From positions 7,337-71,336 of the forward strand of contig DAXZ01000053.1 in NCBI GenBank assembly GCA_002506665.1: DNA of 64,000 nucleotides, in the 5' to 3' direction. The notes beneath the pieces were generated by a model. That model saw nothing but the letters and a program-made list of their open reading frames with translations, searched no databases and was not told the origin of the DNA. How positions within the stretch are numbered: position 1 is the stretch's first letter; every line of letters starts with the position of its first letter. This stretch comes from Nitrosopumilus sp. UBA526 (GTDB lineage Archaea; Thermoproteota; Nitrososphaeria; Nitrososphaerales; Nitrosopumilaceae). The translations under genes were made by a program, and so were the position numbers. Shown here in pieces: positions 1 through 64,000 of the stretch.

Positions 1-1251
1 TTCCATGCGCAGTTCCACGAAGAACGGAACATCAATGTCTCATCTAGCGGGCAGACTGCCATATTGGAATCATCATCTCTTACAAGCTATGTGAATGCAA
101 AGTCCGGGCTCTACTTTGCATTATATCTAGTCTTTGCAATGGGAATGCTTGGTACTGTTTTATCGACTAATCTTATCGAGTTTTACATATTTTTTGAAGT
201 CATGCTGATTCCAGCGTTTTTTCTAGTTGCCCTGTGGGGGGACGGTCCTAGAAGAAAGATAGGTCTAATGTTCTTGTTCTGGACACATGCGGGAGCCGTA
301 GTGTTGCTGTTGGGATTTTTGATGATAGGCATGACACTCGGAAGCTTTGACTTTGCAGATATTTCAGAATCAGCAATTCCTGCAGACATTGCACTATACT
401 CGGCTGTTGCCATATCTATTGGCTTGGGAGTCAAGCTGGCAGTCTTTATGTTTCATATCTGGCTTCCATATGTTCACGGCTCGGCGCCCACCCCTATCAG
501 CGCTTTACTGTCACCTGCGATGATAGGAATTGGGGCCTATGGACTCTTTAGACTCGTTGTCGAGTTTCTACCGCTGACGTTTGCAGAACTCGCAATCTGG
601 TTTCACATCTGGGGGCTTGTTACCATGATATATGGCGGCGCGATGGCGTTGATGCAAGATGATCTAAAACGTCTTCTTGCATACTCTAGTATCAGCCAGA
701 TGGGCTATCTCTTGTTTGGGATTGGTTCAATCTCTGCGCTCGGTCTCTCCGGTGCAGAGATGATGTATGTGACACACGGGATTGGAAAGGGCATTTTATT
801 TATGATGGCAGGAATTATCATCGTCAGGGTGGGAACAAGAAGCATCTCCAAGCTTGGCGGACTAGCATCCAAGATGCCGATAACTGCCGTATGTGCAGTC
901 ATTGGCGCATTAACGATAATGGGAATTCCACCAACGAGCGGTTTTATGGGTGAGTGGATCTTGTTTTATGGCGCACTAGAGACTGCCATCAATGACGGCT
1001 CTACATTACGAGCCATAACGTTTGGCCTAGGCCTTGTTGCAACCGTACTTACAATGGCGTACATGCTCTGGATGCTAAAGCGTGTATTCTTTGGCAAGAC
1101 ACCTGAGCATCTTGACGGGGTCAAGGAGGGCAGCTGGTACATGACTGCACCAATGATGGTACTTGCAGGCTTTTCAATCATAGTTGGAATATATCCTGAC
1201 ATATTCCTAAAGTCCATAATCCCATACATGAGCGGAGTGCTGGGAGCTTAG
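1..1251 (+). CDS. nuoM: NADH-quinone oxidoreductase subunit M (5'-truncated by window edge)
   Basis: Antiporter-like membrane protein with FFEVMLIP, FHIWLPYVH and LAYSSISQMG motifs; frame open from base 1. Confidence 0.93.
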   Translation, partial: FHAQFHEERNINVSSSGQTAILESSSLTSYVNAKSGLYFALYLVFAMGMLGTVLSTNLIEFYIFFEVMLIPAFFLVALWGDGPRRKIGLMFLFWTHAGAVVLLLGFLMIGMTLGSFDFADISESAIPADIALYSAVAISIGLGVKLAVFMFHIWLPYVHGSAPTPISALLSPAMIGIGAYGLFRLVVEFLPLTFAELAIWFHIWGLVTMIYGGAMALMQDDLKRLLAYSSISQMGYLLFGIGSISALGLSGAEMMYVTHGIGKGILFMMAGIIIVRVGTRSISKLGGLASKMPITAVCAVIGALTIMGIPPTSGFMGEWILFYGALETAINDGSTLRAITFGLGLVATVLTMAYMLWMLKRVFFGKTPEHLDGVKEGSWYMTAPMMVLAGFSIIVGIYPDIFLKSIIPYMSGVLGA

Positions 1252-1252
1252 T

Positions 1253-3319
1253 ATGGCAACAGAATCCCTTGACTTTGGTGCTATTGCCGCATGGCTTGTC
1301 TGGATACTGCCATTTGCTGCCGCACTAATAATGCCAGGCATTGGCAAGTTATCAAAGAACGCAACTGGATTTGTTGCAGTAGGATTTGCCCTGATGAGTG
1401 CACTGTCGGCAGTATCACTGCTTCCGGTGGCACTTGAGGCACACGAGATTCATGACCAAATAATGTGGATTGACTCTATAGGAATCAAGGCCGGAGTCCT
1501 TGCAGACCCGCTCTCGATAATCATGGCAAATGTTGTTGGCTGGATATCATTTCTGATAATGATTTACAGTACGGGTTACATGAAAGGTGAGAGGGACATC
1601 ACGCGATTCTGGTTTTGGATGTTGTTTTTCATTGGCTCAATGCAGCTCATAGTGATGTCTGATAACTTGTTGCAGGTATTCTTTGGCTGGGAGGGTGTCG
1701 GACTTGCATCGTATGCCCTTGTCAGCTTTTGGTATAGAGACAAAAGAAAAGACCATGTCGGCACCAGGGGACGTACGGTTCTTGGAATGCTTGACTATTA
1801 TGCACCAACACATGCCGGAATGAAGGCATTCATCATGACCAAGGTGGGAGACGTTATGATGATTGCAGGCATGTTATTGATATTTTTGTTTGCAGGTACG
1901 TTTGGATTTAGAGAACTGCTCGACAATACTGACTGGGCTACCACAATGGCTGCCCAGGGACTGTTAGTACCTGCGTTTGTATTGCTCTTTGGCGGGGCTC
2001 TTGGCAAATCCGCGCAGTTCCCGCTAAACGAGTGGCTACTAGAGGCAATGACTGGACCTACTGCCGTATCTGCACTGATTCATGCTGCAACGATGGTCAA
2101 GGCCGGTGTATTTCTGGTTGCAAGGATTGGCCCCATAGTATTTGCACTGGGGGCTGCCGGAATCATGACTGACCAGTTCTTTGAGATTATCGCATGGGTT
2201 GGCGCAATTACTGCGCTATTACTTGCAACACAGGGAATGGTCAATCCTGAGATCAAAAAGGTACTTGCATATTCCACGGGGTCTCAGATAGGATACATGA
2301 TGATGGCGCTAGGTGTTGCAGGACTGTCTTACCAATACATTGATGGCTATACTGCAGGGTTTTATCATCTGATATCGCATGCAATGTTCAAGGCATCGCT
2401 ATTCATGGCGGCAGGCTCGCTGTTACACGTTGTAGGTTCTAGATTCATGACTGACATGGGTGGCTTGAGACGGCACATGAGAAAGACCTTTGCATTCATG
2501 TGGGCTGCCGGTCTTGGACTGATGGGTGCTCCATTTATCACGACAGGTTTTTGGAGCAAGGATGCAGTATTTGCCGCAGTATACGAGTCTGGAAATGAGT
2601 GGGCAATTCCGCTATACATCATTGCAGTTCTTACTGCCGTAATCACTGCGTTTTACACAACAAGGATGCTGGGAATGGTCTTCTTTGGAGATAAAAGCAG
2701 ACATATTCAAAAGATGGAAGAGCAAGGACATTACATTCATGAAGCACCGTTATCCATGTGGATGCCATACGGAATTCTCGCAGTCCTGACAATAGGCATA
2801 GGCATAATAGGTCTGTCTGCAGAAGAGGGACTGCATCATTTGTTTACTGAATATCTAGGCAACTACTTTGGAATTCATATCGCGCATGTAACTGCCGAAC
2901 CCTCAATGCTGCCTGGATTCCTGCAAGGCCTCAATCCAGTTGCGCTCGGGTCATCTCTTGTGGCGTTTGCAACCGGCATCGGACTGGGCTATATCTTTTA
3001 TATCGGAAGGTGGGTGGATCCTGCAAAGTTTGTCAACTCGAATATTCTATTCTACTCTATACACAAAGTTCTCTTAAACCGGTGGTATCTTAACGCCATA
3101 ATTTATTGGTGTTTTGTAGTAGCTCCCCTGTGGCTGGCAAGGGCGGTATCTCGATACTTTGAAAAGACTGTTATTGATTACGGCATGAATACCGGAGTCC
3201 AAAAGGCAGTCAGTTGGGGAGCCCGAGTCGTACAGGGGACACAGACAGGCATCTCACAGACGTATCTATTCGTATTTGGAGCAGGACTGTTGTTTGTAGT
3301 TCTGATATTGCTGATATAG
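1253..3319 (+). CDS. nuoL: NADH-quinone oxidoreductase subunit L
   Basis: GWEGVG, GKSAQFPL, AMTGPTAVSALIHAATMV motifs. Confidence 0.96.
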   Translation: MATESLDFGAIAAWLVWILPFAAALIMPGIGKLSKNATGFVAVGFALMSALSAVSLLPVALEAHEIHDQIMWIDSIGIKAGVLADPLSIIMANVVGWISFLIMIYSTGYMKGERDITRFWFWMLFFIGSMQLIVMSDNLLQVFFGWEGVGLASYALVSFWYRDKRKDHVGTRGRTVLGMLDYYAPTHAGMKAFIMTKVGDVMMIAGMLLIFLFAGTFGFRELLDNTDWATTMAAQGLLVPAFVLLFGGALGKSAQFPLNEWLLEAMTGPTAVSALIHAATMVKAGVFLVARIGPIVFALGAAGIMTDQFFEIIAWVGAITALLLATQGMVNPEIKKVLAYSTGSQIGYMMMALGVAGLSYQYIDGYTAGFYHLISHAMFKASLFMAAGSLLHVVGSRFMTDMGGLRRHMRKTFAFMWAAGLGLMGAPFITTGFWSKDAVFAAVYESGNEWAIPLYIIAVLTAVITAFYTTRMLGMVFFGDKSRHIQKMEEQGHYIHEAPLSMWMPYGILAVLTIGIGIIGLSAEEGLHHLFTEYLGNYFGIHIAHVTAEPSMLPGFLQGLNPVALGSSLVAFATGIGLGYIFYIGRWVDPAKFVNSNILFYSIHKVLLNRWYLNAIIYWCFVVAPLWLARAVSRYFEKTVIDYGMNTGVQKAVSWGARVVQGTQTGISQTYLFVFGAGLLFVVLILLI

Positions 3320-3329
3320 GTGAGATGGT

Positions 3330-4802
3330 ATGATAGAGATTACATCTACTCCTTTGGTTTTAATTGCGATACTGGGAACTGTCGGCATTATTCTTCCAAT
3401 ACTGAGCATTGCAAGAAAGGAGCAGGGCTCAAACTTGTTTTATGCCATAATTGCATTTGCCGCCCTGATATTGTCTATTGGCTATGTCGGGTATCAGTTT
3501 TATGCGGAAAACGTTGCCACATCTGTGCTCTTTTCAGAAGACGTACTAGTAGATGATTCGTTTGGAGGATTCTTTGCAATTGCAATGCTGCTAGTTGCAA
3601 TTTTCACAACTGTCGGCTCTTTTAACTATATGCGAAAGCAAAACTCGCCGGCAGTCTACTATTCCCTGATACTGCTTGCAACAATAGGAATGGTTCTTGT
3701 TGCATACTCTACAGACCTGATAATGCTCTTTGTTGCATGGGAGCTGATGAGCATTCCAACATACATCCTGGTAGGCTATATGAAGAAAAATCCCAGCTCA
3801 AATGAGGCGGCTCTGAAATATTTCCTGTTTGGCGCACTATCTTCTGCAATCATAGTTTATGGCATCTCAATTGCATACGGACTGACTGGCTCTACAAACA
3901 TCGGGGAGGTTATTCAAGGGTATGCAACACTTGACCCCTCATTACTGCCACTTGGATTACTCTCTGTTGGGCTGTTTATTGCAGGATTTGGATTCAAGAT
4001 GGGGCTCGTACCTTTCCATCAGTGGCTTCCTGATACCTATGAGGGGGCTCCACCTACAATTACTGCACTGCTAGCGGCTGCCACCAAAAAGGCGGGATTT
4101 GCCGCAACAATCCGAGTTGTAGTTCTTGGGATGGTGGTATTAAATATCGACTGGACACTGGCACTTGGAATACTTGCAGTCATGACCATGACTATTGGTA
4201 ACGTTGCAGCAATCATGCAAAAGAGCATCACTAGGATGCTGGCATACTCGAGTATCGCGCATGCCGGTTACATCTTGATCGGCCTTGCAGTTGCACCGCA
4301 CAGCTCACTCGGACTTCAAGGCTCGCTGTACCAGATTATGAATCATGCCGTGATGAAGGGGGCCGCCTTTATTGCGATTGCAGGCATAGTCACCACTCTT
4401 GGTGTAACTCACATTGAGAAACTAAAGGGGCTTGGAAGACGAATGCCAATAACTGCATTAGGCCTAGTCATTGCCCTCTTTGCACTAGCAGGTGTGCCTC
4501 CACTTTCTGGATTTTGGAGCAAGATGATGCTCTTTGGAAGTGCCTTGGATGCGGGTTCTGCACTGTGGTGGGCACCCTGGCTTGCAATTGCCGGCGTCCT
4601 AAACAGTGCGCTATCCCTTGCATACTATGGCTGGATTACAAGAAAGATGTACTTTGAGGGAGAGACAGAAAAGAGAGTTGCAGAGCCAAAGTCTATAATT
4701 GCTGTAATGATATTCTCAACCATATTCCTTGTAGGATTTGGTGTCTATCCAGAACCACTCTTAAAGTTTGTCGAGTTTGCAACACCTGTAATCATGCCTT
4801 AA
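3330..4802 (+). CDS. nuoN: NADH-quinone oxidoreductase subunit N
   Basis: EAALKYF, FKMGLVPFHQWLPDTYEGAP, LAYSSIAHAGY motifs. Confidence 0.95.
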   Translation: MIEITSTPLVLIAILGTVGIILPILSIARKEQGSNLFYAIIAFAALILSIGYVGYQFYAENVATSVLFSEDVLVDDSFGGFFAIAMLLVAIFTTVGSFNYMRKQNSPAVYYSLILLATIGMVLVAYSTDLIMLFVAWELMSIPTYILVGYMKKNPSSNEAALKYFLFGALSSAIIVYGISIAYGLTGSTNIGEVIQGYATLDPSLLPLGLLSVGLFIAGFGFKMGLVPFHQWLPDTYEGAPPTITALLAAATKKAGFAATIRVVVLGMVVLNIDWTLALGILAVMTMTIGNVAAIMQKSITRMLAYSSIAHAGYILIGLAVAPHSSLGLQGSLYQIMNHAVMKGAAFIAIAGIVTTLGVTHIEKLKGLGRRMPITALGLVIALFALAGVPPLSGFWSKMMLFGSALDAGSALWWAPWLAIAGVLNSALSLAYYGWITRKMYFEGETEKRVAEPKSIIAVMIFSTIFLVGFGVYPEPLLKFVEFATPVIMP

Positions 4803-5643
4803 ACGAGGCAAACTGAATCAAACCATCCAGGCTTGTCTTTGCATCATTGTCTGGAACCTTTCTTAATCCCATTCTTGCTTTTTCTGAATACTCTTGTAAC
4901 AATTCCTCCATCTTGTCAAAGACATCCCTTGGGTCAGAACTCTTTTTGATTAACAGATTAAACAGCTTGTCCTCGTTCTTCCAGTCTAGCAGGTCATCTC
5001 TTATCTGGTATGCTATCCCAATGTTTTTTCCATACTCTGTTAGCGCCTCAATCTGTTCTTCTGTTCCATTTGCAAGAATTGCGCCCATCCTTGCAGCAAC
5101 CTCAAATGCAGTAGCAGTCTTGTATCCGATTACTTTGAGATAGTCATCAAATGTTACATCTTCACTTGTCTCCAGTCTTCCTTCAATCATCTCCCCTTCA
5201 CTCATAAGCATGGCCGTTGTGGCCAAGTCCTTTGTAATTCTGGCATTGTCTAGTCTTGATGAGATTGCAAGAATCAGTCCAAGCACAAAATCACCAGTCA
5301 GTACACTTGTGTTGTATCCATACCTCACATGAAACGGGTCTTTGTGTCGTCTCATTGTCTCATTGTCTATTATATCATCATGTATTATTGACTCCATGTG
5401 CAAAAACTCTACAGCACACGATGCCGCAAGTACGTTCTCATCAATCTTGCCTACACTCTCTGCTGCCAAATTCAGAATTATTGGCCTGATTCTCTTGCCC
5501 CCATCCAAGGAATACCTTAGCGGCTCGATAAACTCGGACTCGGAATATACTGACAGTTCTGATTCTAGCGCCTCGTTTATTCTCTGAATGTACTTTCCAC
5601 AGGTCTTTACTAGGGGATTTATCTCGATATTCTTCCTGTCCAA
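4792..5643 (-). CDS. Polyprenyl diphosphate synthase (GGPP synthase family)
   Basis: GGKRIRP, IHDDIID, YQIRDD motifs; start moved to TTG at 5643 because the longer ORF overlaps tRNA-Glu. Confidence 0.9.
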   Translation of the reverse strand: MDRKNIEINPLVKTCGKYIQRINEALESELSVYSESEFIEPLRYSLDGGKRIRPIILNLAAESVGKIDENVLAASCAVEFLHMESIIHDDIIDNETMRRHKDPFHVRYGYNTSVLTGDFVLGLILAISSRLDNARITKDLATTAMLMSEGEMIEGRLETSEDVTFDDYLKVIGYKTATAFEVAARMGAILANGTEEQIEALTEYGKNIGIAYQIRDDLLDWKNEDKLFNLLIKKSSDPRDVFDKMEELLQEYSEKARMGLRKVPDNDAKTSLDGLIQFASFKA

Positions 5644-5685
5644 GATGGGCCTGATCAAAAAACTTTGTCCAAAGTAAATAAACCT

Positions 5686-5779
5686 TGGTGCTCCAGCCGG
5701 GACTTTCATCATGTGATTTTGAACCCGGGATCTTTGCCTTGAAAGGGCAAAATGCTTGACCGGTCTACACCACTGGAAC
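5686..5779 (-). tRNA. tRNA-Glu(TTC) with ~15-nt non-canonical intron in the T-loop; CCA encoded
   Basis: Acceptor GTTCCAG/CTGGAGC-A-CCA, anticodon arm TTGCC-CTTTCAA-GGCAA; T-stem CCGGG/CCCGG encloses 22 nt instead of 7. Confidence 0.92.
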
Positions 5780-5852
5780 CCATAAAAATTCTGTATTATG
5801 ACCATAAAATCTTTTGTAAAGATTTTTTTATTGGTATAATTGGAGTCAGGTC

Positions 5853-6485
5853 ATGAACATAATTAAAAAGATTGACGAGATGATCGAAGAGAGGAGCTTG
5901 CTAAAACACCCATTTTACCAAATGTGGTCTGATGGAAAACTAGTACAAGAGTCACTTGCTGGTTACTCGAAAGAATACTTTCAGCTTGTAAAGGCAGTAC
6001 CATCTTTTATGAGTAAAATCATTGCCCAGTCCCCAGAATCTGTAACTGCCGAGTTGGTTGCAAACCAGCAAGAAGAGTCTGATCATATAAAACCCTGGAT
6101 TGTCTTTGCCTCTGAGCTTGGAATAGATAGAGAGGAGCTAGAATCGTATTGTGGAACTGCAAAAACACTAAAGGCAGTATCTGATTTAGCCAAGCTTGTG
6201 GATACCTTTGATGGCGGTTCATGTGCAATGTATGCCTTTGAGAAAGAGATCCCAAAAATCAGCCAAACCAAGCTTGACGGGCTAGCAGAATTTTATGGAA
6301 TTACAAGCAACAAGGCTACAGAATACTTTGAGCTTCATACAACAGCAGACATTAGACATGCGGCATCTTGGCGAAACATCTTGGAGACATCTGCTGCTGA
6401 CTCGGACTATCTAGTTGAGGTTGCAGGCAAATCAATATCTGCACAAAATTTATTGCTTGATAGCTGTTATGAAAAATACTGTTAA
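5853..6485 (+). CDS. TenA/PqqC/CADD-like heme-oxygenase-fold protein
   Basis: LLKHPFYQMW, EESDH, YFELH..ADIRH metal-ligand pattern. Confidence 0.85.
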   Translation: MNIIKKIDEMIEERSLLKHPFYQMWSDGKLVQESLAGYSKEYFQLVKAVPSFMSKIIAQSPESVTAELVANQQEESDHIKPWIVFASELGIDREELESYCGTAKTLKAVSDLAKLVDTFDGGSCAMYAFEKEIPKISQTKLDGLAEFYGITSNKATEYFELHTTADIRHAASWRNILETSAADSDYLVEVAGKSISAQNLLLDSCYEKYC

Positions 6486-6526
6486 TCTCATAACACTTTA
6501 TACCCAAGACAAAATTTACCTGTTTA

Positions 6527-6600
6527 GGGCCCGTAACTCAGCTTGGTAGAGTAACCGGCTCATAACCGGTGAGCCAAGGGATCGAAGCCCTTCGGGCCCA
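6527..6600 (+). tRNA. tRNA with CAT anticodon, most likely tRNA-Ile2 (agmatidine-modified) rather than Met
   Basis: Cloverleaf with GGGCCCG/CGGGCCC acceptor stem and ACCGG-CTCATAA-CCGGT anticodon arm; the acceptor stem is Ile-type. Confidence 0.9.
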
Positions 6601-6826
6601 CTTGATCTATTTTTGGCTATGAAATCGCAACCACTGTCTTCTCAAATCAAGAAAGAAAGGCCAACTGCCAATACCCAACCTAGGGTCTTTGAGGGGGCGC
6701 TAGTGTGAGATGAACATTTGTTTTGCGATGATTTTGTATAATCAGTTTGAAAAAGCTCGGCACGAGCCTAAACAAATACCCATAATATTATGGAATAAAT
6801 ATTATCAATATAGAGAGCCTAAAGGC

Positions 6827-6925
6827 ATAATTTATGTTGGATGAATCTGGAAACTCTGGACTAGAATCAAAACTTGTTGGAAATGGTTCATCAAATCTTT
6901 GGTTTTAACTTGGGATATGATCTCA
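6827..6925 (+). pseudogene. Frameshifted N-terminal relic of a DUF3800-like gene
   Basis: ATAATTTATGTT-G-GATGAATCTGGAAACTCTGGACTA reads IIYV/DESGNSGL once one extra G is removed; stop follows soon after. Confidence 0.55.
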
Positions 6926-6999
6926 TTGATGAAATATGCCATGTGTTTGGAGGTAAACTGATACCAAATATTTTTAAATAAAATAATACATCAACCTTT

Positions 7000-8418
7000 A
7001 TGGTACACACACCACCGGGCAATTTTGACCGTATTCAGATTCAAAATTCCATGATAAACATATTGCATAATGACGGAAAAAGCATTGATGATATAGAAAA
7101 GCAAAAGAAACAGAAATACAAAGGAGAATCATTACAAATCAAACATCGTAATGAATCAGTCTGGCATATCACAAGGGAGCTTGCAGATCATGTGGCATCA
7201 GACCTGAGAATTAATAGTACTTTCTGGGGTTCAACTAGAAGTTCAGATGAATTTTACAGTATTATCAATCAAGAGATTTACAAGCTTGGAAGAAAAAAAC
7301 AGATCATATACTGGAATAGCTCAAAGCAGTTTGGAGTATTCCGACTAGAGACACGTGTTCATATTCCAAAAAGAACTGAGGTCAGTTTTGATCAAAGACC
7401 CGAGTCTCAAGATCTAACTATAGATGAATATTCTCTTAAACAGGCATTTGTCTCAATATTGACCAAAGGCAAGAAAGACAACACATACAAGTTTGCATTG
7501 GCAAGGGCGCTATTAGACTATTGCAGTGAAAATGAAAACCATTCTCAAACTCATGAGATCCCATACCGGTATTTATCTGAAAAATTTCTAAAATACTATT
7601 GGCACCAAGAATGCAAGTTCAGGATAAAACAAGACTTTCATTCAAAAAAATCTCCAAAGATAATCCAAGCTATTCGAGAGGTATTTGATGTTGATAAACC
7701 TGGTAACAATGACCCTGGCAATTTTGATTTAATTGATGATACAAAAAAGCATCAGGCTGAAGAAAAAATACTAAAAACTGTATTTGGTCATGCAAGATCA
7801 AAGACATCCATGGTCGTACCCAAATTTCAGAATATCTCAAAGGGAAACAGCGTGGATAAGCGGCGATTCTTTTATGATTTTAGTGACGATGAACAAAAAA
7901 TTTACCTAAAGCCTGAGGCCTTTGGCTTTTTTAGGAATAATTATGCTATACTTTCTGGTCTAGTTTTTGTAGAATGGGCAAAGTATCTAGAAAAGATTAA
8001 CGATTCACTACCTAGACTCGTAGCAAAGATATATCATGATGAGGTGAATAGAGGGCCACTGACTGAGTATCAAAAAATCTACTGGGAACACACGTGTGAT
8101 TGTTTTTACTGTAATGACAAACTAGAGCGTGGTTATATTCATGTAGATCATTTTATTCCATGGTCATACATATTTGAGGATAGTGCATGGAATCTGGTTT
8201 TAGCTTGTCCAAAATGTAATCTGAAAAAAAGTAACTCACTAGCACAAGAGGAATTTTGTGATGACTTGGTACAAAGAAACTCCAAATATCAAGACAAGCT
8301 TAAAAAACTAAAACAATCTCTGATGATCCTTGATGCAGGTAGAGGCTGGAAGATTGAGATTAAAAATCATTATACACGCTGCAAAGACTATGGGTTTAGT
8401 GACATACAGATGCCATAA
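7000..8418 (+). CDS. HNH endonuclease with N-terminal putative winged-helix domain
   Basis: CFYC..HVDHFIPW..WNLVLACPKCNLKKSN; TYKFALARALL segment; AT-rich. Confidence 0.88.
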   Translation: MVHTPPGNFDRIQIQNSMINILHNDGKSIDDIEKQKKQKYKGESLQIKHRNESVWHITRELADHVASDLRINSTFWGSTRSSDEFYSIINQEIYKLGRKKQIIYWNSSKQFGVFRLETRVHIPKRTEVSFDQRPESQDLTIDEYSLKQAFVSILTKGKKDNTYKFALARALLDYCSENENHSQTHEIPYRYLSEKFLKYYWHQECKFRIKQDFHSKKSPKIIQAIREVFDVDKPGNNDPGNFDLIDDTKKHQAEEKILKTVFGHARSKTSMVVPKFQNISKGNSVDKRRFFYDFSDDEQKIYLKPEAFGFFRNNYAILSGLVFVEWAKYLEKINDSLPRLVAKIYHDEVNRGPLTEYQKIYWEHTCDCFYCNDKLERGYIHVDHFIPWSYIFEDSAWNLVLACPKCNLKKSNSLAQEEFCDDLVQRNSKYQDKLKKLKQSLMILDAGRGWKIEIKNHYTRCKDYGFSDIQMP

Positions 8419-8526
8419 GAGAATATATGATTACTCACACGAAAAGCCAGATTATAACCAATTTCAACCAAAAGTTAAACCAAAATGATCAGAAAGACAC
8501 TTTAACTCCGATTATGTGTTTACATT

Positions 8527-8664
8527 ATGGTAAAAGTTTTTTACGTAGACAACTCCAGAAAATATGACCCTTTGATATACAAGTCCGATATGCCACTGAC
8601 GGATGAAGAATTGGATGAAGACCTGAATGACGAATTGAATGAAGACTCGGATGCTAAAGACTAG
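8527..8664 (+). CDS. 45-aa acidic microprotein, copy 1 (MVKVFYVDNSRKYDPLIYKSDMPLTDEELDEDLNDELNEDSDAKD)
   Basis: ORF intact in both repeat copies; TTTAA ~25 nt upstream; stop overlaps the convergent stop (CTAG). Confidence 0.55.
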   Translation: MVKVFYVDNSRKYDPLIYKSDMPLTDEELDEDLNDELNEDSDAKD

Positions 8665-8870
8665 ATACATGATTTTTCAAAAATCACTCTGATCAGCATA
8701 TCCATGATCTCATTTTTCATATCATCACTAAATTTGTTTTTTCTGATATTTGGGATCAGACACGGCAGGTATACTCCGGGAAATGATGTCCATTCCTCGT
8801 TAATGCACTTGATATGTGCAGACTGGCTCATCAGCTCCTGCATCTCATCTTTCCCATCAAAAAGCCAGAT
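8661..8870 (-). pseudogene. Duplicated 3' end (~70 codons) of the HD-domain gene
   Basis: IWLFDGKDEMQELMSQSAH...IFEKSCI is nearly identical to the C-terminus of 9079..10587. Confidence 0.9.
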
Positions 8871-8944
8871 TATAACCAATTTTAACCAAAAGTTAAACCA
8901 AAATGATCAGAAAGACACTTTAACTCCGACTATGTGTTTACATT

Positions 8945-9082
8945 ATGGGAAAAGTTTTTTTCGTAGACAACTCCAGAAAATATGACCCCTTGATATACAA
9001 GTCCGATATGCCACTGACGGATGAAGAATTGAATGAAGACTTGAATGACGAATTGATTGAAGACTCGGATGCTAAAGACTAG
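8945..9082 (+). CDS. 45-aa acidic microprotein, copy 2 (MGKVFFVDNSRKYDPLIYKSDMPLTDEELNEDLNDELIEDSDAKD)
   Basis: Same architecture as copy 1; 4 amino-acid differences. Confidence 0.55.
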   Translation: MGKVFFVDNSRKYDPLIYKSDMPLTDEELNEDLNDELIEDSDAKD

Positions 9083-10587
9083 ATACGTGATTTTTCAAAA
9101 ATCACTCTGATCAGCATATCCATGATCTCATTTTTCATATCATCACTAAATTTGTTTTTTCTGATATTTGGGATCAGACACGGCAGGTATACTCCTGGAA
9201 ATGATGTCCATTCCTCGTTAATACACTTGATATATGCCGACTGGCTCATCAGCTCCTGCATCTCATCTTTCCCATCAAAAAGCCAGATGTTGTCATCTAA
9301 TGTAAGTGGCTGGTACGGCGCCCGGCCTCTGCTGATAATCATAATTTCTGCCTTCTTAATTGGATTGGGTGACTCTGCGAGTGCCTCTAAAAGTTTCATA
9401 GACAGAATATCTTGTGGATAATTTTTGATTTTTTTCTCCAGTACAATCCTAGGTTGTTTACGTTTGGTTATTTCGGCCGCGCGGTTTATGAATCTGTCCC
9501 AATCCCCAGATCTCTTCAAAAGCGAAACTGGTAGGTATCTTCTGTCCCATAACCCTCGGTATTTGTAAAAGATTTCCTGATTATTTTTCCAATGCTCTGC
9601 AAGAACATCCAGAATATAATCGTCAGTACTGCGCAGATTTGAGAATTCTTTCCAGTGAAAAATTTTGGGCTCGATCATATCTTTCTTAACAAGATCTTTT
9701 ACGGCAAGTTGAATCAGTGCATCTGTGGTTACAACCATGTGGTGCTGGTATAACCATTTGTACATCTTGAATCTGGAATCAAGCATGTCCTCTACTGCAC
9801 CTAGCGCTCTGTGATGTATTGCTAACTCATATTTTCCCATTCCATCTTTTTGTATTGACATATTCGTGATCACGCGCTCAGCATCAATTTGTCCATAGGT
9901 CACACCTGCCATCAGCGCATCGCGCAGGAGATAATCCATCCTGTCTGCATCTAGCTGGCCTGAGATGATTTTTTTGAGAATGGAAAAACCCATGGGATTC
10001 TCACGCGCTATATCTCCAGACGGATTCTTGACGATCAGTGACGAGCATGCGACTGCCATCCCTGGACTATCTGCTTCAATGGTTTCCCTGATCTCTCCAT
10101 TGTTGATAATTTTATACGAGTAATATTCGTGAATCGGAAGATCTTCTGTCTCAGACACATCGAACAATTTTTTTGCCTCTGCTACCTCGTCTGATTTTTC
10201 TCCCATCGCCTCCCTCATTATTTCTTCTCCTGCATGAGAAAAGGGACCGTGTCCTATGTCATGGAACAAGCAGGCCAATCTTACGACTCTGATGATTATA
10301 TCTGTAGACTCAATCTTGGGGAAAAGCTCCTTAAAATCGTCTTTGTGCAGGTTACCTAATAGATGTGTGATGATCTTTGATCCCATGAATAATGACCCGA
10401 TAACATGCTCAAGCCTGCTATGTAGCGCCCCAGGATATGTCAAAAACGCAGTAGAGTTTTGTCTTACCCTATGCAATCTGATAAATTCGGGCATCTGTAT
10501 CAACTCATACTCTAGATCGGTCAGATGGATGTATCCATGTACCGGATCTCTTATGACATGCTCAGCCCGAATGTGTGGTATGTCCAA
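9079..10587 (-). CDS. HD-domain phosphohydrolase, SAMHD1/dNTP triphosphohydrolase-like
   Basis: DPVHG, HSRLEH, HDIGHGPFSH, DADRMDYLLRD motifs. Confidence 0.9.
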   Translation of the reverse strand: MDIPHIRAEHVIRDPVHGYIHLTDLEYELIQMPEFIRLHRVRQNSTAFLTYPGALHSRLEHVIGSLFMGSKIITHLLGNLHKDDFKELFPKIESTDIIIRVVRLACLFHDIGHGPFSHAGEEIMREAMGEKSDEVAEAKKLFDVSETEDLPIHEYYSYKIINNGEIRETIEADSPGMAVACSSLIVKNPSGDIARENPMGFSILKKIISGQLDADRMDYLLRDALMAGVTYGQIDAERVITNMSIQKDGMGKYELAIHHRALGAVEDMLDSRFKMYKWLYQHHMVVTTDALIQLAVKDLVKKDMIEPKIFHWKEFSNLRSTDDYILDVLAEHWKNNQEIFYKYRGLWDRRYLPVSLLKRSGDWDRFINRAAEITKRKQPRIVLEKKIKNYPQDILSMKLLEALAESPNPIKKAEIMIISRGRAPYQPLTLDDNIWLFDGKDEMQELMSQSAYIKCINEEWTSFPGVYLPCLIPNIRKNKFSDDMKNEIMDMLIRVIFEKSRI

Positions 10588-10875
10588 CGATTTTTTATAT
10601 CCACATCAACGTTAAAAACAATGGGTATTATGAAATCCATTTTTTTTCCTGACATGTGATCGCAATACACAAATTAATATTTGTTCAGATTGTATATTTC
10701 AGCGATCAGGTTTCTCTATCATATGTGTGTGCTATTTGGGTATTATTCTTGGTAGGTCTAGGCAACACACCGGTCTTTTTGTCCATTGGTCAGTGATTTT
10801 AGTAATCTTAATGCAGTTTTAATAATTTAATATCATTTTACTGCCTTTCTTTACATGGTTTGTATTATTTTGATA

Positions 10876-11100
10876 TTAAATTACTCGTCTCTTACCGGCA
10901 ACTAGTCTCTTCTTGTCTCGGCAGATTCCACAGAGATAACTCGCTAGGAATCCCTCTAGTTCTGCCTCAAATTCTTGGGTCTTGCAGTACCTCTCCCCGA
11001 CCCGTAATGTTCCGGGTACCTGTTTGCCACAGCTAGTGCAATGAATATCTGCATCAAATTTAATTCTCTTCTCGTTTTTAGAGACTCTGCCTAGTATCAT
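10876..11100 (-). CDS. Small Zn-finger-like protein
   Basis: CTSC...CGIC. Confidence 0.7.
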   Translation of the reverse strand: MILGRVSKNEKRIKFDADIHCTSCGKQVPGTLRVGERYCKTQEFEAELEGFLASYLCGICRDKKRLVAGKRRVI

Positions 11101-11180
11101 GTATCTTTTGTGTTTGATTTTGATATAAACAGTGTGTGGGTATATCTCATATATACTGAAAATCTATCAGAGTAACTAGT

Positions 11181-12065
11181 ATGCTCACTGTATGGTTTCA
11201 GGTGATCAGGATAAGATTTCTACTTGCATCTGTAATTGCAGTCTCAGTTGGACTGTCACTGAATTGGTGGCAGAGCTCGACAATTGATATCTTTGATGCG
11301 GCCCTGACTCTTGCAGGAGTCATCGCACTACATGCAAGCGTTGACCTGCTAAATGATTTTTGGGATTTCAAGCGCGGCATTGATACTAAAACCACTAGGA
11401 CAAAGATGAGCGGCGGAACAGGTGTACTGCCTAAAGGGTTACTCAAACCCTCATCAGTATATCGCGCCGGAATTGCATCATTAATCATTGGAACCGCGTT
11501 GGGCGGATACTTTGTCATAACTGACGGTATCACTATAGCGCTAATCCTGGGGTTTGCAGTCTTGTCTATCTATTTTTATTCCACAAAGATTGTTGATTCT
11601 GGACTAGGCGAGTTCTTTGTTGCAGCAAAGGGGGCAATGATAGTTATTGGAACTTTTTTTATCCAGTCAGGTGAAATTACAGCAGAGTCAATACTTGCAG
11701 GAATAGTTGTCGGGTCTCTGTCATCTCTGGTGCTCTTTATTGCATCATTTCCAGACCATGATGCAGACAAATCAAAGGGCAGAAAGACTCTGGTCATAAT
11801 TGTAGGTAAACAAAAGGCGGCCAAACTCTTTTGGCTCTATCCTGCCGTATCGTATGGTGCCCTAGTTCTAGGCGTAATATCGGGTGTTTTCCCATTATTC
11901 TCACTGCTGGCTCTGCTTGGGGTGCCGTTGTTGATACATTCCGGCATTGGCCTGCACAAAAACTATGACTCTGTTAATCTGCTTGTTCCATACATGTCAT
12001 CGACTCTTTTGTATAGTAGAATTACAGGAGCGTTGTTTATTGTCGGATTTTTGCTGAGACTCTAG
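11181..12065 (+). CDS. UbiA/MenA-family prenyltransferase
   Basis: NDFWDFKRGID, PDHDADKSKGRKTL; multi-TM. Confidence 0.88.
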   Translation: MLTVWFQVIRIRFLLASVIAVSVGLSLNWWQSSTIDIFDAALTLAGVIALHASVDLLNDFWDFKRGIDTKTTRTKMSGGTGVLPKGLLKPSSVYRAGIASLIIGTALGGYFVITDGITIALILGFAVLSIYFYSTKIVDSGLGEFFVAAKGAMIVIGTFFIQSGEITAESILAGIVVGSLSSLVLFIASFPDHDADKSKGRKTLVIIVGKQKAAKLFWLYPAVSYGALVLGVISGVFPLFSLLALLGVPLLIHSGIGLHKNYDSVNLLVPYMSSTLLYSRITGALFIVGFLLRL

Positions 12066-12096
12066 ACATAAATTTAACAACTATACAGAGATCTCA

Positions 12097-13197
12097 ATGA
12101 TCCCCGGATATGCGACATTTGAAGGAACACAGAGATTTGCTGATAATTCGGGCGTGAATCAAGACAATTTTAGGAAATTTGCAAATCTGACGCTCTCGAA
12201 TGTAGGTATCGGCACATATCTTGGCGATGCTGATGCAAAGACTGACAAGCTGGTAACAGATGCTGTAAAGCAGTCCCTCCTGTCTGGAATCAATGTTATA
12301 GACACTGCAATAAACTATCGCTCACAAAAGGCAGAGCGGTCAATAGGCAAGGCAGTCTCTGAACTAATTCATGATGGCAAGATATCACGAGACCAGTTCT
12401 TTGTCAGCTCAAAAAACGGCTATCTCACAAATGACGCTGATGTTAACCTGGAATTTTGGGAGTATGTAAAGGAGGAATATTCTCAAAAAGGCATCATAAA
12501 GGAGGGTGACGTTACCTCTGGCTATCACTGTATGACTAGGAGATACCTCTCAGACCAGCTTGATAGAAGCTTGAAAAATTTGGGCCTTGAGTGTCTTGAT
12601 CTTTTGTATCTGCATAATGCAGTTGAGGGACAGATTAAGGATGTATCAAAAAAAGTGTTCATGGAGAATCTAAAGTCTGTCTTTGAGCTGTATGAGCAAA
12701 AACGTTCAGAAGGCAAGATAAAGTTTTACGGCATGGCCACTTGGGAGTGCTTTCGAGTTCCAAAAGATAATCCGCAATATCTCTCACTTGAGGGCATAGT
12801 AGATATGGCAAAAGAGATAGGCGGTGAGGGCCACGGACTCAGATTCATACAGCTTCCCTACAACATGAACTATGATCAGGCACTGCTTGCAAAGAATCAA
12901 TCACTTGGTGCAGAATCAGTATCTGTTCTAGAGGCATCTATAAAATTAGGTGTAGGTGTATTTACAAGCGTTCCATTTATGCAAGGAAGGCTGTTATCAC
13001 CTGGCGTGCTGCCTGATTTTAATGAACTAGAGCCCTCTTTGCGTGCATTACAGTTTATTCGCTCAACGCCCGGAGTCTTAGCGCCACTAGTGGGTCAGAA
13101 ATCCCCCGAACATGTATCAGAGAATCTCAAAATCATGAATATACCTACGATGACTGAGGAGGAATTTCTTGTGCTGATAAAGAAACTAACCTCGTGA
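12097..13197 (+). CDS. Aldo/keto reductase
   Basis: GIGTY, IDTAINY, LDLLYLHN. Confidence 0.9.
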   Translation: MIPGYATFEGTQRFADNSGVNQDNFRKFANLTLSNVGIGTYLGDADAKTDKLVTDAVKQSLLSGINVIDTAINYRSQKAERSIGKAVSELIHDGKISRDQFFVSSKNGYLTNDADVNLEFWEYVKEEYSQKGIIKEGDVTSGYHCMTRRYLSDQLDRSLKNLGLECLDLLYLHNAVEGQIKDVSKKVFMENLKSVFELYEQKRSEGKIKFYGMATWECFRVPKDNPQYLSLEGIVDMAKEIGGEGHGLRFIQLPYNMNYDQALLAKNQSLGAESVSVLEASIKLGVGVFTSVPFMQGRLLSPGVLPDFNELEPSLRALQFIRSTPGVLAPLVGQKSPEHVSENLKIMNIPTMTEEEFLVLIKKLTS

Positions 13198-13247
13198 CTA
13201 TGTGTAGAAAGATAATAAATGAGTGAAATCTAAGGTGACATAGTAAT

Positions 13248-13613
13248 TTGTCTGATAAAATATACGATTATACAAAGATCTGCAACTCGATACTTGGCAT
13301 CGACTCTAAAATCCGCTTTGCCGGAGTTATAAATGAACGGGGGCACTTGGTTGCAGGCGGGATGAAGGAAAACACCGAGCCACTAGAGAGCGAAAAGGAT
13401 GATGAGATGATCTTTATGGAGCTTGCATTGCGTGTCAAGATGAGAAGAGAGTTTGATACGCAGCTAGGCCCTGTCAACTTTGCTATGGCTTCTCGTGAAC
13501 GGATCCTTGCAATCAGCGTACTGATTAATGATGATATCGTGTATGTTGTAGCAGAGCCTGATGCAGACTATGGCACACTACCAAAAAAGATTCTCAACAT
13601 AGTCCATGCCTGA
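13248..13613 (+). CDS. Roadblock/profilin-like thaumarchaeal protein (DUF6659-like)
   Basis: IRFAGVINERG...FDTQLGPV pattern. Confidence 0.7.
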   Translation: MSDKIYDYTKICNSILGIDSKIRFAGVINERGHLVAGGMKENTEPLESEKDDEMIFMELALRVKMRREFDTQLGPVNFAMASRERILAISVLINDDIVYVVAEPDADYGTLPKKILNIVHA

Positions 13614-13694
13614 GTGAGATATTGTGTCATGAACCCCGACCCACCAGGATGCTTCTAAATCAAGCTATAAATTGAATTCATGAATAAAAGATTT

Positions 13695-13841
13695 GTGCCA
13701 GTGGATCCTGTATGTGGAATTGAACTAGACTTGGAACTAGCGTTACTTTATGACCATGATGGGAAAAAATTCTATTTCTGCTGTAATGGGTGCAGACAAA
13801 TCTTTATCAAAAAGCCTAGAAAATACAAAAATAACACCTAG
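13695..13841 (+). CDS. YHS/TRASH-domain microprotein (48 aa; not in ORF track)
   Basis: MPVDPVCGIEL...GKKFYFCCNGCRQIFIKKP. Confidence 0.82.
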   Translation: MPVDPVCGIELDLELALLYDHDGKKFYFCCNGCRQIFIKKPRKYKNNT

Positions 13842-14779
13842 ATGGGAAAAGCCCCACACATCCTACAAAACTTTGAATCGCCAACATGTTGCTTGCAGTA
13901 CGGACATGCCTTGCCTGATTTTACATCTGACAAAACACCAAATAATTTTTTATAGACCTCGTAATAGTGCATTGACTCCCTGCTTCTAATTATGACTCCG
14001 TCTGCATCCTCAACTGTCAATTTCTTTTCAACAAACTTTTCTTCATCTATTACTGAATCAAACAGACTAGTCAGTCCTGCTGTTCCTGCACCGTCTTGCA
14101 TCGGGGATTTTTCCCTCCAGGCTATCTGCTCTGGAATGTATTCCTCAAAGGTCTTTCGCAATATCCACTTTCCATGTATCTTTCCGTCTCGGTCTCGGAC
14201 TTTGAGGCTTGCGGGAATCTCTTTTGCAATATCTATGATTCTCTGATTCAGAAATGGTGATTCTATGGAGACGCCTAGAGCCTTGCCTATCTCTTGTGTT
14301 GGAAAGTGCATAACTGAGCAGATCCTCTTTATCTCTTTTTCCAATTCATCGCCGGACTTTTTTGCAAGAAAACTATACCCTGCAAACAACTCGTCGGCAC
14401 CATCTCCTGTGATTATGTGGTCTTTTCCTTGGTCCTTTGCCCATTTGATTGCCATATACATTACAACATTGTTGCGAATCTCAATATCATTGAAATTCTT
14501 TAAAATTCTGACAGTCTCCTCTACAGCTTCAAGAATTGCGGCAGTCTTGACGTTGTGAATTGTAAGCGGCAGCTGTAACTCCTTTGAGATCATCTGGCAG
14601 TATGTTAAATCAGTCGATACAAAATCCTCGGCAATGACTGTAACTGCCTCTAATTTCTGTCTCAGGAGATATGATATAATGGAGCTATCAAGTCCGCCTG
14701 ACAATGAGATTAGGTCAGAACTGCACTCGTTGCATGACTCTGATAACGCATTGTAAATATCCTGTGACCACTCTTTCAA
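13838..14779 (-). CDS. Asparagine synthase-related ATP pyrophosphatase with C-terminal Zn ribbon; no glutaminase domain
   Basis: SLSGGLDSS, TGDGADELFAGY, CPYC..CRMC; likely TTG start at 14779. Confidence 0.85.
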   Translation of the reverse strand: MKEWSQDIYNALSESCNECSSDLISLSGGLDSSIISYLLRQKLEAVTVIAEDFVSTDLTYCQMISKELQLPLTIHNVKTAAILEAVEETVRILKNFNDIEIRNNVVMYMAIKWAKDQGKDHIITGDGADELFAGYSFLAKKSGDELEKEIKRICSVMHFPTQEIGKALGVSIESPFLNQRIIDIAKEIPASLKVRDRDGKIHGKWILRKTFEEYIPEQIAWREKSPMQDGAGTAGLTSLFDSVIDEEKFVEKKLTVEDADGVIIRSRESMHYYEVYKKLFGVLSDVKSGKACPYCKQHVGDSKFCRMCGAFPI

Positions 14780-14882
14780 TACTGTAAGGCATGTTCTTGA
14801 AATTAAAATAGCTATGCCTAACTTGGATTTATGTGACAAATTATTGTAAACTTTAAATCCTTTATCTGATTCTTGAGAGATA

Positions 14883-15299
14883 TTGCTACTACCTGCCGAG
14901 ATTGAATCCAAGACACTGATTCCTGCATTACGGGCTATCCTTGCCAAAAAACTTGCCGAAGATCATAATATTCGTGAAGATGAAATCTCAAAGATGCTTG
15001 GTGTAACCCAGGCTGCAATTAGCAACTACATTCGGGGTACACGTGGTGACCCATCACTGATTGCCAAACTCTTGGCAGAAAAGCAAGTTGCCATCATGAT
15101 AAATGAACTATGTGATAGTTTGTCATCTGACATGGCATACACTCCATCTAACCTTTCAAAGTTCATAGGACTGTGCAACTATATCAAATCAAGTCTGCTA
15201 ATCTGTGAGATTCATCACAACTTGGAATCTAATATTGATGAGCAGGTATGCAAAGAGTGTGAGAACATGTTACTCAAAGGACCCGGAAGTGTCTACTGA
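14883..15299 (+). CDS. HTH transcriptional regulator
   Basis: EISKMLGVTQAAISNYIRGTRG. Confidence 0.85.
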   Translation: MLLPAEIESKTLIPALRAILAKKLAEDHNIREDEISKMLGVTQAAISNYIRGTRGDPSLIAKLLAEKQVAIMINELCDSLSSDMAYTPSNLSKFIGLCNYIKSSLLICEIHHNLESNIDEQVCKECENMLLKGPGSVY

Positions 15300-15598
15300 G
15301 TCTTTGCCAGAATAATCTCTATAGTCGATATCATCCTACCAATACCTGCGGCATCTACTGTATCTAGTGTAATCTTTTGAACTCGGATGTTGCCTTTGAG
15401 CATCTTTTCTGTAATTATGTTTGCTACAGCTACTGCATTTGGAATTGATTTATCCTTTGATTTTAAAATCACTTTGTCCTTTTTATCAAACATGTTCATT
15501 ACCTCAAGGGCAATCTCCATTACGGGATAATTCCCAATCTGCATTGTGGTCACCGTCTGTTCTTGACTTTGTAAGTTAACTGTCTCCTCCATTAGCAT
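15293..15598 (-). CDS. Alba-like nucleic-acid-binding protein
   Basis: IGNYPVM, SIPNAVAVA, ISTIEIIL. Confidence 0.75.
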   Translation of the reverse strand: MLMEETVNLQSQEQTVTTMQIGNYPVMEIALEVMNMFDKKDKVILKSKDKSIPNAVAVANIITEKMLKGNIRVQKITLDTVDAAGIGRMISTIEIILAKTQ

Positions 15599-15649
15599 TA
15601 TTCAACATTTAGAAATTTTATGATCTTTTAAGTTTTATCGACCATTGAT

Positions 15650-16135
15650 TCATTTTTCAAAATAATCAATTGGTATGTTTTGATAATCCCCGTTTGGCAG
15701 AACCCTTCGTATTGTGATTGGAATTACTCTCTTCTCTAGTTCTTCCATTGAGATATCCAACGAAATTCTTGCAGTCTTTGGGATCTGGATAAAGGGGGGT
15801 GCTCCCTGCGATAGCTGCAATGCCCTTGCTCCCATAATTCTTGCTTTCTCAAACCTTGTTAGTGTTGGCGGCCCTATTGTAATTTTATTTTTTTCACAGG
15901 GAATCTCTACGATATCATGCTCCACAATCTTTTCAATAACCTCTCGTTGCTCGATCTCTTTGATTCTCTTTTCAAGCTTGCCTTGTTCTTTTTCAGTTAA
16001 TGGTTCTACGAGGTCTTTTCTATCGATTAGCTTGCGGTATGTCTCTAGTGCCTTGTTTAATCCTGTATTTTCTTTACTTTCTGGTTCTTCAGATGCTGTA
16101 GATTCTGATAACACTGGTTCCTTAACATCTGCCAA
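15650..16135 (-). CDS. rpoK: RNA polymerase subunit Rpo6 (K)
   Basis: LTRFEKARIMGARALQLSQGAPP. Confidence 0.95.
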   Translation of the reverse strand: MADVKEPVLSESTASEEPESKENTGLNKALETYRKLIDRKDLVEPLTEKEQGKLEKRIKEIEQREVIEKIVEHDIVEIPCEKNKITIGPPTLTRFEKARIMGARALQLSQGAPPFIQIPKTARISLDISMEELEKRVIPITIRRVLPNGDYQNIPIDYFEK

Positions 16136-16322
16136 GTAAGAAAATTTCTTTTAAACGTTATTTAACTGCTCGTTTCTATACGGTCTCCCCAAAATCAACC
16201 TGTCTGTGTTATTCAGATGTTAAGGCCGTGAAACCCCCACGGCCCCCACCCTTATCTGTCATAGGAGATGACAAAATTGGGAACAAACATCATCTTTCTA
16301 CTTGATTCTAACTCTGGAGGCA

Positions 16323-16664
16323 TTAACAACGTGTTCTTTCTTTTAATGTAATAATTGAGCGTAAAATTAAACTCGAGATCCCAATAGTTGATGTAAGAAA
16401 CTCGGCCGCCCTTGCAAGCGGATTCTTGCCACGAAACCCCTCATCATAAATCATCTCAACTGAACCACGGTCAGTATCAACAAACGAGGTAATCAGTGAA
16501 AACACACCTAAACGCTCATCGGTATCTTCAGTGTAGAGGCGCAACTCTACTTTGGAAATTATAAATTCGTCTTGACCAAAGTCCCCTGATAACAACACCC
16601 GTACGTCATCAGGCGTTTTGTCTACTCTGCTGGGATCATGCAGATCAATTATGTTTGGCGGCAT
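16323..16664 (-). CDS. Hypothetical protein
   Basis: 113-aa ORF filling the gap, normal composition. Confidence 0.65.
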   Translation of the reverse strand: MPPNIIDLHDPSRVDKTPDDVRVLLSGDFGQDEFIISKVELRLYTEDTDERLGVFSLITSFVDTDRGSVEMIYDEGFRGKNPLARAAEFLTSTIGISSLILRSIITLKERTRC

Positions 16665-16744
16665 TACAAATTAGGTAATAACTTGAGGCATTTTAAATCA
16701 GGCGTTGCGATAGCATTATTTACTGAAAAAACGGATTTTTATCT

Positions 16745-17815
16745 ATGGATCCGCACACGTTTCACGGCAAAGATATTCCCCACATAAGACTAGATCCTAA
16801 AATGACCATAGAGGACTTGGTAGATGTCTTTGCAAACTCTGGGTTCAATGGCAGACAGCTCGGAGATGCAGCAAAACTCTATGCCAAAATGATTCAAGAA
16901 GATGCAACAATCTGCCTTACAGTATCAGGCGCCATGACGCCAGTAGGGTTTGGCGGGATAATCAAGACCCTCATTGAGCGAGGATTTGTGGATTGGATTG
17001 TGACTACGGGGGCAAACGTGTACCATGAAGATCATTTTGCCTGGGGACTGCCAGTCAAACAGGGAAGCTTTGATGTAGATGACATGAAACTATACGAGAA
17101 CGAGATTGTCAGGATTAGGGACGTATACATTAAATTTAATGAGACGCTAGAGGCCCAAGACCAACTAGTACAAAAGATGGTTGATAAGCATTTTACAGAC
17201 CGACCGTTTACAACTGCAGAGTTTTGTAATCTGATGGGCAAGCTGAGCAAAGAGGGCGCCAAATATCCTGAAAAGAGCTTTGTAACTGCGGCATATGATT
17301 ATGATGTTCCAGTATACATCTCCACCATAAAGGACTCGTCACTGGCATTGAATCTGGCAGTTCACAGACTGCGGGGAAAAACATACAGCTTGGATTTTGT
17401 AAGAGAAATTATTGAACAGGCAGCAATCATCTATGACTCGGAAAAATCAGGAATATTGGAGCTTGGTGGAGGGGTGCCAAAGAACACTGCCCAGCAGACA
17501 GGCCCGCTACTGGATCAAATTCTAAAACGAAACGATGGAGGACAAGACTATATCATTCAAATAACTGACGCGCATCCTGATACTGGAGGTCTGTCTGGTG
17601 CTACACTGCAAGAGGGCAAGAGTTGGGGCAAAATTAAAGATGCACATACTGGGATGGTCACAGTTTATGCAGATGTAACTATAGCGTTTCCTATTCTTGC
17701 ACTATATGTTCTAAGCAACCAAAACACAAGAAAACCAAAGAGGCTCTACAAAAAACTAAATCAACTGTACAAAAACCTAAGTGACGACTATTTCAAAAAC
17801 CCGCCTGCACACTAA
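16745..17815 (+). CDS. Deoxyhypusine synthase-family protein (DHS or homospermidine synthase-like)
   Basis: GGGVPKN, GGLSGATLQEGKSWGK. Confidence 0.9.
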   Translation: MDPHTFHGKDIPHIRLDPKMTIEDLVDVFANSGFNGRQLGDAAKLYAKMIQEDATICLTVSGAMTPVGFGGIIKTLIERGFVDWIVTTGANVYHEDHFAWGLPVKQGSFDVDDMKLYENEIVRIRDVYIKFNETLEAQDQLVQKMVDKHFTDRPFTTAEFCNLMGKLSKEGAKYPEKSFVTAAYDYDVPVYISTIKDSSLALNLAVHRLRGKTYSLDFVREIIEQAAIIYDSEKSGILELGGGVPKNTAQQTGPLLDQILKRNDGGQDYIIQITDAHPDTGGLSGATLQEGKSWGKIKDAHTGMVTVYADVTIAFPILALYVLSNQNTRKPKRLYKKLNQLYKNLSDDYFKNPPAH

Positions 17816-18024
17816 AACCTGTCAAATCTGGCACGTTCTAGTTCTCTGTCATCTTTGGATTCTTTTTTGTATTCCTTGTAGTGTTCTTTGCAAAGGGCAG
17901 TCTTTTTGCCTGCCGAGTTTACCCGCAGTCCGGCACCCTCTACCTTGCCGGTGTTCAGGGAGCGTACGCCGTCCTTGTCACAGCCCTCAAAATTGCATTT
18001 TGCGCCTTTGGCTATTATTCCCAT
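17812..18024 (-). CDS. Small Cys/His protein
   Basis: CNFEGC...LCKEHY. Confidence 0.7.
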   Translation of the reverse strand: MGIIAKGAKCNFEGCDKDGVRSLNTGKVEGAGLRVNSAGKKTALCKEHYKEYKKESKDDRELERARFDRF

Positions 18025-18130
18025 AAATATGGATGATCGAGATGTTATTTATACTTGAAAGCATTCTTTTGCCCTGTGTGACAAAAATCCAGTTTTATCG
18101 TTTATAAGTGGAATATTTTTTTCCAAAGTT

Positions 18131-18436
18131 ATGGGTGGAGCAAAAAGACCAACAATTTCAAAAAAGGACAGATCATCAAGCTCCAAGGATACAAAGAAAA
18201 AGAAAGACAAGGGTGAGGGCGGTGCAAAAAAAGCCGAGATCACAGTTTTAGTAAATGAGCAACAGGCACTAAAGATTATTCAAAACTCCAAGGTCTTTAC
18301 AGTTCAGGAACTTGCTAGACAGATGGGAGTTAAAATCTCTGCTGCAAATGCATTTCTAAGGGAATCTACAGACAAAGGCATTGTAAAGCGGGTCGGCGGA
18401 TATTCAGGCCATCGCCTATATCAGACGGCCTCATAG
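18131..18436 (+). CDS. rps25e: 30S ribosomal protein S25e
   Basis: MGGAKR Lys-rich N-terminus plus winged helix (TVQELARQMGVKISAA). Confidence 0.85.
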   Translation: MGGAKRPTISKKDRSSSSKDTKKKKDKGEGGAKKAEITVLVNEQQALKIIQNSKVFTVQELARQMGVKISAANAFLRESTDKGIVKRVGGYSGHRLYQTAS

Positions 18437-18801
18437 ATAGACAACACATCTCCGGACTCTGTGTCTTGTAATGCATCGATACTTTCTGCTAGTCTTCCTA
18501 TAGGTGTCATGGACTTTGCAAATATGGCATCATTTAGAAAGAAACAGATGCTTCCTGTAGATGGCAAGAATGCAACATCACCTTTTTTGAACTCGGTTCT
18601 TGACCTTTCAATCCCCGAATCAATACTTGTTTCAAAATACAAGATGCTCTTTCCTAGAAGATGAGCGTGTCCCTCCAACGGCAAGGATCTCATGATGGTT
18701 CCAACTGTTCTAGGGGACAGGTGCATCTTTAGATTGCATGAAATCTTTGCTTTGTTGCGAATCTCTAAAACTAGCTGTTTTCTGGAAACTGATGCACTCA
18801 A
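18421..18801 (-). CDS. Cyclophilin-like fold protein (TM1367-like)
   Basis: SPRTV..LP, KGDVAFLP..ICFF. Confidence 0.75.
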   Translation of the reverse strand: MSASVSRKQLVLEIRNKAKISCNLKMHLSPRTVGTIMRSLPLEGHAHLLGKSILYFETSIDSGIERSRTEFKKGDVAFLPSTGSICFFLNDAIFAKSMTPIGRLAESIDALQDTESGDVLSIYEAV

Positions 18802-18888
18802 CTTATCCTGTCTTGCTGAGATATTATATAATCTGTACTCATCAGAATGTCTGCGGACAGTCTTGTTTCCTGAATGTATAATGACACA

Positions 18889-19353
18889 CTAGAGGGCGTT
18901 TGCAGTTTTTTCGTAATAGTATTCTTGTTTCTTTAAATCCTTCTCTGAGATGATTCTGCATTTTCGTATTGGAACTAGTCTTGAAATCTGCTCATATGTG
19001 GCCATGTCTCTGACGTCAGCAGCATATGCTATCTGTAGCAAGGGTGCCCTCTCCTCAATCATTGGTTTTACCTGCGCATATCCCCCGCTCTGCCTCATCC
19101 CGGTTCTAAACAATCCCAAACGTCTATCATTTTTTGAAACCTGCGGGTCTTGATAACAACAAATGGCAAACTCATCCCCTTCTTTTTCAATAATTGTCAG
19201 CCGGGTAAACTTGTCGCTCCAGTCCTCTATCTCTTTTGCAATCTCAAGTGCCTCCTTTTTGTCCTCAAAGACTGTTGAGACTACCAATCTATTTTTCTCA
19301 TATGCCCATGAGATTCCATAAAAATTATCCTTCCAGTTAATCTCCAGTGACAT
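18889..19353 (-). CDS. Hypothetical protein
   Basis: 154-aa ORF. Confidence 0.65.
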   Translation of the reverse strand: MSLEINWKDNFYGISWAYEKNRLVVSTVFEDKKEALEIAKEIEDWSDKFTRLTIIEKEGDEFAICCYQDPQVSKNDRRLGLFRTGMRQSGGYAQVKPMIEERAPLLQIAYAADVRDMATYEQISRLVPIRKCRIISEKDLKKQEYYYEKTANAL

Positions 19354-19422
19354 GTCTTGTGTGGGAGAATTAACAAATTAATGCTTTCTAATTACCTGTC
19401 AGGTTGACTAGGGGGGGGATGA

Positions 19423-19785
19423 TTATTTTCTCTTGGACTGTTCCTTGTATTTTTCATACTTTCTCTTTCTCTCAAAGTCTAAAATGGCATAGGTCTTTCC
19501 AGACTCGCAGATCTTCATCTCGCCAGAGTGCATATCATGGATTGATTCAAACAGCCCGCTACACAACAACTCGCCTACAACGCTCCATGCGGTATCTTCT
19601 GAAACATCAAATTTGTAAGATATGGTTGATACCTTGGTAAAGAATCCATTTTGTGAATTTCTGCGTATAAATCTCTCAACTTTCTGTTCTGTTGTCAGAT
19701 TAGGCTCTCGTTTCTTAAAGAACCTCTTGTGTGTCTTTTTTGCGTACATATCCCTTTCTTGCATCTTAGCTGTCATAAGTATCAT
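19423..19785 (-). CDS. Hypothetical protein, possible winged helix
   Basis: 120-aa ORF with HTH-like ISYKFDVSEDTAWSVVGEL. Confidence 0.6.
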   Translation of the reverse strand: MILMTAKMQERDMYAKKTHKRFFKKREPNLTTEQKVERFIRRNSQNGFFTKVSTISYKFDVSEDTAWSVVGELLCSGLFESIHDMHSGEMKICESGKTYAILDFERKRKYEKYKEQSKRK

Positions 19786-20371
19786 CGATCACATACGAAT
19801 ATGTGTTTCCGGGCTCGTATACGTCTCCTAGCTTGGCCTTCATCTCTTCGTCAAACTCTTCTTGTAATCTTTGACAATACATCTTAGCTTCTGTCTCGTC
19901 ATCTGGAATCCCGATGTTTATGTCATAATTGAACCCAAATGCTAGATGATAAAACTCGGCAAAAAATTCTCTACAGTCAAACAGGTCTGCTTTTTCATCA
20001 ACTGATACTACAAAACATTCATCTTCAATTCTCATGCTAAGACAGATCTCGTTTTGTATGGCTACCCCGGCCATCACTGTTGCTATATATGCCACATACT
20101 TTTCATCTAATTTGCCTTGGCTCTTGTTTGCAATCCACAGCTCATAGCCCTCTGTCAGATCCTCTAGCGTTCTAATTGCTGTTTCCCGAATAAATGCGTC
20201 CGGATACGACATTTTTGAATTCCAGGATTCAAAACTGTTTGGTTTTGCACAAACTGCATCAAATGTCAGCTCGGGGTTGGAATCCTCAAACTTTTGTGCT
20301 TGTTTGTTAGTCCACATTGGCGAGAATTTTTGTACTAGTTTTTTTGTTCTCTGATCCAACAAAACCACCAT
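19766..20371 (-). CDS. Hypothetical acidic protein
   Basis: 201-aa ORF overlapping the next gene. Confidence 0.65.
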   Translation of the reverse strand: MVVLLDQRTKKLVQKFSPMWTNKQAQKFEDSNPELTFDAVCAKPNSFESWNSKMSYPDAFIRETAIRTLEDLTEGYELWIANKSQGKLDEKYVAYIATVMAGVAIQNEICLSMRIEDECFVVSVDEKADLFDCREFFAEFYHLAFGFNYDINIGIPDDETEAKMYCQRLQEEFDEEMKAKLGDVYEPGNTYSYVIDDTYDS

Positions 20372-20401
20372 CTACCATCTACTGTTTAATCGTATCTCTT
20401 T

Positions 20402-20623
20402 CTAACTTGACATTCCTGATTTTAAAAATTCAAGTGCACATTCTGCTAGTCCCTGCTTGGAGTGTTTGTTAATGTCATGTTTGCAGTTTGGACAAACCCC
20501 CGAGTCTTCTGGTACATCTCCGACTTGTTTCATGCAACACTCCATTAGCTCCTCAGTCGAGTGGGACTCCATGGCAAGCTTGCAAGTTGGGCACTGAGTC
20601 AATGATACTAGTGATAATATCAT
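20402..20623 (-). CDS. Small protein with two CxxC-x6-H-x7-C repeats
   Basis: CPTCKLAMESHSTEELMEC and CPNCKHDINKHSKQGLAEC. Confidence 0.75.
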   Translation of the reverse strand: MILSLVSLTQCPTCKLAMESHSTEELMECCMKQVGDVPEDSGVCPNCKHDINKHSKQGLAECALEFLKSGMSS

Positions 20624-20985
20624 TGCTATTAAATCATAATTCTAGTTTCTTGGCCACAGATGAACTGGTAATTCGTGCTAAATAATATCACGAAATTACC
20701 TGGTCATCCATCCCTTTTGTGGCAATGACAATTATTGTCAAATTTGTTTAAAGCAAAAAAAGTATGTTCAAATTAACAACAAAGTAAAAAAAATGAGCAA
20801 AATCCCCCTTTCCCAGTCAGACTAGCTAAACAAGAGAATCAGGCCCACTGCAAGGGCTATTACTGAAACAGACATCCAAATCATAAATTTTCGCAGCATT
20901 ATGATGATTATCATGCCACTAAAATTAATAGTTTGTAGATGACTCTGATTAAACTCTATTATTATCAATAAAGTGATCATCCATT

Positions 20986-21516
20986 ATGGATAATACTCTG
21001 GAATGGACTCCACATCTTGCCCTAAAGTGGTCTGATTTTCAAGCCGAATCAAATCCTGCAGTCTTTGAGGATTCGCACAGTGTCATAAAATATCGATTTA
21101 CATGGACTGTAAACTCTGATAGTGTGAATGACAAGATAGTCTTTATCATCAAAGACATCAATCTCTTTGTAGAATTTCATTCCATGCTGTCTTGGATGAG
21201 GCCGTCTGAACTAGATGCATCATTACTGTGTCATGAACAAGGAAACTTTGATCTAGCAGAGTCTGTTAAACGTGAAAATCTCTCAGCGCTTTACACAAAG
21301 TTTTACACAAGACATTTCCCTACCCGTGGTCAAAACGAGGAACAAAGCAAGCAGTTTGCAAAAGAGGATTCTGGCAAGATGATTGACCGCACAGTTCAAA
21401 CAATACAATCAATGTTTGATAAGAGATCTCTGAAATATCGTACAGATACGAATCACGGTCAGAATACCAAACGGCAATCAGAATACGACATGTTATTCAA
21501 ACAGCTAAGAGTGTAA
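20986..21516 (+). CDS. DUF922-like putative Zn metalloprotease
   Basis: LKWSDFQ, SWMRP, LLCHEQGNFDLAE, TNHGQN. Confidence 0.75.
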   Translation: MDNTLEWTPHLALKWSDFQAESNPAVFEDSHSVIKYRFTWTVNSDSVNDKIVFIIKDINLFVEFHSMLSWMRPSELDASLLCHEQGNFDLAESVKRENLSALYTKFYTRHFPTRGQNEEQSKQFAKEDSGKMIDRTVQTIQSMFDKRSLKYRTDTNHGQNTKRQSEYDMLFKQLRV

Positions 21517-21536
21517 CAGTCATATTTGTAGGACAT

Positions 21537-21854
21537 TTAGTTTGTCTCTACTTTAATCTCAGAGTTACATGCAGGAGTTTTGCCGGTTTCCTCCTCAAAG
21601 TCTGCAATTAACCGCAATTGCATCTCTTTTGGATTCTCTTCAAATACCCTTTGATATGCCGAGGTGCGCTGCATGCATTCTTTGCCATCAAATTCTGTAT
21701 CCACATATCCTGCAAATGTCTTTTCAAGATTATCTGTCTCCCCGATGTATATTGGATCTTTGTTTCTATTGTACAAAACATATACTCCCGGGTTTGGTTT
21801 TACGAATTTGGCACTAGTGGTCCAAACCCTCATCTTGTCATCTAGCAGTTCCAT
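21537..21854 (-). CDS. GIY-YIG-like small protein
   Basis: PGVYVL...IYIGET. Confidence 0.75.
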   Translation of the reverse strand: MELLDDKMRVWTTSAKFVKPNPGVYVLYNRNKDPIYIGETDNLEKTFAGYVDTEFDGKECMQRTSAYQRVFEENPKEMQLRLIADFEEETGKTPACNSEIKVETN

Positions 21855-21909
21855 GTTATCTTGGGAATTCTACTAGATATTAAACTAGAGTATATCGTCC
21901 CAACAACTC

Positions 21910-23625
21910 ATGCTTTTAATACGGAATACAGATAGCCAAGTATTGGCATTAATAGAAAAATTTCCTCACCACTTTACTCCGCGAGACATCCAAAAGGAGA
22001 TTCTCGCCCAAATTGAAGAAAAGATTAGATCGGGATTCAAAAAGATCGTCCTGTGTGCTCCTACCGGGGTCGGAAAATCCCTTGTTGGTGCAACCCTCTC
22101 AAATCACTTTGATAGCTCTTTTACTGTAACTGCATCAAAACACCTCCAGGATCAATATGTGCGAGATGTTCCGTTTCTCAAACCCGTCAAAGGCAAATCA
22201 AATTTTCCATGTCTCCAACTAATGTCTGCAAAAAAAATCACAGATGATAGGGATGCCATGAGACGTGGGCTGACCTGCAATTATGGCATGTGTCTTGAAA
22301 AAATCAACAAAGGCGGCAAGGAGATTATAACCCCCTGCAAATTCAAACCTACAATACAGCAAGTCGAAGAAAACTCTCCTGACCTGCCGCCATGTCACTA
22401 TTACATACAAAAGTATGAGGCCCTTGTATCAAAGCACTCTCTTTGGAATTACTCTGCATTTTTTACAATTATAAAGTTCAACAAGAAATTCTTTGAGAAG
22501 TATCTTAACCGAAAGGTATCTGTGTTTGATGAGGCCCACAAGATTGAGGATCAGATAATCCAGTTTGTTGGATTTGACATCTATGCTGCCCAGATAAATG
22601 ACTGTAATCTTGATTTAGAAAGATACGATTTTACTGACATTGACTCCATGTCAAAGCTGGTTGACGATATGTCCTATTCTTATGCTAAACGCCTACATGA
22701 TATAAAAGAGAGGGACACATTTGAGGATAATCCTGACTATAAACAAATCACTAGCCTGGAGCAGCGATACAACAAGTCCGCACAGGCAAGAATTGACATT
22801 ACAGATGACAAAGATAACTTTGTAGTAAATGATCCTGTCCGGGATCTTGATGGAAACATCAAAATCATATCCATAAAGCCAATTGATGTCTCAAAGTTTG
22901 CGGGCTCTTTCTTTGAGACAGAATACCAGCTATTCATGTCTGCAACGATTGACAAATCAAGCTTTTGTGAAAATATGGGACTGCAAAAAGATGATGTGGC
23001 ATTTGTTGATACCAAAAAATCACCATTCCCGCTAGAGCACAGAACAGTTGATCTCTTAAACATCAAGAGTCTGCGGTATGGTTCTACTGAAGAAGATGAG
23101 CGCGAGGTGATAAAGACGATTGACAGAATTATGGATGAACACTCTGATCACCGTGGCCTGATTCTGACCTCGTCTATTCCAAGATGCCAAAAGATCATTA
23201 GGTATCTGTCTCCTAAAAATACCCGGCGAATAAGACTCTGTCACAGCAGGAACCGGGATGGAAAAACCCAAGATGAGGTAATTGCAGAGCATGCCTCTGA
23301 CCCTACGGGTGTCTTACTGTCCTCGTCACTCTGGGAGGGTGTTGACCTAAAAGATGATTTATCAAGATTTCAAATAATTGCAAAGGTTCCATATCCAAAC
23401 TATGCTGAAAAGCGAGTCCGTGTTAAAATGAAAAAATTTCCACTATGGTATACCTCTCAAACCCTAGTCAAGATCCTGCAAGGATTTGGGCGTTCCATAA
23501 GAAGCAGTGATGACTGGGCAAAAACATATGTCTTGGATGGTGCCATAGATAATCTCTTTCACAAGGGACTAGAAATGATTCCAAGGGCATACTATGATGT
23601 CTTGGGGATAGGCGTAACACGATAA
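21910..23625 (+). CDS. Rad3/DinG-family SF2 helicase
   Basis: APTGVGKS, Fe-S-type Cys, DEAH, MSAT, EGVD, QGFGRSIRS. Confidence 0.92.
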   Translation: MLLIRNTDSQVLALIEKFPHHFTPRDIQKEILAQIEEKIRSGFKKIVLCAPTGVGKSLVGATLSNHFDSSFTVTASKHLQDQYVRDVPFLKPVKGKSNFPCLQLMSAKKITDDRDAMRRGLTCNYGMCLEKINKGGKEIITPCKFKPTIQQVEENSPDLPPCHYYIQKYEALVSKHSLWNYSAFFTIIKFNKKFFEKYLNRKVSVFDEAHKIEDQIIQFVGFDIYAAQINDCNLDLERYDFTDIDSMSKLVDDMSYSYAKRLHDIKERDTFEDNPDYKQITSLEQRYNKSAQARIDITDDKDNFVVNDPVRDLDGNIKIISIKPIDVSKFAGSFFETEYQLFMSATIDKSSFCENMGLQKDDVAFVDTKKSPFPLEHRTVDLLNIKSLRYGSTEEDEREVIKTIDRIMDEHSDHRGLILTSSIPRCQKIIRYLSPKNTRRIRLCHSRNRDGKTQDEVIAEHASDPTGVLLSSSLWEGVDLKDDLSRFQIIAKVPYPNYAEKRVRVKMKKFPLWYTSQTLVKILQGFGRSIRSSDDWAKTYVLDGAIDNLFHKGLEMIPRAYYDVLGIGVTR

Positions 23626-23626
23626 A

Positions 23627-23824
23627 CTATCTCCTGTCTGCACACATGCATCTTACATAGACTATCTTGAACTCTCCGCCTGTCTTTACATTGTGTGAGA
23701 TTGGTCTGTGGCACTGCTGGCATTCAATGAATCCAAAGTACTCATCAACTCGGATTATCTTGTAATCCCATGACTTTTTCTCCTCATTCCAAAACACGGA
23801 ATTTATCTCAGACGGTCCATTCAT
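23627..23824 (-). CDS. Small Cys-containing protein
   Basis: CQQC...CMC. Confidence 0.65.
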   Translation of the reverse strand: MNGPSEINSVFWNEEKKSWDYKIIRVDEYFGFIECQQCHRPISHNVKTGGEFKIVYVRCMCADRR

Positions 23825-23858
23825 GCTTGTATGTTGGGGTTGTGGGGGGTTTGTTAAT

Positions 23859-24068
23859 TTATGGATTCATATTCTTTAGTTCAACACATTTTGAATCAAA
23901 CTCGTCTAAATACTGCCTTGCATTAATCCTGGGATCCATGACATATATCTCACAGGTATCAGAGTCAATTCTCTGAGCAACATTGCTGTTACTTGTTGCC
24001 TGCAAGGCCAATATGGCCACAAGCGCAATGATTATAATTACTGCAAATTTTCTCGAGTAAATATCCAC
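23859..24068 (-). CDS. Small membrane-anchored or secreted protein
   Basis: N-terminal hydrophobic helix and a Cys pair. Confidence 0.65.
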   Translation of the reverse strand: MDIYSRKFAVIIIIALVAILALQATSNSNVAQRIDSDTCEIYVMDPRINARQYLDEFDSKCVELKNMNP

Positions 24069-24269
24069 ACATCTCTTTAATGATTCTAAACTTAAGTTTG
24101 ATCATTTGGGACAGGTATAATCTCATAAAATATCATTGAAAACCAGCTCTGTTTTGTATCATTCATAATTTAAATAACGTTTAGACAAATTCCGGAGATA
24201 GAAATTAACATGACACGGATACCCCCATCACTGAAACCAAAATCCCGATTATCCACCATCATCAAACTA

Positions 24270-25088
24270 ATGAAGAAACAGCCACTGATTTGCACTACTA
24301 TTCTTGCACCTACATACGGGGTATTCCTCTCAAAAGCCAAGAGGGCATATAGTGCCGGTTCTGATATGGCAGAATTGAGAATTGATTCATTAAACAATCA
24401 ATCCCCAGAGACTGTCAAAAAAATAATTGCTGATTCTCGCATTCCTCTAATTGTCAGTAACAGAAACAAAGAAAATCACGGCCTCTGTCCCAGCAAAAAT
24501 GAACAAACAAGACTCGGTTTGTTGTCTGAGTGTATCAAAGCAAAACCCTCGTTTGTTGACATTGAACTAGAAACTGATAGACACGACCGTACAGCGATCA
24601 TAGATGATGCCAAAAATAACAGGGTGGGTGTAATCTGCTCTTATCATGACTTTGCGCGTACCCCCTCTTCCAAAGAAATAATCAAAATCTTTAAAAAAAT
24701 AATCAATACAGCGCCCGATGTTGCAAAGATGGTATTTACCCCACATACAAAAAAAGACATTGAAAACATACTGCATGCAGTTGAACATCTAAGACATGAA
24801 AAAACACCCTCAACGATATTTGGGATGGGGAACATGGGACAAGATACCAGAATACTCTCGCCCATCTTGGGTTCTTGTCTGACATACTGTTCGCTAAAAG
24901 CCGACCCGACAAACGGATTATCCCAAATATCTGTCAAAGACACCCGTGCGATATTTGATATTCTCATAAAACAAAAGCGAGGGTGGACGTCAGTCAGACA
25001 AGAACACAGAGAGTTACTTGCACTAGCAATTACTGAATTTATGAGCAAGGAAAACTATCCATTTATTGGCAGACTAGTTAATGTCTAA
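24270..25088 (+). CDS. aroD: Type I 3-dehydroquinate dehydratase
   Basis: ELRID, DIEL, SYHDF, DVAKM, MGNMG..TRI; start 24270 or 24210. Confidence 0.8.
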   Translation: MKKQPLICTTILAPTYGVFLSKAKRAYSAGSDMAELRIDSLNNQSPETVKKIIADSRIPLIVSNRNKENHGLCPSKNEQTRLGLLSECIKAKPSFVDIELETDRHDRTAIIDDAKNNRVGVICSYHDFARTPSSKEIIKIFKKIINTAPDVAKMVFTPHTKKDIENILHAVEHLRHEKTPSTIFGMGNMGQDTRILSPILGSCLTYCSLKADPTNGLSQISVKDTRAIFDILIKQKRGWTSVRQEHRELLALAITEFMSKENYPFIGRLVNV

Positions 25089-25100
25089 TTTTATATGAGA

Positions 25101-26096
25101 TTATTCTATCTTTGAGATCTCGTAAATCTTTTGCCTTGCATCTCTGATGGAGACCTTTTTCTTGACATAGCCTTTCTTTAGCAGGTGGCTTAGTGCCAAT
25201 CTGACTGTTCTGCCGGGAAGAAGCGTCTTGTTTACCAGATCCTTTTGAGTCAATGCCCCCTCATACTCGAGAGTTTTTAGTAAAAGCTTTGAGCTTGGCG
25301 GCATGCTAAGCAACGCTTCTGCTAGGTGCACCTTTTTTGCAAGGACGGAGATTGCAGTCCTGTCTTTTTTGAGTCGGATTATCTTGGCTGATGGGAAAAA
25401 CTGTGTACACTCTACAGTCTTGTTTACCTTGTACCTGTCTAGTCCATCTAGAACTACCTCGCAGTGCAGTCTGGCAGATATGTCATCAATTACAATTGAG
25501 CTGTCATTTGAAACAATGATGGGTCTGCGAGTAATATCAAGTGAGTTGACTGAGATAATCTCAAAGACTGCCGAGTCTTGAAACAATATGGGGCCGCCTG
25601 CAGACATGGAATATGCCGACGAACCAATCGGTGTAGATACTATTATCCCGTCTCCGTTATCATGCCAGACCTCGTCTTCATTTACTCGAAGTGTATGCTC
25701 CATAAGCATCGCACTCTTTGATGCAAATACTGCAACGTCATTTAGTACAGGATATGCATTTTTTCCATCAATCTTAACACCAAGCCTTGGCACCTCCTCT
25801 ACTTCATATTTTTGTCTCTTGAGTACATTGACAAATGTTGCAAACTCTCTGAGCTCAATCTGTGCTAGAAACCCTACGGCTTCGCCTTCACTGACCCCTA
25901 ATACTGGCACCATAGAATCAGACGTGTTGTGAAAATAATTTCGTACACCCCTGTCCCCGCCTAACACGATGATGCAGTCAGCTTGTCTGCTCTTTTTTGT
26001 AACTAAAAATGACTTTATCTCGTATTCGTCTAGAATCTTTTTGATGCTCTTTGCTGCATGCTCTGCAATACCTGCACCGTAAATGCCTATCTGCAT
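25101..26096 (-). CDS. NAD kinase-like protein with C-terminal HTH
   Basis: LGGD, LND, DGIIVSTPIGSSAYSMSAGGP. Confidence 0.88.
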   Translation of the reverse strand: MQIGIYGAGIAEHAAKSIKKILDEYEIKSFLVTKKSRQADCIIVLGGDRGVRNYFHNTSDSMVPVLGVSEGEAVGFLAQIELREFATFVNVLKRQKYEVEEVPRLGVKIDGKNAYPVLNDVAVFASKSAMLMEHTLRVNEDEVWHDNGDGIIVSTPIGSSAYSMSAGGPILFQDSAVFEIISVNSLDITRRPIIVSNDSSIVIDDISARLHCEVVLDGLDRYKVNKTVECTQFFPSAKIIRLKKDRTAISVLAKKVHLAEALLSMPPSSKLLLKTLEYEGALTQKDLVNKTLLPGRTVRLALSHLLKKGYVKKKVSIRDARQKIYEISKIE

Positions 26097-26136
26097 AGAG
26101 GAGATATCTCATCAGGCTTTATAAAAGAATCATACA

Positions 26137-27009
26137 TTATCGCAGATCCCGGAACCTGACCAAATTATAAAAATATGATGCATTAGTCTGAATGGTGCTT
26201 TTTTTAGGAATCTTTTGCAGGCCAACATTCTGTGACTCGAGTGCGGCCTGCACCGCCCCTCCTGCAAAACACAGTGCCCACAAAAAGTCTTTCTCTTTGA
26301 GCATTGTACATGTAAATGCAGAGCAAAAAATATCCCCAACTCCTGTAGTGTCATGAATCCGTTTGTTGGGCAGTGTGATGGTGTAAACCTTGTCTTTGAC
26401 TAACAACGAGATGTCTGTCTTGTCAGTTAGTACCACATACTCGACCCCCTTTTTTTGCAGTGCTACCATTATCTCATCATGTGTTCCATCTACCATTTGA
26501 TGGGCCTCTTTGGTACTTACCTTGATTGCATTAACGCAGGACAAGTCAAGGTCGGTCTTTTTTAGATAAACGTTATTCTGAGTGTCTTTTTGTCTTAGAA
26601 ATCCCTGCGGATCAACAAACAAAAAATTCGAGTCATCTTTTATCTTTTGTATGGTGCTCCCTGCTATCTCGTGATATAACGGACTCAGAATATGAGCGTC
26701 GGCATCACATTTGACATACTCTATCTCTTCGCATTGATTCTCTAGTTTTAGTGTCCTGTCCGTACCTGTAATGGAGATGGCAAACCTTGTGGTGTTTTGT
26801 TTTGACTGTGCATCACCAAGATGAATCTTTTGTTCTGACAGATACTGCTTTGGAAAGTCAGGGCCAAACTTTGTAAACAACTCGACATCAAACTTGAACT
26901 GCCTTGCAGTAATTCCGCAGTAGCATGCCGCACCGCCTATCTGTTCGTATGTGCCGCCATTTACCGTTATCGTATCTATTGAACAGTGCGCAAATACAGC
27001 TATCTTCAT
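26137..27009 (-). CDS. PfkB-family carbohydrate kinase
   Basis: IGGAA, DPQGF, DTTGVGD; likely start MKIAVF. Confidence 0.88.
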   Translation of the reverse strand: MKIAVFAHCSIDTITVNGGTYEQIGGAACYCGITARQFKFDVELFTKFGPDFPKQYLSEQKIHLGDAQSKQNTTRFAISITGTDRTLKLENQCEEIEYVKCDADAHILSPLYHEIAGSTIQKIKDDSNFLFVDPQGFLRQKDTQNNVYLKKTDLDLSCVNAIKVSTKEAHQMVDGTHDEIMVALQKKGVEYVVLTDKTDISLLVKDKVYTITLPNKRIHDTTGVGDIFCSAFTCTMLKEKDFLWALCFAGGAVQAALESQNVGLQKIPKKSTIQTNASYFYNLVRFRDLR

Positions 27010-27034
27010 CTCTTTGGCTGGGTCTGGTATGGAT

Positions 27035-27142
27035 TTAGTTTTTTGCATTAGTTTTAGCCAGGCAGTCCCGGCATAGAATGCCCCCCTTGACTGTTACCAC
27101 CTCTATGCCTGAACGGTAACAGACATGACACAGTCCTCGCAT
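27035..27142 (-). CDS. 35-aa Zn-finger microprotein (MRGLCHVCYRSGIEVVTVKGGILCRDCLAKTNAKN; not in ORF track)
   Basis: Two CxxC motifs; ends 25 nt before the PfkB start. Confidence 0.7.
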   Translation of the reverse strand: MRGLCHVCYRSGIEVVTVKGGILCRDCLAKTNAKN

Positions 27143-27256
27143 GGGTTATCTGTGTCTGATCTAGGATTAAAACATGTATGGAAATCTAGTTCCCTAGACC
27201 CGTAAATCTAGGAAAAATTCTACAAGAATATAAAGAGGCAGATTCCGTTTATGGAC

Positions 27257-27544
27257 ATGCCACTCAAACGAGCAAGCCGGGGACGTACCAAGGGAGGCAA
27301 AGGCTCCTCAGGTGTCGTGCAATGCACAAACTGTGGGCAGACAGTCCCAAAGGACAAGGCAAAAAAGGTCACATCAAGACTAAACCTAGTAGAGCATACT
27401 CTGGCCAAAGAACTGCGTGCACAAGGAGCATACATTGCATCCCCGACTGTTCTAAAACACTATTGCATCTCATGTGCGATTCATTTCAAGATTCTAAAGA
27501 TTAGATCTGCAGATAGCCGGAGAAAGCGTGGAAAACTCCGCTAG
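27257..27544 (+). CDS. rps26e: 30S ribosomal protein S26e
   Basis: MPLKRASRGR, CTNCGQTVPKDKA, YCISCAIH. Confidence 0.95.
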   Translation: MPLKRASRGRTKGGKGSSGVVQCTNCGQTVPKDKAKKVTSRLNLVEHTLAKELRAQGAYIASPTVLKHYCISCAIHFKILKIRSADSRRKRGKLR

Positions 27545-28113
27545 TCTCTGATATTTTTTACAGTAAATGCCATTCTCTGAACCAGTGTAACTCCGGCAAT
27601 TACTACAACAATGATTAGTGCATACTCTATAAACCCCGCAATACCTACTAGTGCAATAACAAGCAACCTCTCTGCCCTCTCACCAATTCCAATCCCCCGA
27701 AGCTTGATGCCGATAATATCTGATTTTGCTCTAGCATAGCTTACAAGCAGCGACAATCCCATTGCAAGCAGTACCAGATATGGTTCCGCGTATCCCCCTA
27801 TCATTATTCCTAACAATATTGCGACTTCGGCAATCTTGTCAGACATTGAATCAAGATATTCACCTTTCTTTGATGTCTTTGCTGTGACTCTTGCCACCTG
27901 TCCGTCTACCATGTCAAAGAATCCAGATACCAGCAGCAAGACACCTCCTATGATCAAGCCAAACTCGATTCCCATTCCATATACTAGTGCTGAGACTAGT
28001 GCAAACCCAAGACCTATGCCGGTCCAAAAGTTGGCAGGCAGTCCTGTTGATGCAAACCCCCGTCCCATCTTTTCAAGTGCAGGACGCAACGTATCTCTGA
28101 GATTATTTAGCAC
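27541..28113 (-). CDS. CDP-alcohol phosphatidyltransferase (archaetidylinositol phosphate synthase-like)
   Basis: DMVDGQVAR..G..LD...D. Confidence 0.88.
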   Translation of the reverse strand: MLNNLRDTLRPALEKMGRGFASTGLPANFWTGIGLGFALVSALVYGMGIEFGLIIGGVLLLVSGFFDMVDGQVARVTAKTSKKGEYLDSMSDKIAEVAILLGIMIGGYAEPYLVLLAMGLSLLVSYARAKSDIIGIKLRGIGIGERAERLLVIALVGIAGFIEYALIIVVVIAGVTLVQRMAFTVKNIRD

Positions 28114-28213
28114 GAGATCCCCTCAAAGTACCATCTAATAAAGCAAGTAGGAACAACTGTATTAAAATCAAAGTAAAAATCCCTCAAAAACCCTGTGTGG
28201 ATATGTGCATATG

Positions 28214-29089
28214 TTATTTAGAACTCTGGGATTGATTGATTGCCACAAGCGTCGAGATTATCTTTGCTGCAAGAACAGCAGTAGCACCGTTGTCATGATA
28301 CGGGTTTAGCTCCACAATGTCTGCCCCAGTAACGCTGGCATTCTCAAAGACATGAATCATATCAAAGAGTTCTCTAGATGTAATTCCAACGGCTTCGGGA
28401 TTGCCCACACCTGGCGCAAAGGCGGGGTCTAGTACGTCTAGATCAAAACTAGCATATATGGAATCAAACGTGGATATGTGATCTTTTAAGAGCCCCGGAC
28501 CATCCCCGTCTCTTATCTGTCTGTCTGAGATGGTCTTTATCTTGTTCTCTACAAGAAACTCGAGTTCTTCTTTGACAAATGCCCTTGCACCCACATGTAA
28601 CATGTTCTCAGCCCCCCTCTCCTCTACGATTCTTTTCAGGTATGATGCATGGCCGTATCTTGTATTTGTAAATTCTTCTCGCATGTCATAATGGGCATCA
28701 AAGACGACATACCCCGTATCCTTGGGAAAGCTCGTATATGTGCCATATGTGATTGAATGCTCACCACCCAAGATGATAATCTGCCTCTCTTCTGAGACGA
28801 GTTCTGCTGTGATCTTTTTTGCCATCTCAATCATCTCAGATACGCTTACTGTGTGACGAATATTTCCAATGTCTCTAATGTTTGCAGTCTCCAAGTCCAC
28901 CCTGAGCTCGGGATGAAAGATCTCAATGTTGTTAAATGAATCCCGGATTGCGTCAGGGGCGAACCTGCATCCGGGCTTGTACGAGTGTGTGGAATCAAAC
29001 GGAATTCCAAATATTGTAGCAATTGGCTCACCCTCCTTTGAGGATGTAATCGTCGAGTTTTGGTTCATGTACAAATCAATAAAACTCAT
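28214..29089 (-). CDS. speB: Agmatinase
   Basis: GGEHSIT, DAHYD, DLDVLDPAFAPG. Confidence 0.9.
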   Translation of the reverse strand: MSFIDLYMNQNSTITSSKEGEPIATIFGIPFDSTHSYKPGCRFAPDAIRDSFNNIEIFHPELRVDLETANIRDIGNIRHTVSVSEMIEMAKKITAELVSEERQIIILGGEHSITYGTYTSFPKDTGYVVFDAHYDMREEFTNTRYGHASYLKRIVEERGAENMLHVGARAFVKEELEFLVENKIKTISDRQIRDGDGPGLLKDHISTFDSIYASFDLDVLDPAFAPGVGNPEAVGITSRELFDMIHVFENASVTGADIVELNPYHDNGATAVLAAKIISTLVAINQSQSSK

Positions 29090-29096
29090 ATCTCTA

Positions 29097-30983
29097 TCAC
29101 ACCATCAGATTTGGTCTCTTTGAGAGATGTTTTGGCAGGTTCAAACCAGAAAACGGCTTGCCTTTAGTCTGGGTGTTAATCTCATCAGCAAAGTCATCAA
29201 AAGAGATCTCGCGCACACTGCCTGTCTGCCTGTCGCGCACACTAAGGTTCTGCGAGCCTGACTCTCTCTCACCAATGACTAGTATGTATCGAATCCACTC
29301 TTTCTCTGCTGCATGGATTCTCTTTCCAATACTCTCATTTCTATCATCAATGTCAACACGTACATCATTTGTTGCTAATTTATCGCAGAGTTTTTCGGCA
29401 AAATCATTAAACTCGGGGTTTAATGGAATTATTCTGACTTGGGTTGGCGACAACCAGAAAGGTAGTTGTGGTTTGCGCCCCCGCTTTGAGTCACTTGCCG
29501 CCTTTTCCAACAAGGCGTAAATTATTCTCTCTATTGCGCCGCTAGGTGAGTTGTGCAGTATTATTGGGTGTTGCTTGCAGTTGTCCTCATCTACAAAGTC
29601 AATCCCGTATCTGCTGGCATTCTCAACGTCAATCTGGTCAGTAGAGAGAGCAGACGCCTTTCCCATGTCATCTACAAAGTTAAACTCCCATTTTAATACA
29701 AAGTAAAAGAATTTCTCCTTCCACATCTCAACTAGGACAGGTCTTCCATGTCTGCTGACTAGCTCCTCGATGGCTTGTTTGTTGTCATTGTAAAAGTCCT
29801 CAGTAAATCTAATGGCCATGTCATAGTCGGATTCTTCGATTCCAAGTTCCTTGAGGACGCTTCTTGATAAATCAAACCTGACTTTGATCTCATCTATTGC
29901 CTGCTTCATGTCCTTGCAGAAAGCATGACAGTCAGGCATTGTAAACGCCCTAAGGCGTCTTAGACCCACTAGCTCGCCGGACTGTTCTCTACGAAAGCTG
30001 TATCGTGTCAGCTCGTATAGCCTGTAGGGCAGATTCTTGTAGGATAGTTGATACTGGGTTGCCATGAGGAACTGACCAAAGCATGCGGCAAATCTCAAAA
30101 AGAGTTGTTTTCCATCTGAATCAATGTTGTACTGTCGTGCAGGGAACCGGTTAAAGTAGCTGACCATGCTTGGGTGTTGCGAGTCATACATTATGGGCGT
30201 CTCCACCTCGTACCCTCCGTACTCTTTGACCCTGTCAGTAACGTATCTCTCAATTAAGGATTTTATCAGACGGCCGTTGGGATAGAATCTCATGTTACCT
30301 GAATCAGATGCAGACTCGTAATCTGATATTCCCATCTTCTTCATCAGTCCCACGTGTGGGGGCCGTTGGTCTACTTTGCGGGTCTTTACGGATTCATATT
30401 TTGCCAAGACCTCCAACTTTTTGTGATTGGTAAAATCAAAGTCTGCAATATTTGTCATTGTTCCATCTGGCAAAAGAATCTTCCAGTATGAGCGAATCTT
30501 AGACTCGGCGCTGAGCGCATCAGATGTTGTTTCATTAGAATCTGCAGTATCCCCTGCGGTTTCATTAGAACCTGCAGTATCTGCTGTAATTACCTTAAAG
30601 CTCTCAGCTAGTGGATGACCTTTTACTTTGATATTGTAAGACTTTGTCCAGCCAAATGGGGAATGATACACCTCTAGTCCTGATGCGGCAGTCTCCATCT
30701 CTTTGAGGAGGTTTATTGCAACTGAGGGCTTTGCAAGGCTTGAGCTGAGATGCGCATACGGATATAACAGTAATCGGCGGCATCCAATCTTTTCCATGGA
30801 TGTCTTTATCTGGGATATGGCCTCGTGTGCAACTGACGAGTCATCTTTTTGCTCTATGGCAACAAATGCAACTACTAGTTCCTCTAGTTTTTGGGTCTTG
30901 GGGGTGATGTCTTCTGCTGAGTTTATCTCCTTTTTGGTGGGGGTATATTCTATATGATCACAGTGAAGCTGTAATATGCGCAT
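29097..30983 (-). CDS. thrS: Threonyl-tRNA synthetase (archaeal type with N-terminal editing domain)
   Basis: MRILQLH, YPYAHLS, FRREQSGE, anticodon-binding domain. Confidence 0.96.
   Translation of the reverse strand: MRILQLHCDHIEYTPTKKEINSAEDITPKTQKLEELVVAFVAIEQKDDSSVAHEAISQIKTSMEKIGCRRLLLYPYAHLSSSLAKPSVAINLLKEMETAASGLEVYHSPFGWTKSYNIKVKGHPLAESFKVITADTAGSNETAGDTADSNETTSDALSAESKIRSYWKILLPDGTMTNIADFDFTNHKKLEVLAKYESVKTRKVDQRPPHVGLMKKMGISDYESASDSGNMRFYPNGRLIKSLIERYVTDRVKEYGGYEVETPIMYDSQHPSMVSYFNRFPARQYNIDSDGKQLFLRFAACFGQFLMATQYQLSYKNLPYRLYELTRYSFRREQSGELVGLRRLRAFTMPDCHAFCKDMKQAIDEIKVRFDLSRSVLKELGIEESDYDMAIRFTEDFYNDNKQAIEELVSRHGRPVLVEMWKEKFFYFVLKWEFNFVDDMGKASALSTDQIDVENASRYGIDFVDEDNCKQHPIILHNSPSGAIERIIYALLEKAASDSKRGRKPQLPFWLSPTQVRIIPLNPEFNDFAEKLCDKLATNDVRVDIDDRNESIGKRIHAAEKEWIRYILVIGERESGSQNLSVRDRQTGSVREISFDDFADEINTQTKGKPFSGLNLPKHLSKRPNLMV
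30529..30588. repeat. 30-bp in-frame tandem duplication in the ThrRS linker
   Basis: GTTTCATTAGAATCTGCAGTATC vs GTTTCATTAGAACCTGCAGTATC at 30-nt spacing. Confidence 0.85.
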
Positions 30984-31088
30984 GTTAAGGGAACATCAAA
31001 AGCGTCATAAATATACGATTCCTAATTGTTTAGTTATGCCGAGAATCTCTGGCATGAAAATCCGCTTATTTTGTAATTAAATACAAAT

Positions 31089-31610
31089 GTGCCCACATTT
31101 GCTAAACATGTTGTGGTGAATCCATCTGTCTTTAGGAGACGAGATCTCTCAAAGGTAAATTTTGAGTATGAAAACATGATAAAACGAGACCTGTCTGATA
31201 CTAGCATGGCGGGTGCCGTACTCAGAGACCGGGACATACACAATTCAAATCTTAGCGGCTCTGATCTTAGCGGCGCAGACCTGAGCGGTGCGATATTATT
31301 CAATGTCAAGCTGCAAGGCGCATGCATGCATGATGTAAATCTCTCAAATGCAAAGCTGTGGGACGCTGAACTGTATGGCGCAGACCTGCGGGGGGCTGAC
31401 CTGAGTGGAGCAGACTTGTTTTATGCTGACTTGAAGAGTGTTGACCTGAGCGGTGCTGATCTGAGCGGGGCCAATCTCAGACATGCAGACTTTGATGGGG
31501 CAACACTGGAATCTACAAACTTTGCAGGTGCGAGGTATGATTTGCATACTCTGTCTACGATTCCAAAGAATGCAAAAAACAACTTTGAGAAACAAGGTAG
31601 CATGTGGTAA
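31089..31610 (+). CDS. Pentapeptide repeat protein
   Basis: A(D/N)LSG repeats. Confidence 0.92.
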   Translation: MPTFAKHVVVNPSVFRRRDLSKVNFEYENMIKRDLSDTSMAGAVLRDRDIHNSNLSGSDLSGADLSGAILFNVKLQGACMHDVNLSNAKLWDAELYGADLRGADLSGADLFYADLKSVDLSGADLSGANLRHADFDGATLESTNFAGARYDLHTLSTIPKNAKNNFEKQGSMW

Positions 31611-31631
31611 TGACAACTTGGTAACCATACA

Positions 31632-32048
31632 TTACATCTCTTTGCTAAATTTTTCAAACTCTGACTGGGTCTTTACAAACTGGTCAGTTACAATCCTCTT
31701 TAGCAAAAAAAGATTCTCCATCTTTTCATTAATGATGCAGATAGATTCATCAAATATTACGGCATCTACAAATTCCTCATTGGGGTATGCTATATATTCA
31801 AAAGACTTGGAATCTGTCTGAATCTGCAGCTTTAATCCCATCAATAATCCCAAATCATCATGCTTGTTCAAAAATCCAACCAAGCTTGCTCTCAAACTAG
31901 GGTCGTCAAAAAGTGACTTGTACTGTAATGCACTCGAGGCATCGTCTATTATGCATGCAACAGGTTTACCTCTGATATGCAAAACTGCCGAGCTGTGGGT
32001 GGGTGCAAACGCCCTAGAATCAGGCATCTTGTCTAAAGGCATAATCAC
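31632..32048 (-). CDS. Hypothetical protein
   Basis: 138-aa ORF. Confidence 0.65.
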   Translation of the reverse strand: MIMPLDKMPDSRAFAPTHSSAVLHIRGKPVACIIDDASSALQYKSLFDDPSLRASLVGFLNKHDDLGLLMGLKLQIQTDSKSFEYIAYPNEEFVDAVIFDESICIINEKMENLFLLKRIVTDQFVKTQSEFEKFSKEM

Positions 32049-32375
32049 AAACTTTTGGTTTGACTAATATTTTTTATCAGCTAGTGTCTATTTCTCGTCT
32101 GGTTCGTTTGCTTTATCTCGAACCTTTTTCATGATGCAGAACCTGCTCAAGGCCTTCATAAATCCCATAATCTCAGTTGGCATAACAGAGTATTAAATGT
32201 GTTCAAAATTCCCAGTCAAGATACACATCAAATCAGCCCTCTGCTGTAATTCTTTGATCGTGATACCTGCTTTTGATGTAGCGCAGAGATATAGCTACTT
32301 GGGGGGGAAAAAATCAAAGATGGGGATCAAAGAATTAACCATTCATTAATAATACAACCACCATGCCCAATATTC

Positions 32376-35033
32376 ATGCAATTCTGTTCTGACTGTGAGA
32401 CAAGACTAGTACAGAGTCGTGATGATGTGGGCGGGCCACGGATATGTCCCCAATGCCATCCGGAACAGAGTCAGACACAAATTCCAACACGTGCAGTGAA
32501 CCATTCGGGCATAACAAAACCTTGCTCCAAAGGATGCGGCTCTGAGATCTATTGGGATGAGTTATTCAGGACGGACGGTGGAAAGTTCATCCCCATTGAT
32601 TCGCAGACAGACGAACCGCACCAGTGCAATAAATCAACTGTATCTGATGGGGCCGCACCTGATGAGACTACACTTGATGACACCGTACCTGCAGAGACTG
32701 CATCTGACTCAAAACCCAAAGACAGGGAAACTGTATCACAAATTCCAATCCCACAAAGCATCCTATTTGATGTTGCCAAGATTCCAAAAGCACTAGTTGA
32801 GAAAGACGGCATCATACATAGAATCATTCAGGGACACAAAGAAGAGTCACTTGCCCTGATTCATTATGAGCGACTGACTGCTCCAGAAGCTGAAAAAATA
32901 CCAATAGAATCCCTAGATGATGTACTGTCTGAGAATATCATACAGGGATTGGAGAGATACGGATTCAAGGGGCTACTTCCATTTCAAGACGAGTCTGTCC
33001 GTGAGATTCTAAAGGGAAATAACACCATAATATCAGCACCCACAGGGTCTGGAAAGACAGAAGCCTTTGCCATCCCAATACTGCAAAAAATATCTGGCAG
33101 AACCACCCCCGGAGTATTTGCATTGCTTGTCTATCCTCTTAATGCATTAATTGATGACCAGGTATCAAAGCTTACAAACCTGATTCAAAAATGCAAGCTG
33201 GCAGGCCACACTGCCGCATATTCAATTCACGGTGGCCAGAGTACCGAGTACAAGGATATGGTAATAGCCGAGTCCAAAAAAAAGTCATTGATAATTGCAA
33301 CAAACTTTGATTTTATCAACTATCACATGATACTGCAAGACAAGAAATGGAACGAGTTGTTCAAGACTGCAAAGATAATAGTAATGGATGAGGCACATTC
33401 CTACACCAGCTTTTACGGCTCTAATGTGTACCATGTTTTACAGAGAATGGAAAGATACATGACCAAAGTTCAATATGTTGGCTCATCAGCTACTCTGGAT
33501 AATTCTAAAGAGTTTTTCTCAAACATGTTTAACATTCCCAAAGACTCTTTCTCATACATCAAAAGCAAGCTCAGGCGAAGACAAGACATGCACATGTTCT
33601 TTATCATGCCAAGAAAGTTCAGACAGCGCGCTACGATGGAGCTGCTCTCTTCTTTGTGCTACAAGAACAAGTCAGTCCAGCTAGTCTTTAGCAATACACA
33701 CAACGATGCCGAGTTTCTTGCATCCAATGTCGAGGGAGCAAACAAAGGAATCAGGATTCAGGTACACCGGGGAGGACTTGATCAGAAAGACAGAAAGCTG
33801 TATGAATCTCAGATGAAGGCGGGGGAACTAGATGTTTTATCATGCACCCCCACACTCGAGCTTGGAATCGATATAGGACACGTCGATGTGGTGATATCTG
33901 CATTTAAAAACGAGTTTGATTCATTTATCCAAAGGATTGGCAGGGCAGGACGGAGGGGTCAGAGATCATATGCTATCTGTGTCTTTGATTCTGATGATGC
34001 CACATGCCACTATTTTGCACGTCACATGACTGAATATCTAAACCAGACACATACCATACAAATCAGCAAAAAAAACCCCATCATATCTGAAAGACATGAG
34101 GAATCAAAAAAAGTTGAAGCACAGGCAGCGTCAACAAATGCCAAGTCACAGTTCTTTGATTTTGCAAACACCGTTAATTTGCGTGGGACGTCTGGTGAGA
34201 TTGCCATATATTATAACACTCGAAAGATTGGAACACGGGGAATCCCTGTGGGATATTATCAACTGCATCAAAATGCAATATACCATTTTAACAAGCAAAA
34301 CTATGAGGTAACCTCACTTCTAAAGTCGTCTGGCGGTGCAAGGGCATACTTGAGAAGATCAGATGAGAGAGGAAAGAGAACAATTCCAATTGTTAAAACC
34401 CTACTAATTGAGGAATCAAAATTAAAGGCAGTCCACAAAACAGTCTGTGTAAACTCTAACAAACTTGACTTGAGATACGGCATGATCTCACTTGATAGAA
34501 CAATCTCCGGATACATGAAGGGAAACTATAACGAATCTACAGACAAATTCCAGGTACACTATGGCAGTCTTACTCCGGGCTGGAAGAGTTTTCATTGGAA
34601 GTCTGAGCACTCTTCTGTTGGAATTACAGTGCCCCCAGAATTCATTGCGCAGAGTGTTTCAGAATCCAAAAATACGATAACTGATGATCCCGGTATTCAC
34701 ACCATATCACACATTCTAGTTAATGCAAGCAAGATTCTAACAAAATCCGAGTCAAGTGACATTGATGTATACTATGATGCAGGTGTCATCTATCTCTATG
34801 ATAACTCGTCAGACGGATTTAATGGATGCAGCAAAATAATTTATGACGAGTTTGAAAAGGTTCTAGATACGGGGTTTGATCTTTTAAATGACTGTGACTG
34901 CCCAACTGGCAAATCACAAGAAGATGATTGGGGTGGATGCCCAAAGTGCACATTTACTACAAACTATTGTCAGACAAAAAACAAAGACCTCTCAAAAGAC
35001 GGCGCAAAGAAATTCTTTGCCACATTTCATTGA
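32376..35033 (+). CDS. DEAD/DEAH helicase with C-terminal DUF1998-like Zn domain (Hrq1/MrfA-like) and N-terminal Zn ribbons
   Basis: APTGSGKT, DEAH, SAT, TLELGIDIG, QRIGRAGR, CDC..GCPKC. Confidence 0.9.
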   Translation: MQFCSDCETRLVQSRDDVGGPRICPQCHPEQSQTQIPTRAVNHSGITKPCSKGCGSEIYWDELFRTDGGKFIPIDSQTDEPHQCNKSTVSDGAAPDETTLDDTVPAETASDSKPKDRETVSQIPIPQSILFDVAKIPKALVEKDGIIHRIIQGHKEESLALIHYERLTAPEAEKIPIESLDDVLSENIIQGLERYGFKGLLPFQDESVREILKGNNTIISAPTGSGKTEAFAIPILQKISGRTTPGVFALLVYPLNALIDDQVSKLTNLIQKCKLAGHTAAYSIHGGQSTEYKDMVIAESKKKSLIIATNFDFINYHMILQDKKWNELFKTAKIIVMDEAHSYTSFYGSNVYHVLQRMERYMTKVQYVGSSATLDNSKEFFSNMFNIPKDSFSYIKSKLRRRQDMHMFFIMPRKFRQRATMELLSSLCYKNKSVQLVFSNTHNDAEFLASNVEGANKGIRIQVHRGGLDQKDRKLYESQMKAGELDVLSCTPTLELGIDIGHVDVVISAFKNEFDSFIQRIGRAGRRGQRSYAICVFDSDDATCHYFARHMTEYLNQTHTIQISKKNPIISERHEESKKVEAQAASTNAKSQFFDFANTVNLRGTSGEIAIYYNTRKIGTRGIPVGYYQLHQNAIYHFNKQNYEVTSLLKSSGGARAYLRRSDERGKRTIPIVKTLLIEESKLKAVHKTVCVNSNKLDLRYGMISLDRTISGYMKGNYNESTDKFQVHYGSLTPGWKSFHWKSEHSSVGITVPPEFIAQSVSESKNTITDDPGIHTISHILVNASKILTKSESSDIDVYYDAGVIYLYDNSSDGFNGCSKIIYDEFEKVLDTGFDLLNDCDCPTGKSQEDDWGGCPKCTFTTNYCQTKNKDLSKDGAKKFFATFH

Positions 35034-35038
35034 CGGTT

Positions 35039-35224
35039 TTATTGCAGAGAATAATGCATCTCACAAAACAAGGCAATTCCATCAGGCAGGGTCTTTGCTG
35101 TAATGCTGTGACCGTCTTGCAATCCCCTTCCACATACATAGCACTCTGCTGCACTTACAGACGTCATCACAGTCTGATGCTTTACATACATGTCTTGTAC
35201 GATCGTCTGATTTGCTCTTGTCAT
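35039..35224 (-). CDS. Small Zn-binding protein
   Basis: CYVCG...FCEMH. Confidence 0.65.
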   Translation of the reverse strand: MTRANQTIVQDMYVKHQTVMTSVSAAECYVCGRGLQDGHSITAKTLPDGIALFCEMHYSLQ

Positions 35225-35344
35225 GATTTATGGCGAGCCCAACTAGACTATAAAGGTACCGTACTATACCGTAAAGGATTCATGCCTGAGAACAGGGCTG
35301 GATCATCCCTTTAAATAATAACCCTGTCTGAACTCAGTTTATGG

Positions 35345-36682
35345 GTGGATACATTTGGAAGCGCAAAAGTAGTACCTCTAGATTTATCTGAGAACCAATT
35401 TCAAATTTACAACAAGATCTCAAGAAATTATTCACACTCTTTTCTCTTTGAATCACTGACAGGCCCAGAGGTGTTATCTGAGACCTCTGTAATGGGCTTT
35501 GATCCAGGGACAATCTTTAGGGGCTATCTTGATAAAGTGGAGATAATTCAAGACGGCAAGACAACAGTCAAAACTGCAGACCCGTTTGCAGAACTAAAAA
35601 AACTGCTGCCAAAATCCGACGATCAAAGCTATCGCTACCTTGGCGGTGCAGTAGGGGTAATCAACTATGATGCAGTCAGACTAGTTGAAGACCTTGATGA
35701 CTCTGATACGGCGCAGCCACTACTAGAGGTTGGCATATATGATGATGGAATACTATATGACAAGATACGTGAAAAGCTGTTTTACTTTTATCATGATGAG
35801 AACAGATTTGATAGATTAAAGATGGATGACGGCGCATTTGGCAAATTTCATGCAAGTGATGCAACCCCCAACATGGACGATTCAGAGTATACCAAACTAG
35901 TAGAAAAGGCAAAGAGATACATCTATGACGGGGATATCTTTCAGGTCGTACTGTCTAGAAAATTTACATTTGATACAAGCGGGGACAGTCTGGCACTATA
36001 CAAGACACTGCGCGGACTAAATCCGTCACCGTACATGTATCATCTAAAACAAGATACAAAGACGATAATTGGCGCATCCCCTGAGATGCTAGTGAGAATA
36101 ACAGGTGATCGAGTGGAGACATTTCCCATTGCGGGAACAAGAAAAGTAACAGATGACAAAAAACAAAATGCAATATTATCCCAAGAGCTAAGAAACAATG
36201 AAAAGGAGCTAGCAGAGCACACAATGCTTGTAGACTTGGGCAGAAACGACATTGGTAGAATTTGCAAGTATGGTACGGTTCACCCCGAATCCCTAATGGA
36301 GATAAAGCAGTTCAGTCACGTTCAACACATGGTCAGTCACATTGCAGGCGAGATGGCTCCAGAAAATGACATGTTTGATGCATTTCAGGCGGTATTTCCT
36401 GCAGGTACAGTCTCTGGGGCCCCAAAGGTTCGGGCCATGGAGATAATAGACGAGCTAGAGCCCGAGTCTAGGGGGCCATATGCCGGAGCTGTTGGGTATT
36501 TCTCATATAATGGATGCTGTGACTTTGCAATTGCAATTAGAAGTATCTTCATAAAAGACGGCAAGGGCTTTGTCCAATCAGGGGCAGGAATTGTATCAGA
36601 CTCTGTTGCAAAGGCCGAGTTTAAGGAGACAGAGCACAAGGCAGGTGCAATGCTTCAGGCATTAAGGGAGGCAACGCAATGA
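35345..36682 (+). CDS. trpE: Anthranilate synthase component I
   Basis: LNPSPYMY, PIAGTR, EHTMLVDLGRND, FPAGTVSGAPK. Confidence 0.95.
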   Translation: MDTFGSAKVVPLDLSENQFQIYNKISRNYSHSFLFESLTGPEVLSETSVMGFDPGTIFRGYLDKVEIIQDGKTTVKTADPFAELKKLLPKSDDQSYRYLGGAVGVINYDAVRLVEDLDDSDTAQPLLEVGIYDDGILYDKIREKLFYFYHDENRFDRLKMDDGAFGKFHASDATPNMDDSEYTKLVEKAKRYIYDGDIFQVVLSRKFTFDTSGDSLALYKTLRGLNPSPYMYHLKQDTKTIIGASPEMLVRITGDRVETFPIAGTRKVTDDKKQNAILSQELRNNEKELAEHTMLVDLGRNDIGRICKYGTVHPESLMEIKQFSHVQHMVSHIAGEMAPENDMFDAFQAVFPAGTVSGAPKVRAMEIIDELEPESRGPYAGAVGYFSYNGCCDFAIAIRSIFIKDGKGFVQSGAGIVSDSVAKAEFKETEHKAGAMLQALREATQ

Positions 36683-37275
36683 AGTTTCTGATAATTGATA
36701 ATTACGATTCATTTGTGTACAATATCGCGCAATACCTCGGGGAGCTTGGTGTCAGATGTGATGTTGTAAGAAACGACAAGATAACCATACCACAGATAAG
36801 GGATGCACACTATGACGCACTAGTTATATCCCCAGGCCCCGGCACCCCTGAGGATACAAGATACTTTGGCATCTGCTCTGATGTAATACGACATCTCGGA
36901 GAACACACTCCAATTTTAGGTGTATGTCTTGGACACCAGGGAATAATTGACGTGTTTGGAGGCAAGGTCACTAATGCAAGACGTGTAAGACATGGAAAGA
37001 CAAGCCCGGTTGTTCATCAGGGCTCTGTACTATTTGAAGGAGTAGCGAATCCATTTATGGCAACAAGGTATCACAGCTTGGTAGGTGAAAAGACAATGAT
37101 TCCTGACGTACTCAAAGTAACTGCAACTGCCGCTGATGACGGCGAGGTGATGGCAGTACAACACAAGCAATACCCCATTTATGGCGTACAGTTTCATCCA
37201 GAATCTATAATGACTCTGGACGGAAAAAAGATTCTGAGTAATTTCATCAATCATGTACGGGAGCAAAAGAGTTGA
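36679..37275 (+). CDS. trpG: Anthranilate synthase component II
   Basis: DNYDSF, SPGPG, GVCLGHQ, QFHPES. Confidence 0.95.
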   Translation: MKFLIIDNYDSFVYNIAQYLGELGVRCDVVRNDKITIPQIRDAHYDALVISPGPGTPEDTRYFGICSDVIRHLGEHTPILGVCLGHQGIIDVFGGKVTNARRVRHGKTSPVVHQGSVLFEGVANPFMATRYHSLVGEKTMIPDVLKVTATAADDGEVMAVQHKQYPIYGVQFHPESIMTLDGKKILSNFINHVREQKS

Positions 37276-38315
37276 TCACAGAACTGGTCTCAAAACTGCA
37301 AAAAAAGACTGACCTAACATATCATGAGATGAGCCAGGGCATGGCAGAGATACTATCAGGCAGGACGACAAATGATGAGAACCGGGACTTTTTATCACAT
37401 CTTGCAGCAAAGGGGGAGACAGACGACGAACTGCTAGGCATGCTTGATGAGATGCAAAGACTCTCACTGCGTGTCAATACAGGAACAAAAGAGGGGGTAA
37501 TTGATATGTGTGGTACGGGAGGCGACAGACTTGGCACCCTCAACATATCTACTGCCGCCTCGTTTGTAGTAGCGGCCGCTGGTGGCAGAGTGGCCAAGCA
37601 TGGAAATCACTCAAGTTCCGGAATCTCTGGAAGCGCTGATATCTTTGAATATTTTGGATATGACCTGAATGCAGACCCTACAAGTACTGCAACTATCTTG
37701 CAAAAATACAACATTTGCTTTATGTTTGCACAAAAATTTCATCCGGCAATGCGGCATGTATCCAAAGCTAGAATGCAGATAGGCAGCAGAACTGCATTTA
37801 ATCTGCTCGGCCCGCTGTCTAATCCTGCAGGTGTGCATGACCAGCTAGTCGGGGTATCGTCTGTACAATATCTAAACAGACTGCCTTTAATTCTCAAAAG
37901 ACGCGGTGCTAGAACCGTCATGACTGTACACTCTGATGGAATGGACGAGTTTTCAACTTGTGCTGCTAATCATGTGTGTATGTTGCAAGACGGCAAGATA
38001 ACTAGCCGTATAGTTGATTCTGAAAATCTAGGACTGCACAAGTCCAAACTGCAAGACCTCAAAGTCAAGACTCGGGAGGATGCAACAAGATCGTTTGTCC
38101 GTGTACTAGAGAACAAGGCAAACCAGGCAATGACTGAGACTGTGGTATTAAATGCGGCAGGCGGACTGATTGTTGCAGGCATCTCATCGGACTTTGAGGA
38201 TGCAGTGAGGCTGGCACAAGATACACTGGAAAGCAACAAGGCATTTTTGCTGTTAGCAAAGTTTGTAAGAGATACCGGGGATATTTCAAAACTAGAGGAG
38301 ATGCGACATGGCTAG
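37272..38315 (+). CDS. trpD: Anthranilate phosphoribosyltransferase
   Basis: CGTGGD, NIST, KHGN, DGMDE. Confidence 0.95.
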   Translation: MITELVSKLQKKTDLTYHEMSQGMAEILSGRTTNDENRDFLSHLAAKGETDDELLGMLDEMQRLSLRVNTGTKEGVIDMCGTGGDRLGTLNISTAASFVVAAAGGRVAKHGNHSSSGISGSADIFEYFGYDLNADPTSTATILQKYNICFMFAQKFHPAMRHVSKARMQIGSRTAFNLLGPLSNPAGVHDQLVGVSSVQYLNRLPLILKRRGARTVMTVHSDGMDEFSTCAANHVCMLQDGKITSRIVDSENLGLHKSKLQDLKVKTREDATRSFVRVLENKANQAMTETVVLNAAGGLIVAGISSDFEDAVRLAQDTLESNKAFLLLAKFVRDTGDISKLEEMRHG

Positions 38316-39084
38316 AGATATTTTGCGAAAGCTGGTAAACAACTCTCAGATGGCAATTGATGACGGCACATATGACATTGATGCAAGCTTGCCAAAATCA
38401 AGCAAAGACTTGGTCTCTTTGATAAAGACTGATTTACATGCACCACTGCTCACAGAGATAAAGTTCTCATCCCCGTCCCTAGGCAAGATAAGGACGCCCG
38501 GTGACCCTGTACGCATAGCACAACAGATGATTGCAGGAGGCTCAAAGGCATTGTCAGTCCTGACCCAGCCACACCTGTTTTGCGGCTCTCCGGAATATTT
38601 CATGAAGGTAAGGCAGGCAGTAAATGTTCCCATGCTCATGAAAGATATCATAATTGACAAAGTTCAGATTGATACTGCAAAAAAGATTGGCGCAGACATG
38701 ATACTGTTAATCGAGTCACTCTTTGATAAGAAATTTCTCTCAAATGTTGATGAATTTATTCAGTATGGCCACAGCCAGGGACTGCAGATATTACTAGAGG
38801 CACACACAAGTAAAGAACTCCAAAACGCAATCAACACCAAAGCCGACATCATTGGAATCAACAACAGGAATCTTGATACACTGGAGATTAATTTGCAGAC
38901 AACACAAGACGTGCTTGCCGGAGTCAAAGAACCAAGACCCATCATCACTGAGAGCGGGATAAATTCACCTGATGATATTATATATCTAAAAAAGTGCGGT
39001 GCAGACGCGTTTCTGATTGGCTCAAATATAATGCAAAGTGACAACATTGAAGAACAGGTAAGAACTCTGGTGAATGCATATTGA
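38308..39084 (+). CDS. trpC: Indole-3-glycerol phosphate synthase
   Basis: [23 protein letters not shown]. Confidence 0.95.
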
Positions 39085-40268
39085 AGTATCCCAAAGACGG
39101 CAGGTTCGGAGAGTTTGGCGGACGATACATTCCAGAGACACTAGTACCTGCAATTGAGGAACTAGAGGAGAACTATCTAAAGTTCAAAGACGACCAAAGA
39201 TTCAAAAAAGAACTAGACTATTATCTCAAAGTCTATGCCGGAAGGCCGACACCACTATACTATGCAAAGAATCTCTCAGAGAAGCTTGGCGGTGCTAGAA
39301 TCTATCTAAAGCGAGAAGACCTGCTTCATGGCGGGGCACACAAGATAAACAACACTTTGGGCCAGACACTGCTTGCAAAAAAGATGCACAAAAAGAGAAT
39401 AATTGCCGAGACCGGTGCAGGTCAACACGGGGTTGCAACTGCAATGGCGTGTGCGGCGCTTGGGACAAAAGCCGAGGTATACATGGGTCATAAAGACATG
39501 ACAAGGCAAGAACTAAACGTATTTCGGATGAATATGCTTGGATGCAAGGTACATCCGGTAAAATCAGGCTCTAAAACCCTAAAGGACGCAATCAACGAGG
39601 CAATCCGTGACTGGATTACAAATGTCAAAAATACATACTATCTGTTAGGTTCTGCAGTAGGTCCGCATCCGTACCCTGTAATGGTTCGAGACTTTCAGAG
39701 CGTGATTGGATATGAGATTAAATCACAGATGAAAAAAATAAACAAGACACCTGATGTGGTAATTGCGTGTGTTGGTGGCGGCTCAAATGCGATAGGAACA
39801 TTTTATCCATTGATGGACCAAAACTCTGAGATGATCGGCGTCGAAGCTGCAGGCAAAGGACTGAGATCAAAGATGCATTCAGCTACCCTGTCTTCAGGAA
39901 GTCCGGGGGTGTTGCACGGCATGATGACTTATCTGCTGCAAGATGATGAGGGTCAGATTACCAAAACTCATAGTATCTCTGCAGGTCTAGATTATCCCGG
40001 GGTAGGCCCTGAGCACTCGTATTACAAGGATACGCAACAGGTAAAGTATCACTCTGCAACAGATGCTGATGTCATTGATGCATTTTTAATGCTGACTAGA
40101 ACAGAGGGAATAATTCCTGCATTAGAGTCGTCACATGCGATAGCTGAGGCCATCAAAGTTGCAAGAAAAACAAAGAGATCAGAATCAATAGTAGTTACAC
40201 TATCTGGGAGAGGAGACAAGGACGTCCAAGAGGTACAAAAATATTTGAATAGACATGAACAGAATTAA
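39081..40268 (+). CDS. trpB: Tryptophan synthase beta chain
   Basis: [20 protein letters not shown]. Confidence 0.96.
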
Positions 40269-41052
40269 AGAAAAATTTGCAGAACTGGAATCAAAAAACC
40301 AAAAGGCCTTGATATCATATATCATGGCAGGATTTCCAAACCAAAAGGCAACCATGTCTGCTGTACGCGGGCTAGTAAGTGGCGGCGCGGATATAATCGA
40401 GCTGGGATTTCCATTTTCAGACCCACTAGCTGACGGCCACGTAATTCAGAATGCAAGTACGGCATCACTTCAACATGGAACCAAGATTGCAGGGTTTTTT
40501 GACATGGTAAAAAAGATCAGGGCAGAGACTGACATCCCGCTTGTGCTAATGACTTATACCAATATCCTATACCACTATGGCTATGCAAAATTTATTGCAA
40601 AGGCAAGGCACGCAGGAATTGACGGGTTTATCCTGCCAGACATGTCCATTGAAGAGTCAAAAGAATATCTAAAGGCGGCAAATGATGTAGATACGATATT
40701 TCTAATCTCACCTAATACCAGCAAATCCCGAGTTCAAAAGATAGCTCGGGTGTCCTCTGGATTTTTGTATCTTGTTGCAGTGTTTGGAACAACTGGTGCA
40801 AGAACCGGGATTAAGAGATACACGCTAGATGCAATAAAGCAGGTCAAGGGACAAACTAGGGGTATGATTCCTGTAGGGGTGGGGTTTGGAGTCTCAACTC
40901 CTGAGGATGTAAAAAGATACGTAAGGGCGGGCGCCGATGCTGTGATCGTTGGAAGCGCATATCTGCGGCTGATCAAAGATACTCGACAAGACAAATTACA
41001 GTCCAAGATAGCATCATACACACATAGTCTAAAAAAACAGACGATTCTATAA
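40255..41052 (+). CDS. trpA: Tryptophan synthase alpha chain
   Basis: [17 protein letters not shown]. Confidence 0.95.
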
Positions 41053-41879
41053 TAATGCCGTCTGAGTTGGCGGTCAGATGTTTTATTCGTTATGGAAGGG
41101 GAACTGTATTTTTTCAGCTAGTGGCCGCCAAACTAGATGTTCTCATTAATGATATGTGTTTCTAGGATAAAAAAGCACCGCTACTTGGGCCTAAAATTCA
41201 TTTGAAAATAGTAAAAATATTGTACAACTGTAAAGACAGATCCCAAGCTTGATGCAAGACATGAAAACAACACCACAACACTTGATTCCATTACAAAGTA
41301 CTCAGAATCAACTAGTCCCAAAAACAAGATTGTATTCTAGTGAAACACCCAGATATTTTGCATGTACAAAAAGGACGTTCCAAACACATTTGACCCAATG
41401 CAGTAAATGAGTGGTTTAGTGTCAATGAGGTTTTGTTTGAATGTGAGCCAAGAATTATTCACATTTGAAGATGTGCCAAAGGACGTACAATACCAGGTAG
41501 CCTTATACAAAACAAAAGCGGTGAATTCTATTTGCAAAGTAAAACCAGTTGAGGGTATTGCCACAGACGATAAAGGCACCATAGTAAATGAATGCTTTTT
41601 GGGACAAATATGACAAAGTAAAAGAAAAACACGGCGCACCTGTTCTCAACATCAAGAAAGAGGCACCATGTCAATATATCACATCCTAGTCCGGGGGGAA
41701 ACTGACGAAATATTAAGGCAGGCAAGGCAACTCGGGCAAGAAGCGATATTTAGCTTGCATCCTGACTGCAAGCATGAAATTATAGGCACAAAATAATCCG
41801 GCCAACTCTGCACTCAAATGCATTGCACGCCATAACTAACTAGCAAAACATACAAAAACTAGACCCTTATTTTATTAAT

Positions 41880-43481
41880 GTGCATACAAAGTTTATTTTT
41901 GTCACAGGCGGGGTAATGTCCGGCCTTGGAAAGGGCGTAACTACCTCCTCGATTGCAAAATTGTTACAACTAGCAGACCAAAAGGTCTCATGCATCAAGA
42001 TAGACCCGTACCTCAACTATGATGCAGGAACAATGAATCCTATAGCTCACGGAGAGGTCTTTGTTACTGATGATGGCGGCGAGTGTGATATGGATATTGG
42101 AAACTATGAGCGGTTTCTCAACCAAAGCATTCCAAAAAGCCACAACATTACAACAGCCCAAGTTTATTCTGCAGTAACAGATGCCGAAAGGCGAGGCGAA
42201 TATCTAGGGGCATGTGTACAGATAATTCCACACATTACTGATGAGATAAAGAATCGGGTTACAAAGATTGCAGATGATGAGAAACTAGACTTTTTGATCA
42301 TAGAGTGCGGGGGGACGGTAGGTGACATTGAGTCACTGCCATTTTTAGAAGCTCTAAGACAGCTTCGAGTTGAGCAAGGGCCTCAGAACGTAATCTTTGT
42401 GCATGTTACACTAGCACCATCTCTTGATGTTGTAGGTGAGCAAAAGACAAAGCCTACGCAGCACAGTGTTCAGGAGCTGCGAAGGATAGGAATTCAACCT
42501 GACTTTTTAGCAGTAAGATGCACCCTGCCATTGGAAGAGAAGACAAAGACAAAGATTGCAATGTTTACCAATGTCATGCCAAAGGATGTCTTGTCATGCC
42601 ATGATGCTAAATCCATCTTTGAGGTGCCGCAGATTCTCTATGACCAGGGTATAATGGACTCAATATTTACAAAGTTTGGCATTGTAGGAATGCTAAATAC
42701 ATCATCAAACTGGGATAAATGGAACAAGATAACTGCTGACATGCTCAATCATGAGAATAATAAGATCAAGATTGCAATGGTTGGAAAATACGTCACACTA
42801 TCTGACAGCTATGTGAGTGTAAATCATGCATTAAGACATTCAAGCGCAAGTCTTGGCAGATCAGTTGAGATTGACTGGATTGATTCTGAATCAATCACAG
42901 ACTATGGCATTCTCTCAAAGTATGGCGGAATCTTGGTACCCGGAGGCTTTGGAACTAGGGGTTCTGAAGGAATAATTCAGACTGCAAACTTTGCAAGAGA
43001 GAAAAACATTCCATACCTTGGAATATGTTTTGGTTTTCAATTGGCGGCAATATCGTTTGGACGAAACGTCTTGAATCTACAAGACGCAAACTCGACGGAG
43101 ATAAAAAAAGATCTCAAATATCCACTAGTTGACCTGCTTCCAGAACAAAAAGACATCTCAGATATGGGCGGCTCACTACGTCTAGGCGCAAATGATATAA
43201 TCATAAAGGACAGTACCCGTGCATATGATATTTACCATACCTCTAGAATCAACAAGCGCCACAGGCACAGATATGAGATCAACAGCAAATACATTCCAGA
43301 ATTTGAGAAAAATGGACTCGTCTTCTCAGCATACAGTGATGGGGGCAAGAGAATGGAGATACTAGAGATCCCCTCTCACAGATTCTATCTCGGAGTCCAG
43401 TTCCACCCGGAATTTAACAGCAGGCCTGGTTTTCCTGAAAAAGCATTTACGGCATTTGTAAAGGCATCATCTGAGACCTAA
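41880..43481 (+). CDS. pyrG: CTP synthase
   Basis: KFIFVTGGVMSGLGKG, GICFGFQ, QFHPEF. Confidence 0.97.
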   Translation: MHTKFIFVTGGVMSGLGKGVTTSSIAKLLQLADQKVSCIKIDPYLNYDAGTMNPIAHGEVFVTDDGGECDMDIGNYERFLNQSIPKSHNITTAQVYSAVTDAERRGEYLGACVQIIPHITDEIKNRVTKIADDEKLDFLIIECGGTVGDIESLPFLEALRQLRVEQGPQNVIFVHVTLAPSLDVVGEQKTKPTQHSVQELRRIGIQPDFLAVRCTLPLEEKTKTKIAMFTNVMPKDVLSCHDAKSIFEVPQILYDQGIMDSIFTKFGIVGMLNTSSNWDKWNKITADMLNHENNKIKIAMVGKYVTLSDSYVSVNHALRHSSASLGRSVEIDWIDSESITDYGILSKYGGILVPGGFGTRGSEGIIQTANFAREKNIPYLGICFGFQLAAISFGRNVLNLQDANSTEIKKDLKYPLVDLLPEQKDISDMGGSLRLGANDIIIKDSTRAYDIYHTSRINKRHRHRYEINSKYIPEFEKNGLVFSAYSDGGKRMEILEIPSHRFYLGVQFHPEFNSRPGFPEKAFTAFVKASSET

Positions 43482-43482
43482 A

Positions 43483-44331
43483 ATGCCAGCACAAAATATG
43501 AGACACACCATGCGGCAGTTTGTAGTGCATAATCACGCAAAGTCATTAAAGCTTGTTCCTTATGTGGGCTGCAAGTCTGGCTTTGCACACATCTTTGACT
43601 CGTTGATTCCAAAAGACTATGGCAGAAAAATATACGATGTGTTTGGCGGTGGAGGCGGATTTACTTTTTATGCCTGCAATAGATTCGGGTCTGAAAATAT
43701 AATTTATAATGATCACAATCCTGTAATTACAAACCTCTTAGAGTCACTTCAAAAACATCCGGGTTTATTGTATGACGAGTATCAAAAGCACCATGTACGG
43801 TCTAGTCCTGATTACTATCTTGATGTACGAAAGATGGATTTAGATGACGGGGTCAGGGGTGCAGGCAGGTTCTTTTATCTTGCAAAGAATGCATTTTCTG
43901 GCAAGATACGGTTTAACTCAAAAAACCAGTTTAACTGTCCTATGCGAAAAAATGCAAAATGCCCTCAAATTAGCCGTGAATCATTATCATCGCTGAGTAA
44001 CACGATACGTCATCTTGTAATAACAAACAAAGACTATGGGCATTATGAGGATGTGAAAGACGGGTTTGTCTATCTTGACCCTCCATACATGAATAATACC
44101 AACGGACATTACAATGCAACTGTGCCACTAGCTGATTTTGTCAGATTTGTAAGCACGGTTCAAAAATTAAACAAGGTGATGATCTCTGAGCAAAATGACC
44201 CTGACAGTCTTTTGCTGTCTTCTGATTATACGGTATTTACAGTGACCCTTCACCGCTCACTGCAATATGTAACACAGAACCAGAGCCAAGAGATAGTTGC
44301 AGTAAACTATGCTGTATCTGAACAGACATGA
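43483..44331 (+). CDS. Dam-like (D12 class) DNA adenine methyltransferase
   Basis: YVGCK, DVFGGGG, FVYLDPPY. Confidence 0.88.
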   Translation: MPAQNMRHTMRQFVVHNHAKSLKLVPYVGCKSGFAHIFDSLIPKDYGRKIYDVFGGGGGFTFYACNRFGSENIIYNDHNPVITNLLESLQKHPGLLYDEYQKHHVRSSPDYYLDVRKMDLDDGVRGAGRFFYLAKNAFSGKIRFNSKNQFNCPMRKNAKCPQISRESLSSLSNTIRHLVITNKDYGHYEDVKDGFVYLDPPYMNNTNGHYNATVPLADFVRFVSTVQKLNKVMISEQNDPDSLLLSSDYTVFTVTLHRSLQYVTQNQSQEIVAVNYAVSEQT

Positions 44332-44555
44332 ATTTTTCAGATTATGAAATGACTGGGAATTCTTGGCCTATGTCTTTAACATGGCCTGAGAATCAATACT
44401 GTGTAATTTTTAATCATTAGACTGCCGTATACCTGATATAAAAAACCATGATCAGATGATGTGTGATTTTGCACTGGCCATATCACAAAATCAGTCATTT
44501 GATTAAAATAGTTACGAATGGTTAATTAGGGCAATTTTTAGAGTGAAATCAACTC

Positions 44556-45155
44556 ATGGGCCGAAAAGAGAGACGAGAGCGGGAGGCAAAACGTGAAAAC
44601 TATGCCACCAAACACTCTGCTGCAAAAAGAAAACAGACCTTGATTGCAATCGGGGTGCTTGGAGTAATTGCAGTAATTGTAGGATATGCGGCATACCTGT
44701 TTCTGAACATGACTGAGACTGCTCCCGGTGGCCCTGAAAACGCCGGAGCACTAGGCAGTGAACACGCACATGCGGCAATCTTGGTAAGTATCTTTGGAGA
44801 TATGTTTGACTTTACTAGTACAGCATTTCAAATTAAATCAAGCTGGATTCACTTTGAGGGCAGGGACGGCACTACAATACACAAGCATGCAACAGGTGTA
44901 GACCTAGGATACCTGTTTGAGACGCTATCAATTGATCTTGATGACCAGTGTTACGTATTTCCTGAAAAGGACAGGACCTTTTGTACAACTGATAAATTTG
45001 CACTAAAGTTCTTTATCAACGGAGACCAGGTAGATGATATCCGAGATTATGAGATAATGGAGGGTGACAGAGTCTTGATCTTGTACGGAGCAGAGACAGA
45101 AGAAGAAATTGAGCAATACATAGTACAGCTAGATGACCAAGTAATAGTCAAATAA
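44556..45155 (+). CDS. Membrane-anchored protein with His motifs
   Basis: Basic N-terminus, TM helix, EHAHA, IHFEG..TIHKH. Confidence 0.75.
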   Translation: MGRKERREREAKRENYATKHSAAKRKQTLIAIGVLGVIAVIVGYAAYLFLNMTETAPGGPENAGALGSEHAHAAILVSIFGDMFDFTSTAFQIKSSWIHFEGRDGTTIHKHATGVDLGYLFETLSIDLDDQCYVFPEKDRTFCTTDKFALKFFINGDQVDDIRDYEIMEGDRVLILYGAETEEEIEQYIVQLDDQVIVK

Positions 45156-45471
45156 AATCTCTCTTGGCTTGTATAGTAAATGATGGGGCGTATTTTTTGC
45201 AAACATCATGTAATATCCAAATACCTAAACACATCTTGGGACTGTAGTTTTGTTGCAAGAAACTCTCTCCTTGTTCTCAACGCGCCCACCACCAATCTTT
45301 GCATTCTCCCCTGCAATCTCTGCTTTGTTGCTTCCCCCGTTGAATCAAAAATACCTGTAAATTTAAACCCGATGATATATCTAGGGTATGTGCAGATACC
45401 TACAAATCATTGAAAATCATGGTTCCAAAGTATGTGTTGATGGCAGCTAGGAATAATGATAACAACATTGA

Positions 45472-46425
45472 TTGAATCAAACAGAGATATATTCAATGCT
45501 GTACACTAGTGTCATAGGAAATATGTTAAAAAACACACGTTCCAAGAAAAAACGAACGAAAACTTTTATGAATGGATTTGGAGGAACAGCCAGAATAAAT
45601 CATGATAGCACAAAGTTTTATGGCAGAAAAATGTTTGCTGGCACAGACGTTGCAGACAATACAGAGTATGAAAATGACATTGGTAGATACCGCGATACAA
45701 TACAATGCCGGGACAGTAGAGCCCTTGGACATATTCCAGACTCGAGCGTTCACCTGATGGTGACGTCCCCGCCCTATAATGTGGGCAAGGATTATGATGT
45801 GGATTTGGATTTGGCAGAATATCTTCAAATGTTACATGATGTGTTTGGGGAGACCTATAGAATTCTAGTCAATGGAGGACGAGCTTGTATCAATATAGCA
45901 AATGTAGGCAGAAAGCCATACATCCCATATCACAAATTCATCATAGATGTAATGACACAAAACGGCTTTGTTATGCGCGGCGAAATAATTTGGAACAAGG
46001 GAGCAGGAGCCGGGTCATCTACTGCCTGGGGGAGCTGGTTGTCTGCATCCAATCCTGTTCTAAGGGACACACATGAATACATCCTAGTATTTACAAAAGG
46101 CAAGTTCAATCGGGCATCAAACCAAAGACAAAGTACCATATCACGAGACGAGTTTTTGACATATACGAAAAGTGTCTGGACGTTTAATCCTGAAAGGGCA
46201 AAAAAAGTAAATCATCCTGCACCCTTTCCAACAGAACTGCCGTATAGATGCATTCAGTTATACACGTTTAAGGGAGATACAGTATTTGATCCCTTTTGTG
46301 GTTCTGGCACCACTGCAATATCTTCTATATCTCTGGGCAGACATTATGTCATGATTGATAAGAACCGGGATTATGTCAAAACCGCAAAGAAAAGAATCAA
46401 GGATTTAAAGTCTCAAGAACACTAA
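45472..46425 (+). CDS. Beta-class N4-C/N6-A DNA methyltransferase
   Basis: TSPPY precedes HPAPFP and DPFCGSGT. Confidence 0.9.
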
Positions 46426-46432
46426 TTTCAAT

Positions 46433-48142
46433 ATGTCTAAATTATGGCAGTCTGAAAAATCACGTGGCATGAAAATATCTAGTAAGAATGTAGTTGGCGG
46501 AACTGCCCGTTCTCCTCATAGGGCAATGTACAAGGCCATGGGATTAAATGATGATGATCTATCAAAACCGTTTGTAGGTGTGTGCCATACAGGAAACGAG
46601 GCAACACCTTGTAACATATTACTGCCAGAGCTGGCAGCTGAGGCAAAGAGAGGGGTTGCTGAAAACGGGGCAACACCTAGAATATTCTCAACCATCTCTG
46701 TCAGCGATGGGATTGCAATGGGTCATGAGGGAATGAAATCCTCACTAATCTCTCGCGAGGTAATTGCCGACTCTGTTGAGCTGATGGTACGGGCACATCA
46801 GTATGATGGAATTGTTGGAATTGCAGGATGTGACAAGAGTCTGCCCGGTACGATGATGGCGATGGCTCGGCTAAACCTGCCTTCGGTCTTTGTATATGGC
46901 GGGACAATAATGCCCGGAGTCCTTGATGGCAGGGAACTTACCATAGTCGATGTCTATGAGGCAGTAGGCGCATATGATGCAGGTCAGATATCCCTTGAGA
47001 TGCTCAAAGATATTGAAAATACCGCATGTCCGAATTCTGGGTCATGTGGTGGAATGTTTACTGCAAATACAATGGCGTCAATATCTGAAGCCATAGGATT
47101 AGCATTGCCTGGAAGTGCAAGTCCGCCTGCCGAAGACGAGAGGCGCAAAAAGATAGTACATGATACAGGAGCTGCGTGTGCAAAGTTGTTGGAACTTGAC
47201 ATCCTGCCTCGGGATATAATGACGTATGAGGCATTTGAGAATGCCATTGTAATGCTAAATGCAGTTGGAGGTTCGACTAATGGAATACTGCATCTCTTAT
47301 CAATGGCTAACGAAGCTAGAGTGAAACTGACTTATGATGATTTTGAGAGGATAAGAAAAAAGACCCCGCACATTGCAGACATGAAGCCTGGTGGGAATTA
47401 TGTGATGAACAGCTTGGATAAGATTGGCGGTATTCCGTTTGTACTACAAAGATTATCAAAGAAAGGACTGTTAAATGGCAATTGTATCACAGTCACAGGA
47501 AAGACTATTCAGGAGAATCTCAGCTCCATGCACATTCCAGAACTCGAACAGTCAATTATTAGGCCAGTTGAGCGTCCGTTGAACTCTGTAGGGACAGCCC
47601 TGATCCTAAAGGGCTCACTTGCACCTGACGGTGCTGTGATGAAGACTGCCGGAGTTGAGATGACAGAGTTTACAGGCAAAGCTCGAGTCTATGATAGAGA
47701 AGAGTATGCATTTGATGCAGTATCTAAAGGTATGATAGAGCAAGGAGACGTGGTTGTGATAAGATATGAGGGACCCAAAGGCGGCCCCGGAATGAGAGAG
47801 ATGCTTGCAACAACAGCTGCGCTTGTAGGCCAGGGACTAGGCAAAAAAGTGGCAATGGTAACTGATGGACGATTCTCTGGGGGGACTCGAGGATTTATGG
47901 CAGGTCATGTCGCACCTGAAGCCTATGTGGGCGGGCCCATTGCACTAGTCCAAGACGGAGACAAGATAACAATCAATACAGATACCGGAGTAATTGATCT
48001 CTGCGTGTCTCCAGAGGAACTAGCTAAAAGACGCGAGTCTTGGAGACGACCAGAGCCAAACTATACGTCAGGTGCATTGGCAAAGTATGCAACACTTGTG
48101 GGTTCTGCCGCTCAAGGGGCAGTGACTAGTGCTAATTTATGA
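46433..48142 (+). CDS. ilvD: Dihydroxy-acid dehydratase
   Basis: [28 protein letters not shown]. Confidence 0.96.
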
Positions 48143-48556
48143 AATTAATTAATCATCAATATTACGGGTACTAGGAATCAGCATTGGAGAAATTAACCTC
48201 AAAAGAGATCATTTCCAATCAGGCAATGTTACTTTAATATCGAGAATAGATTTTCCAGCTGCAGATTTTAATTCTCTTTGTTTACAGTGCCATGTTGGAA
48301 CTTTTTATGTTTGCACCTACATGATCACAAGCCATTGATGAATCAGATAATTTGACATTTTCAAAATCGGTCATTAATCCTCGTACATAATTGCCGGATT
48401 CTTTGTTATCAGCACAAAGAACCCTGAACTCAAATTTTGGCATTTAGTTGTTTATCTCTAGGAGAATTTGTTAATATTACGTATATCTAATTTTGAACAC
48501 ATGTAGACTATCGGTTCCTAGACTACTCTTTGTTGCAAACATGGATCTAATGCCTC

Positions 48557-48574
48557 AAAGATTACGTAATCTTT
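48557..48574. promoter_or_regulatory. Perfect 18-bp palindrome AAAGATTACGTAATCTTT overlapping a TATA-like box, copy 1
   Basis: Self-complementary; TTTAAA lies ~30 nt upstream of the ATG. Confidence 0.7.
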
Positions 48575-48604
48575 AAAAGATACTAGATAGTTTATCTATA
48601 TAAG

Positions 48605-48754
48605 ATGAATCCAAATGAACCCGCCATTCTCACAGGTCAAGATGCTATAGATTTTGACAATTATATGAAAAGAAAGGCTACCAAAAAGGAAATAGAATAT
48701 GCTAAAAAATGTGAAGAGTACTATTTGGCAAATCAACCAAAAACCAAAAAATAA
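48605..48754 (+). CDS. 49-aa putative antitoxin, copy 1 (MNPNEPAILTGQDAIDFDNYMKRKATKKEIEYAKKCEEYYLANQPKTKK)
   Basis: Own promoter; intact in both copies; P.L.G.DA..F pattern resembles antitoxins found upstream of GNAT toxins. Confidence 0.7.
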   Translation: MNPNEPAILTGQDAIDFDNYMKRKATKKEIEYAKKCEEYYLANQPKTKK

Positions 48755-48822
48755 TTATCCCCCTTACTTTGTTAATTTTATGCCTAGACAACTCTTTAGT
48801 GCAAACATGGATCTAATTCCCC

Positions 48823-48840
48823 AAAGATTACGTAATCTTT
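48823..48840. promoter_or_regulatory. Perfect 18-bp palindrome, copy 2
   Basis: Identical to copy 1 although the flanks have diverged. Confidence 0.7.
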
Positions 48841-48870
48841 AATAGCCACTAGGTAGTTTATCCATATAAG

Positions 48871-49020
48871 ATGAATCCAAATGAACCAGCCATTCTCAGA
48901 GGTCAAGATGCTATAGATTTTGACAAATATATGAAAAGAAAGGGTACCAAAAAGGAAATAGCCTATTTTAAAAAATGTGAAGAGTACTATTTGGCAAATC
49001 AGCCAAAAACAAAAAAATAA
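48871..49020 (+). CDS. 49-aa putative antitoxin, copy 2 (MNPNEPAILRGQDAIDFDKYMKRKGTKKEIAYFKKCEEYYLANQPKTKK)
   Basis: Ends 24 nt upstream of the GNAT gene. Confidence 0.72.
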   Translation: MNPNEPAILRGQDAIDFDKYMKRKGTKKEIAYFKKCEEYYLANQPKTKK

Positions 49021-49044
49021 TTACCCCCTTACTTTGTTAATTTT

Positions 49045-49608
49045 ATGCCTAGAGAATCTCCTAAAATTCTAGTTGATATTACTGGATTTGGTTATCAAAA
49101 ATTGACTTTTAACCATAAACCTAATCTTGACTGTACTGACAAGCTCGGCAAGGATTCACAATGCCTACAAAAATTTTTTGATAAAAGAGCATTAAAAAAT
49201 CAAGATGCTCATTTGGGAATGACCTACATTATAACTTACAAGAAAAAACCTATTGGTTATGTCACACTAGCAACAGCAAATATCAATAAGGACGCAATAT
49301 TCAGTAAAGCAAGACCAAGTACTCGTGATGGTGCTCTTTTTCCAGCTATGATAATTCTTGATTTCTGTATTGATAAAAAATCAAGAGGCAAAACTTATGG
49401 CGAGTATGTTCTGATGTGGTGTAACGGATTAGCACGAACTGTTTCAGAAAAGATAGGATGTAGATTTATTATATTGTATACCAAGGATCCAGACGCAATT
49501 AGATTTTATACAAAACATAATTATCAATTCGCTGAAGGAAATCAGAACGATAAATTCAAGCTAATGTATTATGATTTATTCCCGGAACTATTAAAAATAA
49601 CAATTTAA
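49045..49608 (+). CDS. GNAT acetyltransferase, TacT/AtaT toxin-like
   Basis: LQKFF...A, IGYVTLA, FPAM, IDKKSRGKTYG, GCRFIIL, AIRFYTKHNY. Confidence 0.8.
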   Translation: MPRESPKILVDITGFGYQKLTFNHKPNLDCTDKLGKDSQCLQKFFDKRALKNQDAHLGMTYIITYKKKPIGYVTLATANINKDAIFSKARPSTRDGALFPAMIILDFCIDKKSRGKTYGEYVLMWCNGLARTVSEKIGCRFIILYTKDPDAIRFYTKHNYQFAEGNQNDKFKLMYYDLFPELLKITI

Positions 49609-49945
49609 AAATTCAATCACAATCAAAGCTAGAAAGATAGCCTAGTACCTAGTATCAGCTAGTCTGCATGTATTCAAAAATTTCCGCGACTATACTTTTC
49701 AAGGATTACGATTTTGTCGCATAATTCCTCCAAATATGACTAGTTAGCTACATCCGAAAAAGACTTGGTTCACATGATGTGTGAAGAGATTGGCGTCCTA
49801 GTCTCGCATAATTTATCTCCATAATTGGCTCTCAAAGACACGTCTTTTGAGATTTACACACTAGTCATAGTATTTGAGGGAGACAAAATTCAAAGTGATT
49901 ATAAACTAACCAAACAATAAATAAAATCACAAAAAATAGAGTCTT

Positions 49946-50353
49946 ATGAACTGTATATTTTGTGATATCTTGGATGGAAAGAATTATGCTCATTTTCTCT
50001 ACAAAGACGAGTTTCATGTCGCATTCTTGGATACATGCCCGATAAATGTAGGGCACAGCTTGGTCATTCCAAGAGAGCATCATGAAAGAATTACAGACAT
50101 GAGCCCAGAGAATGTTGGGCGGATATTTGCCATAGCTCCAAAGATTGCACAAGCGGTCCTTGATGCAACCGGGGCAGACTCATTTAGCTTGGGTCAAAAT
50201 AATGGCGAGGCAGCAAAACAGACCGTCCTTCATGTCCACATACACATCATTCCTGCATATGCTGGCACACACACAGACTGGAAGAGGCGTCTAGAACCAG
50301 AACATGATGAACTAGTCACACTTGCTAAAAAGATACGGCATTGTCTCACTTAG
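49946..50353 (+). CDS. HIT family hydrolase
   Basis: CIFC, GHSLVIP, HVHIHII. Confidence 0.92.
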   Translation: MNCIFCDILDGKNYAHFLYKDEFHVAFLDTCPINVGHSLVIPREHHERITDMSPENVGRIFAIAPKIAQAVLDATGADSFSLGQNNGEAAKQTVLHVHIHIIPAYAGTHTDWKRRLEPEHDELVTLAKKIRHCLT

Positions 50354-51626
50354 TGTGCCCCGGATTGTATCGCAGTATTGCACCTATTTTTCCAAGACTG
50401 GCAAGCATGTTTCCATGTTCTGCATTGCCTGAGATGACCTCCAATGTGGTTCCGGTCTTTGCGGCAAGCAGCTCCAAATAATCTACAATGTCCTGTTCAT
50501 TTGCCTCTACTTCCATTGCGTTGCAGCTAGGACACGGCTTTGAGGCGTATTGCGTCTTTTTAGGAATTACTTGCGGCCTCTCGACAATCTCTTCTTGTAT
50601 GTGACGGCATCGCTTGCACCTGGCCTCTACTCTGTACTGATTCGTGTTATGTGTAATTATCAGTGTTTGTACAACATTATTCTTTAGGTATTTTATTACC
50701 TCTTCTAGTCCATAGGCGCCTTTTCCAGTATTGGTATTTATCTCTCGGAACAAACCCTCAACTAGTTTTTTCTCCTCTACCATTCTAAAATCACCTAAAA
50801 TGTCTGCAGACTTTGTAAATGCCTCCCTTATCCCTTCTGCACCAGCGTATGACGCGTCAATGGTGTTGATAATGTTGTTTTGCAGTCTATACTCTAGATA
50901 GTTTCCGTTGATAAAATCTTCTTTTGTAGGGCCTGGCCCTGAGATGATGAGCCCCTTTATTGGATAAATGTCGATAAAATATTCCCGTGTAGTCTGTGCC
51001 ACCCTGTTGTAAAAGTAGCTCAACTCCATCTCTCGGAGTTTCTGAAATCTCTTTGCAGACTGTCCGCCCTGTCTGTGTTTTCCTGCCACACCAGAACCTG
51101 TCTGGGATAGCACCTCTACCCTGTCGCCGTGTAGTAATCCCCAACCTGCATCCTTTGCATCAATTGCTAGAAATCCTATCAGGTTATCATCTTTTAGCAT
51201 GTTTTTTAGAATGTCTACATGAAAGTGATCGTCGCATCTGTACAGATACTGCTTTAGGTCTTTTGGCGGATCTACCTCCCAGACAGTAACAGTCTCGCTT
51301 CCCAACGGACCGCCTCCTTCTGGGGGCAGGGCACCACAAAACATGACAAGCCCCCGCTCTGGGGTCTTTTTGTAGAGTTTGAGCCGCTGGATTACCTTGC
51401 CCAGGGAATCAACTACGTGCGACCTTGTCAAATCTGACTTTATGTTATCGGCAGTCCCCTGCTCTTGCTGAAGCGTGCTGACTATCTCATGGAGCTGCTT
51501 TCCCTTTGGAATATACACTGTTATCAGCTCTGTTCCTCTGCCTGATTTTTGGGCCAACTCCTCCAGGGTTTTTCTTATCTTGTAGATTTTGACTGAATCT
51601 TGTTTTTCAATGTTGATTTTTGGCAT
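50346..51626 (-). CDS. prf1: Peptide chain release factor aRF1
   Basis: GTELIT, NIKS, YRCD, GGQS. Confidence 0.96.
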   Translation of the reverse strand: MPKINIEKQDSVKIYKIRKTLEELAQKSGRGTELITVYIPKGKQLHEIVSTLQQEQGTADNIKSDLTRSHVVDSLGKVIQRLKLYKKTPERGLVMFCGALPPEGGGPLGSETVTVWEVDPPKDLKQYLYRCDDHFHVDILKNMLKDDNLIGFLAIDAKDAGWGLLHGDRVEVLSQTGSGVAGKHRQGGQSAKRFQKLREMELSYFYNRVAQTTREYFIDIYPIKGLIISGPGPTKEDFINGNYLEYRLQNNIINTIDASYAGAEGIREAFTKSADILGDFRMVEEKKLVEGLFREINTNTGKGAYGLEEVIKYLKNNVVQTLIITHNTNQYRVEARCKRCRHIQEEIVERPQVIPKKTQYASKPCPSCNAMEVEANEQDIVDYLELLAAKTGTTLEVISGNAEHGNMLASLGKIGAILRYNPGHTK

Positions 51627-51832
51627 TGCAATATGTTGTTGATTTACGAATATATCTTTTTGATTGGGGTTTTGTACTATCTGGGGATTTATGTAACTGT
51701 GGTTTATGCCATTTCTTCTCTTATATCTGTGTGGAGAATTCTTGAATTACCCTGTATCTTGTGTTTAGTTTTGGTGACTCTTTTGAGTAAAAAATTGGCT
51801 AATCTTTTGAATAGAATTATTTGTATGAATTA

Positions 51833-52018
51833 CTATGTGGCCGTTCTTGGTTCACCGTGAAGTTTCTTTTTGTATGCAATCACTCTTTCTCTGACCTCAT
51901 CTGGCAGATCCTCCATTTTCCATGCTCCAATTCTCAAGCCATGAAGGACATTGGCAACAGAAAACATTTTGTTTCTGCAGTTTGGTGGGGCAAATGTATT
52001 TGGAATATCTTGAACCAT
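51833..52018 (-). CDS. 61-aa microprotein, paralog A (putative antitoxin/partner)
   Basis: Paralog at 52897; differences mostly synonymous; own TTATAT box. Confidence 0.78.
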   Translation of the reverse strand: MVQDIPNTFAPPNCRNKMFSVANVLHGLRIGAWKMEDLPDEVRERVIAYKKKLHGEPRTAT

Positions 52019-52053
52019 AAGGTATCATACGGTGACACTTGAATATAACCTTA

Positions 52054-52542
52054 TCATTCTGTTTCTATAAACTCGTGGTCTCCATTAGGAAACATACGTA
52101 AAACAGATTTTTGTGCATAGTGTTTGGCCATCATCATTACTACCTTATGACTAGCTTGAACAGGATAGGATACATCCAAATATTTTTGTCCATCTTCTTC
52201 CCATGCTCCATATATGGGCGTATTACTGAATTTCAATACTTGGTTAAATGCTGACTCAACCTCACGATCTAGTGTTCTCCCTTCGTGGTTGGTTATAGCA
52301 ATAAAGTCAATATCTTTTTTGGGATCAAATTCTGGATGGAACTTTAGCATCTCTTTAAAGAGCGCAAATGCCTCTTTTCCAACGGTAGCATCAAATGCAT
52401 TGCCAGTTGCCGGATTCAACGAGTATCCAATACGGTTATCCTTGTCAATAATACTTTGACATTTTTCTCTAGTATCATCAAAGCTAGGTGCAGGAGGACA
52501 TTTCTTGACTGGTCTCTTTGGAGAACCGTCTTTTGACTGCAT
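52054..52542 (-). CDS. Hypothetical protein with SAM-lyase/DUF3293-like C-terminal motif
   Basis: FIAITN...YGAW.E....LDVS......A..YAQKSVL; likely start ATG 52542 (162 aa); ORF open to 52662. Confidence 0.6.
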   Translation of the reverse strand: MQSKDGSPKRPVKKCPPAPSFDDTREKCQSIIDKDNRIGYSLNPATGNAFDATVGKEAFALFKEMLKFHPEFDPKKDIDFIAITNHEGRTLDREVESAFNQVLKFSNTPIYGAWEEDGQKYLDVSYPVQASHKVVMMMAKHYAQKSVLRMFPNGDHEFIETE

Positions 52543-52896
52543 GTACAAGGAATTTTCTTTAGATATTTTCCGTTTTGGGTTGCTTTCTATGATCGCATCT
52601 ATGCACCCAAGATAATACCAGAGCCTCTTTATCAATAACACGACATACTTTTGAATGTTCATACCTCATAGTACGGTATAGTACTGCATAATAATCTTTT
52701 GTATGCTTCGGCAGAGTTACCGGGACGGGCATACAGATTTCTCTGAATCAAATCTCATATCTATTTGTATAACGACATATTTTGAATAATGATTTTTCGT
52801 TGGTTAGTGCCATCTACAATAATCTTTGATGCTTTCAAAGTATGACCATTCAGACTATTAAGAAAATATCTATGTAAACTTTCGGCGCACTATAAG

Positions 52897-53079
52897 CTAT
52901 CCTTGATTTCCCACGTGAATCTTCTTTTTGTATGCAATCACTCTTTCTCTGACCTCGTCTGGCAGATCCTCCATTTTCCATGCACCGATTCTCAAGCCTT
53001 GGAGAACACTGGCAACAGAAAACATTTTGTTTTTGCAGTTTGGTGGGGCAAATGTATTTGGTATGTCTACTGGAAGCAT
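52897..53079 (-). CDS. 60-aa microprotein, paralog B
   Basis: 47 of 51 core residues identical to paralog A. Confidence 0.78.
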   Translation of the reverse strand: MLPVDIPNTFAPPNCKNKMFSVASVLQGLRIGAWKMEDLPDEVRERVIAYKKKIHVGNQG

Positions 53080-53115
53080 GCAAGTAACACCATACTCTGG
53101 AATATAACTTTGGTG

Positions 53116-53181
53116 TTATTTTATCTCGATAAACTTGAAACGACCATCCGGCGATATACGCAAAACAAATTTTTGTGTCAT
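53116..53181 (-). pseudogene. 3'-end relic of a paralog of the 52054..52542 gene
   Basis: TQKFVLRISPDGRFKFIEIK* vs AQKSVLRMFPNGDHEFIETE*, in the same position relative to the microprotein gene. Confidence 0.75.
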
Positions 53182-53519
53182 GTGCGGGAATATTTCTAGT
53201 ATTCATATCTGGAATTTTTTACTATCCATTGACAGGTGTAATGTTTGTAGGTGTTGTAGGCGCTAGACTGCAACCAGACATTGAAAATTCTCCTAGCATT
53301 GTAGATGTGCCAAAACCCCCCTCAAAGTTTTTACAATAATGCATATTATTTTGCAATCTATGGAGTGCCGTTTTTGATATTGTGACGGTATCTTGTGTTT
53401 GAGTCTAGACCCAGTCAACATGTCTGCATAATACTAGAAACTCTGGGGACTGTTCTCTCTGGGATGTGTATTCTCATCAGATCTGCTGGAATTTCTGACA
53501 ATCTTCTATCCTGGTTAAA

Positions 53520-54149
53520 TCACAACTCATCAAACGCTCTCAAAAATACCTCTAGTGGCTGATTCCCCCTTATCTTGACAAAGTCTTTGTCATTAAATAT
53601 GATAAATGACGGTGTTGCATCAATGCCTATCTCCTGCCCAGACTCGTAGAGCATTCGTACTTTGTCTTGATATTTGTGCTCATCTAGACACTCGATAAAT
53701 TCGTCCGGGTTCAATTCTATGGTATCTGCAAAGCCTGCAAGCGAGTCTCTGTTTACCCAGCCGGTATTCTCCCCTGCCCAATTCTTGTACAACTCGTCAT
53801 GGTACTGCCAATATTTCTGCTGGTCTCCTGCGCAGTATGAGGCTTCTGCTGCAAGGACAGAATCAGGGCCATTTAGTGCAAAGTCCTTAAAGACCATCTT
53901 GACTCTGCCAGTATCAATAAAATCCTGCTGTATTATATTGCGTGTCCCTTGGTGAAACTTGAAACAGTACGTACACTGATAGTCCCCCCATTCTAGGATG
54001 GTAATGGGGGCATCTGAATCCCCTAGTATTGGCGAGCCGCCCTCTGATAATTCTGCTCCAAGTGAGTACGGTCTACTAACATCTGATGTCAGATAAAATC
54101 CTGCAGCTAGTCCTATTACTGCCGGTATTGCCAACAGGTACAGTCTCAT
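53520..54149 (-). CDS. DsbA/thioredoxin-fold protein
   Basis: EWGDYQCTYC, ATPSF; N-terminal anchor. Confidence 0.9.
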   Translation of the reverse strand: MRLYLLAIPAVIGLAAGFYLTSDVSRPYSLGAELSEGGSPILGDSDAPITILEWGDYQCTYCFKFHQGTRNIIQQDFIDTGRVKMVFKDFALNGPDSVLAAEASYCAGDQQKYWQYHDELYKNWAGENTGWVNRDSLAGFADTIELNPDEFIECLDEHKYQDKVRMLYESGQEIGIDATPSFIIFNDKDFVKIRGNQPLEVFLRAFDEL

Positions 54150-54195
54150 GCAATGGACAGTTACTGCTTTGGGTAAATATCTGTCTCTGCGAATA

Positions 54196-54211
54196 TTGTG
54201 AAATGTCACAA
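54196..54211. promoter_or_regulatory. Inverted repeat TTGTGA-AATG-TCACAA between the divergent dsbA-like and cbtB genes
   Basis: 6-4-6 palindrome upstream of AT-rich TATA-like boxes. Confidence 0.4.
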
Positions 54212-54282
54212 AGATAATCTGATCGCTTTATAAATAAAATAGCCATACAAGAGCTTAAATATATTCATAAGATTTGTTCATC

Positions 54283-54498
54283 ATGTTCAAATCAGAACAG
54301 GTCAATATCTCAAAAACCAACATTCCAAAGCTGGCAATTATTGCACTAGCTGCAGTCTTTGCAGTGGGCCTGTTTGTTGTAGGATTTGATCAAGGACACA
54401 TCTTTAGCCTAGTTTATGGGGAGCAGGCATTTACTGATCTTTATATTCATGAGCTCACCCATGATATGAGACATGCCGCAGGATTTCCGTGTCACTAA
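54283..54498 (+). CDS. cbtB: Cobalt transporter subunit CbtB
   Basis: HELTHDMRHAAGFPCH C-terminus. Confidence 0.9.
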   Translation: MFKSEQVNISKTNIPKLAIIALAAVFAVGLFVVGFDQGHIFSLVYGEQAFTDLYIHELTHDMRHAAGFPCH

Positions 54499-54500
54499 AC

Positions 54501-55220
54501 ATGAAGACCGTTTTATTCATAATTGTTGTTTTGATATCAGGTGCATTTGCAGGACTGATTCATGGAACTGTAAATCTAGTTCTAGTGGAACCATATCTTG
54601 ATGTGGCAATCGGGATTGAAAATAACAGTCTCTTTGCAACCGGTCTGGAAAAAGACACTCCTGAATTCTGGGCGGCGTATGACGGATACCGCACATGGCA
54701 AAAGAGCGGCCAGATTCTCGCAGGTGTGATACTTGGAACCTCTATAGGCTCACTCTTTGGAATTGTATTTGCATTATCTCGTGGCTCTATTCCTGGTAAT
54801 CATGATGTGAAAAAATCCCTCATCTTGGCAGGAATTATGTGGTTTACACTATACCTTTTACCATTTCTCAAATACCCTGCAAATCCCCCCACTGTAGGAA
54901 ACGAGGAGACGTTGGTTCTACGGGTTGCACTGTATGTGTCATTTATTATACTGTCAGGTGTGGGTGCTCTGGCATTTTACAAGCTATCAAAGAGATTCAA
55001 AAGATCAATTGCCATACTAGGCTATGCCATATTCATAGCTGCACTCTTTGTTGTAATGCCGGATAATCCTGATGAGATAACGGCGCCTGCAAGTCTTGTA
55101 AATGAATTTAGATTTGTATCTGTTCTTGGTGTCACGTCATTTTGGGTATCAGTTGGTCTCATCCTGGGTTTATTTTGGAGTCGTCTAGAGCCACACAAGG
55201 AGACTGCTCAATATACATAA
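54501..55220 (+). CDS. cbtA: Cobalt transporter subunit CbtA
   Basis: EPYLD.AI..E, PFLKYPANPP; adjacent to cbtB. Confidence 0.88.
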   Translation: MKTVLFIIVVLISGAFAGLIHGTVNLVLVEPYLDVAIGIENNSLFATGLEKDTPEFWAAYDGYRTWQKSGQILAGVILGTSIGSLFGIVFALSRGSIPGNHDVKKSLILAGIMWFTLYLLPFLKYPANPPTVGNEETLVLRVALYVSFIILSGVGALAFYKLSKRFKRSIAILGYAIFIAALFVVMPDNPDEITAPASLVNEFRFVSVLGVTSFWVSVGLILGLFWSRLEPHKETAQYT

Positions 55221-55240
55221 TTGTTCTGAATCTATAGAAT
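55221..55240. promoter_or_regulatory. Candidate operator TTGTTCT-N8-AGAAT upstream of the HTH gene pair
   Basis: Same motif recurs upstream of the FTR1 gene. Confidence 0.45.
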
Positions 55241-55291
55241 GAGAATGATTTCATCTTGTTTAAATATACGCCCTGATGTACGAGTATCTGT

Positions 55292-55621
55292 ATGTCAAGA
55301 CGACTGACACTGCCTCAGCTAAAAAAGTATGATATCACTCAAAAGGTAATTACAGCACTTGCAGATTCTGAATCTCGGGCAATCTTGTTTTCTATAATCA
55401 AAAAGGGAAATACAGCTGCTGAGCTCTCAGACAAACTAAAGATTCCACTTAGTTCTGTATACAAAAAACTCGCCGATCTCGAGGAACTCACATTAATCGA
55501 GGTTGAGAAATGGATGTTATCAGACAAGGGCAGAAGATACAAGGTCTATAGGAGCAGGATAAGCAAGGCTGATATCTCAATTAGGAGGCCAGAGCCCACA
55601 CTCACATTAATTCCAAACTAG
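55292..55621 (+). CDS. ArsR-like winged-helix regulator
   Basis: TAAELSDKLKIPLSSVYKKL. Confidence 0.85.
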   Translation: MSRRLTLPQLKKYDITQKVITALADSESRAILFSIIKKGNTAAELSDKLKIPLSSVYKKLADLEELTLIEVEKWMLSDKGRRYKVYRSRISKADISIRRPEPTLTLIPN

Positions 55622-55638
55622 AGAGCGGTGATATCATT

Positions 55639-55989
55639 ATGCAAAAACCTACAATAATCGAACTCTCAGAATTTGACATTACACAAAAGATAATCGAGTC
55701 CCTCAGCAATGTATGCACCAGATCAGTGCTATTCTCAGTCAAGCGCGAGTCAAAGGACGTAACTCAGATTGCCGATGAGCTAAAGTTATCGCTATCTACA
55801 GTATACAAGACGTTATCAACCTTGGAGGATCTTGCCCTAGCTGAGGTTGACAGGTATGTAATTTCTTCTGATGGCAAAAAGATAAAGCTGTACAGAAGCA
55901 GGATTGACAAGGTAGAGATTATCTTGGGCGACCAGGAACCATTTTTAAATCTGTACTCCAACACTGCAAATCCAAAGTCCATCACATGA
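55639..55989 (+). CDS. ArsR-like winged-helix regulator, paralog of the upstream gene
   Basis: DITQK, IADELKLSLSTVYKTL, YRSRI. Confidence 0.85.
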   Translation: MQKPTIIELSEFDITQKIIESLSNVCTRSVLFSVKRESKDVTQIADELKLSLSTVYKTLSTLEDLALAEVDRYVISSDGKKIKLYRSRIDKVEIILGDQEPFLNLYSNTANPKSIT

Positions 55990-56031
55990 TGTGGGATAAA
56001 TTTGTATGTTGTAATTTGATTTAAAATTCTC

Positions 56032-56051
56032 TTGTTCTATACTATTAGAAT
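56032..56051. promoter_or_regulatory. Candidate operator TTGTTCT-N8-AGAAT upstream of FTR1
   Basis: Matches 55221..55240; followed by TTTAAATA. Confidence 0.45.
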
Positions 56052-56094
56052 CAGTATCGGTTTTAAATAATCAACACAGACATTATCACATATC

Positions 56095-58302
56095 TTGATT
56101 CTCCAGCAGTACACCTTGCTGTTTGTTGGCCTGCTTGTGATGGTTCCTGCCACACATGCAGTTTATGCATATTCTGATACTGATACGTCATCAGTAACAG
56201 TATCAGAGATACTGTCTTATTCCCTGCCTGTAATCAAAGAGCAGATACGAGACGGTAACATTGATGATGCAAGAACGCTTTCTGCAATTAATGCCGAGAT
56301 ATTTCCATTACACCTGCAGAATCTCAGGGCATATGACGGTGCAGTAACTGACGAGATTCACATTTTACTACTTGACATACATGACGGCATTGGAGATGTG
56401 CCAGACTCGGAGATACTAGTACAGATAGAAAACATTGAGAGACTTTTAATGACATATCCCATTATGGATCCAGACTATGGCATGGTAATTGCCATGCTCT
56501 TGAGTGTATCTGATGAGCAGTATCAAAAGTCACAGGTTCACAATAATCCTTTACTATATGACTATGCACTTTATCTTGCCGAACGCTCCCATGAACTGTT
56601 TTCACATACTGTATATGACGATCGTCTGAGATTAGAGATTGACTCGTTTCTAGGTGATTTAACACGTCAAATAAAAGACAAGCAAGACTTTGTCCTAGTT
56701 GGGACACTAGTTACCACAATTAACCGTGACCTGACAGGCGCAGAGCCCGTATCATATGACAAACAAGGACTCTATGATGCCATTTATGGGCTGTACGATG
56801 AGATGCTCGTAGCGCTTGATACTGCAAACTATGACACAGCCGAAGCCCTTGCAATAGAGGCATATCTTGAAAACTTTGAGTATCTAGAAGCAGACATTGA
56901 GCAAGCAGACCCCGAACTCTTGTATTCATTAGAGCTTGACATGCGAGAGGAACTGCGTACCATGATCAAAGACGGCCAAGACTCTGAGCAGATAAGGGCA
57001 TTTCTCCAAGAATCGATACTGCCTGATTTACAAACTGCAGAATCTATGGTAACAACACAAGGTGGGACAGTATCAGGTGATATCATACCTCAAAAAGTGA
57101 TTCGTGAAATGGGTGATGCTAGCAGTGAGCAAAAGTCTGGCGTCAGATCTGAGATTGACTTTATCCGTAATACCCTGCAAGAGATGCTAATCCAGTATGA
57201 TACAGGGGATTACCAGGCAGCATACAACTCTGCACGGACTGCATACCTTGATAGTTACGAGTCAGTAGAGATTCCACTGCGCGCCATCAATCCTGACTTT
57301 ACGCTTGAAGTCGAGTTTCAGTTTGCTAGTTTACGAAACCTGATAAAAGAACAGGCAGAATACGACAAAGTTCGGGATCAAAGCATTGCAATAAAGCGAA
57401 ATCTTGACGAATCTGAACGCCTAGTTACAGGGACAGGCGTACTTGCACCTGCCATTGCATTTTCCTCGTCCTTTGCTGTAATATTTCGTGAGGGTCTCGA
57501 GTCAGTTTTGGTGCTGGGCGCCATCCTGACCTACCTTGAGGCGTCCCGTAATAATAGATTCAAAAAGCATGTGTATCTCGGGGTGCTCTTTGCAGTCGCT
57601 GCAACTGCTGTCACCTGGTTTGTTGCATCATTTATCATTGATATCTCTGGTGCCAACCGTGAACTCATCGAGGCGATAGCCGCACTGTCTGCAACTGCAA
57701 TGCTGTTTTATGTCAGTTTCTGGGTACTAAACAAGATAGAGCACAAAAAGTGGATGGAGTTTGTAAAGGCAAAGGTCTGGCAGGCCACAACTACCGGAAG
57801 TGTCACGGTATTTGTCTTGCTGTCATTTTTTACGGTATACAGGGAAGGCTTTGAGACTGTGTTGTTTTACCAGGCAATGTCGGGATTTGCAAAATACATG
57901 GAGGGCTATGTTGGATTGGGATTTGCAGCAGGCCTCGGTGTGTTGTTTTTGATATACTATATCATGAGAAAGATTGGACGAAGGCTTCCTTTGCGGGTAT
58001 TGTTTGGTTTGACAATGGGGGTTGGTGCATACATGTCTATTACATTTCTTGGAAATGCAGTAAGGGAGCTACAGATACTAGACCTTGTTCCATATACAGG
58101 ACTCTTTGGTATAATTCCGAGACTCGATATCAATTTGGCCACAATGACTGGAATCTATCCTACTTTGGAGACCATATTGTCACAGCTAGTCCTGCTTGGG
58201 ATTTATCTTGTAGCATCACTATACGTGCTTGTGCTGAGGCCAAGACTGGAGAAACGATTAACTGCCATGAGAAGATCACATGGGGATGCCAATGCCTGCT
58301 AA
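56095..58302 (+). CDS. FTR1-family iron permease with large extracellular N-terminal domain
   Basis: Two REGxE motifs (FREGLES, YREGFET). Confidence 0.92.
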   Translation: MILQQYTLLFVGLLVMVPATHAVYAYSDTDTSSVTVSEILSYSLPVIKEQIRDGNIDDARTLSAINAEIFPLHLQNLRAYDGAVTDEIHILLLDIHDGIGDVPDSEILVQIENIERLLMTYPIMDPDYGMVIAMLLSVSDEQYQKSQVHNNPLLYDYALYLAERSHELFSHTVYDDRLRLEIDSFLGDLTRQIKDKQDFVLVGTLVTTINRDLTGAEPVSYDKQGLYDAIYGLYDEMLVALDTANYDTAEALAIEAYLENFEYLEADIEQADPELLYSLELDMREELRTMIKDGQDSEQIRAFLQESILPDLQTAESMVTTQGGTVSGDIIPQKVIREMGDASSEQKSGVRSEIDFIRNTLQEMLIQYDTGDYQAAYNSARTAYLDSYESVEIPLRAINPDFTLEVEFQFASLRNLIKEQAEYDKVRDQSIAIKRNLDESERLVTGTGVLAPAIAFSSSFAVIFREGLESVLVLGAILTYLEASRNNRFKKHVYLGVLFAVAATAVTWFVASFIIDISGANRELIEAIAALSATAMLFYVSFWVLNKIEHKKWMEFVKAKVWQATTTGSVTVFVLLSFFTVYREGFETVLFYQAMSGFAKYMEGYVGLGFAAGLGVLFLIYYIMRKIGRRLPLRVLFGLTMGVGAYMSITFLGNAVRELQILDLVPYTGLFGIIPRLDINLATMTGIYPTLETILSQLVLLGIYLVASLYVLVLRPRLEKRLTAMRRSHGDANAC

Positions 58303-60388
58303 ACGAAGGGTTCGTGTTGGCATTGATGTTGGAGGGACATTCACAAAGGCCGTGGCAATAGACGCAAAGACTGGCGCTGTCATCTCAAAGTCTACTGTAC
58401 CTACCACACATAATGCCGCAAAGGGGGTGTCTGAGGGAATAGTTGATGCGCTTTGTACCATACTGTTACGGTCTGATATCGGGGTGTCAGACATTGAACT
58501 CATATCACATAGCACAACTCAGGCAATCAATGCACTGCTTGAATCTGATACATCCAAGGTGGGAATAATTGCAATGGGTGTGGGACCATCAAAGAAAGAC
58601 ATTGTAAAGAGAACTGACTTGCATGATAATGACATTGTATCTTTTCATGAATTTCTAGATACATCGCATCTCATAACAGAAGAAGAAGTTGAAGAGGCGG
58701 TTTTGCGACTGCGATCAAAGGGCGCCCAGGTGATTGTTGCAACAGAGGCCTTTGGGGTGGACGACCCTGCAAACGAGCTGTTCATAATGAACCGTTCTGC
58801 AAAATATGGCATTCCGTCTACTGCGTCCCATGAGATCTCTGGCGTCTATGGACTAGAGATAAGGACACTGACAGCGGCCATCAATGCAAGCGTACTGCCA
58901 AAGACCATGCAGGTTGCAAACTATGTTGAAGAAGCAATCAGGGAGACCGGGGTTCAGGCACCTCTGATGATAATGAAGGGCGATGGCGGGGTATCTGATA
59001 TGAATACATTTAGAACTAGGCCCATACTGACTGTACTGTCGGGGCCTGCAGCTAGTGTTGCTGGCGCGTTACTATACCTCAAGGTTACCAACGGAATATT
59101 TGTCGAAGTAGGCGGGACTAGTACCAATATCTGTATCATCAAGGACGGCAAGCCTGAGATTAGATACGTTACGGTAAACGAGCATCCGACATGCATTCGT
59201 TCCATGGATGTAAGAATCCTGGGCGTTGCCGGTGGCAGCATGATACAACTTGACAAGGGCAGGGTTTCAAAGATTGGGCCCCGGAGTGCACACATTGCAG
59301 GCATAAAGTATGCGTGCTTTGCTGACCCTGATACATTAAAGTCAGGCAACATAGTCCTTGTACGGCCAAAGGCAAAAGATGCCAAATATGTGGCAATACA
59401 GTGCGGTGATGAGACCTTTGCAATTACAAATACCTGTGCTGCAAACGCCCTTGAGATGATTGATAAAGATGATTATGCTGCGGCAAATACAGAGTCTGCA
59501 AAGACGGCTTTGAAGATGTTAGGCGAGTATCTCGGAGTGTCATATCACGAGATTGCAATGTCTGTGATTCAGACGGCATCATTTGATATAACTAGAACCA
59601 TATCTGGTATCATCAAAGAGTTCAAACTGGAATCTACAACTCAGATAATTGGCGGAGGGGGAGGTGCATCTGTTCTTGCACCATTTGTTGCAAAACAGCT
59701 TGGACTGAGATACACAAAGGCAGAACATGCTGACGTCATATCATCAATCGGGGTCGCCTCCTCCATGCTTCAAGAAGTAATCGAGCAGACAGTTACTCAT
59801 GCAACTTCAAAACAGATATCGCAGGTACAAAAAAAGATTCACGGCATCCTAGTTGAAAAGGGGGCGGTTCCTGAATCCATAGTAATTGACAGTGTATACA
59901 TTGCCGAAAAGTCACTGTTGCGGGTAACTGCCATAGGCAATGTTGAGATGGATAGTGCAGAGACCTCTAAAAGTGTCTTTACCTTGTATGATGCTAAAAA
60001 AAGGGCAGGCGAGATAATTGATATAACAACAGAACTAGTCGAGTTGAGCTATGAGACTGATCACTATTTTGTCTTTACCGGACACGTTGAGGTAAAGAAA
60101 CTCTTTAGCAAGAAAAACCAGCACCATATACTAGTGTTGGATAGGTATGGCAGACTAAAACTGTCACTGAAAAACGCCAAAATATTCCAAGGCGGCAAGA
60201 TTTCGGTCCTTGAGGAGTTGGATGACTTTATGGAATCAAGACATTCTGAGATTGCCCCAAAGATCTTTTTGTTAAATGACCTCAAACTAGTCGACTATTC
60301 TAGTATGACATCAGCTGCCAAGATAATTGACGGTGTGCGCGCAGACCTGGCAGAATCTGAAAAAGCCGCAGTCCTGGCAGAACTCTAA
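58280..60388 (+). CDS. Hydantoinase/oxoprolinase A-family protein
   Basis: GIDVGGTFT, HSTT, SGPAAS, EVGGTST. Confidence 0.88.
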   Translation: MGMPMPAKRRVRVGIDVGGTFTKAVAIDAKTGAVISKSTVPTTHNAAKGVSEGIVDALCTILLRSDIGVSDIELISHSTTQAINALLESDTSKVGIIAMGVGPSKKDIVKRTDLHDNDIVSFHEFLDTSHLITEEEVEEAVLRLRSKGAQVIVATEAFGVDDPANELFIMNRSAKYGIPSTASHEISGVYGLEIRTLTAAINASVLPKTMQVANYVEEAIRETGVQAPLMIMKGDGGVSDMNTFRTRPILTVLSGPAASVAGALLYLKVTNGIFVEVGGTSTNICIIKDGKPEIRYVTVNEHPTCIRSMDVRILGVAGGSMIQLDKGRVSKIGPRSAHIAGIKYACFADPDTLKSGNIVLVRPKAKDAKYVAIQCGDETFAITNTCAANALEMIDKDDYAAANTESAKTALKMLGEYLGVSYHEIAMSVIQTASFDITRTISGIIKEFKLESTTQIIGGGGGASVLAPFVAKQLGLRYTKAEHADVISSIGVASSMLQEVIEQTVTHATSKQISQVQKKIHGILVEKGAVPESIVIDSVYIAEKSLLRVTAIGNVEMDSAETSKSVFTLYDAKKRAGEIIDITTELVELSYETDHYFVFTGHVEVKKLFSKKNQHHILVLDRYGRLKLSLKNAKIFQGGKISVLEELDDFMESRHSEIAPKIFLLNDLKLVDYSSMTSAAKIIDGVRADLAESEKAAVLAEL

Positions 60389-61410
60389 GTCGTTATATCA
60401 TTTAACCTGCCTGATTCAAAAGCAGTCTTTATCTCGCGTGCAATCCTTCTGCCCATGCTAAGCGGCTGGCCAAATAACAGGGAATAGTATGGCGAGCCAT
60501 CCATGTAGATGTTTGTTCCTGCAACAATTCTTGCAGAAAACTCAAACGATGTAAACTCGGCATTCTCATCATATACACCCTCTATGCAAAAAGGCCCGTT
60601 CATGCCGGGTTTTACTATTCTCTTTGCAGCTTTGACAAAATTCTCACCCATCTCATATACCATATCTAGCAGTGACTCTCGCAGCACTAGGGGACTGTTC
60701 CCTATCACATTAAATGATGGAATCTTTTTTGATTGCAGCTGTTGCTCTGATGGCATTCGTGCCAATCCTTCAATGTCTGACTCGTGTCTCTGGTCTGCAC
60801 CAAAGAACTCGAGTGTCTCCATTAGTGGCGAGTAAAAGAACTGTAGATATGCTAGTACCCCGCTCACATACTCTTGGATGTATAGTGGTTCGTCTTTTGA
60901 GAGTGTACCGTTAGATATGAGATTGTCTCTTTTTGTATCATACTCGTGTGTACTTGATGCCATGAAATAGCCCCTGCCGCCAGCCGCTCCCTGTCTCTTG
61001 ACAATTACAGTCCCTGTGATATCTTTTGGATTCTTTACAGGCTTTGGCATTGGAAGCTGCGCTTCTCGCATCAGTTTCTCTTTCATGTCCCTGTCTGACT
61101 CCCATCGTAGAATCCACTTGTTGCCAAACATTGGTATATTTATGGACTCTATCTCATCTGCACTCATCTGTGCAATTAGTGTTCCATGAGGAATCAGGAC
61201 TGCCTTGCTCTCCTCAAGTGTACGTTGTAGTTTTTTATCTAGTATCTCTTTGAATGAATCAACCATAATTAGATCATCGATAAACGGGAATCGTCTGTAT
61301 AGTTTTTCACGTTTTTTCTCACATACAAGAATTGTCTTTAGCCCCTCGTCTTTTGCCCCCTTTAGAATTTGCAATGAGCAGTGGGAGCCTAGAGTTGCAA
61401 TTGCAGTCAT
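60385..61410 (-). CDS. purP: Formate-dependent AICAR ligase (PurP family)
   Basis: IATLGSH.SLQILKGAK.EG, PHG, GGRGYF, FEFSARIVAGTN. Confidence 0.92.
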   Translation of the reverse strand: MTAIATLGSHCSLQILKGAKDEGLKTILVCEKKREKLYRRFPFIDDLIMVDSFKEILDKKLQRTLEESKAVLIPHGTLIAQMSADEIESINIPMFGNKWILRWESDRDMKEKLMREAQLPMPKPVKNPKDITGTVIVKRQGAAGGRGYFMASSTHEYDTKRDNLISNGTLSKDEPLYIQEYVSGVLAYLQFFYSPLMETLEFFGADQRHESDIEGLARMPSEQQLQSKKIPSFNVIGNSPLVLRESLLDMVYEMGENFVKAAKRIVKPGMNGPFCIEGVYDENAEFTSFEFSARIVAGTNIYMDGSPYYSLLFGQPLSMGRRIAREIKTAFESGRLNDITT

Positions 61411-61435
61411 CAATGTTTCTGAGGGGGATGGTACT

Positions 61436-61642
61436 TTATGAACTATGTGCGGCAGATACATACTGAAATACCTCGTCTATCAGTTTGGCACTGAGTTCCG
61501 CCCTGATACTTTGGGGGGTCATCTTTAGAACAAAGTCATACATTGAGGTATTATTTAGCTTGTTTTGTTCCTGTAACAGTGAAAATACTGCAATGCCGTT
61601 TGAGATTATGGCTATGGTCTTTTCTCTGTTCGATAGTGTCAT
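61436..61642 (-). CDS. Small hypothetical protein
   Basis: 68-aa ORF just upstream of purP. Confidence 0.7.
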   Translation of the reverse strand: MTLSNREKTIAIISNGIAVFSLLQEQNKLNNTSMYDFVLKMTPQSIRAELSAKLIDEVFQYVSAAHSS

Positions 61643-61653
61643 GTATGGTAATA

Positions 61654-61866
61654 TTATGTGAGGTTAATTAAATACTGAGTTTTTTGGATTTTGAGTGTTT
61701 GTAGTAGTTTTGCAGATATAACAGAATCGATATCGTGCGCCTCTGCGTCTTGTGTCTGCTGTGAGACATTATATCCTATGAATACTCCGACAATTACAAA
61801 GACTGCAATTACTAGTGCCATCAGTATCATCATGGTTTTTGTGGAATTTGTACTGGCTATAAGCAT
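61654..61866 (-). CDS. Small membrane protein
   Basis: Single TM helix. Confidence 0.55.
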   Translation of the reverse strand: MLIASTNSTKTMMILMALVIAVFVIVGVFIGYNVSQQTQDAEAHDIDSVISAKLLQTLKIQKTQYLINLT

Positions 61867-61998
61867 TATGAAGGATGTTTCAATGAAGGCATGTGTTTAC
61901 CATGCTAGTATGTTGATATTGTACGGCATAAGGTATTGGGTACAAGATAAAACTAGTATCATAAATTATCTCATGGTATCTAACAAACCTAGCTAGGG

Positions 61999-62151
61999 TC
62001 AGGTATATTTGTCACTGTCAGGGTCTACTGCTTTAAAACCATCTATGCATGGCATGCCAATTACTTCCCTGCCTCCACAGTTTGGACAGTCTCCCGGTGG
62101 TTTTACATTTGATTGTAATAGACAATCTCTGCAAACATACACTACAGCCAT
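61999..62151 (-). CDS. 50-aa Zn-ribbon microprotein (MAVVYVCRDCLLQSNVKPPGDCPNCGGREVIGMP...; not in ORF track)
   Basis: CxxC...CPxCG; TATA-like TTTAATA ~25 nt upstream on the minus strand. Confidence 0.72.
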   Translation of the reverse strand: MAVVYVCRDCLLQSNVKPPGDCPNCGGREVIGMPCIDGFKAVDPDSDKYT

Positions 62152-62416
62152 TATATCATTATCTGCTTGGTGATATTAAAATATTTAAAATTGATTAGGT
62201 GTAGAATTGTCTGCCATTCGTCTATCCACAGTATCATAAAACAGTATGTCCCAATACACTAGCCGAGTTTTAGATGAATCATGGATTCTAACTAATAATA
62301 TCACACCTCAGCTTGAACTTGTATCATAAAATAATCAAATCTAAATTCCGTCATACCTTTAACTTTACAGAGAAGGCAAGATATTTCCTTAAATCCTAGT
62401 ATTACACACCCAGAGC

Positions 62417-62608
62417 ATGACAGACATTCCAACTAAAAGTGCAATATCCATAGGGAATACAGTGAGTATAGAGATAAAAGAAGATCAGGGAACAGGAACT
62501 CTTGTAACTGGGGTCGTATCTGAGATTCTAACTTCAAGTGAATCTCACCCATACGGAATCAAAGTGAGACTGCAAGACGGCCAAGTAGGCAGGGTCAAAA
62601 AGATCTAA
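62417..62608 (+). CDS. YwbE (DUF2196) family protein
   Basis: DQGTG.LVTG.V..ILT.S..HPYGIKVRL.DGQVGRV. Confidence 0.88.
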   Translation: MTDIPTKSAISIGNTVSIEIKEDQGTGTLVTGVVSEILTSSESHPYGIKVRLQDGQVGRVKKI

Positions 62609-62630
62609 AGTAATACAAATGATGCTGAAA

Positions 62631-63335
62631 TTATTGAATAATATGGTCTGTTATCTCATCATACTCTAGTCCTAATGATGAGATTTTTTGTTTGTATTTT
62701 TTATATTCTGCCTCATCAAACATGATTCCAATGTTGTTTCCCTTGAATTGAACATCCTTTACATCCATAATTTCAAATTTATCTTTTAGATGTTTTTTGA
62801 ACAATTCAGATGGAGTAATTTTCATCATCTGTGAATCCTGTTCTATCTTTGCTTGTGTGTGCAAAGATATGGAGATCACTACAAGATACTCATTAATGAT
62901 ATTGGGTCTGGCACTAGTTGTTTTCTCAATTACGTCTTTTAGTGGTACATTATGTTTTTTATAAAACGATATAATTTCTAACACATCTTTTTCAGATATA
63001 CTTTGCTTCGATGCTTCAGAAAACAGTAGGCGTTGTTCTTTTTCATCATTTAGCTTAGATATGTAACTTGCTGCAGAAAACCCAACCCCCAAACTATTAG
63101 ATTTGCCCCAAATTATTGCATCATGATATTCTTTTGGTAATGTCAAGAGGCGTATAAAAGTTGCAATATGATCTTTGGTAATAGGTAAAATGACACTAGT
63201 TGTTTCAAGACCTTCTTCATCTATTAATCTCTGAATTTGGTGTGCAACTTGAATGGGAGATAAAACACGTTTGAGATTAGTATGTGCAATTTTAATACTT
63301 GATAACAGATTTGCATACTCCGTATTGTCTGTCAT
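62631..63335 (-). CDS. ParB/Spo0J-like HTH protein lacking the N-terminal CTPase domain
   Basis: LSPIQVA..I.RL, IRLLTLP, GFSAASYISKL; AT-rich. Confidence 0.6.
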   Translation of the reverse strand: MTDNTEYANLLSSIKIAHTNLKRVLSPIQVAHQIQRLIDEEGLETTSVILPITKDHIATFIRLLTLPKEYHDAIIWGKSNSLGVGFSAASYISKLNDEKEQRLLFSEASKQSISEKDVLEIISFYKKHNVPLKDVIEKTTSARPNIINEYLVVISISLHTQAKIEQDSQMMKITPSELFKKHLKDKFEIMDVKDVQFKGNNIGIMFDEAEYKKYKQKISSLGLEYDEITDHIIQ

Positions 63336-63436
63336 TAAACGTGATAATTCAATTACCTAATTGTTCAAGGCGCTAAAACTAGTAAATAACTTTGCGTCAA
63401 GCAATACATTGAGTAGCGATCAACTCTGTTTAAATC

Positions 63437-64000
63437 CTAGGGCGTCAGCCTATCAACATCTCTTGGGTAAAACGTCACATCACGTATATTCTCAATCCCT
63501 AAAAGTGCCATGAGTAGCCGCTCAAGACCAATCCCGCATCCTGCATGTGGTGGCACACCATAGTCAAATGCACCAAAATGATACTCGAAAGCATCAGTCT
63601 TTAATCCCTTAATTTTCATCCTCTCAGCAAGCTCGGCACGCTTCTCAATTCTTGTACTACCTGACGATAGTTCTAGATCCCCGTACATCAAGTCAAATGA
63701 TTCAGATATTTTGGGATTATCTTTACAGTCCTTGACATAAAACGGCTTTGGCGCAAGCGGCCAGTCCTTTATGAAATAAAATCCATCAAGCCCAATTTTT
63801 TTGAGGTTTGATGGATACAAGTCATCGCCCCACTGTATATTGACACCAGCTGCCTGTATCTTATCAACCAAGCTATCATACGTATATCGTGGAATGGATT
63901 CTTGTATGGGCGGCATGACAAATCCCGTATCAGGATTATCCTTATCATAGTTGTGTGTGGTCTTTACTGTAATTTTGATGATATCTTCAATCCTGTCCAT
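63437..64000 (-). CDS. aspS: Aspartyl-tRNA synthetase, C-terminal part (5'-truncated by window edge)
   Basis: KPFY, SFDL, ELSSGSTR, PPHAG.GIGLERL, FYPRD. Confidence 0.9.
   Translation of the reverse strand: MDRIEDIIKITVKTTHNYDKDNPDTGFVMPPIQESIPRYTYDSLVDKIQAAGVNIQWGDDLYPSNLKKIGLDGFYFIKDWPLAPKPFYVKDCKDNPKISESFDLMYGDLELSSGSTRIEKRAELAERMKIKGLKTDAFEYHFGAFDYGVPPHAGCGIGLERLLMALLGIENIRDVTFYPRDVDRLTP

Follow-up and report, generated by a model that had tools for sequence, protein, structure and literature searches.

The window analysed here, a stretch of 64,000 nucleotides, belongs to contig C47 of a 1.39-Mb archaeal assembly, which looks by eye, from its gene content, like that of a Nitrosopumilaceae-type thaumarchaeon. 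On its minus strand, a compact locus contains, in this order, the 3' stub of a large gene, a copy of GTTATATTC, partner B, a spacer holding an insertion sequence (IS) relic, an intact large gene, a second copy of GTTATATTC and partner A (Table 1). All of the elements listed in the initial annotation (the stub, the repeated GTTATATTC, both small partners and the 162-aa gene) are present on this strand. However, that annotation did not include the IS relic, the TATA-box role of GTTATATTC, or the fused and C-terminal-tip forms of the proteins described below. On one side the locus is flanked by what we take, by eye, to be a DsbA-like gene and on the other by a gene presumably encoding peptide release factor 1. 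A third, degenerate copy of the partner domain lies between genes that we assume, also by eye, to be trpA and pyrG.

Table 1. Features of the locus, with positions counted from the first nucleotide of the window
Feature	Position	Strand	Remarks
SAM-lyase-like large protein, 162 aa, putative toxin/effector	52054..52542	-	start placed from the N-termini of homologs and from the IS relic upstream
GTTATATTC, likely TATA box of partner A	52041..52049	-	-30 from partner A ATG
Partner A ('NTFAP' domain, 61 aa), predicted to be the cognate inhibitor of the large protein	51833..52018	-	
Decayed insertion-sequence relic	52545..52894	-	left-end motif and transposase 3'-end match; right end approximate
Partner B, an orphan copy of 60 aa that is under purifying selection	52897..53079	-	
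GTTATATTC, likely TATA box of partner B	53100..53108	-	-28 from partner B ATG
3' stub of diverged large gene, 21 codons, ATG-TQKFVLRISPDGRFKFIEIK-stop	53116..53181	-	covers the final two beta strands, where contact with the partner is predicted
Weak third partner-domain copy with internal stop	41368..41517	+	partner profile E 0.004, 1 TAA

The same layout was reproduced in public contigs from two sequencing runs of a single sample that may be linked to this assembly; there, unique segments were equal in depth (307-330 in X1) and depth approximately doubled where the repeat collapses. Such even depth rules out an assembly artefact as the source of the repeat.

Both copies of GTTATATTC, at -30 and -28 from the partner ATGs, lie inside the peak of TATA-like sequences at -31 to -27 that is seen genome-wide, in 756 upstream regions. 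This position makes GTTATATTC a likely TATA box of the archaeal type, so that each partner likely has a leaderless transcript of its own. We rejected GTTATATTC as a recombination site, given that the TATA position explains it and that it is absent from the partner copies on contigs C1 and C62; a sigma-70 promoter scan was not applicable to the locus. At the large gene, no TATA-like box was found for either of its possible starts. The open reading frame ending at 52054 encodes 162 aa from the ATG at 52542, or 202 aa from 52662. The 350-bp spacer that separates partner B from the large gene contains the left-end motif of an IS as well as a segment matching the 3' ends of transposases on other contigs; judging from these, it is a decayed IS, presumably IS481/IS3-like by eye. 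The first 40 codons of the 202-aa version fall inside this relic, and the additional N-terminal codons of the database call are therefore likely spurious.

Partners A and B differ by eight synonymous and four non-synonymous changes across 51 codons; our recount agrees with the initial annotation, and the purifying selection proposed there is borne out (dN/dS 0.12, Fisher p=0.0006; pS 0.24). The differences are not adenine-specific, and a template/variable repeat of a diversity-generating retroelement (DGR) was discarded. The 19-codon tail common to the stub and the full gene behaves in another way. There, pS reaches 0.58, exceeding the partners' value, while the protein pattern is kept (dN/dS 0.27, p=0.08). 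Silent-site divergence of this size combined with a preserved pattern marks the stub, as far as its sequence tells, as a piece of a diverged relative rather than a recent decayed copy of the neighbouring large gene. The earlier idea of a degraded second module proved too narrow, as cassettes made of a stub plus a partner recur in five genomes and look like immunity genes retained as orphans.

The large protein and its possible SAM-lyase fold

SAM lyases (PF23780, the T3/Svi3-3 type) are homotrimers with active sites at the subunit interfaces, and they convert SAM into MTA and homoserine lactone. The 162-aa product had been proposed to resemble them and DUF3293 proteins. A phmmer search of 1.84 billion representatives returned 50 matches, namely the query itself, 47 unnamed homologs that we kept and two repeat-like partial matches (P0044 and P0052) that were dropped before this count; P0020, P0026 and P0045 were excluded from alignment A3 on length. 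No model for either the large-protein or the partner family was found in Pfam, NCBIfam or PADLOC, and PHROGs gave no significant match; the large-protein query, searched against these collections, gave the same outcome. PF23780 and DUF3293 both exist in Pfam, and the query matches neither. Among the 49 non-self phmmer matches, none hit DUF3293 and two hit PF23780 (E 1.2e-5 and 0.004), both below cut-off, with the best of them reaching 25.7 bits against a curated threshold of 28. One of the 49 matches phrog_2226. Word-index homolog searches recovered only the query, and sequence searches of the PDB found no match.

The AF2 model built from 45 sequences (pLDDT 94.7) comprises an N-terminal alpha/beta extension, a ferredoxin-like beta-alpha-beta-beta-alpha-beta core and a C-terminal hairpin. 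When it was compared with 48,161 chains by VIA-align, eIF4E ranked first (Z 5.3) and T3 SAMase second, with Z 4.9, a value below the tool's typical-noise level (rmsd 3.7, 93 residues aligned); Svi3-3 gave Z 4.0 (rmsd 4.2, 94 aligned). In BFVD, the three best matches (E<=0.001) were unnamed, a DUF3293 protein ranked seventh (E 0.003, prob 1.0), and the nineteenth rank fell to a phage SAM hydrolase (E 0.03). A Foldseek search of the PDB with the large protein returned nothing at E<=0.001, and no solved structure resembling it or the partner was found. The structural check proposed earlier thus yielded a fitting topology, middling scores for T3 SAMase and Svi3-3 that are tied with those of unrelated folds, and no significant Foldseek match in the PDB.

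Profile comparison by hhalign with five phage SAMases was collinear over 89 columns (E 0.01, probability 4%) and paired, at this low probability, G112, W114 and Q144 with the phage G, Y and Q; a single-sequence comparison with T3 SAMase failed. In PMC7877911, Svi3-3 is described as requiring Gly56, Tyr58, Glu69, Gln104 and Glu105. Across the 45 aligned rows of our family, G112 is conserved in 45, D123 in 45, Q144 in 44 and W114 in 41, so that the conserved Gly56 and Gln104 are matched by G112 and Q144. The position of the catalytic Glu69 is taken by Asp123 in all 45, on the matching strand and in an approximate register, and position 145, equivalent to Glu105, is Glu in most members and Lys in the query. 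For comparison, structural conservation in the SAM-AMP lyase extends only to the Glu and the Gln, according to PMC12255297, and in that article and PMC7877911 the fold family takes in SAM-AMP lyases and PII-like nucleotide binders.

With phage SAM lyases (T3 gp0.3, Svi3-3; PF23780) and SAM-AMP lyases, the large protein thus shares a predicted ferredoxin-like core, a Gly and an aromatic residue on beta2, an acidic residue on beta3 and a Gln before beta4. In contrast, Asp in place of the catalytic Glu, a 70-aa N-terminal extension and a TNH motif occur only in the large protein, which further differs in its archaeal range and in the lack of a PF23780 match for the query. Unlike the pair described here, no dedicated small partner of phage SAM lyases figures in the passages of PMC7877911 and PMC12255297 on which we draw. 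Overall, the structural and profile signals for a SAM-lyase-like fold are weak but concordant, while the resemblance to PF23780 and DUF3293 does not extend to a Pfam match of the query. We take the large protein to be a divergent relative of SAM lyases, which may work as they do and which departs from the family at the catalytic Glu.

Linkage of the two genes and their predicted complex

Among 150 genomes of the family, the partner was found in 15, the large gene in 15 and both in 12, leaving three with partners only; matches are concentrated in two genera, and the largest number of partner copies in a single genome is 24 (G059). Within 301 genomes sampled across the phylum, the large gene was not found outside its own family. 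In 69 loci chosen around matches, which come from related genomes and are hence non-independent samples, a partner lies within 1.1 kb of 30 of the 36 long large-gene matches and directly downstream in 18. One of the remaining matches ends at a contig edge, and the five without a near partner are, by inspection, all C-truncated or split by an IS. A full gene precedes 18 of the 88 partners and a stub or partial gene another 24; a further 18 are close to such a gene in some other arrangement, and the remaining 28 have none nearby. These categories are approximate, given that some stubs are the tails of genes split by an IS or a frameshift. Reversed-frame controls gave 0 matches. The partner profile was widened by five divergent copies that had been located through their position and had scored weakly with the initial profile; divergent partners accompany divergent large genes. 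Both genes are also adjacent on a metagenome contig (L110), and P0020 unites both domains in one protein, with the partner fused behind the large domain (E 1e-15). These data support the co-occurrence of the two genes elsewhere that the initial annotation had named as a check; the viral scans found no relative.

In the genome studied here, the partner profile finds six copies. The layout is repeated on contig C1 (L001:3925-5900), in an island where a tail joined to an Endonuc_Holl relic is followed by a partner, an unknown cargo gene of 182 aa, a large gene reduced to its C-terminal half and a second partner with a frameshift; the island also holds what we take by eye to be a KTSC-like relic. 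On contig C62 (L002:5159-5876), two tandem pairs of 30-aa and 90-aa genes with no family matches come right after an orphan partner copy. Elsewhere, partner copies of genus g13 alternate with TPR-repeat genes, so named by eye (L070:583-2576 and L014), and two genomes (L031:1477-1911 and L034:1477-1911) encode just the C-terminal half of the large domain, fused to another domain, with no partner detected.

In G059, an in-frame ATG or TTG lies 18-20 codons inside the end of the large gene, with no stop after it, in all 16 partners examined. Such an overlapping start would account for the retention of stubs in this genome; the Tyr-Glu and Phe-Glu codons themselves create these triplets. We discarded the covariation of tails and partners in G059 (rho 0.51, n=16) as support, as linkage explains it and two false tails occurred among 38 pairs. 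Extra partner copies without a whole toxin gene, in this genome and in some relatives, are likely antidotes.

A complex of residues 14-162 of the large protein with partner A was predicted with a score of 0.74 (best of three controls, 0.01); the score mark used is reached by 116 of 157 solved complexes and two of 215 mismatched pairs. The runs share at least 85% of contacts, with a partner pLDDT of at least 86. The interface comprises residues 154-162, 145-151, 114-116 and 121. Its contacts are centred on 154-162, the strand that the stubs keep, and extend to the putative active-site region with W114, Y121 and 145-146. The partner is thus predicted to sit on the last strand of the large protein and on its likely active site, in a direct complex of the kind that the initial annotation anticipated. 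Fold searches with the partner itself gave a best Z of 3.6 and no BFVD match at E<=0.001.

Leaders, fusions and possible viral context

In genus g13, the partner forms the N-terminal domain of 210-220-aa proteins, often directly upstream of large genes. The fused domain matches SocA/Panacea (PF13274) weakly and below cut-off (E 0.05-0.06, in G078), the match being absent in two of the four genomes tested. It also falls in an Atlas cluster (0.93) with 21% PF13274 and matches DarG at E 4e-4 to 0.013; Pfam scans of the domain gave no match. As described in PMC10440598, multidomain Panacea antitoxins bear an added N-terminal domain that neutralises the toxin. The g13 proteins share with such PAD1-type arrangements a small domain that precedes a Panacea-like one within the protein, and a gene position upstream of that for a candidate toxin. 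They differ in that their matches stay below cut-off and in that the partner domain has no known fold match; the main text of PMC10440598 contains neither 'lyase' nor 'S-adenosyl'.

The SAM-lyase-like domain forms the C-terminal end of 46 of the 47 homologs. Leaders of at least 75 aa precede it in 21, and 17 of these carry WxT or HxR..GxF motifs, which also occur in phage head-associated effectors. Two motif-bearing leaders match portal-protein PHROGs weakly. A domain at the C-terminal tip behind such leader motifs would, by analogy, resemble virion-packaged toxins. L110 holds a large gene with its 5' end cut, which resembles the leader-bearing P0012 by eye, together with the partner and a gene that we take, by eye, to encode a head protease. 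On L109 (217-1002), a gene that looks by eye like an ADP-ribosyltransferase lies directly upstream of a leader-bearing large gene; Pfam gave no support for this label. These two short contigs, labelled by eye, are the only ones that provided viral-context neighbours.

No viral relative was found in five IMG/VR scans or by tblastn against GenBank phages, a GTDB scan found no relative, and Pfam and PHROG scans of the homologs revealed no MuF domain. According to PMC5576092, MuF toxins have small immunity ORFs downstream, and head-packaged effectors are described in PMC9503650. With MuF-type and other head-packaged polymorphic toxins, our family shares a variable N-terminal leader, a C-terminal effector domain and a small downstream ORF. 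In contrast, no MuF domain was detected in the present system, which has apparently new effector and partner families and includes chromosomal copies without a leader. Because the viral database scans found no relative, a viral origin of the pair is something we infer, from the motifs, the weak portal PHROG matches and the labels made by eye, and we lean only slightly towards it.

Interpretation of the pair

Overall, we consider it probable that the locus is a virus-derived toxin-immunity pair, made of a large protein with a predicted SAM-lyase fold and a putative inhibitory partner, whose orphan immunity genes are hoarded by the cells. The partner is most likely the inhibitor of the large protein, which may act on SAM, an assignment in which we place somewhat less than even confidence, or on a related nucleotide. 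The toxicity of the 162-aa protein would come from the cleavage of SAM or of a related adenosyl nucleotide, and the small partner would attach to the C-terminal strand of this enzyme, over the active site. The pair would descend from head-packaged effectors of archaeal viruses. Cells would lose or break the toxin gene and keep the partner, with its own promoter or an overlapping start, and the kept partners would build orphan immunity arrays against toxin variants. In the window, partner B would be such an orphan and partner A the cognate inhibitor; because an IS relic has taken the place of its upstream region, the toxin may be weakly expressed.

The Bacteroides AID clusters are one known case of orphan immunity arrays. 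Vibrio T6SS arrays (PMC5361080) are another; as in our loci, immunity-like genes there form strings that have outlasted the effector, of which 3' ends are left behind. Here, however, the arrays are archaeal, one partner family has diversified in place, no secretion system was seen beside the loci, and the final 18-20 codons of the toxin gene are overlapped by the partner frame in G059.

Several features of the data would suit a type II toxin-antitoxin or abortive-infection module that works purely inside the cell, in which extra partners are by-products of tandem duplication and IS damage and do not act against toxins from outside. Large genes on chromosomes stand by themselves and have no long leader, genus g13 has antitoxin-first operons with the Panacea-like fusion, the partner has its own likely promoter, and the G110 copy adjoins a recombinase relic, recognised by eye. 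There are also other short tandem duplications of small genes in this genome, and duplication alone could give some of the partner copies. Such a module appears fairly unlikely to us, however, keeping in mind that orphans are under purifying selection and come with diverged tails, that nearly a third of the partners have no large gene nearby and three genomes hold partners only, and that leader-bearing homologs suggest a delivered form.

It is also improbable that the small protein serves a split two-domain enzyme as its subunit or activator rather than being an inhibitor, since partners are far more numerous than intact large genes and are kept where these are missing, occur as tandem double domains or fused to unrelated domains, and are predicted to contact W114 and 145-146 of the putative catalytic site. 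The natural fusion P0020, the tight overlap of the two genes in many loci and a predicted beta-strand contact that fits a subunit equally well would speak for such an enzyme. Still less credence can be given to a non-toxic large protein that binds or degrades a nucleotide signal (SAM-AMP or a capped nucleotide) in anti-defence, with the partner as its regulator: a harmless protein leaves unexplained why a dedicated partner should be kept after loss of the large gene, and why the five partnerless genes among the 36 long matches are all damaged. The Glu-to-Asp change, the family-specific TNH motif, the N-terminal extension and the eIF4E folds scoring level with SAM lyases nevertheless accord with this very unlikely alternative, as do the SAM-AMP lyases and PII-like binders assigned to the fold family in PMC12255297 and PMC7877911.

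Returning to the toxin-immunity pair, SAM would be a useful target in hosts rich in restriction-modification genes, as sponge-associated thaumarchaea are reported to be (PMC7848895). It is tempting to speculate that viruses of ammonia-oxidiser-type archaea pack a SAM-destroying enzyme into their heads against SAM-dependent defences, and that hosts capture and diversify the viral inhibitor gene into counter-counter-defence arrays, the first dedicated inhibitors of the SAM-lyase fold. As a whole, we regard this scenario as being on the unlikely side.

Our literature search returned no SAM-lyase-fold toxin with a cognate inhibitor and nothing on this pair, and passages of PMC5512222 contained nothing relevant. 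The layout is of an already known kind, while both families, the pairing of this fold with an inhibitor and the archaeal arrays appear new. If our reading is true, it would add a class of toxins attacking SAM, a natural inhibitor of that fold and archaeal orphan immunity arrays, and would open virus-host conflict in an archaeal family with few cultures to direct testing. The two proteins are small and soluble-looking, with many natural variants for specificity comparisons.

Finally, we would like to mention some other genes of the window. Two genes that look by eye like DNA methyltransferases, which are SAM users, lie at 43483-44331 and 45472-46425, less than 9 kb from the locus. A low-GC patch near the window end contains a gene for a ParB-HTH protein (PF17762; 62631-63335, minus strand). 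At 48517-49608, on the plus strand, a 266-bp tandem duplication of a 49-aa ORF is found directly upstream of a GNAT acetyltransferase gene matching phrog_1758 (E 2e-18), an arrangement that likely represents a GNAT toxin with a duplicated antitoxin.
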